From IMG/VR virus record IMGVR_UViG_2541047900_000007: DNA of 33,326 nucleotides. One strand, 5' to 3'. Below the pieces are notes generated by a model, which saw nothing but the letters and a program-made list of their open reading frames with translations, did not search any database and was not told where the DNA came from. Shown here piece after piece: positions 1-33,326 of this stretch. This stretch comes from a virus. Its lineage: Duplodnaviria > Heunggongvirae > Uroviricota > Caudoviricetes. The translations under genes were made by a program, and so were the position numbers. Positions within the stretch are counted from its first letter, which is position 1; each line of letters opens with the position of its first letter.

Positions 1-372
1 AGCCGCAGGCACTCCCGTTATCTGACTCCACGGGTGAGTGTGGCTGGCAGGCGCCTTGCCGGCTGCCAGGTCGTATGCAGCCTTGACCGCTTTTGGTGTG
101 GCGGCCAGCGTTTCAGAGGTGCTGTTGGTGGCACTGCTCAGTTGGGTGAACCCCTTAGCTGTCAGTGTCGCGTCCGGGTGGTTACGGGAACGTACGTGTT
201 CAGCCAGTGACTGTGCGGCTTCCTCCGTTTTCTTCTTCAGCCATTTCGTCCTGTTTGCCAGTTGCCGGGGGGCTCGATTTGATATCCCGTCTGCACCACC
301 CAGAACCGGATCTGATGTCTCCAGTTGATAGATATTTTCTTCCCACTTTTCTGTTTCATTCAGGTTTCCCAT
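1..372 (-). CDS. tail fiber protein, N-terminal part (starts at 372; gene runs off the window start)
   Basis: ATG at 372-370, two nt after the stop of the upstream gene; translation MGNLNETEKWEENIYQLETSDPVL...TAKGFTQLSSATNSTSETLAATPKAVKAAYDLA carries the conserved tail-fibre N-terminal motif; absent from ORF track because there is no stop inside the window. Confidence 0.65.
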   Translation of the reverse strand, partial: MGNLNETEKWEENIYQLETSDPVLGGADGISNRAPRQLANRTKWLKKKTEEAAQSLAEHVRSRNHPDATLTAKGFTQLSSATNSTSETLAATPKAVKAAYDLAAGKAPASHTHPWSQITGVPAA

Positions 373-374
373 AA

Positions 375-953
375 TCAACTGCTCCCGTGGTTATAACTGC
401 CATCATGGATGGCGGTATTGTTATAGCGAATGGCCACAGACTGATACTCCAGGCTGGCCAGATGGCAGCGGGCCGGTGCAAATGCAGCCAGCGTCTGACG
501 CAGCATCGCGGCCTGATCGTTAGTAATGGGCTGTTTCAGAATAACGCGATAAACTGCCCAGGCGGCTGCATCTCCATGAACAAACAGTCCGTTATAGCTG
601 CGATTGCCGTCGTAACTGAGACGACCTGTGCCTTCAATCAGATCCACTTCACCAAAGCCAAAACGGCGGATAACTTCCCGGATTGACCACGGCGTCCCTT
701 TATACCGGTGCAGTTCGATGGCTGCTTTTATAAGCATGCGGCGAACATCGTCCGATTCCGCCAGCTCCCAGCCATCGCCAGACAGTGAGAACTGCTCGCC
801 CAGCCATGGCAGCGCAGAACTGTCGACGATATCGACGAGAAAGACCATCAGTACGCTCAGGTCGATGTTATCCAGCCGTCCTGCCAGTCTTCCCAGCGTC
901 CTGAGACTGATATCACCCTCAAGCGGTGGCGGGAGTTGTAATGGCTCAGTCAT
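375..953 (-). CDS. baseplate/tail protein, P2 gpI-like (Mu gp48 position)
   Basis: 192-aa ORF overlapping the upstream J-like gene by 8 nt; position and size fit the wedge protein preceding the tail fiber. Confidence 0.6.
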   Translation of the reverse strand: MTEPLQLPPPLEGDISLRTLGRLAGRLDNIDLSVLMVFLVDIVDSSALPWLGEQFSLSGDGWELAESDDVRRMLIKAAIELHRYKGTPWSIREVIRRFGFGEVDLIEGTGRLSYDGNRSYNGLFVHGDAAAWAVYRVILKQPITNDQAAMLRQTLAAFAPARCHLASLEYQSVAIRYNNTAIHDGSYNHGSS

Positions 954-2049
954 CAGACACTCCAGTCATGTTAAGAGTGATTGCCGTACAGTTTGCCCAT
1001 TCGTTTTCTGCCACCACCCTCAGTGCCGGTGTCACCAGTTCAACCTGGTACACCCCGGAAACGGACAATGCACTGATAATCTGGCTGGGGACAATATCAC
1101 GCCCCAGCGTGGCGGCACGTGATGCCACCCAGTTCTGTATGGCGCTGTTAGCGGCATCTTTTACAGACCTGGCATCCTGATCACGATAGATCGTAATCCT
1201 GGCTTCAATGGTGTAATCCACCTTCACTGGTGTTTTAGCCCGCACTGTATCAGTGAGTGGCCTGACTTTCTCATCAGAGCAGAAACTCTCTACCAGCGTG
1301 AGAACACCGCCGTCCGGCAGACCGGTACTGAGCAGCGGATACAGATCTACGGTCCCGGGAACCGGGGAAAGCACAGCAACATCGACAATGTTGGGATGGG
1401 CCTGCATGGCATGAAAGCGGTATGCGCCACGGCTTCCGGCATTGGTGAATGACTCCGGGGCCAGCCTGATACGCTCCCGGAGCCTGTCATCGTCTTCCTG
1501 TTCTGAACCGCCGGAACTGGCCGTCAGATTGCTCACCAGCAGGTCGACGTTATCAATCTCATCGAGTAACTGACTGACCTGCGCAGGTTGCCAGCCGTTA
1601 CCAGCGGTACCGGGTTCGGTACAGGTGGACGTGACATTGACCAGCAGCAATCCGGCCTTCAGTACCACATTTGTATCGGTGGCAAAAATAACGCTGTCGG
1701 AAGCGCTGACGCGGGTGCCTGCCGGGATCAGCACATCAATGGCCAGTGCCTCATCTACGGAGAACTGGAGCGTGGTGGTGGCAGGCTGCGCGGCAAGACG
1801 GTATACACCAACCAGTTCACCGAGGTAATCAATCATCGGCTCACGGGCAAAGGCGACCAGATTCTGCTTTGCTGCCTCCTGTACCGCAACCCTGACCAGC
1901 ATTTCGCGATAGGCCCACAGATCAATCAGCAGACGTTCTGCCTGTGCCGGGTACAGCGTTTTGCCGGTATCCGCTTCATACTTCGCAATCATTTCTGCCG
2001 TGATTTTGTCGGCATCGCGTTCAATAAAATCGGGTTCTGTCAGCGCCAT
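946..2049 (-). CDS. baseplate J-like protein (Mu gp47 / P2 gpJ family)
   Basis: 367-aa ORF in the conserved V-W-J-I baseplate order; overlaps neighbours. Confidence 0.75.
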   Translation of the reverse strand: MALTEPDFIERDADKITAEMIAKYEADTGKTLYPAQAERLLIDLWAYREMLVRVAVQEAAKQNLVAFAREPMIDYLGELVGVYRLAAQPATTTLQFSVDEALAIDVLIPAGTRVSASDSVIFATDTNVVLKAGLLLVNVTSTCTEPGTAGNGWQPAQVSQLLDEIDNVDLLVSNLTASSGGSEQEDDDRLRERIRLAPESFTNAGSRGAYRFHAMQAHPNIVDVAVLSPVPGTVDLYPLLSTGLPDGGVLTLVESFCSDEKVRPLTDTVRAKTPVKVDYTIEARITIYRDQDARSVKDAANSAIQNWVASRAATLGRDIVPSQIISALSVSGVYQVELVTPALRVVAENEWANCTAITLNMTGVSDD

Positions 2050-2387
2050 AGCAGCTCCTGAGTCCGGGTCTGTCCGTCTGAGCCTTTCCAGCTCACCCGG
2101 AGCGTAAGATGTTCGCCGTCGACGGCGGGTTTAACTGACATAAGCTGGCAGCGGGGCTCCCAGCGCCGGATGGCATCGACGGATTCGCGCACCACATGCG
2201 GAATGGCCCGGTCTACAGGCCAGTCGATATAAAGATGCAGATTGCTGCCGAACTCCGGGCGATGCGGGTCGCTGCCGCGGGGAGTCCGCAGGATAATTTG
2301 AATCGCCTGCCGGATATCATCCAGCCCCCGGACAATTTCGCCGGGAGCCTGCAGGGCTGGTTGCCAGAATACTGAGGTCGTTTTCAT
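2040..2387 (-). CDS. baseplate protein W-like (GPW/gp25 family)
   Basis: 115-aa ORF directly upstream of the J-like gene, typical size and position of gpW. Confidence 0.65.
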   Translation of the reverse strand: MKTTSVFWQPALQAPGEIVRGLDDIRQAIQIILRTPRGSDPHRPEFGSNLHLYIDWPVDRAIPHVVRESVDAIRRWEPRCQLMSVKPAVDGEHLTLRVSWKGSDGQTRTQELLWR

Positions 2388-2418
2388 GGGGGCAGTATTG
2401 CCCCCGTGCGGGAACGCT

Positions 2419-2450
2419 GATATTAAAGGCGTTTAAGAAGCTCAGTGGGA
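2419..2450 (-). promoter_or_regulatory. candidate late promoter upstream of the W-like baseplate gene (class B motif)
   Basis: Plus strand GATATTAAAGGCGTTTAAGAAG; abuts the V-like gene stop; ATACTGCC element downstream on minus strand. Confidence 0.45.
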
Positions 2451-3038
2451 GTGGTGGCTGGAGTTTTCGCCATCAGACAGCATACTGCCCGTGGCATGGG
2501 CATTCCCTTTAATCTCGATATTGCCATGGATGGTCGCGGTAACACCTTTACCACCAGAACCCGCCATGCCTCCTTCGTAAATCAGCTTTCCCCTGACACG
2601 CAGATCTCCGGTAAGTTCGGTTTCCGGTGCGTCAATCGTGGCTTTCTGTGTTTTCAATACCACATCAGCACCACACTCAATGACAATATGCTCAATGCCG
2701 CCCCGGATGGTCAGAGTGTGCGTCTTCCGGTTGTAGCTGTACTCTGCACCATCAGCAAACCGGGTTCCCCGGATATTTTTGTCACTGAACGGTGGTTTAT
2801 CGACGTCTGAATACACCGCGCCCAGAATAACACCATCCTCGCCGTTGGCATCGAGCAGCACCTCAACCTGCTCCCCCACGTCAGGGAGCCAGTAATCTTT
2901 GTTATCCTGGGTATTACGCTGCAGCACGTTAAGCCAGTTTGTGCGCAGGTTATCGCATTCAGGCAGACGAACGCGGGCCTGAACCCTGTCGGCATCAACG
3001 GCACTGACCGTACCGACCTGACGAGTGACACCAGTCAT
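2442..3038 (-). CDS. baseplate assembly/spike protein V-like (Mu gp45)
   Basis: 198-aa ORF with Gly-rich, His-rich C-terminus (SSHHSH), overlaps the D-like gene by 4 nt. Confidence 0.65.
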   Translation of the reverse strand: MTGVTRQVGTVSAVDADRVQARVRLPECDNLRTNWLNVLQRNTQDNKDYWLPDVGEQVEVLLDANGEDGVILGAVYSDVDKPPFSDKNIRGTRFADGAEYSYNRKTHTLTIRGGIEHIVIECGADVVLKTQKATIDAPETELTGDLRVRGKLIYEGGMAGSGGKGVTATIHGNIEIKGNAHATGSMLSDGENSSHHSH

Positions 3039-4189
3039 TTTTTCTTCTCCTTAATCACCGTCGATGTACTGCCATCCGGGTGATAAACCGTGAGTTTCTG
3101 AGTTTTTTGTTTTTTCCCTCTTGTGACTGGCCCCCGTGCCACTTCCAGCTCTGTGGTGTAGCCGCTGTTACGGTCAAACGCATGGCGGGCAGTGGTTATG
3201 AGCCATGGCCCGGATAACTGCCCAAAACCCACCAGTTCAATTTTGTTGCCTGCTGTCAGTTGAGGTGTTCCCGTCAGCGTCAGGGAGCCGTTCTGCTGGT
3301 ATTCGTTATGTCTGGCCAGTGCTGAATCCGCTTTAATCCGGGCACTGTCCGGGTCGCTGACGCGGCTGTTAACTTTAAGTGAGTCAGCGCTGGTAACCTT
3401 ACCACCTTTGAGCTTTTTGTCGCTTTCACGGGTACCACCATCAGCTTCGTGGACGATCAGTTTTTTACTGCTGCTTTTCTGGTGTTTTACCTTTGCAGAT
3501 TTATAGACCCGGTTGATGGTGTCACGCAGGGAAAAGCGGGCCACATCCTGCGGTTTTAACTGCCTGACCGTCTCCTGACTGCGCAGTGTGGCCAGATGAG
3601 AAAAAATCAGCTGGTCACTGACCACTTTCACTGCATAACCATACTCGCTGGCCAGCCGGCGCAGAAAACCCACGTCGGTTTCAGCATACTGGGTCACCCG
3701 GTCGATTCTGATGGACTCAATGCTGCCCACCAGTTTCAGCCGGTGCTTTCTGGCAATCCGCCCCGCAACAGCTGCCAGCGTGGTGTTCTCAAAACCACGG
3801 CTGGATTTAGTCCGCAGAGCACTGTTAACCGAGGTGGCCACCCCACGGATAGAAACAACGGAAGCGGGCGAACTCACTTCGATCTCGTCTATAGAGAACG
3901 TACCGCAGGACAGCAGCTTCTCGCCCTGATAGCCCATTTTCAGCGTCAGCGTGTCACCCTTGCCCGGATACCACTTATCCAGCCAGCGGCCATCGGTGTC
4001 GTCCAGCTCCACCTCAATGGTATCGGACTCATTTTTGATGTTATCGCTCCAGGTCACACGGGTGACATAAGGCGCGATATCAGAGGTGATGTTTTTCTGC
4101 AGATACCACAGAGTGAACACCGGTGTCAGCACATCGCTGACGCCGGTTAACGCTGATGTGACTTGCGCAGTGCTGTTTATCTCAGCCAT
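3035..4189 (-). CDS. tail/baseplate hub protein, P2 gpD-like (Mu P/gp44 family)
   Basis: 384-aa ORF following tape measure/U/X genes; size and order fit late control gene D family. Confidence 0.7.
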   Translation of the reverse strand: MAEINSTAQVTSALTGVSDVLTPVFTLWYLQKNITSDIAPYVTRVTWSDNIKNESDTIEVELDDTDGRWLDKWYPGKGDTLTLKMGYQGEKLLSCGTFSIDEIEVSSPASVVSIRGVATSVNSALRTKSSRGFENTTLAAVAGRIARKHRLKLVGSIESIRIDRVTQYAETDVGFLRRLASEYGYAVKVVSDQLIFSHLATLRSQETVRQLKPQDVARFSLRDTINRVYKSAKVKHQKSSSKKLIVHEADGGTRESDKKLKGGKVTSADSLKVNSRVSDPDSARIKADSALARHNEYQQNGSLTLTGTPQLTAGNKIELVGFGQLSGPWLITTARHAFDRNSGYTTELEVARGPVTRGKKQKTQKLTVYHPDGSTSTVIKEKKK

Positions 4190-4392
4190 GGGGCAATATC
4201 CTCTTCTGTACGGGCTTCTTCAGTCTCAATCACCGGGATCAGTAACAACAGCCCGGAGGGCAGCACCGGCGTGATGGCCACGTGCGGATTGGCGGCAATA
4301 ATCCGGGGATAGCCCAGCGGGTCACCGTAGTACTGCCATGCCAGCGAATCCCAGCGCTCTCCGTCACGGGTAACATGTTCAAGAAACATCAC
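4177..4392 (-). CDS. tail protein X-like (small LysM-like tail protein)
   Basis: 71-aa ORF with RWDSLAWQYYG...AANP motif resembling P2 gpX; ATGA start/stop overlap with upstream gene. Confidence 0.55.
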   Translation of the reverse strand: MMFLEHVTRDGERWDSLAWQYYGDPLGYPRIIAANPHVAITPVLPSGLLLLIPVIETEEARTEEDIAPWLR

Positions 4393-5273
4393 ACACTCCT
4401 CGTCAGTATTCTGGCGGCCATTGCACTTAATCCCGGAGACATGCGGTTGAATGCTGTGCCGGCGGCGTTAAGCTGCCCGGAAACGGTATCCAGAGCACCT
4501 GCAATATTTCTTTTGTCCACACCACTCAGCGCAGACTGTGCCTGCTGTACATACGTGGCTGCTTCGCTGGCTGTTCTGGCCAGACTGATGGCATCGGGCA
4601 TGGATTCAGAGAGTGCGTTAAACGCCGGAACACTTTTCCCCAGAGCCCCGGAGATATTACCCAGTCCGCTCATCAGCCCCGGCACACGGGTCAGTGCGAC
4701 AACGGGGTTATCCTTCATTTTCTGTGTCACCCGAACGGCGCTGATAGTGGTCTGGAGTACAGACTGCGCCTGTTTCGCATAGTTGACGCCGTTGCGGATG
4801 AACTGCGCCACCCCTGAAGGTGAAGGAATGGCACCGGAGACCGCCCCGACACCCGGGAGCTTCGTGCGTATTGCCGGTGGTTGCAGAGGATTTTTCGGAT
4901 CACCGGTGTATTCCCGGAGAGACACGGTGGCACTGACAGCCAGCACGTTACCGGTGCTGTCTGTCTGCTCGCTGGTTGCGGTCACATCGGTAATCACGAA
5001 CCAGCCACGATAGTCACCGTTGCCGAAGACCAGCGCCAGTGCCTGATGGGCTTTCATGGCTGTTCGCAGTCTCGCCAGCTCCACATCGGGTACACAATAA
5101 TGCTGATGGAAAACCAGAGTTATCTGGATTTCGTCCAGCCTGTCGCCGACGAACTGCAGGCCAGGCTTACCCCCGATGCGGGCATGCTCCGCATAATCGA
5201 CGCCGAACGTGGCCTCGAAGCCGTCCCAGTAGGTAATCAGCTCAAACTCAATATCACCCAGTACGGCAAACAT
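4389..5273 (-). CDS. tail protein with gpU-like N-terminal domain (Mu N / DNA circulation protein family)
   Basis: 294-aa ORF immediately downstream of tape measure; N-terminal pattern IGGKPGLQFVGD...GWFVI resembles gpU/DNA-circulation N-domain. Confidence 0.5.
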   Translation of the reverse strand: MFAVLGDIEFELITYWDGFEATFGVDYAEHARIGGKPGLQFVGDRLDEIQITLVFHQHYCVPDVELARLRTAMKAHQALALVFGNGDYRGWFVITDVTATSEQTDSTGNVLAVSATVSLREYTGDPKNPLQPPAIRTKLPGVGAVSGAIPSPSGVAQFIRNGVNYAKQAQSVLQTTISAVRVTQKMKDNPVVALTRVPGLMSGLGNISGALGKSVPAFNALSESMPDAISLARTASEAATYVQQAQSALSGVDKRNIAGALDTVSGQLNAAGTAFNRMSPGLSAMAARILTRSV

Positions 5274-5899
5274 CAGCGGTACTCCTTACGTTGTTTCTGA
5301 GCCAGCAGACGCTCCAGCATTTTTTCCAGCTCATGCAGGCTCATATTCAGGGCGCCAGTCAGTCCGGCAGGCGCTGTGGTTTCCCTGCCATTGAGGAAAA
5401 ACTGAGGATTAAAGCTGACCTGGATACCACCAGACGTTCCACCGCCGGTTGCAGCTGCACCACGGCCTGAATATCCGGCAGCCAGGATTTCAGGCGAGGG
5501 GATACGGGGAACATCCGGTGTCATCTCATTTGCCAGACGTTGCCCTGGTAAAATCGATGCCCGGGTGGAGAGCGGAATAGCGGGCATGGAAGACAAACTA
5601 TTGATTACGGCTCCGATCGCATTTTTAGCAGACGACATAAACCCATTGATATCGGGCAACGGCATACTGAAGCGAACACCTGAAGTGTTATCCCGTATTT
5701 CTGGCCCCTGAATGCTCACGGGCATTTTGGGGAGCAGTTCACTGGCCATTCGCTGCCCGGCCAGAGCTGCAAGCGGAGTGGTCCGCTGCAGGCCAATGGC
5801 GGCCCCCTGCGCGATATTGTCACCAAAGCCCATAAACACGCGGCTCGGCGAATGAATGCCCAGCTTTTCGCTGAACCAGCCACTGATGCTGTCACCCAT
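5273..5899 (-). CDS. tape measure protein C-terminal fragment (frame stays open upstream to about 6148 but has no start codon before ATG 5899)
   Basis: Begins MGDSISGWF, the same peptide that ends each upstream tape-measure repeat unit; same frame as the ancestral tape measure after removing a 145-bp partial repeat. Confidence 0.5.
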   Translation of the reverse strand: MGDSISGWFSEKLGIHSPSRVFMGFGDNIAQGAAIGLQRTTPLAALAGQRMASELLPKMPVSIQGPEIRDNTSGVRFSMPLPDINGFMSSAKNAIGAVINSLSSMPAIPLSTRASILPGQRLANEMTPDVPRIPSPEILAAGYSGRGAAATGGGTSGGIQVSFNPQFFLNGRETTAPAGLTGALNMSLHELEKMLERLLAQKQRKEYR

Positions 5900-6555
5900 T
5901 CCGGTTACACTGGATTTGAGCGACTCCCATTTGTTTTTGATACCGTTAATCAGACCGTCGACAAGATGGCCACCGAAGTCGGTGAACTTTGCCGGCAGAT
6001 CAACACCAAGATATTTCAGCGCAGCTGCAAAGGCTTTATAGAGCAGACCTGCCGGCGACCAGTTAATCAGCAGCTTACCAGTTCCCGCGATACCGCCGTT
6101 AAAGGCTTCCTGAATGTCAGCCCAGCACTGTTTAAACCAGCTACTGATGGCCGAAATATTTCAGCGCAGCCGCAAAGGCTTTATAGAGCAGGCCTGCCGG
6201 CGACCAGTTAATCAGCAACTTACCAGTTCCCGCGATACCGCCGTTAAAGGCTTCCTGAATGTCAGCCCAGCACTGTTTAAACCAGCTACTGATGCTGTCA
6301 CCCATTCCGGTTACACTGGATTTGAGCGACCCCCATTTGTTTTTGATACCGTTAATCAGACCGTCGATAAGATGGCCACCGAAGTCGGTGAACTTTGCCG
6401 GCAGAGCAACGCCGAAATATTTCAGCGCAGCCGCAAAGGCTTTATAGAGCAGGCCTGCCGGCGACCAGTTAATCAGCAACTTACCAATTCCCACAATGCC
6501 GCCGTTAAAGGCTTCCTGAATGTCTGCCCAGCGCTGTTTAAACCAGCCACTGACT
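5873..6555. repeat. imperfect tandem repeat inside the tape measure gene: 261-bp units at 5889-6149 and 6295-6555 with a 145-bp partial unit at 6150-6294
   Basis: Direct alignment of plus-strand text; the same ~87-aa peptide (SWFKQ.WADIQEAFNGG...KYFG...GMGDSIS) recurs in the translation. Confidence 0.85.
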
Positions 6556-8369
6556 GCCCCCCAGTTGCGGTAGATAAGGTAAGCTGCTGCCGCGACAGCG
6601 GTGATAACGAGACCGATGGGATTCATCATCAGCGCACGTCCAATCCAGAGAACAGCACGTCCGGCGAGCATAATTCCGCGAACCAGCCCCCCGGAGAGCA
6701 CGCCACTCAGTGTTCTGGCTCCTTTGGCGACGGCGCTAAATCCGGTCACCAGCCAGCGGAGCTTACCGCCTTGCCCCAGTGCGAGCGACAGACGAAGCCA
6801 GTTGGCCCGAAGTAAAACAGCATTTTTCCAGACACTTACAAAGGGGGAAATAAGGAGATTCAGCCCCAGTTTGAGACCAACAGTCGCTATCTTAATCGCA
6901 AGGAGCGCACTGATGAGCTTAAAAGCCCCACTGACAAATTGCGGGTGAGTCGCTACCCAGTGTTTTGCCCCCTGAATGAGTGGAAGCAGTTCCTGAGTCA
7001 GAGAAATAAAAGATGGAGCTAATTGATCGCCCAGCGTAATTGCCAGATCACGACTGCTGACCATAAGTGCTTTAGTGGCTTCAAGGGGAGATTTCAGCCG
7101 CTGATCATAAGCACTGGCAAGCAAATCGTTATCCGCAGCCCTGAGAGCACCGGCACGGATCTCTCGATATCTGTCCATGTTGGCCAGCATCGGGCGGATA
7201 AATGCCATGACCTGCATATCCGCGAACATATCGCCCAGACCAAAGTTTTTCGCCAGAGCCTGAAGTGCCTCATCTCTTGCCGTATCATTCTTTATTTTCA
7301 TGGCTGATTTGAAGCCGGCCAGCGCTTCGGGGCTTTTGGCATTGAGGTAACGTTCTATAACACTCAACATCCCTTCAATCGGAGAGATCCCCGCAGCTTT
7401 ATAACTCGCAATAGATCCCTGCAAATCAATACCCAGATCAGCAAACTGTTTCTGAGTATCGCGGGCAAAAATTTTGGTAAGAAAGTTTTTAAAATTATTG
7501 GCTGCTTCGTCGGTGGAACCTGCACCGATTTTTGCTATCTGGAGACTGGCCCCGATTTCAGCAACAGCCTCTTTTCCACTGGCAATACCCGCCATCATTG
7601 GGGCCAGGGACTGCATCCACTTGACCTGATCCGGGATTTCAAATGACCCCTGGTCACCGGCATAAGCCATAATATTCTGAACGGCACCAAAATCTCTGGC
7701 CGCACCTTTCAGGGAGTTTTGCCAGACTGCGGCCACTTTTGCCCAGTCCTGAGCAGACGTGCGTGTTGCCGTTGCCGCGCGGGCAATATCCGGCATCAGA
7801 AAACCGATATCTGACACATTATCAATATTGTCGCTGATGAGTGAACCCACCGCCTCCTGCAGCTCATCCTGATACTGATTGTATTTAAGCGCCCAGCCTT
7901 TTATCTGTCCGGCAAGTGCATCCCGCGTTTTATTGTCATATTTTGCGGTGATCGACATATCAATCATTTTGTCCTGAAAAGACATGGACTGCTGAACGGC
8001 AGGGGAAACCGTATGATAAACAGTCTGTGCCATGCCATACGCTTCAATCCCCTGACCATACAGCGCCATGCGGTTAGCTTTCAGCGCATCACTGGTAGCG
8101 GATGCCGCTGACAGACGGCGCTGCTGGCGCTCAATTTGCTCCATGGTGCGGCTTACCCGCAGCAGCTCGCTGTTGAGATGCTGCATCCGGGAAGAACCCA
8201 GTTGACCATAACGTTCTGTTGCACGGGTTAAAGCGTTCTGACGTTCCTGCAGGCGGCGTGAGGTATCGCTCAGGGAATCAAGCGCACGGCGGGTACCGCT
8301 CATTGCAGAACGGAATGTGCTACCAATCATCCCGCCGATAACAACGCCGACTGAAAACTGTCCCGACAT
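6141..8369 (-). CDS. tail tape measure protein, N-terminal 742 aa (terminated by a frameshift at a repeat junction)
   Basis: Long ORF after the tail chaperone; GGAGGT ribosome-binding site before ATG 8369; coiled-coil and hydrophobic stretches typical of tape measure; ends HQ* exactly at the partial-repeat junction. Confidence 0.8.
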   Translation of the reverse strand: MSGQFSVGVVIGGMIGSTFRSAMSGTRRALDSLSDTSRRLQERQNALTRATERYGQLGSSRMQHLNSELLRVSRTMEQIERQQRRLSAASATSDALKANRMALYGQGIEAYGMAQTVYHTVSPAVQQSMSFQDKMIDMSITAKYDNKTRDALAGQIKGWALKYNQYQDELQEAVGSLISDNIDNVSDIGFLMPDIARAATATRTSAQDWAKVAAVWQNSLKGAARDFGAVQNIMAYAGDQGSFEIPDQVKWMQSLAPMMAGIASGKEAVAEIGASLQIAKIGAGSTDEAANNFKNFLTKIFARDTQKQFADLGIDLQGSIASYKAAGISPIEGMLSVIERYLNAKSPEALAGFKSAMKIKNDTARDEALQALAKNFGLGDMFADMQVMAFIRPMLANMDRYREIRAGALRAADNDLLASAYDQRLKSPLEATKALMVSSRDLAITLGDQLAPSFISLTQELLPLIQGAKHWVATHPQFVSGAFKLISALLAIKIATVGLKLGLNLLISPFVSVWKNAVLLRANWLRLSLALGQGGKLRWLVTGFSAVAKGARTLSGVLSGGLVRGIMLAGRAVLWIGRALMMNPIGLVITAVAAAAYLIYRNWGAVSGWFKQRWADIQEAFNGGIVGIGKLLINWSPAGLLYKAFAAALKYFGVALPAKFTDFGGHLIDGLINGIKNKWGSLKSSVTGMGDSISSWFKQCWADIQEAFNGGIAGTGKLLINWSPAGLLYKAFAAALKYFGHQ

Positions 8370-8444
8370 AGTGGTTAACCTCCGGGGAAGGTGAAAAGAC
8401 GTGAGGGGATAACGCAGAACAGCCGCTACTGGCGGCTGTCTGTA

Positions 8445-8862
8445 CTATGATTTGTCGCCGTACTCGCTTTTTATTTGCTCTTCAGCCTGCTCCAGCCACA
8501 TCTCCAGATCGTCAGTATCGAGGGCATCAATCTCCCCCGGCTGAAACCGGAACCATCTCGCCAGCAGCCCCTGCGCCTGCGTCAGCGCCCTGGTTGCTCT
8601 CACCCATCCCCGTGATGAGCTGAAATCGTTTCTGTAACTGCAGGTAATCAGCCAGATCCATATTGTCGAGATCTTCCGGGAGAAGACCAGTACTGCGGGC
8701 AATCAGCGGTTCGTCCCAGTCTGCCGGGTTTTTGCTGATTTTGCGCACCTGCTTCAGGTCTTTTACCGTCAGGCGTTTCAGTTCAACCAGCTCAATTCTG
8801 GTGCCTGCAGCAGTGGTGAAGGGATAAGACAATTTAAAAGTATCGGATGGGGTCTGTGACAT
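8445..8862 (-). CDS. predicted frameshift-extended chaperone (E+E'-like fusion; +1 or -2 shift near 8534-8540)
   Basis: Second ORF 8445-8702 overlaps the 3' end of the chaperone ORF in the +1 frame; G5 run CCGGGGGAG lies just before the chaperone stop; conserved chaperone/tape-measure frameshift arrangement. Confidence 0.4.
8527..8862 (-). CDS. tail assembly chaperone, P2 gpE-like
   Basis: 111-aa ORF between tube and tape measure genes; CAGGAG ribosome-binding site; gpE-like LTVKDLKQ...DLADYLQLQKRF pattern. Confidence 0.7.
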   Translation of the reverse strand: MSQTPSDTFKLSYPFTTAAGTRIELVELKRLTVKDLKQVRKISKNPADWDEPLIARSTGLLPEDLDNMDLADYLQLQKRFQLITGMGESNQGADAGAGAAGEMVPVSAGGD

Positions 8863-8913
8863 GATTGTGCTCCTGTGTAAGTTCAGGGCAGTATGTCGGG
8901 AGAAGCGCGTGAC

Positions 8914-8942
8914 GGATATTAAAGGAGATTAAGAAGAAGGGG
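8914..8942 (-). promoter_or_regulatory. candidate late promoter upstream of the tail chaperone/tape measure genes (class B motif)
   Basis: Plus strand GATATTAAAGGAGATTAAGAAG, near-identical to the site at 2419-2440; ATACTGCC element downstream on minus strand. Confidence 0.45.
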
Positions 8943-8952
8943 CCGGAGCCCC
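8939..8952 (-). terminator. weak hairpin downstream of the 93-aa ORF
   Basis: GGGGC-CGGA-GCCCC 8 nt after the stop at 8960, followed on minus strand by TTCTTCTTAATCTCC. Confidence 0.3.
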
Positions 8953-8959
8953 TGTGATG

Positions 8960-9241
8960 TCAGCAAGTGCGAAACCCCTTGCAGTTACGCAGGAAAGCGA
9001 TGAGAAGCGTCTTTCCCTCAGATTTGCCGATGCCGGAGAACCAGTGGTCGGGAGGCTCCCATGCTTCAATCAAATCCGCCAGTTTGCGGGCCTTTGAACG
9101 TGTGCAGTCAATCGGGTCATTGGTTTTACGGGTATTAAAAAGGGTTTCCACCCCCGGAATATCAAGGAGGGTAAACCACGTACCATTTGACATGCCCAGT
9201 GCCGCACATCGTCCTCCTTTATCCGTCAGTTCAACACTCAC
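8960..9241 (-). CDS. hypothetical protein between tube and chaperone genes
   Basis: 93-aa ORF starting 2 nt after the tube gene stop; followed by a hairpin at 8939-8952. Confidence 0.35.
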   Translation of the reverse strand: MSVELTDKGGRCAALGMSNGTWFTLLDIPGVETLFNTRKTNDPIDCTRSKARKLADLIEAWEPPDHWFSGIGKSEGKTLLIAFLRNCKGFRTC

Positions 9242-9243
9242 CG

Positions 9244-9765
9244 TCAGCCCCCGATATTGATACGGTAGTCAGTCAGTTGATCAACACCGCCGACCCGGAA
9301 GATGTTGGCCAGATAGTCCAGTTGCAGCAGCTCTTCACCATCCAGTACCTGTCTGATATACGTGCAGGTGAAGCTACTGGAGAACTCGGCGTTCTCGTGC
9401 TGTTTGAACGTCCCCAGCGGGTTCTTCTTGAACATAATCGTCAGGAAGGTGACCAGCGGGATTTCGTCAATCAGCCCCTGCGAGCTGTAGCGCTGGACGC
9501 TGGAACGACACTGCAGTGCCAGCGACCTGTACGGGTTCGCGGCAGACAGCATCGCATCGCGGTAAAAGCTGTTCCATTTGATTTCGCCTTCCAGTTTGTC
9601 AAAACCAGCCGGGAGTTCCACCTTACCCACCATCCCCAGCGCCTTGTGTTCCTGCATAATCATGGAGACATCGGGGAGTTTAACTTCCTCAGCCCGTCCC
9701 AGCAGGTTAGTACCATCCAGATAGATGTTGGCATTCGTGATGCGGTTTATCTCAATCTTTGACAT
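9244..9765 (-). CDS. tail tube protein (Mu M/gp40, P2 FII-like)
   Basis: 173-aa ORF immediately after the sheath gene. Confidence 0.8.
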   Translation of the reverse strand: MSKIEINRITNANIYLDGTNLLGRAEEVKLPDVSMIMQEHKALGMVGKVELPAGFDKLEGEIKWNSFYRDAMLSAANPYRSLALQCRSSVQRYSSQGLIDEIPLVTFLTIMFKKNPLGTFKQHENAEFSSSFTCTYIRQVLDGEELLQLDYLANIFRVGGVDQLTDYRINIGG

Positions 9766-11192
9766 CAGTTGCCCCCTTTCAGGGTTAACAGGTATTCCGA
9801 GGTGATCTCAGTCTCAAACGTCAGTCGCTCCAGCGGCGGTGGTGGCGTATATTTGTAGCTCAGCAACAGGTGCCCGGCGGCCAGCTCCGTCTCCGGATTG
9901 CGGGCCGGATCAAACCAGCAACGGAAGCCCAGTACCGCACCATCACCAGTCATTTTGCGACCGTAGGCGTTGACCGACTCCGTCAGTGCATCAATCAGCG
10001 CCTGAGTAATCGGCATGTCGATGTACTGCTGGCTGAAATAACGAATGGACTCGTTGATCACATCACCGGTGCGGCGAACGTTCTCAAAGTTACGCATATG
10101 GGTGACCGTTGGCCATGCTGCCGTCCGGTTACCCCACAGACGAAGGCCGCTGCCGTAACTGCTGAATACCGTGGTGATCCCCTGTTCGTTAAGCAGGTTC
10201 ACCTCACTCTGCGGGTCATCAATCATCGCGGACAGCTGGCGCTCCACGCCGGTGATCCCCAGAATCTCCTGATTGGAGGATGACCACCAGTAGCCCTTGT
10301 CCAGATCGACTCTGGCACGCAGACCTGCTGCACGCTGGCTGAGCGGCTCCAGACGCTCTGTGTTTGTCACCGGGTCATATACCTTCACATGCGGATAGCA
10401 CAGACGGACGCGGTCGGAGCTGGTATTGAAGTTGATGGTGCCTTCCGGGCCACGACCTGCCAGAGCCTGTGCAAAGGTGGTACCGACAGGCGCATCAATG
10501 TAGGTTACCGCGCCCAGCTTCTCTGCCATGGCGATAAGCTCAACTGCGACACTCTTCTGGGTGCAGAACACCGGCGCAATCAGAATTTTGGCGAAATAGC
10601 CGTACAGGTTGAAGCTGTCGTTAAGCAGCTTCATGCCAGTTCGGTTTCCGGCGCTATTCACCCCGCCGATGATGTCCGCCGCAGTCACCTTCGACGGGTC
10701 CGCGTACTCATAGCTCACCTTCACGCTGCCACCGGCCTCAATAGCCTTGCCCAGGTTCGTGAGCACACCCGCCTGCGCATCAACACGGTAGTCCGTGTTC
10801 GCCGTGTGGGTGGTGCTGCCTTCACTGTTTTTCACCACCACATTAGCGACAACCGGATGCGCCAGTCTGGCCTGCCCTGTCGATTTGTCAAAGGTAACCA
10901 CCTCATCCTCGATCGCCGTTTTATGTTTCGCCGGGTCGAGGACGTTAATGACCAGAACGGTACCTGCACCATGGTCATAAATCGCATCCAGCGCCTGCGG
11001 AATGGTAAAGCCGGTGAACTGGCTGCCAAATGCCGCTGCGTCTTTCTCAGACAGGCACTGTACCAGCGTATTGACATCCCCCATCGGGGCGGTACCAATC
11101 AGGCCAATAACGGCAGATTTCACCGTTTTAACCGGGCGGGCTCCGTTTTCCACCTCAATGGTTTCGGGACCATGCAGATAGTTAGCTGCCAT
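9765..11192 (-). CDS. contractile tail sheath protein (Mu L/gp39)
   Basis: 475-aa ORF with typical sheath N-terminus and position. Confidence 0.85.
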   Translation of the reverse strand: MAANYLHGPETIEVENGARPVKTVKSAVIGLIGTAPMGDVNTLVQCLSEKDAAAFGSQFTGFTIPQALDAIYDHGAGTVLVINVLDPAKHKTAIEDEVVTFDKSTGQARLAHPVVANVVVKNSEGSTTHTANTDYRVDAQAGVLTNLGKAIEAGGSVKVSYEYADPSKVTAADIIGGVNSAGNRTGMKLLNDSFNLYGYFAKILIAPVFCTQKSVAVELIAMAEKLGAVTYIDAPVGTTFAQALAGRGPEGTINFNTSSDRVRLCYPHVKVYDPVTNTERLEPLSQRAAGLRARVDLDKGYWWSSSNQEILGITGVERQLSAMIDDPQSEVNLLNEQGITTVFSSYGSGLRLWGNRTAAWPTVTHMRNFENVRRTGDVINESIRYFSQQYIDMPITQALIDALTESVNAYGRKMTGDGAVLGFRCWFDPARNPETELAAGHLLLSYKYTPPPPLERLTFETEITSEYLLTLKGGN

Positions 11193-11436
11193 GGGTGTCC
11201 TCCGTTTTCACTTCGCTGTCACTGCTGCTTCTGCGCTTTGGTGACTGCACAGCCGGTGTGCCGGCGGGTTTAGTCTCTTCAGGTACCGGCGTCAGATGTT
11301 TCAGCGCCACCAGTACCTTCACGTAGTCATGCTCCTCCGGCAGGGAAACCGTCTTCCCCGGCCAGAGCAGGATTTCGGTTCCGTCCGACAGCGTGACGCC
11401 GCTGGCCGGGCCGGAATAGCGGTATTCTTTCATCAC
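11182..11436 (-). CDS. hypothetical protein (Mu gp38 position)
   Basis: 84-aa ORF overlapping the sheath gene start by 11 nt. Confidence 0.45.
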   Translation of the reverse strand: MMKEYRYSGPASGVTLSDGTEILLWPGKTVSLPEEHDYVKVLVALKHLTPVPEETKPAGTPAVQSPKRRSSSDSEVKTEDTHGS

Positions 11437-11897
11437 TCGCTTTCCTCATAGTTCACTTCGGTTAACAGCGGGCCGGACGGTAAATCGCTGTCTTCGATAA
11501 AGACGCTTTCAGTCGCGAAGTCGAGGGCGTACTGCCACAGCCCCCTGACTTCACCGATAAACACCTCGCGGGTCAGCCAGATACGGCGGCGGCAGCCGGG
11601 CGGGGTGTGGCCACCGAGAATGCGGCGGACAGCATCCAGGACATTAATCGCCCCTTTTTTACCGTTGAGCTGGCGGAAGACCACCGTGACGCAGAGCTGG
11701 ATAGTCTGAGACTGGATCACCGCACCGGTATCATCCGGCCTGTCAAAGCGCGAACCGGCATAGCTCAACAGCAACGCGCCAACCGGATGGTTCAGGCGAT
11801 ATTCAGCCGGTTTCTCCGGGAAGTACTCCACCTGCAGTTGCGGCAGCTTCTCGCGTAACCGGGCCAGTACCGCATCAAGGACGGGCAGAACGTTCAT
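11433..11897 (-). CDS. head-tail connector-region protein, Mu gp37-like
   Basis: 154-aa ORF, ATGA-type overlap with downstream gene, conserved position. Confidence 0.55.
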   Translation of the reverse strand: MNVLPVLDAVLARLREKLPQLQVEYFPEKPAEYRLNHPVGALLLSYAGSRFDRPDDTGAVIQSQTIQLCVTVVFRQLNGKKGAINVLDAVRRILGGHTPPGCRRRIWLTREVFIGEVRGLWQYALDFATESVFIEDSDLPSGPLLTEVNYEESE

Positions 11898-12343
11898 CAG
11901 TATTTCTCCAGTAAACCGTCACGACCGCCGAAAGTGGCCGGGCGACTGCGTACACGAAACTCGCCAGGCTCAGGCACATCTTTCTGAGTGGACGGCAGCC
12001 CCAGCGTGAGCCTGTTATCACGTAACTCCCTGAGTTGCCGCAGCGCTTCTTTGTGGTCATCCTTCACCGTATCCGGGAGGTCACCTTCCGGGCGGCGGGC
12101 GTAGAGCCGGTAACGGACCAGCGTGATGGCAATGTCCCGCAGAACAGTCGGTATCTCTGCCAGTGGCAGGATATAGCGTCCGCGCAGATGGGCATCAATC
12201 AGCTCGTCGGCATAGCGGATACAGCTGTCCACCACACGGGTATTCACTGTTGCAGGCGAGTCGAAGTCCATCTCTTCACTGGTGAGCTCGATAAGCGTCC
12301 GCTCCGGCACCTGCGCAAGCAAATCCTCCAGGGTGCAGTACAT
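11897..12343 (-). CDS. Mu gp36-like protein
   Basis: Start moved to ATG 12343 (MYCTLEDLL...), 1 nt after the stop of the upstream gene; the longer ORF-track start would overlap that gene by 160 nt. Confidence 0.55.
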   Translation of the reverse strand: MYCTLEDLLAQVPERTLIELTSEEMDFDSPATVNTRVVDSCIRYADELIDAHLRGRYILPLAEIPTVLRDIAITLVRYRLYARRPEGDLPDTVKDDHKEALRQLRELRDNRLTLGLPSTQKDVPEPGEFRVRSRPATFGGRDGLLEKY

Positions 12344-12344
12344 G

Positions 12345-12683
12345 TCACACCCCGCGCAGGATACGAATGACGTCGCCTTCACCCCCGGCTTCATCAAGTG
12401 CAATACCACAGGATTTACCGTCGCCGGACTGCGGCACGGCTCTGGCCTGAGCATCTGACTGAACAGCCACACCACGGCTGACAGCGGCCCCGGCCTCGAC
12501 AGCAATAATGCCCAGAACGCTCACCGGCGTGCTGTCGCCGGTAACAGCATCCACTTCGGCAACCCCGAGCGCTGCGGCACCGGCTTTACAGGGGGTATTA
12601 TCTGCCCCGACAAAACGCTGCTGTGCCAGTGCTGCCCCTGCCGTTACGGTTGTGATCAGAATGACCTGCTGAGTGGTTCCCAT
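12345..12683 (-). CDS. small Ala/Gly-rich head protein (possible decoration/cement protein)
   Basis: 112-aa ORF directly downstream of the major capsid gene. Confidence 0.45.
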   Translation of the reverse strand: MGTTQQVILITTVTAGAALAQQRFVGADNTPCKAGAAALGVAEVDAVTGDSTPVSVLGIIAVEAGAAVSRGVAVQSDAQARAVPQSGDGKSCGIALDEAGGEGDVIRILRGV

Positions 12684-12692
12684 AACGCCTCC

Positions 12693-13646
12693 TTATTTAC
12701 TGATACCGGTAATGAGATACCCGGCATCGCCACCAACCACGGCGACTTTGTAGATATCGGTATAACGGCAGTACTTCACCTTGCCACCGGCTCCGTCGTA
12801 TTTGTCGGCAACAGGCATCCCCTTACGACGCAGGGTGTAGCCGAAGGACGGCTCGTTCTCGTCCGCGCTGTCCGCCCCCGGCTGCGGTTTGCCGACATAG
12901 TGCAGCATCAGATTGTCTCCCCAGATATCCGCCGGCACGCTGTTCTTATCCATTGCCGCTTTCATGGACGGCAGGGAGACCGGGGCACCGATGACGATCT
13001 CTTCGATCTGAAAGAGGTCCTGCAGGATTTCTGTGGTGATGCGCTTGCGTTCGTTGGCTCCGATAGCGGCCTGAATCGCCGGGTGGAACTTCAGCAGCGC
13101 CATCACGCCGGCCCCCATGGTCATCAGGTTAGGACGCAGCCCCGTGGCCGTACGGACCGCTTCCATACCGGCTTCAATCACCCCGATGGGGTCCCCCTTA
13201 CCACCGGCCCAGCGATCACTGGCTGTCAGTTTTTTGACGTGCCCGGTACGGTAGACCTTTTCATCCTGAGCCAGACGGGCAGCGATAAGTTCACGGCGCA
13301 GGTTCACGCCATTCGTGGCGCGACGGATGGCCTTGCTCTCTTCGTTAAACATGGACTCCGCCTGCTCGCGATAGTCCACCGGCGCAGCCAGATCGTGTTC
13401 ACCCAGCACCAGGTCCAGCGTGCCTGTTTTTTCACGGACCAGAACATTGCTGTCCGCCCCGACGGCACGCTCGGTGTCATATTCCACAAAGGCGGTTTTC
13501 CCGAAGGTCGGTACACGCACGCCTTCCTTGTCCGTCAGCACGACGGGGAAAATACGTTCGCCGATGAATGCGGCATTTTTATAGCCACGGGCGATACTGG
13601 TCAGTACCGGATCAACGACACGTTTACCTTTTAAGTAATCAGACAT
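12693..13646 (-). CDS. major capsid protein (Mu T/gp34-like)
   Basis: 317-aa ORF following the protease/scaffold gene. Confidence 0.7.
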   Translation of the reverse strand: MSDYLKGKRVVDPVLTSIARGYKNAAFIGERIFPVVLTDKEGVRVPTFGKTAFVEYDTERAVGADSNVLVREKTGTLDLVLGEHDLAAPVDYREQAESMFNEESKAIRRATNGVNLRRELIAARLAQDEKVYRTGHVKKLTASDRWAGGKGDPIGVIEAGMEAVRTATGLRPNLMTMGAGVMALLKFHPAIQAAIGANERKRITTEILQDLFQIEEIVIGAPVSLPSMKAAMDKNSVPADIWGDNLMLHYVGKPQPGADSADENEPSFGYTLRRKGMPVADKYDGAGGKVKYCRYTDIYKVAVVGGDAGYLITGISK

Positions 13647-13660
13647 GCTCTCTCCTTAAA

Positions 13661-14776
13661 TTACAGGCAGCGTGCGACAGCAGCCTCATAGCTGATGCCT
13701 TCTTTTTTGGACAGGGCCACTGCTTTCTGATGCAGGGCCAGACGCTCAGGATCGGCTTCCGCAAACTCTGCCACATCCACCTTCACCGTGTCGCCGACAC
13801 GCTCTTTTGTGGCCTGTTCGGCGAAATTCATCACCGGCTCCCCGTCGGAGAGCAATGAACGAAAGGCGGTGGCCAGCGGTGTGCGGCTTTCCCCCTCAGC
13901 AAACTCCACCGGCTTGTCGCCACCGGCGACGGCATCCAGCAGGGCAACCACCACGGAGGAGGCGCGGGGAGCCAGACGGCCCTCTGCGACCAGTTTTTCT
14001 GCAAAGGCCACATTGTCCTTATGCAGTTGCTCCTGTCTGACCTGTGCATCACGCGCATCGCGATCAGCAGCCTGCTGCTTCAGGCGGCGGTTCTCCTCCT
14101 GAAGGGCTTCAATCTCTTCTTTTGTCATCGATGATTCCTCGTTACTTGCGGAAGACGGCCCCGGGCCTGTCTCACTGAATTGTGCACCTGCTGCATCCTG
14201 CGACAGTGTGTCGCGGTACGCCTCTTCGCGCAGACTGTTGAGCTGCCATTCCGGCAGGACTTTTTCTGCCTCGTCCAGACTGAAGCGGGCGATCAGAAAA
14301 TCGCGCAGCTTTCCCCACAGGGAGGCATTCGTGATGGCCTGCCAGTCGGCGAACTCCACCACACCTTCTTCCTGCTCACTGAAGGACACCTGTTTCAGCC
14401 CCTTGACGGAAGGTGGCTGTGCCCCGAGAAAGCCCACATGGCGAAGGTAGAGCACGCCGGGCTTCGGATTGGACGGTGAATCCGGGAGGTAGAAAGAGGC
14501 GGACACTTTTTTGAATCGTCCGTCGGTGACCATCTCAGCAAACTGCGGGTCCAGCTGGGCAGGCTCTGCCATCAGATCGACGCCGCTGAGCGACAGGGCT
14601 TTCACCCAGCCCCACGCCGGGTCTTCCGTTCTGGGATGACCAATCACGAGTGGTGCTTCATGGACGGACGGGTCATAGGCTTTCACGCAGGCGGCAAGAT
14701 CGTCTGGCGTGAACGGCAGTTTTTTGCCGTGCATATCGGTATGAGTACCGGCTTTAAAAATGTGAATGGCTGACAT
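13661..14776 (-). CDS. head maturation protease/scaffold, Mu I-like (gp32)
   Basis: 371-aa ORF with acidic coiled-coil C-terminal half, preceded by a 210-bp intergenic region holding a conserved promoter-like motif. Confidence 0.7.
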   Translation of the reverse strand: MSAIHIFKAGTHTDMHGKKLPFTPDDLAACVKAYDPSVHEAPLVIGHPRTEDPAWGWVKALSLSGVDLMAEPAQLDPQFAEMVTDGRFKKVSASFYLPDSPSNPKPGVLYLRHVGFLGAQPPSVKGLKQVSFSEQEEGVVEFADWQAITNASLWGKLRDFLIARFSLDEAEKVLPEWQLNSLREEAYRDTLSQDAAGAQFSETGPGPSSASNEESSMTKEEIEALQEENRRLKQQAADRDARDAQVRQEQLHKDNVAFAEKLVAEGRLAPRASSVVVALLDAVAGGDKPVEFAEGESRTPLATAFRSLLSDGEPVMNFAEQATKERVGDTVKVDVAEFAEADPERLALHQKAVALSKKEGISYEAAVARCL

Positions 14777-14800
14777 TTTGCTGTCCCGCGTTATGTTGTC

Positions 14801-14862
14801 GGAGACAGTTTGTGAGAAATGCAGGCCCGGCGATTTTAATCTGCTTTAGAAAACATCAGGGG
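14801..14862 (-). promoter_or_regulatory. candidate late promoter upstream of the I-like head gene (class A motif)
   Basis: Minus strand reads TTAAAATC-N7-CCTGCATTTCTCA-N3-CTGTCTCC in the 210-bp G/I intergenic region. Confidence 0.5.
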
Positions 14863-14911
14863 AGAAGGACAGGGAAAGCAATGCGGTGAACCGGAGGCGG
14901 TTATAAAACAG

Positions 14912-14925
14912 AGGCTGTAAAGCCT
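14912..14925 (-). terminator. weak hairpin plus U-tract downstream of the G-like gene
   Basis: Minus strand AGGCT-TTAC-AGCCT followed by CTGTTTTATAA; 5-bp stem only. Confidence 0.3.
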
Positions 14926-14990
14926 TTATAAAGGTAATACAGCCCCTCATTCGCTGGCAATGATAAATCACCCGCCTGAAGAGAGAAAAC

Positions 14991-15449
14991 TCAGCGACGG
15001 GCCGCTGATTCAAGATGGCGGACAATGGTATCGAGGATGGGGATTACCACTTCAGGCTGTAGTTCTCCATCCCCCGTCACCGGCAGGAACGGGCGGGCCG
15101 GAAGTTCAACAGACTCATTACGCCCCGTTTTACCCCCGAACTGGTGAATGGCACCGTAAACAACGTTGGTCCCCACAACAGCCTGCCGGTCGTCATGGTC
15201 GGTTGATACTGACCCCATCAGACGCCCGGTATCCTGCAGTGTCTGCCCGTCACGTTCTTCCGCTGCCAGCGAGGGGATCCACCCCGGACGCCCCTCATCA
15301 AGAAAGTTAAACTGTGTTTCCGCCAGCAGGGTTCCGGCGATTTTGCGCATCGCGGGCTCCAGGTCTGTGGCAGCAAGATCCAGCGCACGGAGGCTCCGGC
15401 GCAGGGATTTATCGTTAATGGTGATACTGACCAGGTTATCGGAAGCCAT
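14991..15449 (-). CDS. virion morphogenesis protein, Mu G-like (gp31)
   Basis: 152-aa ORF after the F-like gene. Confidence 0.7.
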   Translation of the reverse strand: MASDNLVSITINDKSLRRSLRALDLAATDLEPAMRKIAGTLLAETQFNFLDEGRPGWIPSLAAEERDGQTLQDTGRLMGSVSTDHDDRQAVVGTNVVYGAIHQFGGKTGRNESVELPARPFLPVTGDGELQPEVVIPILDTIVRHLESAARR

Positions 15450-15451
15450 TG

Positions 15452-16273
15452 TTATCCTCTCAGTTCCTGTTGTGCCAGTGGCTGAAGCGTACCCTGATAG
15501 CGGGCCAGGTCGGGACGGTATGCTGCCCCCGGTGCATAAGACCAGCCGACGTCGGTGGTCACCTTCGTGGTGCCGGTATTAAAGGTGGCCACGTTCCGCA
15601 TTTCGCCGGTTTTCTCTGAGACCAGTTTCAGTTCCTGGCCCATGGCAGAGCCGGAGCTGATAACCTTCAGGCCACGGGCACGGACATCCGCCGCACTCAG
15701 GGCAATCACACTACAGCGGCAGCGCCAGCCGTTCGGCGGGTAAAATGCCTGCCAGAACGGGTCATCCCAGCGCAGCACCAGACCATGCAGCGCCAGATGG
15801 CTCCTGCGGGTATGGCTGTCGTTGATGCCGGTATACATCCAGTACGGCCTGTCGTCGACGTTTTCCATCTGTTCCGCCCAACGACCGGCGCTGTAGAGTA
15901 CGGACATATTGGTGCGAAAGATGGTATCGAGCCGCCACGGACTGCCCTGCTGAATGGTGACCGGCTTACCCGTTACCGGGTCAGTCGTGTCACGTGGTCC
16001 CCACCATCCCTTACGCTTCAGCACCGGCTCCAGCTCCTGCCGGAACCAGCGATCGGTTTTTCCTTCATCGACAGCCTGCTGCAGTGCCCCGCGAATATCT
16101 TCCAGGATATCCAGGCGGGTCACTTTAGCAACGGTAAAGGCGCGGGCATGGGCCTCCTGCCACATTTCTTCCCAGTCCCAGGTAATCTGATACCCTTTGG
16201 ACTTCAGGTAACTGACTGCCCGCTTCGGGGGAAGCGTCATGCAGTACGCCAGTTCAGCCGTTGTCACGCTCAT
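15452..16273 (-). CDS. head morphogenesis protein, Mu F-like (gp30)
   Basis: Contains RRSHLALHG...PPNGWRCRC motif; ORF-track start is TTG at 16300, ATG at 16273 preferred (GGGGA upstream); overlaps portal end. Confidence 0.7.
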   Translation of the reverse strand: MSVTTAELAYCMTLPPKRAVSYLKSKGYQITWDWEEMWQEAHARAFTVAKVTRLDILEDIRGALQQAVDEGKTDRWFRQELEPVLKRKGWWGPRDTTDPVTGKPVTIQQGSPWRLDTIFRTNMSVLYSAGRWAEQMENVDDRPYWMYTGINDSHTRRSHLALHGLVLRWDDPFWQAFYPPNGWRCRCSVIALSAADVRARGLKVISSGSAMGQELKLVSEKTGEMRNVATFNTGTTKVTTDVGWSYAPGAAYRPDLARYQGTLQPLAQQELRG

Positions 16274-17750
16274 GCAGACGTCCCCGGATATTTGCCACAA
16301 AGAGAATACGGGCCAGCCGTTCCTGCAGATCGTCCGTGTTCATCTGAGGGTAGAGCTCCGCCAGTTCGCCCAGCAGCTCAGTCGGGTTAACCCCGTTTTC
16401 GACCCGCTTAAACAGAGGTGCCAGGACGGGTTCCAGCGTGCCATTTAACACACCTCCGTTCATCAGAATGTCCAGCGCGTCGTCAAGCTGCTGCTGAGCC
16501 TGAATATCGGCATCAATCGCCTCGGCAAATGACAGCGGCAGCATGTTATTCTGGCGTTCCGACGGTGATGTCTCGTCAATATCGCCGTCCTGCAGTTGGT
16601 ACTCACGCTTAAAGTATTGCGGGGTCAGACGCAGACCCGCCCGGGTGAGTTTTTCGTCGCGGGTGGCGCGGGTGTCATCAATGGTCTCCTGTTCCCACAT
16701 GGCCCAGACCGGACACGGCACATCGCCGAAGTTCAGGGTGACCACCGTTCTGATAACCTGATTCACTGCTGCCTGAATGATGTCCGCATCCGCATCGCGG
16801 ATATCAGCCGTTACCTCCAGCCCGGCCTGTGCAGAGGCCTTGTTACTGTTCGCTTCCGTGGTCTGATTCTGACCAAGTAATGCAATGGAGATCTCACTGC
16901 GTGACAGTGTGATCAGCTCGCGGAATACCTCGCTGCTGTCCGCCTTACCATCCGCGGCTTTGAGTTCGATGCTGCTGTCATCGGGGATGGTGGCCACCGC
17001 GTCCTCCACCATCTGCTCCATGGAGTCCAGCAGTTTTTCAATCTCTGCATCATTTGCACCCCTCGGGTGCTTACCGATCACCCACGGGGAGCCAAACTTT
17101 TCGGCAAAGCGGAGCCAGAATTTCATCCCGCCTTTCTTGAAGGCGACCGGCCAGAAGCACATGGACAGGTCCGGGAAACCGTAAGGATTGTCATACGAGG
17201 CATCCTGTGCCGGCACCACGAATTTTGACGGTGACAGCAGCTCACCCTCCACACCCGCATCACGCGCCCGGAAGCGCAGGCAGTTGTCCGTATCAAACTG
17301 AAACCACTCAGGCGGTTTGCCGACAATATCCGTCACTGCCCACGCCCTGACCGAACGGCCCCACATGATTTCACAGGGCTGATACCCGTAGAGCACGGCA
17401 TCACTCATCTCACCGATGATGCGGGACAGATCCAGATCGTCGAGCATGTCGCGGATGAAACGGAAGACCCGGGCAGAAGCGTGACCGCGCTCCAGTCCAC
17501 GCTCCAGTGATTTGAGCGCTGCTTTACGTCTGCGGATACAGCCCCCAACCAGCGGGTCGGTGCGCAGTTCGCGGTAGATACGGATATCCCGTCCCTGAGC
17601 CTTGAGAATGGGATCAGGATTGGGCAGATACATGCCCAGTCCGTAAAAGTCGATCGCGCGGCTGCGGGAGGCAATCTGCGCGGTCAGTGATTTCTGAGGC
17701 TCAGAAAAAGCAACAAATTCATCGGGTGAAACCCAGATACCCCTCGCCAT
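16254..17750 (-). CDS. portal protein (Mu gp29-like)
   Basis: 498-aa ORF directly downstream of the large terminase with 1-nt overlap. Confidence 0.8.
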   Translation of the reverse strand: MARGIWVSPDEFVAFSEPQKSLTAQIASRSRAIDFYGLGMYLPNPDPILKAQGRDIRIYRELRTDPLVGGCIRRRKAALKSLERGLERGHASARVFRFIRDMLDDLDLSRIIGEMSDAVLYGYQPCEIMWGRSVRAWAVTDIVGKPPEWFQFDTDNCLRFRARDAGVEGELLSPSKFVVPAQDASYDNPYGFPDLSMCFWPVAFKKGGMKFWLRFAEKFGSPWVIGKHPRGANDAEIEKLLDSMEQMVEDAVATIPDDSSIELKAADGKADSSEVFRELITLSRSEISIALLGQNQTTEANSNKASAQAGLEVTADIRDADADIIQAAVNQVIRTVVTLNFGDVPCPVWAMWEQETIDDTRATRDEKLTRAGLRLTPQYFKREYQLQDGDIDETSPSERQNNMLPLSFAEAIDADIQAQQQLDDALDILMNGGVLNGTLEPVLAPLFKRVENGVNPTELLGELAELYPQMNTDDLQERLARILFVANIRGRLHERDNG

Positions 17751-19345
17751 CAGAATCCCTCCAGCATACGGGCCGCCTGACGACGACGGCGTGAGCTTGC
17801 CTTCACCGGCCCTTTGTTAATTTCACGGCTGGCGAAATACGCCAGCGCCAGTGCGATGGCTGAATCCCCGTGGCGTTTACCACCGTCAGCCTTTGCTTTT
17901 GAGCGTTGCTCCGGTACGCGGGGGACACCGTTCACCACCTGAACGGCCCGCAGGTCATCCAGTGTGTCTTCATCCTTTGGTAAGTCCACCAGGTTACCGT
18001 CTTCCAGTGCAGCTTTGACCGGAGGCATATGCTCCCGGTACCAGCCTTCGGTTGGCATCACCTGCTGAACCCGGCCGGAGCCGTAGCGCTGCATGGCGTA
18101 TTCAGCCAGATAGGCACCATTACCACGGGCATCAAACGCTGCACCCAGCAGACCGGGCAGGCCATCCATCAGATACCAGGTGATTTGCTCCTGCTGTCTG
18201 AACGGCACGTTACGCAGCTCCAGTACGAATGGCACGCGTCGTACCAGGTTCTTCTCCTGCAGCAGGGGATAGTCCACCGACAAATCACCGCTACGGCCAA
18301 AGTCGCGCCCCAGGAAAGAGCGGGCATCAGTGGGGAGTGCCTCCAGCAAGGGTTTCAGATACTCATCAAGCCAGTCCTGCGTCTCGCGGAAGCGAACCTC
18401 ATCAGACAGCAGTTCATAACCTTCCTTGCAGGTCAGACGCAATACCGGCGTATCAGCGGACATGCGGGACTCTATCAGGGCACGGGACAGCCAGGCACCG
18501 CCACCGTTGGCCGGAATACAGTCAAGCTCTTCGGATGCGCCGGCACCGTAGAATTTGTACACCGATGCCATCCAGGCCTGCTCGGATGCCTCCGACCATT
18601 CCTTCCCGGTGCGCAGACAGACGCGCCGGAACAGCCCCTCAGATACGGCTTCCCGGAAAGTGATGCGATGTATGCTGCCTCCCTGACGTCCGGCACGGAT
18701 ATCCCCGATAAGCGTATTGAACGGATTGTCGTCACCGTCATGGGTGGAGATAACGCGTACCTTTCCCCCCCAGATAAGCATCGCCAGCGCCGCTTTCAGC
18801 AGTTCGTCCAGTTGCTCATGGAACGCCGCTTCGTCGATAACAATAATACCCTGACGGCCACGCAGGTTAGACGGGCGGCTGGAGAGCGCAACAATACGAA
18901 AGCCGGAGTCAGGAAATTTGATGGTGTAAGTCCTGATGTGTTTGTCGTCGTCGTCCTCTTCCCAGAATCCTTCTTCAATTTCACTGGCCGCATAGTTGAA
19001 TGCCCGTGCCCACATCGCACACGCCTGAATGTATTCGACGGTCATGTCCTGGTTATAAGCGATGTAATACACATTCATCCCGCCTGCTGGCGCAGAAGAG
19101 GCGGCGGTCAGTACGTTATCGGATGCCTCAGCCCATGTAATACCGGTACGACGGCTCTTTTCTATCACCTTAAGCGGAGAGGTGTCTGCCACCCAGCGCT
19201 GCTGGTAAGGCAACAGAACGGGAGGAGCATCCAGCGCCGAGGTATCAGGCAAAACGGGAGCAAGGTTATTCCTCCCGTCCATGGGACTCATCCCTTCGGG
19301 GCCACCGCCAGCGGCGTTTAAAATCACTCCGGATGATTTTGTCAT
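17750..19345 (-). CDS. terminase large subunit (Mu gp28-like)
   Basis: 531-aa ORF between gp27-like and portal genes. Confidence 0.8.
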   Translation of the reverse strand: MTKSSGVILNAAGGGPEGMSPMDGRNNLAPVLPDTSALDAPPVLLPYQQRWVADTSPLKVIEKSRRTGITWAEASDNVLTAASSAPAGGMNVYYIAYNQDMTVEYIQACAMWARAFNYAASEIEEGFWEEDDDDKHIRTYTIKFPDSGFRIVALSSRPSNLRGRQGIIVIDEAAFHEQLDELLKAALAMLIWGGKVRVISTHDGDDNPFNTLIGDIRAGRQGGSIHRITFREAVSEGLFRRVCLRTGKEWSEASEQAWMASVYKFYGAGASEELDCIPANGGGAWLSRALIESRMSADTPVLRLTCKEGYELLSDEVRFRETQDWLDEYLKPLLEALPTDARSFLGRDFGRSGDLSVDYPLLQEKNLVRRVPFVLELRNVPFRQQEQITWYLMDGLPGLLGAAFDARGNGAYLAEYAMQRYGSGRVQQVMPTEGWYREHMPPVKAALEDGNLVDLPKDEDTLDDLRAVQVVNGVPRVPEQRSKAKADGGKRHGDSAIALALAYFASREINKGPVKASSRRRRQAARMLEGF

Positions 19346-19887
19346 GTGGCAATCCCCAGAATCTCGCGACGAAGCGCCTGTACTGCGTCGCTTGACAGTC
19401 CCCCCTTACGGGCAATTTTCTCGGCGTTGCTGGCTGCCTGCTGCGCTCTGGCCCGTACTTCAGACTGGAACTTTTTGAGGTTGACGGACGCGCGGGACAG
19501 CGTAGCCACATTCTTCGCCACCTTCGACAGCAGGGCCACGCGTTCTTTAGGATCGACTTCGCCTTCTTCCGCCTCCTGCAACTGGACAATACTCTCGAAC
19601 AGCTCGGTCTGAATAAGGGCTATCACAGCCTCCGAACGCGCATCCTGATCGTCTGCTGCGCCTTCGGTCAGCATGCGGGCCGCTTCTGTTGCCGCACGGA
19701 TAGCACCATAGCGGCGCTCAATCTTCTGTCCATAGCGATGGATAGCGGATTTGCTGATGACGTACCCCCGCTCACGCAGCAGGGACTCCAGCTCGTTATA
19801 CCCGCTGAAGCCGGATTCAGTCAGCGCCCGTTCAAGCCAGCGGCGCACATCTTCCGGCAGCTTTTCTATTGTGCTGCGTCTGGCCAT
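19342..19887 (-). CDS. Mu gp27-like protein (putative terminase small subunit)
   Basis: 181-aa ORF, N-terminus MARRSTIEKLPEDVRRWLERAL...SKSAIHRYG; 4-nt overlap with terminase large subunit. Confidence 0.6.
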   Translation of the reverse strand: MARRSTIEKLPEDVRRWLERALTESGFSGYNELESLLRERGYVISKSAIHRYGQKIERRYGAIRAATEAARMLTEGAADDQDARSEAVIALIQTELFESIVQLQEAEEGEVDPKERVALLSKVAKNVATLSRASVNLKKFQSEVRARAQQAASNAEKIARKGGLSSDAVQALRREILGIAT

Positions 19888-20198
19888 TATTCACTCCAGT
19901 ACTTTTCCGGGCGGGCAATACCCGGACCACATTCCACGGTGTATTCCACCAGGTCTACGCCGAGGCGGGTCAGGTCAGCAAACCAGTCGCCAGAAGGTTT
20001 TTTCTCCAGATCAACCATTTTACGGTCAGCCAGATAATCCAGTTCGCGGCGCAGTTCCAGCGGTGTGGTGTCCGGGTAGATGGCACGGGACACATCCAGC
20101 AGCAGCGTCTCGCTGGCGGTGTAAGGGCGGGTCTTGTTCAGGGCAACCAGCAGACTCCAGCGCAGGGATTCGCGGCGTACCCGGGTAATATCGACCAT
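19887..20198 (-). CDS. hypothetical protein (Mu gp26 position)
   Basis: 103-aa ORF between lysis cassette and packaging genes. Confidence 0.45.
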   Translation of the reverse strand: MVDITRVRRESLRWSLLVALNKTRPYTASETLLLDVSRAIYPDTTPLELRRELDYLADRKMVDLEKKPSGDWFADLTRLGVDLVEYTVECGPGIARPEKYWSE

Positions 20199-20524
20199 TA
20201 TTGACCTCCGGTATTGCGGTACTGCTGTACCACTTCCAGTTTGTTATAAAGCGCGTCCAGTTTGGCCTCAATGACTGTCTGGCCACGGATATAATCCTCT
20301 CGACGGACATAATTCAGCGGTAAATCCGCTTTAAATCGCATAAATTCTTTTTCCAGCTCGCCCCAGTTGGAGGCGGATTGTTGCAGGGCCTGTTCAAGGG
20401 AGGCGAATCGTGCCGCCTGGCGTTCTTCTGTTTTACTGAACAACCATTTGGCGAGCCCTCCCACAAACCCCATGAAGGTGAGCAGAAAACTCACCACCGT
20501 CCAGAATTCAACCTGCAGTGTCAT
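20198..20524 (-). CDS. small membrane protein of the lysis cassette (possible lysis regulator)
   Basis: 108-aa ORF with one N-terminal hydrophobic helix, ATGA overlap with the spanin gene. Confidence 0.45.
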   Translation of the reverse strand: MTLQVEFWTVVSFLLTFMGFVGGLAKWLFSKTEERQAARFASLEQALQQSASNWGELEKEFMRFKADLPLNYVRREDYIRGQTVIEAKLDALYNKLEVVQQYRNTGGQ

Positions 20525-21176
20525 TTCTGTAATCCTTCCCGTTCATCCAGTAACGCGTTTATCTGGTTCCGCCAGCGACGACATTGTCCTGCGTTGTCGA
20601 TGATGTTGGCGAGAACGTCACGCTGGGAGACACCCGAATCGCGTAACCGGGTGTCAGTGGTTTCAGGTTGCCCGGTCGCTGTGCCAGAGCGGGTGCCAGC
20701 GGCGGCAACTGAGTCTGAATGACCGGTGTCGACGGATGCGTTGTCATATCCGAGTGCGGCGTTGTACTGGCGCACGAAACCGCGAGTAAACACGCACTCA
20801 ATGGGATGGCTCTTACCTTTTTCATCAATCCAGCGCTGTGTGACATCGTTAATTTGCCCCTGTAGTTGTTTATTCCGGCTCTCCAGTTGAGCAATCTGCT
20901 CAAGATAACCGGCTTCAGCCCGCTGCCCGGCGGCCACCTGCTCCTGATACCGTCTGGCCCAGGCCCGCAGCGCAGCATTCTCAAGCGTTGCCTGCTCCGT
21001 TTTGTACGCGTCAAATGCTGACTGCAACTGACTGAGCGCGGTATCACCGTCACGCTTTGCAGAGTCATGACCACTTCTGTATCCCATGGCATACAGGCCG
21101 ACCAGAAAGGCATTGATAAGAATGGCCAGCAGAATGCCGCGCCACGGCAGCTTTTTAACCAGATGCCACACAACTG
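20521..21176 (-). CDS. i-spanin (Rz-like inner-membrane spanin)
   Basis: N-terminal transmembrane helix (ILLAILINAFLVGLYAMGY) then coiled-coil periplasmic domain; start set to GTG 21176 preceded by GGGAGG; ORF-track version starts further upstream inside the endolysin gene. Confidence 0.6.
20559..20825 (-). CDS. o-spanin (Rz1-like lipoprotein) embedded in the +1 frame of the i-spanin gene
   Basis: MKKVRAIPLSACLLAVSC signal/lipobox-like N-terminus followed by a Pro-rich 88-aa product, wholly inside the i-spanin ORF. Confidence 0.55.
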   Translation of the reverse strand: MKKVRAIPLSACLLAVSCASTTPHSDMTTHPSTPVIQTQLPPLAPALAQRPGNLKPLTPGYAIRVSPSVTFSPTSSTTQDNVVAGGTR

Positions 21177-21895
21177 CTGCCTCCCCATGTGAGATATCGC
21201 GGTGCCAGTTCGCGCAGGATGCGCTGCGGATAATGGCGGTTCTCCCGCCAGCTGGCCGCATTGCGTCCGGCATTCACCGTGGCGACATGTCCGAACCAGC
21301 GGGTGCTGTCCAGACCTTTCTGTGATGCAAGCCGCCTGTCCCGTTGTACCCAGCCCAGACCACCGTTATAGCCCGACAGTGTCATGGCCATACGCTCGCA
21401 GTCACTGGCGGCGCTGACACGCTGCCACAGCCAGCGGTCATAGCTGACCAGCGCCCGGATAGCCCATGCCGGATTAAACGGCTCACGACTGCTCAGCATC
21501 GGTATCAACTGGCTTATCCAGTCGGCAGTGGCAGGCATGAACTGCGCCAGTCCCTGAGCGCCAGCCGGCGAGATCGCATCAGGTCGCCAGCCGCTTTCCT
21601 GATGCAGTTGCGCGGCGAAATCGGCCACCGGCGCAGACAGTCCCCATTCAAGCCGGGCATTACGGATCACATCATCGCGATACTGCAGCGCAGCCTGCGG
21701 AGGTTGTGCTGCGCATGCCTGGCTAAAAAAGCCGCCACACCAGAGCAACATTGCGACAAAGAATACCCATGCCATATGAACCAGAAAGGTCCCGGCGCGG
21801 ACTGACAGGCGTTCGGTTCTGATGAAGACCCGAAAGGCTTCGAAAGCCAGTTTCAGGGACATGCATACAATCCAGGTGATCTGCGGCCAGTTCAT
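21155..21895 (-). CDS. endolysin, lytic transglycosylase (SLT domain) with N-terminal membrane segment (possible signal-anchor-release type)
   Basis: SLT-like motif ESGWRPDAISPAGAQGLAQFMP; hydrophobic N-terminus; starts 2 nt after the holin-like gene stop. Confidence 0.7.
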   Translation of the reverse strand: MNWPQITWIVCMSLKLAFEAFRVFIRTERLSVRAGTFLVHMAWVFFVAMLLWCGGFFSQACAAQPPQAALQYRDDVIRNARLEWGLSAPVADFAAQLHQESGWRPDAISPAGAQGLAQFMPATADWISQLIPMLSSREPFNPAWAIRALVSYDRWLWQRVSAASDCERMAMTLSGYNGGLGWVQRDRRLASQKGLDSTRWFGHVATVNAGRNAASWRENRHYPQRILRELAPRYLTWGGSSCVASG

Positions 21896-21897
21896 GA

Positions 21898-22248
21898 TTA
21901 AAGCCCCATCGCAACAGCCAGGCAGACCGCTGCAACAATCAGTGCACGGCGGATTAACGCAGCAGAAAACACCAGGTGAAGGCCGGTCTGTACCGGGAAA
22001 CGCCCTTCAGCCATCAGCCTGTCGTCATGTTTCAGGTACTGACCGGGACGGGCTTTGGGGAAGAGCGAACGGTCAAGCCAGTAACCCAGCACTGCTGCCA
22101 GCGTGATGAGTGCCAGCTTGTAGATCACAACAGGCAGCTGCTGTGGTGAGACCAGAGCGATGGCGCCCAGCAACAGCACTGAGGTCAGCAGCCAGCCGCT
22201 GAGGCGAGGTTTTTTAACAGGGGGAATGAATTTTTTCAGGTTTTTCAT
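21898..22248 (-). CDS. holin-like membrane protein
   Basis: Start moved to ATG 22248 (MKNLKKF...) preceded by AGGAGA; three hydrophobic segments; first gene of lysis cassette. Confidence 0.5.
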   Translation of the reverse strand: MKNLKKFIPPVKKPRLSGWLLTSVLLLGAIALVSPQQLPVVIYKLALITLAAVLGYWLDRSLFPKARPGQYLKHDDRLMAEGRFPVQTGLHLVFSAALIRRALIVAAVCLAVAMGL

Positions 22249-22267
22249 GTGTGTCTCCTTATCTGGT

Positions 22268-22327
22268 GGAGACAGCATCACAAATACAGGGCGCGAAGGA
22301 TTTTAAAGCGCGTTAAGAGAGCCGGGG
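22268..22327 (-). promoter_or_regulatory. candidate late promoter upstream of the lysis operon (class A motif)
   Basis: Minus strand reads TTAAAATC-N7-CCTGTATTTGTGA-N3-CTGTCTCC; same architecture and spacing as the site upstream of the I-like gene. Confidence 0.5.
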
Positions 22328-22378
22328 ATACGGGATGTGCAGGATAAACGATGAATTATTCACAGAGGAGAATACGAT

Positions 22379-22855
22379 ATGACGCACACACTGAATCCGG
22401 TCATCACTGTCACTGTGTCCGGTCCTGTGGGCAGCGGTAAAAGTTACGTACTGGCGCGGATAGAAGAGATGGTGAAACAGGAACTCGGAAACAGCGTCAT
22501 TGTCGATGCTGCTGACGTGGAGAATGAGCGCCGTATGAATGGCGAAGATCTGACGACCTGGCAGAAGCCACGGGGTGGCACAGTGATCAGGCTGGAGGAA
22601 TACACGGGACAGGGCCTGTTGTCATACGGCGAGGAGCGTATCTGTCGGACGAATGAGCTGCTGGATGTTATATGCCCCACGGGCCGGCAACCCTGGATAC
22701 TGCCCGATGCACTGCATGCCACCATTGCGGCACTGATGACAGTTTACGATCAGGAGCTGCTCATGAAGGAGTTACGTAAACTCACCGGTCAGCCAACAGA
22801 ATGTTGTTCGTCTCCGAAGTACGGCAAACAGGAAAACGCCCCGGATAATCCTTAA
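22379..22855 (+). CDS. small P-loop NTPase-like protein (Walker A GPVGSGKS), function unknown
   Basis: 158-aa ORF with GAGGAG ribosome-binding site; divergent from the lysis operon and convergent with the repressor-linked cassette. Confidence 0.55.
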   Translation: MTHTLNPVITVTVSGPVGSGKSYVLARIEEMVKQELGNSVIVDAADVENERRMNGEDLTTWQKPRGGTVIRLEEYTGQGLLSYGEERICRTNELLDVICPTGRQPWILPDALHATIAALMTVYDQELLMKELRKLTGQPTECCSSPKYGKQENAPDNP

Positions 22856-22874
22856 GATACCTCCTGAACAGAAA

Positions 22875-22890
22875 CAGCCCTGAAGGGCTG
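22875..22890 (-). terminator. putative intrinsic terminator of the leftward repressor-linked operon
   Basis: GC-rich hairpin CAGCCC-TGAA-GGGCTG three nt downstream of the stop at 22893, followed on the minus strand by TTTCTGTT. Confidence 0.4.
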
Positions 22891-22892
22891 CA

Positions 22893-23480
22893 CTAAAAAA
22901 AGAAGTGTATTATTGCCCAAACAGCTATAACGATGATTCCCAGCCCAAGAGCCGATTCTAACTTATCTTTGGCAGTCATTTTTACTGTTGTAGCGGGCGC
23001 AGGTAAGTCTTGCTGCTGTGGATTTTCTGTTAGTTGTTTACGAGAAGAAACATCGCCCCTGTTAGTTTGCTTCATGTTGATTACAGATGCGTTATGGGCA
23101 TTATCAGCAGCAATTGACTGAAGTTTTACAAAAGTTTTTGAATCTGTTTTAGCCAGAAGTAACCTATTTCCCGTAAACATTGCCTTAAAAGTGATAGTTT
23201 TTTTCGTCTTGTCCGCCGCACCAAGCAAACCTCCAATGACCAACCCTGCACCACCAAAGATTAATCCACCAAGCAAACCTGCGCCTGCCGCCTTACCTAT
23301 ACGGCTTTCCTCTTCACTATCCGCAAGTTCAATCGATAAAAGCTCTTCTTTCAGATTTAATACAATATTTTCAGGAAAGCCTTGTTTTGGTTTTTTGGCA
23401 AACACGATGGTACCGAACCCCATGCTTGCCCACCCTTTAGGAAAACTTCCTGCGATAACCTGAATCCCTGCCATGTTCAT
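22893..23480 (-). CDS. membrane protein with glycine-zipper segment and C-terminal anchor, function unknown
   Basis: GKAAGAGLLGGLIFGGAGLVIGGLLGAA glycine-zipper and C-terminal LGLGIIVIAVWAIIHFFF; ORF-track start is GTG 23483, ATG 23480 or 23474 more likely (AAGGTG upstream). Confidence 0.5.
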   Translation of the reverse strand: MNMAGIQVIAGSFPKGWASMGFGTIVFAKKPKQGFPENIVLNLKEELLSIELADSEEESRIGKAAGAGLLGGLIFGGAGLVIGGLLGAADKTKKTITFKAMFTGNRLLLAKTDSKTFVKLQSIAADNAHNASVINMKQTNRGDVSSRKQLTENPQQQDLPAPATTVKMTAKDKLESALGLGIIVIAVWAIIHFFF

Positions 23481-23564
23481 CACCTTTTACATTAAAATTT
23501 CAGAACGCAGCATGATGCCGCCTTTGTCTTTTTTCTGATCCCATGGTAATTCAGCTGTTATTTT

Positions 23565-24551
23565 CTATTTAAGAATAAAACGGTATTTACTGTCAGGAGT
23601 GCTTTGCTGATCAAGTAGCAGTGAACGACATGGAGCAGTCAAAACCCGAGCATAACTACCATCAGGGCTTATGTTAATGTAACAAACCTTGCCCTTAACA
23701 CTATAATTTTCGGGGACGGATGCCTTTGCTGATACAGTAAATTTAAGGGTATGCCAGCCCGTTTTTTGCTTGTAGCTTGAAACCGAATGGAAATCATCTG
23801 AGTACTTATTTAACCCTGGAAACATGCTGCGCAGTGCGGGGATGGAATCTTCTATTATTTTATCGTTGGTTTTAATGTTAAAAACGCTGGTTTCAGTAGA
23901 AGCTACTGCTTTGGCATTTCCCCATTTACCAGCGAACACAATCATTCCCACGAAAAATATTGCTACAAGAACTAACACTCCCCCCAACACTACTACATGA
24001 GGCTTCCGGCTTCTGGTTGGTACAGTTGCGACTGATTTTGCACCGCTTTCCGATGGAGGTGATAGAGTTTTACTCTCATCACGAATATTCAGCAGATCAT
24101 CAAAATAACCAAACACAGCCTGCAACTGCTCTTTGTCTAGGCCTTTAAGATGGGTTGTACCGAAATGCTTCAGACAGTATCTGTCACGGTCAAGACGATA
24201 CCCAGGGTCAGTAAGCGCCATTATTTTGCTGACCAGAAGATTACAGTCCTTCATATTCTGGATCTGTTGTGCATATCTCTGAAGGATCTCAACCGCACCA
24301 TGATAATCAGCCGCAGTCATTTCATTAACTGTTTTGGTATTAAGTTTCGTGTGGATCGTCATCCATAGCTCGCGCTTACTTTCCCCCAGATCAACCAATT
24401 CATCCATCAATCTGTGTAAATCGCGTTTTTGCAGCAACGAAATTGGTTGCTGGGCCGAAGGAAGTATGTCAGCAGAATAGTTATGAATGGTAACATCACC
24501 GCTGACAACGTTACCCACATCCCCGTTAACTGTTTGCTTCTCTTTACTCAT
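23565..24551 (-). CDS. bitopic membrane protein (cytoplasmic N-domain, one transmembrane helix, C-terminal domain with two Cys), function unknown
   Basis: 328-aa ORF; ATGA overlap with the repressor gene; central helix VVVLGGVLVLVAIFFVGMIVFAG. Confidence 0.55.
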   Translation of the reverse strand: MSKEKQTVNGDVGNVVSGDVTIHNYSADILPSAQQPISLLQKRDLHRLMDELVDLGESKRELWMTIHTKLNTKTVNEMTAADYHGAVEILQRYAQQIQNMKDCNLLVSKIMALTDPGYRLDRDRYCLKHFGTTHLKGLDKEQLQAVFGYFDDLLNIRDESKTLSPPSESGAKSVATVPTRSRKPHVVVLGGVLVLVAIFFVGMIVFAGKWGNAKAVASTETSVFNIKTNDKIIEDSIPALRSMFPGLNKYSDDFHSVSSYKQKTGWHTLKFTVSAKASVPENYSVKGKVCYINISPDGSYARVLTAPCRSLLLDQQSTPDSKYRFILK

Positions 24552-25009
24552 CTTCTCTTGGTATTTTTGTTCATTATTCCACCTGTTCCTATGGTTACGT
24601 TACCTTTGATAACATTCCCCAGAACATCTCCATGAATAACCTGTTCCGCCCGTTCTCTGGAGGAGCCAGTAGTCAAGGCCGACAAAACTGAACCTTTGAC
24701 CTGTAATGGTGCCTGCCGGTAGTGCTGCAGTAACTCCATTTCATCACGTGATAAAGTTATACCTGATGACTCCCCGGTAAGAATGAACTGTACATTGGCC
24801 CCAATTCTTGCAAAGGCTGCAAGTAACTCACCTCCGGGAACAGCAACCCCTCGTTCATATTTCCCCCACATTTCTCTTGAAACGCCACAAAGGGCTGCTA
24901 CTTCAGCCTGCTTGAGTGATAACCGCGAACGCTCAGCTTTGAACCGCGACGCGCAAAGAGAATCAAAATTCACATAAACCTCATTGACAATGAGAACAAT
25001 AGTTCTCAT
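24548..25009 (-). CDS. XRE-family helix-turn-helix repressor (candidate immunity repressor); true start probably internal (GTG near 24973)
   Basis: HTH pattern LKQAEVAALCGVSREMWGKYERG; divergent from Ner-like gene; ORF-track ATG 25009 sits inside the predicted early promoter -10. Confidence 0.65.
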   Translation of the reverse strand: MRTIVLIVNEVYVNFDSLCASRFKAERSRLSLKQAEVAALCGVSREMWGKYERGVAVPGGELLAAFARIGANVQFILTGESSGITLSRDEMELLQHYRQAPLQVKGSVLSALTTGSSRERAEQVIHGDVLGNVIKGNVTIGTGGIMNKNTKRR

Positions 25010-25012
25010 AAT
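24984..25012 (+). promoter_or_regulatory. candidate early promoter TTGACA-N17-CATAAT with palindromic operator ATGAGAAC-aata-GTTCTCAT in the spacer
   Basis: Read directly: -35 at 24984-24989, inverted repeat 24990-25009, -10 at 25007-25012; about 47 nt upstream of the Ner-like ATG with AAGGAG ribosome-binding site. Confidence 0.5.
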
Positions 25013-25059
25013 CTATCACATATAAAACAAACATCATTGCATCAACAAAGGAGACAACA

Positions 25060-25248
25060 ATGACTTCCGAACAAGTTAAAAATCTCTTCCGTCAGCGTGG
25101 TATCACGTTTACCCGCTGGGCCGAAGAACACGGCTACAGCCGCAATGAGGTCTATCGTGTTCTCAATGGACAGACCAAAGCTCGTTACGGCAAAGCCCAT
25201 GAAATTGCCGTAAAACTGGGATTAAAACCCACGTCAAATGCGGCATAA
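25060..25248 (+). CDS. ner: Ner-like DNA-binding protein (Cro analogue)
   Basis: 62-aa ORF, pattern FTRWAEEHGYSRNEVYRVLNG...IAVKLGLKP; first gene of rightward early operon. Confidence 0.6.
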   Translation: MTSEQVKNLFRQRGITFTRWAEEHGYSRNEVYRVLNGQTKARYGKAHEIAVKLGLKPTSNAA

Positions 25249-25300
25249 ATTTTCCACATATGCAACAGGTTATCACATATTGCAAAAATGGAAATGTGAC

Positions 25301-25609
25301 ATGAGTAAAGTAAATATTTCCAGTTCTGGGACCCGCATCCTACGTGTACTCAAAGCTCTACGCGGTCATGCTCTGAACGGTGTTTCTAACGGTGAACTGG
25401 CATCAGCCCTGGGGGAGTCCCCGGCGAATATCAATCGAGCACTTAATACCCTTATTGAAGAGGGACTGGCCATGAAATTAGAGAACGGACGTTTCGCACC
25501 GGGAATCCAGTTACTACAGATCGCCATGGCTCACAGTCACGAGATGGCGCGTGCACAGGATCGTATTAACGAAATCAACCAACGAGTTATTTCAGGTAGT
25601 CGTTTGTAA
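25301..25609 (+). CDS. winged-helix transcriptional regulator-like protein
   Basis: Start set to ATG 25301 (MSKVNISSSGTRILRVLKAL...); HTH-like segment GVSNGELASALGESPANINRALNTLIEEGL. Confidence 0.45.
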   Translation: MSKVNISSSGTRILRVLKALRGHALNGVSNGELASALGESPANINRALNTLIEEGLAMKLENGRFAPGIQLLQIAMAHSHEMARAQDRINEINQRVISGSRL

Positions 25610-25619
25610 GGAGTAATCA

Positions 25620-26534
25620 ATGGGACGCACCAAATCACCCGTTAACACTGAACTGAATGTTGAGGTTCCGCTGTCAGATAACATCAATGTCAATTTGAAC
25701 GCTATGACACAGCATCGCATGGAAATTATGCAGCAGTTTGGTGATGGACTGCCTTATGAACGTGATCGCATTGTTCACGAAGCACGTTTTTATATGGCGC
25801 AGAGTGCTGAATCTATGCTGGAAGCGGGTAAGCGGCTGATCATCTTAAAAGAAAATGAGCCACACGGTGATTTTACAAACATTTTAGAAAATGAACTCGG
25901 ACTTGCACCACAAGTTGCTCGCCGCATGATGCAAGCCAGTATGAAGTTTTTGGGAGAAGGTGATGAGCCAACAAAACGCTCAACGTTGAGCGTTTTGGGG
26001 AAAGCCAAACTGTACGACCTGATGGTTCTGGATAATGAAGAACTTGATGAATTGGCCGACGGCGGCACAGTTGCCGGCCTGACGCTTGACGACGTTGATC
26101 GCATGTCAGTACGTGAATTGCGTCAGGCCCTGCGCGAAGCGCGCGAAACCAACGCAGCACAACAGCGCGTACTCGCTGACAAAAATGAAAAAATAGACTC
26201 ACTCTCCACCAGACTGGAGAAGAAATCCCGTATTCAGCCGCCTGAGCCTGATGAAGAGGTTAAGAAGCTGCGGGCGGAAGTGACAGCATTAGCGGTTGAG
26301 GCGGAATCTGCTATCGCCGTTCGACTGTCCAGCGCTTTTGAGACGCTGTGCGCATATTGTGCTGAAAACATGATTGATACCCCCAGAGACTTCATGGCAG
26401 GCCTGGTCTGTCAACTGGAAAGCACAGCGCGTAGCCTGCGCTCCACATTTGACCTGCCGGATGAGCCAACAGGCAATGCCGCGCCTTCATGGCTGACTGA
26501 GCCGACGCCACAGATTAACGGGCTGGAGGCATAA
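25620..26534 (+). CDS. conserved hypothetical early protein (acidic, coiled-coil)
   Basis: 304-aa ORF directly upstream of the transposase gene. Confidence 0.55.
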   Translation: MGRTKSPVNTELNVEVPLSDNINVNLNAMTQHRMEIMQQFGDGLPYERDRIVHEARFYMAQSAESMLEAGKRLIILKENEPHGDFTNILENELGLAPQVARRMMQASMKFLGEGDEPTKRSTLSVLGKAKLYDLMVLDNEELDELADGGTVAGLTLDDVDRMSVRELRQALREARETNAAQQRVLADKNEKIDSLSTRLEKKSRIQPPEPDEEVKKLRAEVTALAVEAESAIAVRLSSAFETLCAYCAENMIDTPRDFMAGLVCQLESTARSLRSTFDLPDEPTGNAAPSWLTEPTPQINGLEA

Positions 26535-26537
26535 CCA

Positions 26538-28307
26538 ATGAATGCTGCCCTGACTGAACGACTGGTTTATGTCGCCCGCGCGGCACGTGACGCGGGGCAT
26601 GGTAAACGCGGTGCAATATACGACGCTGCCTGTGCTGAACTTGGCATGTCCCGCGCCACTCTGCTGCGCAGGCTGAAGGAGGTCTCTGTGACTGATAAAC
26701 GCAAAAAACGCGCTGATGCCGGACGCAGCGCCCTGACCCGCGACGAAGCCGCGCTGATATCTGCCACACTGCGTGAGGCCACCCGCAAGAACGGTAAGCG
26801 CCTCTATTCCATCGCAGATGCAGTGGAAACCCTGCGGGCTAACGGCTTTATCACCGCAGGCAGAACAGATGAAACCACCGGTGAGTTTTTCCCGTTGTCT
26901 GAAGATGCCATCAGCCGTGCTCTGCGTAACTATGGCCTGCACCCGGAACAACTGGATGCTCCTGCACCGCATACCGAAGTGGCCAGTCTGCACCCCAATC
27001 ATGTCTGGCAGATTGACGCCTCACTCTGCACGCTTTACTACCTGAGCAATGGACATAAAGGGCTGCAGGTGATGGACAGCGCGAAGTTCTACAAGAACAA
27101 GCCCGCTAACCTTGCCCGTATCGCCAGTGACCGCGTGTGGAGTTACGAGATTACCGACCATGCCAGCGGCTGGATTTACGTTGAGTATGTGACGGGCGCG
27201 GAATCAGGTGAGAACCTGTGTTCTGTGCTTATCAACGCCATGCAGGAGCGTGGCGGCGCAGACGTGCTGCACGGCGTGCCAAAAATACTCTATCTCGACC
27301 CCGGCTCGGCAAACACCGCGGGTATGACGAAAAACATGTGCCGCTCACTGGGCATCGACCTGATAGCGCACAAGCCGCATAACGCCCGCGCCACCGGACA
27401 GGTGGAAAAGGCGCGAGACATTATCGAACGCAAGCTGGAGCCGGGTCTGAAGTTCCGGCCGGTTCACAGTCTGGAAGAACTCAACGCGCTGGCCGCGAAA
27501 TGGCGCAGCCACTTTAACGCCACGGCTGTTCACAGCCGCCACGGTAAAACCCGCACGGATATCTGGCTGAAGATTACTGCTGAGCAGCTGAAAAAAGCGC
27601 CTTCCGTTGAGGTATGTCATGAACTGGCTGTGGCGGCACCAGAACTCCGCAAAGTCACGCCAAAACTTCGTGTCTCGTTCCGGGGCACTGAATTTGACGT
27701 ATCAACGGTACCGGGCGTACTGGTTGGTGAAAAACTGATGATTACCCGTAACCCATGGCGCAGCGATGTGGCACAGGTGGTTCTGACCGGTGAGGACGGC
27801 CACGAGACGTTCTTCCTGGTCGAAGAGGTCAGAAAGAACGAGTTTGGCTTTGCTGAAGGCGCGGCGGTATTTGGCGAAAGTTACAAAGCCCTGCCGGAAA
27901 CCCCGGCACAGATGGCGGCAAAAGAAACCGAAGCGCTGGTTACCGGTACAGACAACGCCGCAGATGCAGCCGCCGCACGCAAGGCGAAGGCGCTGCCGTT
28001 CGGCGGGCGGCTTGACCCGTATAAACATATCGACGACACCACACTTCCGGCCTATATGCCGAAGCGTGGTCAGGCCTCTGACGTACGCGGGCCGCGCACT
28101 GAACAACGTCCCATGACTCATGTGGAGGCCGCGAAAGCCCTGCGCGATAAGTTCAGCGCCGACGGCCTTACCTGGACGCCGGAACATTACCGCCAGTTAA
28201 CGGCACAGTACCCGGACGGCGTACCGGAAGCCGCACTGGATGAAGTCATGGCCACGCTGACCACACCGGCCAGCAGCAGTGTTATCAGCATTGTTAACGG
28301 CAACTGA
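26538..28307 (+). CDS. DDE transposase, MuA-like (transposable-phage transposase A)
   Basis: 589-aa ORF with N-terminal HTH and integrase-core-like region (HVWQIDASL...LYLDPGSANT); followed by an AAA+ B-like gene; GGAGG ribosome-binding site. Confidence 0.8.
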   Translation: MNAALTERLVYVARAARDAGHGKRGAIYDAACAELGMSRATLLRRLKEVSVTDKRKKRADAGRSALTRDEAALISATLREATRKNGKRLYSIADAVETLRANGFITAGRTDETTGEFFPLSEDAISRALRNYGLHPEQLDAPAPHTEVASLHPNHVWQIDASLCTLYYLSNGHKGLQVMDSAKFYKNKPANLARIASDRVWSYEITDHASGWIYVEYVTGAESGENLCSVLINAMQERGGADVLHGVPKILYLDPGSANTAGMTKNMCRSLGIDLIAHKPHNARATGQVEKARDIIERKLEPGLKFRPVHSLEELNALAAKWRSHFNATAVHSRHGKTRTDIWLKITAEQLKKAPSVEVCHELAVAAPELRKVTPKLRVSFRGTEFDVSTVPGVLVGEKLMITRNPWRSDVAQVVLTGEDGHETFFLVEEVRKNEFGFAEGAAVFGESYKALPETPAQMAAKETEALVTGTDNAADAAAARKAKALPFGGRLDPYKHIDDTTLPAYMPKRGQASDVRGPRTEQRPMTHVEAAKALRDKFSADGLTWTPEHYRQLTAQYPDGVPEAALDEVMATLTTPASSSVISIVNGN

Positions 28308-28317
28308 GGAGGGAAAC

Positions 28318-29484
28318 ATGCTGGTACTGAAGCAGCAACTGAAAGAGGCCCGTATTCCACAGGCGGTGGTGGCGAGAGCTGTCGATGTTTCTGAGGCCAC
28401 GCTGGCCCAGATTGTGAATCATAACGCGTGGCCCCGCACCAGCCCCGGAGAAGTGCGCCGGCGTCTTGCGTCCTGGCTGGAAAGTCAGGGGATTGATACA
28501 ACGAAGAGTTTTGATGCTGTACAGGGCGCGGCCACGCCCCGTACAGCGGGTACCACAGATAAAACGAGCCTCAGTGAGGAAGAGAATATGTTACTCAAAA
28601 AACAGGTGTTATTTCCAGCAACCAAAAAAGCGTTTGGTCTTTTCCGTGACCCGTTCGCCGACGAAGCCATGCAGGGTTCTGATGATGTGTTCACCACCCC
28701 GGACATTCGCTACGTGCGTGAGGCGTTGTACCAGACAGCCCGTCATGGTGGGTTTATGGCCGTCATCGGTGAGTCCGGTGCGGGTAAATCCACGCTGCGC
28801 CGCGACCTGACTGAACGTATCAACCGCGAGAATGCGCCGGTAATTGTTATCGAGCCATACATCATCGCTATGGAAGACAACGATGTGAAAGGGAAAACCC
28901 TGAAGGCAGCAGCGATTGCCGAAGCCATTATCAGTACCATCGCACCACTGGAAAGCATCAGACGCAGTCAGGACGCCCGCTTTCGCCAGTTGCATCGCGT
29001 CCTGAAAGACAGCAGCCAGGCGGGGTTCAGCCACGTTCTGGTGATTGAGGAGGCCCACAGTCTGCCCATTCCGACACTGAAACACCTCAAACGCTTTTTT
29101 GAGCTGGAGTCCGGTTTCAAAAAACTGCTGTCCATCGTGCTGATTGGCCAGCCGGAACTGGCGACAAAACTGTCTGAACGCAATATGGAAGTCCGTGAAG
29201 TCGTTCAGCGCTGTGAGGTGGTCGAACTTCTGCCTCTGGACAATAACCTTGAAGAATTTCTGACGTTCAAACTGCAACGGGCCGGTAAACAACTGACGGA
29301 CATTATGGACGCCAGCGCAGTGGATGCCATACGTGCCCGCCTGAGCAATCCGGGAAGTCATCGTAAAAATATGGTCAGCCTGCTGTATCCGCTGGCCGTC
29401 AGTAACCTGGTGATAGCCGCCATGAATCTGGCCGCTGAAATCGGGGTTCCACAGGTCAATGCTGACGTTGTCAAAGGGGTTTAA
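28318..29484 (+). CDS. DNA transposition AAA+ ATPase, MuB-like
   Basis: Walker A GESGAGKST and Walker B-like VLVIEEAH; N-terminal HTH; start at ATG 28318 after GGAGGG, 10 nt past the transposase stop. Confidence 0.75.
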   Translation: MLVLKQQLKEARIPQAVVARAVDVSEATLAQIVNHNAWPRTSPGEVRRRLASWLESQGIDTTKSFDAVQGAATPRTAGTTDKTSLSEEENMLLKKQVLFPATKKAFGLFRDPFADEAMQGSDDVFTTPDIRYVREALYQTARHGGFMAVIGESGAGKSTLRRDLTERINRENAPVIVIEPYIIAMEDNDVKGKTLKAAAIAEAIISTIAPLESIRRSQDARFRQLHRVLKDSSQAGFSHVLVIEEAHSLPIPTLKHLKRFFELESGFKKLLSIVLIGQPELATKLSERNMEVREVVQRCEVVELLPLDNNLEEFLTFKLQRAGKQLTDIMDASAVDAIRARLSNPGSHRKNMVSLLYPLAVSNLVIAAMNLAAEIGVPQVNADVVKGV

Positions 29485-29486
29485 TA

Positions 29487-29756
29487 ATGAAATCCACCAC
29501 AGTTATCAGCCAGCAGATTAACAAAGTGCAGTCAGCCATTATGGCACTTAAGGCGACGAATACGGATATACAGAGCATCACCATCAGGGGCCATAAACCT
29601 GTCATCCGAGTTTCCCGGAGTGCGCATTGCATACACATGCTTGAACAGGGGAAAGCCAGTTATCTGTATACCGGTCATGACCACAGGGGTCATTTCCGTC
29701 AGGGCGTTTTCGAACTGCACGGCTGTCGCGTCGTGTGGCCGGAATCTTTGTGGTAA
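29487..29756 (+). CDS. hypothetical early protein
   Basis: 89-aa ORF starting 2 nt after the B-like gene stop. Confidence 0.45.
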   Translation: MKSTTVISQQINKVQSAIMALKATNTDIQSITIRGHKPVIRVSRSAHCIHMLEQGKASYLYTGHDHRGHFRQGVFELHGCRVVWPESLW

Positions 29757-29783
29757 TCAGCACAACCGGAGAAATCATAAAAT

Positions 29784-30314
29784 ATGGCAAAAAGTACAAA
29801 AGGGGCAAAACGTATCAAGTCCGCAGCGGCACTCTGGGTACCGGGGACACGCGAAGAGGTCATTGAGGGCATCAGACTGCTCGGTGACGCACAACGTGAA
29901 CTGGTCAGGGCTGAAACAGAAATGAATGACGCCATTGGCGATATCACCGCACGTTATGCCCCGCTCACCGAGAGCCTGAAAAAACGCATGGCCGAACTGC
30001 AGTCCGGTATTCAGACATGGTGTGAGGCACACCGTGATGAACTGACCGGCAACGGGAAGGTGAAGTTCGCTAACCTCACCACCGGCGAGGTGCAGTGGCG
30101 AAACCGTCCGCCATCAGTCAGTATCCGTGGGGCGGATAATGTTATTGAATTACTGAGACGTCTGGGGCTTGAGCGCTTTATTCGTGTAAAAGAGGAAATA
30201 AATAAAGACGCTATCCTGAATGAAAAAGAGGCCGTGAAAAATATTCCCGGTATTTCCATTAAAAGCGACATTGAGGATTTTTCAATAATTCCTTTTGAGC
30301 AGGATGTGCAGTAA
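29784..30314 (+). CDS. gam: host-nuclease inhibitor Gam (Mu Gam family)
   Basis: 176-aa ORF, GGAGAA ribosome-binding site; sequence pattern and position after A/B match Mu Gam. Confidence 0.8.
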   Translation: MAKSTKGAKRIKSAAALWVPGTREEVIEGIRLLGDAQRELVRAETEMNDAIGDITARYAPLTESLKKRMAELQSGIQTWCEAHRDELTGNGKVKFANLTTGEVQWRNRPPSVSIRGADNVIELLRRLGLERFIRVKEEINKDAILNEKEAVKNIPGISIKSDIEDFSIIPFEQDVQ

Positions 30315-30411
30315 ACACACCACGTTAATTATTTAATAAAAACATTTTCTTTTTTATTCCAGCGTCAGCGCCGTGGGCTTCTGCACGCCGGAAACAGAGG
30401 AGAATTAAATT

Positions 30412-30606
30412 ATGATATTTAAATGTATTCAGTGCGAGAGGGATATAACAGCCCTGCGTTTTCACAGCGCCATCGCCGTGATGTCCGGTAAATACCACAT
30501 CCCTGCGGTACGCGTCACCCTGGTCTGCCCGTACTGCAGCCAGCATTTTTCGGCGGACGTGCCCGTCATGGAATTCTCCCGCCCTGACAGGGAGGACGCG
30601 CAATGA
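30412..30606 (+). CDS. small zinc-ribbon protein (CxxC...CxxC)
   Basis: 64-aa ORF with CIQC and CPYC pairs; GAGGAG ribosome-binding site. Confidence 0.45.
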   Translation: MIFKCIQCERDITALRFHSAIAVMSGKYHIPAVRVTLVCPYCSQHFSADVPVMEFSRPDREDAQ

Positions 30607-30875
30607 TTACCCCACAGGAAGCACGACAGCGCACCCGAACCCTTGTTGAACACTATGTCAACGAGTGTGAATGCCGCAACCTCACCGATGTGAAGCACGT
30701 CCTGACGGCACTAATCAGTATGGCCGCTCAGGCCATTGTGGCGACCAACGGAAAGGCGGCTGCCCTGCAGGTACTGGTGAACACACTCACCCACACGGCA
30801 GAGCATGAGGTGCCGTACCGGATGGAAACCACTGCAGAAGGCGGCCTGCACATCACCGTCAGCCGGAAGCACTGA
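30603..30875 (+). CDS. hypothetical early protein
   Basis: 90-aa ORF, ATGA overlap with upstream ORF. Confidence 0.45.
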   Translation: MITPQEARQRTRTLVEHYVNECECRNLTDVKHVLTALISMAAQAIVATNGKAAALQVLVNTLTHTAEHEVPYRMETTAEGGLHITVSRKH

Positions 30876-30884
30876 GGGCGCGGC

Positions 30885-31181
30885 ATGACACGGAACACCA
30901 TACTCACCCGCACCGCCCTCTACCGTCTGGCCCTGCAGCGTTTCGGGCCGGACGCACAGGCCCTGAAACTGACAGAAGAGGCCGCTGAACTGGCGGCCAG
31001 TGCTGCCCGCAATCTGAACGGACAGGGCAGCGAAAGTGACCTCGCGGCAGAGCTGGCAGACGTGGAAATCATGACAGAGCAATTGCGCCTTCAGGGGATG
31101 GACCGGCTGATTGACTTCCACAAACAGAAAAAACTGGAACGTCTGGCTGCACGACTGGGCGTGATTTACACGAACGAGTAA
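30885..31181 (+). CDS. MazG-like nucleotide pyrophosphohydrolase domain protein (tentative)
   Basis: 98-aa ORF with EEAAELAASAAR and ELADVEIMTEQL helices resembling the MazG-type EExxE / ExxD motif pair. Confidence 0.4.
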   Translation: MTRNTILTRTALYRLALQRFGPDAQALKLTEEAAELAASAARNLNGQGSESDLAAELADVEIMTEQLRLQGMDRLIDFHKQKKLERLAARLGVIYTNE

Positions 31182-31195
31182 CCGGGAGGCATTCA

Positions 31196-31411
31196 ATGGC
31201 TGACATACTCAGGGAAATCACCGCATGGACACTGATTCTTACTGGCCTGGCGACATGCCTCAGTGCGGGGGCAGCCCTGGCTGCCCTGCTGATGCACATA
31301 ACAACACAGTGGTTATGGGAAAAGCTTAAAGCAGCATACAGCCTGAAAGAGCTGTCCGACGCTGTCCGGGCATGGAAACGGCAGAAAAATACCGGAGATA
31401 CAGAACAATGA
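31196..31411 (+). CDS. small membrane protein
   Basis: 71-aa ORF with one hydrophobic helix (WTLILTGLATCLSAGAALAALL). Confidence 0.4.
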   Translation: MADILREITAWTLILTGLATCLSAGAALAALLMHITTQWLWEKLKAAYSLKELSDAVRAWKRQKNTGDTEQ

Positions 31412-32091
31412 CAGACCAGAATAAACACATTGAGAAACTGAAAAAGTTGCTGGCGCTGGCCGCATCCGGCAACCCGCACGAGGCCGCTCTGGCACTGCGC
31501 CGAGCCCGTAAACTGATGGATGTTCACGGCATCACACATTCCGACATTGCTATGAGTGATATTGATGAAACCATCAGTCATTACTGGCCGACAGGCAGTC
31601 TCCGTCCACCGCGCTACATGCTGGGCCTGATGAACATCATCCGCGAGGCATTTGGTGTTAACTCCATCATTCACCCCGGCACGCATCCGTCTGTGGGGTT
31701 CTACGGTAACCGGGAACGAGCGGCACTGGCTGCATACACCTGGGAAGTGCTGGTCCGCCAACTGAAAAAGGCGCGTCAGCAGTATATCAGCGCACAGAAC
31801 AAAAGAATAAAAAACGCCACCCGTACCAGCCGTGGAAACCAGTTTGCTGAAGGCTGGGTACTGGCCGTTATCAGTGAAATACAGTCCTTTGCCCTGACCG
31901 ATGATGAGCGTGAACTGATGCAACAGTGGCTGGAACATAAATACCCGCAAACGCAAACCACCAGGGCGCGTAAACCGGGAAGAAGCCGCAATGGCGACGC
32001 CTCGCGCTATGCGGGGTTTCGTGAAGGGCAGAACGTCAGACTGCACCGCCCGGTCAGTGGGCAGGAACAACAGAAACTGGAGGCCAGATGA
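31408..32091 (+). CDS. conserved prophage early protein (DUF2786-like N-terminus)
   Basis: Start set to ATG 31408 (MTDQNKHIEKLKKLLALA...), overlapping the upstream stop as ATGA, GGAGA upstream. Confidence 0.5.
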   Translation: MTDQNKHIEKLKKLLALAASGNPHEAALALRRARKLMDVHGITHSDIAMSDIDETISHYWPTGSLRPPRYMLGLMNIIREAFGVNSIIHPGTHPSVGFYGNRERAALAAYTWEVLVRQLKKARQQYISAQNKRIKNATRTSRGNQFAEGWVLAVISEIQSFALTDDERELMQQWLEHKYPQTQTTRARKPGRSRNGDASRYAGFREGQNVRLHRPVSGQEQQKLEAR

Positions 32092-32318
32092 TTACGCTAT
32101 CAGGTAACAGCCGGAAATTAAAAGCCTGCCGAATATCTGCCAGATACCTTTTTGCCCGCGCCTTTTTTAAGAACGTCAGGCCGGGGATCACAATTGGTGT
32201 TATTGCCGGACGCGAACAGGTTGAAAAATACATGTCAGGTGCATGGTGGAATAACGACCCTGTCATTGCTGCCCGTAATATTCATATCGAATGGGGAGGT
32301 ATTCAGAATGACTACTGA
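32088..32318 (+). CDS. hypothetical protein
   Basis: 76-aa ORF, ATGA overlap with upstream gene. Confidence 0.35.
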   Translation: MITLSGNSRKLKACRISARYLFARAFFKNVRPGITIGVIAGREQVEKYMSGAWWNNDPVIAARNIHIEWGGIQNDY

Positions 32319-32514
32319 AACCATTGTCTGTTTTCTTTTCTGGTATATGTACGCAGGATCATGCAGCGCAAGACTTCATCGTTCCCTGGGCTATGGCAGG
32401 CACTACGACACCGCGCATTACATCCTGTACATGACCGCCGTCATGTTGTTCTGGCCAGTCACCCTGCCAGCTGCAACCGACATTGTTGCCGACAGACTGA
32501 AAAAAAGGAGATGA
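32308..32514 (+). CDS. small membrane protein
   Basis: Start set to ATG 32308 (MTTETIVCFLFWYMYAG...), GGGGAGG upstream; two hydrophobic segments. Confidence 0.4.
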   Translation: MTTETIVCFLFWYMYAGSCSARLHRSLGYGRHYDTAHYILYMTAVMLFWPVTLPAATDIVADRLKKRR

Positions 32515-32515
32515 T

Positions 32516-32965
32516 ATGCAGAAAAAACGCCTGATACAGCTTATCCATATTGCCCGTAATGAACTGGGTATGGATGAAGACACCTACCGCCAGATGTTAC
32601 AGGGGCTGACCGGTAAAGCCTCAACCAAAGGAATGGATACCACACAACTAAACTGCGTGCTGGAATCCATGAAAAAGAAAGGCTTTCGCGTTAAACCAGC
32701 CAGAAAAGCCAGCTCCGGTTTACCGCTGGATAACCATCCGCAGTCCAGGAAAATTCGTGCGCTATGGCTTGAAATGGCTGCTGCCGGCATTGTTCGTGAC
32801 CGTTCAGAAAATGCATTAGCGAGGTGGATCAAGCGGGAAACGGGCATCAGCGCCCTGCGCTGGCTCAGTACTGAACAGGCAAGCAGTGTTATTGAGAAAC
32901 TGAAGAAGTGGCAGCGCAGAGCTGCGGGAGTCAAACATGAGCGACCTGAATCAGTTTCGAAGTAA
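32516..32965 (+). CDS. gemA: GemA-like protein (Mu gp16 family)
   Basis: 149-aa ORF immediately upstream of the Mor-like gene, as in Mu. Confidence 0.65.
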   Translation: MQKKRLIQLIHIARNELGMDEDTYRQMLQGLTGKASTKGMDTTQLNCVLESMKKKGFRVKPARKASSGLPLDNHPQSRKIRALWLEMAAAGIVRDRSENALARWIKRETGISALRWLSTEQASSVIEKLKKWQRRAAGVKHERPESVSK

Positions 32966-33326
32966 GGGGCCGGAACTCCTGGTGGAACTGGCACAGCATA
33001 CCTCTGAGACCGTTCGCGAGATTATTGATATTGAGCCCGAAGTTGCCGACCAGATTGGTCAGGCCGTCGCGAACCGAATGATGCAGGTCTGGGGCGGGCA
33101 AAACGTTTATTTCCCGATGGGCATGGTATGGAAGGTCAGTCAGCGCGACCGGGAAATCTTCAGGGAGTTTAACGGACGCAACCACCACGAACTGGCCCGC
33201 AAATTTGGTGTTTCGCTTCAGTGGGTCTACAGCGTGGTTAAGCGGGTAAGAAAAGAAGAACTGGATCGGATGCAGGGCAAGCTATTTGCTGATGAACCCG
33301 ATGCAGATACGGAGAAAAAAGAGTAA
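32937..33326 (+). CDS. mor: Mor-like middle-operon transcription activator (Mor/C family)
   Basis: 129-aa ORF with WGGQNVYFP and FNGRNHHELARKFGVSLQWVY motifs characteristic of the Mor/C family; stop is the last codon of the window. Confidence 0.7.
   Translation: MSDLNQFRSKGPELLVELAQHTSETVREIIDIEPEVADQIGQAVANRMMQVWGGQNVYFPMGMVWKVSQRDREIFREFNGRNHHELARKFGVSLQWVYSVVKRVRKEELDRMQGKLFADEPDADTEKKE

Follow-up and report, generated by a model that had tools for sequence, protein, structure and literature searches.

Positions 29487 to 32514 of the window, by which we mean the whole 33,326-nucleotide stretch analysed (IMG/VR record IMGVR_UViG_2541047900_000007, Caudoviricetes), hold nine tightly packed genes, g1 to g9, all on the same strand, and these limits coincide exactly with the start of g1 and the stop of g9. 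The upstream boundary is the transposition protein B (28318..29484, + strand), an AAA+ protein of ExeA/MuB-like type that RefSeq names "ExeA family protein" in identical DNA and whose relatives match the Pfam model AAA_22. On the other side lie GemA of the Mu gp16 family (32516..32965, +; PF06252 at 8e-41) and a Mor-family activator of middle/late transcription (32937..33326, +), annotated by RefSeq in identical DNA and matched to PF08765 in relatives. The nine gene calls agree with the RefSeq annotation of identical DNA, and each protein matches a PHROG family at about 1e-34 or better, so that the genes are real and not chance ORFs. A 333-residue antisense ORF (31069-32070, minus strand) was rejected as a product of chance; it has no Pfam match, and homologues do not preserve its open frame, their longest run being 41-116 codons. 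The block DNA is 97.8% identical to that of phage PhiKM (genus Bcepmuvirus) and is found in 631 of 5426 complete E. coli genomes, many of them ST131.

The junctions from B through g4 to g5 measure +2 (B|g1), +27 (g1|g2), +97 (g2|g3), -4 (g3|g4) and +9 (g4|g5) nucleotides, and those onward to GemA +14 (g5|g6), -4 (g6|g7), -4 (g7|g8), -11 (g8|g9) and +1 (g9|GemA). The sequence-only reading, which had most genes linked by start/stop overlaps, was right about the tight operon packing and slightly overstated the overlaps: four of the eight internal junctions truly overlap (by 4-11 nt), and the other four are gaps of at most 27 nt with the single exception of g2|g3. This AT-rich gap of 97 nt (30315..30411), the sole sizeable one in the block, contains no promoter, terminator or Rfam match, and its length is not conserved among relatives. 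Across the block, sites resembling promoters or terminators do not exceed their frequency in shuffled sequence, and no internal Rfam element was found. Because the genes are co-oriented, are joined by overlaps of 4-11 nt or gaps of at most 27 nt, carry Shine-Dalgarno-like sequences and enclose no promoters or terminators above chance, all nine probably form a single, tightly coupled operon with A and B that is transcribed from the early promoter.

The second gene, g2 (29784-30314, +; 176 aa), certainly belongs by sequence to the Mu Gam family of Ku-like DNA-end-binding "host-nuclease inhibitors". It matches PF07352 at 9.9e-41 (139.6 bits against a cut-off of 28.3) over profile positions 1-148 of 149, phrog_491 at 3e-73 and the putative Gam of PDB 2p2u at 8e-8, and it is 62-67% identical to Gam of Mu-like E. 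coli, Yersinia and Pseudomonas phages. It also occupies the early slot between B and gemA that is expected of the family. The protective role of Mu Gam is Ku-like binding of DNA ends, and it is lambda Gam that inhibits RecBCD directly; the family assignment of the sequence-only reading thus stands, with the Pfam match at 1e-40, while its description of Gam as a known RecBCD inhibitor family does not. Mu gam has been described as a Ku orthologue (PMC3820752). By analogy with what has been shown for the family, g2 would most likely bind the ends of infecting linear DNA and shield them from RecBCD and other exonucleases. While g2 resembles Mu Gam in its full-length Pfam match and its genomic slot, sister prophages of this one carry DUF3164 in that slot. 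Gam and DUF3164 share no sequence similarity when compared, and DUF3164 is possibly a non-homologous functional replacement for Gam.

Upstream of Gam, g1 (29487-29756, +; 89 aa) encodes a protein that RefSeq assigns to the "HI_1482 family" and that matches phrog_2041 at 8e-34, with no match in Pfam, NCBIfam or the PDB. Its homologues in Salmonella and Xenorhabdus prophages are 28-67% identical, with C48 invariant and C80 nearly so. Downstream of Gam, g3 (30412-30606, +; 64 aa; phrog_3401 at 1e-40) is a four-cysteine zinc-ribbon protein with the pattern CIQC...CPYC (CxxC...CPxC), whose C6, C9, C39 and C42 are retained without exception, even in homologues of only 25% identity. Against the curated zinc-ribbon families of Pfam and NCBIfam it scores below threshold throughout (Sgf11, 19.2 against 26.4 bits); the invariant cysteines nevertheless bear out the zinc ribbon that had been read from the sequence. 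The next gene, g4 (30603-30875, +; 90 aa; phrog_3691 at 4e-55), is a lineage-restricted cassette represented by several alleles of 77-100% identity and one intragenic recombinant, and it is missing in most Salmonella-type blocks and in the Xenorhabdus type.

The fifth gene, g5 (30885-31181, +; 98 aa), is a candidate all-alpha NTP pyrophosphohydrolase of MazG-like type. It matches phrog_2245, "nucleoside triphosphate pyrophosphohydrolase", at 2.8e-34, the name that RefSeq also gives it, as well as phrog_4856 and phrog_1992. It carries the metal-binding motif EExxE-x20-ExxD as E31 E32 x2 E35 - x20 - E56 x2 D59; among 82 distant relatives E31 and D59 never vary, while E32, E35 and E56 are conserved in at least 90%, and in 21 close relatives the motif is likewise invariant or nearly so. 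Of the distant relatives, which come from a g5 profile search, 24 match Pfam MazG (PF03819; best 2e-5), and the g5 profile matches the MazG-type PDB chains 5ie9, 2q73, 2q5z, 2gta and 1vmg weakly (E 0.009-0.33). The motif aligns with the same motif in 5ie9 and in E. coli MazG, although the hhalign score against the latter is not significant. A tentative MazG-like call made from the sequence is supported by the invariant motif, the PHROG match at 3e-34, the transitive Pfam matches and the weak PDB matches. The protein's own scores are lower: it falls below the Pfam cut-offs for MazG, MazG-like and PRA-PH (best PRA-PH, 14.5 against 21.3 bits) and that for NCBIfam hisI (14.3 against 42.7 bits), and of its 21 close homologues 16 match PRA-PH, with no E-value better than 4e-4 and no score shown to attain the cut-off.

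Structure prediction, which together with profile searches had been proposed as the check on this call, gives an all-helical AlphaFold2 model of g5 with a pLDDT of 90.6, two of the five models being confident. A Foldseek search of the PDB with this model returned nothing at E <= 1e-3; the weak top matches (TM 0.4-0.5) are enriched for PRA-PH, DCTPP1, MazG and YpjD and, together with the model, lend the call weak support from the fold. Motif, PHROG and transitive links speak for the call, and the sub-threshold Pfam score and the lack of a significant Foldseek match speak against it. The monomer model contains one unbroken helix of 42 residues, which may be an artefact of modelling a monomer, the MazG-family bundle being oligomeric. 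A profile of close homologues found nothing meaningful among solved structures, and relatives among sequenced phages are few (5 records). In sum, g5 shares with the MazG/all-alpha NTP pyrophosphohydrolase superfamily its EExxE-x20-ExxD motif, its length of about 100 residues and its all-helical character, and differs in lying under the MazG and PRA-PH gathering scores and in having no significant fold match. It is probably a MazG-type nucleotide hydrolase, a putative assignment, and to judge from the motif it would most likely hydrolyse a nucleoside triphosphate or an alarmone or signal nucleotide at the EExxE...ExxD metal site.

Two genes encode hydrophobic proteins. The first, g6 (31196-31411, +; 71 aa; phrog_3958), is a predicted single-pass membrane protein with one clear hydrophobic span at about residues 12-36 (Kyte-Doolittle 1.98). 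The second, g9 (32308-32514, +; 68 aa; phrog_6436 at 1e-44), has two hydrophobic, aromatic-rich segments and is probably a membrane hairpin, its best 19-residue Kyte-Doolittle window reaching a borderline 1.52; of the two small membrane proteins that had been proposed, g6 is thus clear and g9 borderline. The start of g9 follows RefSeq: an upstream start at 32152 was dropped in its favour on homologue alignments, PHROG coverage and Shine-Dalgarno sequences, the phrog_6436 match covering residues 53-120 of the longer ORF. The same three kinds of evidence led to a start at 31408 instead of 31372 for g7.

Between these two lie g7 (31408-32091, +; 227 aa), which passes the Pfam models for both DUF2786 (42.9 bits, cut-off 23.9) and DUF7168 (92.6 bits, cut-off 25.5), and g8 (32088-32318, +; 76 aa; phrog_3681), a protein with an invariant core of 30 residues. 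Both are strongly basic, as is g1 (pI 9.9 for g1, 10.2 for g7, and 9.9-10.2 over the three). The predicted fold of g7 matches many phage members of the DUF2786 and DUF7168 families (phrog_421). Its DUF7168 part bears a modest KH-like resemblance that lacks the GXXG loop and serves as a lead only. Searches of solved structures with the single sequences and with profiles found nothing meaningful for g7 or g8, and no functional work on DUF2786, DUF7168, DUF3164 or HI1482 was found in the literature. All the gene content listed from the sequence alone (Gam, four-cysteine zinc ribbon, MazG-like protein, small hydrophobic proteins and unrecognised ORFs) is present; that list overlooked the identity of g7 as DUF2786 plus DUF7168 and of g1 as the RefSeq HI_1482 family.

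A comparison with relatives separates what is kept in the block from what is exchanged. Salmonella-type relatives are 94% identical to this prophage in A and B and 95% in Mor, while identity is 67% for g1, 55% for g3, 71% for g5, 65% for g7 and 39-45% for g9; DUF3164 stands in place of Gam, and g4 and g6 are missing. More generally, among prophages that share 94-100% identity in A, B and Mor, block genes are replaced, lost or 40-70% diverged. The swaps affect whole cassettes: Gam is exchanged for DUF3164, g6 is present or absent, g9 falls into two allele classes of about 40% mutual identity, and g7 or g8 is replaced. E. coli-type blocks alone show 11 architectures among 29 distinct blocks, 6 of which lack g6 while others carry it or an allele of 67-70% identity. 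Unrelated ORFs take the place of g7 in 6 of 13 Salmonella-type blocks, and g8, 67-80% identical in Salmonella-type and other viral contigs, is swapped for another ORF in two loci (L020, L040) and interrupted by an IS in two (L017, L099); since g4, g7 or g8 served as bait in retrieving the loci, the frequencies at which these three genes are present are biased upward. Judged from such comparisons, the block is a mosaic and truly accessory.

Within this mosaic an order is nonetheless recognisable. The arrangement of Gam or DUF3164, then DUF2786/DUF7168, a small gene, GemA and Mor is kept in Salmonella, Xenorhabdus, Shewanella and Pseudomonas JBD24, with a DUF2786/DUF7168 gene just upstream of GemA in all six transposable-phage lineages compared from these genera. 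By gene content, g1, the Gam/DUF3164 slot, the zinc ribbon, the MazG-like gene, DUF2786/DUF7168, g8 and g9 form a backbone that recurs in several or all of the compared relatives from other genera, of which only g7 and the Gam/DUF3164 slot reach Pseudomonas and Shewanella; g4, g6 and the alternative ORFs of relatives are lineage-specific cassettes by the same measure. Searches with these alternative cassettes gave no functional identification. Gene g7 is a conserved early gene of transposable phages, found in many other phages as well.

The block resembles the semi-essential region of phage Mu (kil, gam, ... gemA) in its position between B and gemA/mor, its early-operon packing, its Gam homologue and its many small uncharacterised genes. 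It differs in that g5 and g7, the two genes tested against the phage collection, have no detectable homologue in Mu-type E. coli phages, and in that its host phage is a BcepMu-type myovirus with late genes on the opposite strand. Pseudomonas Casadabanvirus phages (the JBD24, DMS3 and D3112 group) share the series B, small genes, Gam, small genes, DUF2786/DUF7168 (gp17), small gene, GemA and Mor-like gene, but have another virion type and host, unrelated small genes and a g7 counterpart of just 36% identity. The functions of the Mu region have been described as largely unknown (PMC3820752). Very probably, the region is the semi-essential early part of a transposable E. coli prophage of the BcepMu-like kind (Bcepmuvirus) and a typical example of an accessory host-interaction module. 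It is an ordinary member of a well-known type of phage region, to which it adds annotation detail and no new mechanism. Here "host-interaction" names a class and no mechanism, because the seven genes besides Gam and the MazG-like gene have no informative functional homologue.

The sequence-only reading saw possible counter-defence genes in this block, and counter-defence is possibly one job of such a module among several. By family it is established only for Gam, and for the MazG-like gene the phage enzyme Atd1, reported to be an anti-TIR protein that guards against TIR-STING toxicity and depletes (p)ppGpp, offers a precedent (10.1101/2022.06.09.495361); Atd1 and g5 are likened by class and not by sequence comparison. 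That several of g3, g4, g5, g6, g8 and g9 are dedicated inhibitors of bacterial immune systems, with g5 perhaps acting in the manner of Atd1 to destroy (p)ppGpp or an immune signalling nucleotide and the small proteins perhaps blocking effectors, is a reading we consider unlikely. It fits the exchange of cassettes and fast divergence within a 94-100% conserved backbone, an arms-race pattern, as well as the shared early operon with Gam and the small ORF size typical of known inhibitors. However, mosaicism is equally expected of genes for superinfection exclusion or host physiology and under relaxed constraint, and in E. coli the block is well conserved, with coverage of at least 80% in 619 of the 631 genomes and mostly 95-99% identity. 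Apart from Gam, no block gene has an informative homologue among anti-defence proteins in Pfam, PHROGs, NCBIfam or the PDB, and no block gene matched NCBIfam or the defence models of PADLOC; what holds of the counter-defence claim is the protective Gam family and the accessory nature of the block. The premise that anti-defence functions usually reside in the semi-essential region is itself only partly true, since other than gam the known anti-defence genes of the Mu family have other locations: mom is found at the right end of Mu, and in Pseudomonas Mu-like phages the anti-CRISPR genes are located among the head genes. Homology to ordinary replication or regulatory factors, which had been named as evidence against such a role, was not found for g1, g3, g7 or g8, and the synteny of g7 looks backbone-like.

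Indeed g7, the position of which upstream of GemA is kept across distant phages, looks like a backbone function and not like strain-specific anti-defence cargo. That g1, g3, g7 and g8 all serve transposition-replication, DNA/RNA handling or early-to-middle regulation with no anti-defence role, as factors akin to the adjoining GemA and Mor, is a tentative proposal that we regard as less likely than not. It accords with the fixed place of g7, which lies one gene upstream of GemA in phages as far apart as Pseudomonas siphoviruses and E. coli myoviruses, with the presence of its fold family in virulent phages and with the basic character of g1, g7 and g8. It also accords with the position of g1, which in each of the four BcepMu-type lineages compared follows B and precedes the Gam/DUF3164 slot, and which in three of them (the E. 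coli, Salmonella and Xenorhabdus types) adjoins B directly. Against it, the KH resemblance is modest, none of the four shows homology to known replication or regulatory proteins, and g7 and g8 are not essential, because g7 is replaced and g8 lost or IS-disrupted in some prophages. The hydrophobic proteins suggest another role, in which the targets of g6, g9 and perhaps g1 would be the host's envelope, its cell division or its surface structures and not immune systems. Early accessory genes directed at host physiology are known from Mu (kil), D3112 (Tip) and DMS3 (Aqs1), and the proteins would be analogous to Mu Kil or to the pili-blocking early proteins of Pseudomonas Mu-like phages; in favour are the transmembrane span of g6, the two hydrophobic segments of g9 and the standing of both as the most variable members. 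We think this role quite improbable: the hydrophobicity of g9 is borderline, and the Pfam Kil family (PF26843) has no match among the block proteins at E <= 0.1, although its model does detect a Shewanella Mu-like gene.

The accessory host-interaction module thus remains our preferred description, and its genes other than Gam and g5, small and mostly basic or membrane proteins, would target either processes of the host or DNA/RNA transactions of the phage in early lytic growth. About 12% of sequenced E. coli, ST131 among them, carry the prophage, and it is rather doubtful that any of the uncharacterised block genes provides it with a new anti-defence factor; were there one, the best candidates might be g5, as an enzyme that might degrade an immune or alarmone nucleotide, and one of the exchangeable cassettes g4, g6 and g9. 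The prophage is common in clinical E. coli, and the early accessory genes, now sorted into a conserved backbone and swappable cassettes, make up a short testable set for anti-defence and host-takeover screens.

The nine plus-strand genes g1 to g9 (29487–32514), which lie between the transposition gene B and GemA/Mor, form a block that shares 97.8% identity with Escherichia phage PhiKM, a phage classified in Bcepmuvirus. Of 5426 complete E. coli genomes, 631 carry a prophage 95–100% identical to the block, and the carriers include many human isolates, ST131 among them. In identical DNA, the RefSeq order runs from a repressor-like HTH gene through two small DNA-binding proteins, DUF3102, transposase A and B (ExeA/AAA) to nine small genes, GemA (gp16 family) and Mor, beyond which lies the host ula operon. 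The block is therefore the entire B-to-GemA interval at the right end of a BcepMu-like transposable prophage. In anatomy it corresponds to the semi-essential early region of Mu-type phages, where small accessory genes separate the transposition genes from the middle-gene regulators.

All nine ORFs agree with the RefSeq calls and each matches a PHROG family at E ≤ 1e-34, confirming the sequence-only reading in its description of the block. From B to GemA the junctions measure +2, +27, +97, −4, +9, +14, −4, −4, −11 and +1 nt. The tight packing described from sequence is borne out, while the statement that most genes overlap is a mild overstatement, as overlaps occur at four of the eight internal junctions and the remaining ones, except one, do not exceed 27 nt. 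Nearly all starts follow a GGAG-type ribosome-binding sequence, promoter-like and terminator-like sites occur in the block no more often than in shuffled sequence, and a comparison with Rfam gave no match within it; the small accessory genes would be co-transcribed as one string. The operon's only real spacer is the AT-rich, 97-nt gap between Gam and g3 (30315–30411), which has no promoter, terminator or Rfam match and whose length is not conserved among relatives. A 333-aa antisense ORF that spans all of g7 (31069–32070, minus strand) was rejected as arising by chance: homologues do not keep its frame open, and it matches no family.

Gam is the only block gene with a family-level link to protection from host nucleases. 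The product of g2 (29784–30314) matches PF07352, the Mu Gam family, over its full length (1e-40), as well as PDB 2p2u (8e-8), and is 62–67% identical to Gam of Mu-like E. coli, Yersinia and Pseudomonas phages; by homology, it is a Mu Gam-family protein. Mu Gam shields DNA from RecBCD, direct inhibition of the enzyme being a property of lambda Gam and not of Mu Gam. An orthologue of Ku, the Mu protein binds the ends of DNA (PMC3820752). Salmonella-type relatives carry DUF3164 in place of Gam; in the sister prophage locus L003, whose A and B are 94% identical, the Gam slot holds a 203-aa DUF3164 protein (4843–5454, PF11363). Sequence similarity between Gam and DUF3164 is undetectable, and DUF3164 could be a non-homologous functional replacement of Gam.

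The tentative MazG-like call for g5 (98 aa, 30885–31181) holds as a probable superfamily membership. Searched directly, g5 scores too low for the Pfam and NCBIfam thresholds, and no solved structure matched a profile built from its close homologues. The protein does match phrog_2245 'nucleoside triphosphate pyrophosphohydrolase' (2.8e-34), and the motif E31-E32-x2-E35 ... E56-x2-D59 is (near-)invariant in 21 close and 82 distant relatives. When 1.84 billion representatives were searched with a profile, 10,415 relatives (representative clusters) came up at E ≤ 1e-3, mostly of 90–110 aa, and among 82 sampled relatives Pfam recognises MazG in 24, MazG-like in 4 and PRA-PH in 2. The broadened profile reaches the MazG-type structures 5ie9, 2q73, 2q5z, 2gta and 1vmg at E 0.009–0.33 with the motifs aligned. 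The AF2 model is all-helical (pLDDT 90.6), and Foldseek returns no significant match with it, the weak top hits being PRA-PH, DCTPP1, MazG and YpjD. Taken together, the phrog_2245 match, the conserved motif, the Pfam MazG matches of relatives and the reach of the broadened profile to MazG-type structures make it probable that g5 belongs to the MazG-type superfamily, with its activity predicted. Both g5 and most sampled relatives score under the Pfam MazG and PRA-PH thresholds. These relatives appear to form a large MazG-like clade poorly covered by curated models. A published precedent for a phage MazG-like gene acting against immunity is Atd1 of Pectobacterium phage PcCB7V, a protein that depletes (p)ppGpp and makes TIR-STING less toxic (10.1101/2022.06.09.495361); its likeness to g5 would be one of MazG-type class.

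In g3 (64 aa, 30412–30606), all four cysteines of CxxC...CPxC are invariant in homologues down to 25% identity, which upholds the proposed zinc ribbon, and no curated zinc-ribbon family in Pfam matches. Of the two proposed small membrane proteins, g6 (71 aa, 31196–31411) has a single clear transmembrane span and g9 (68 aa, 32308–32514) is borderline in score, with two hydrophobic aromatic-rich segments. DUF2786 and DUF7168 (Pfam) make up g7 (227 aa, 31408–32091), which had gone unrecognised from sequence, and RefSeq names g1 (89 aa, 29487–29756) as HI_1482 family. Neither g4 (90 aa, 30603–30875) nor g8 (76 aa, 32088–32318) has an informative match. Without a Pfam or PDB match, g8 has 30 invariant positions among relatives down to 60% identity, clustered in YLFxRAFFKNVRPGI..AGR..V..YM.G.W..N.P, a conservation of unusual strength for a 76-aa accessory protein. 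In an IMG/VR prophage (locus L017, 6490–7840; also locus L099), an IS3-family element with two minus-strand transposase ORFs lies inside g8, which is therefore dispensable for prophage maintenance.

Comparison with relatives separates backbone from cassettes. Salmonella-type relatives are 94% identical to the window in A and B and 95% in Mor; their g1 is 67%, g3 55%, g5 71%, g7 65% and g9 39–45% identical, g4 and g6 are missing, and g7 is swapped for unrelated ORFs in 6 of 13 blocks. Eleven architectures occur among 29 distinct E. coli-type blocks, in all of which B is at least 98% identical. Within this set, g6 is absent in six and a 67–70% allele in three, g9 alleles are only about 40% identical to one another, g4 identity is 77–100% with one intragenic recombinant, g8 gives way to another ORF in two and is IS-interrupted in one, and some blocks have an additional inserted 127-aa ORF. 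As the mosaic loci were retrieved with g4, g7 or g8 as bait, the presence frequencies of these three genes are inflated. No function was assigned to any alternative cassette in the relatives. The mosaic pattern shows a dispensable and exchangeable block, as expected of genes dealing with the host. The position of g7, fixed across distant lineages, and that of g1, fixed within BcepMu-type lineages, argue for a backbone component within the block.

Outside the block, the window's only low-GC stretch (22893–24551, GC 0.41–0.45 versus 0.52–0.60 elsewhere) holds two minus-strand ORFs of 196 and 328 aa with no Pfam or PADLOC match, the latter overlapping the stop of the repressor-like HTH gene (24548–25009) by 4 nt. 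The corresponding position in PhiKM is taken by a DNA adenine methylase. The stretch resembles a repressor-linked moron with expression in the lysogen, and a priori defence or exclusion cargo would be better sought there than in the early block. A gene (locus L007, 8999–9751) just beyond the Xenorhabdus relative of the prophage has Pfam Tad2-like and DUF7823 matches.

The proposal that the block holds counter-defence genes is supported in part. No positive anti-defence evidence was found, and no block protein proved to be a homologue of an ordinary replication or regulatory factor. The mosaic block is compatible with counter-defence, and host takeover, superinfection exclusion or accessory nucleic-acid functions would fit it just as well. 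It belongs to a known type of phage region, of which this member is well populated.
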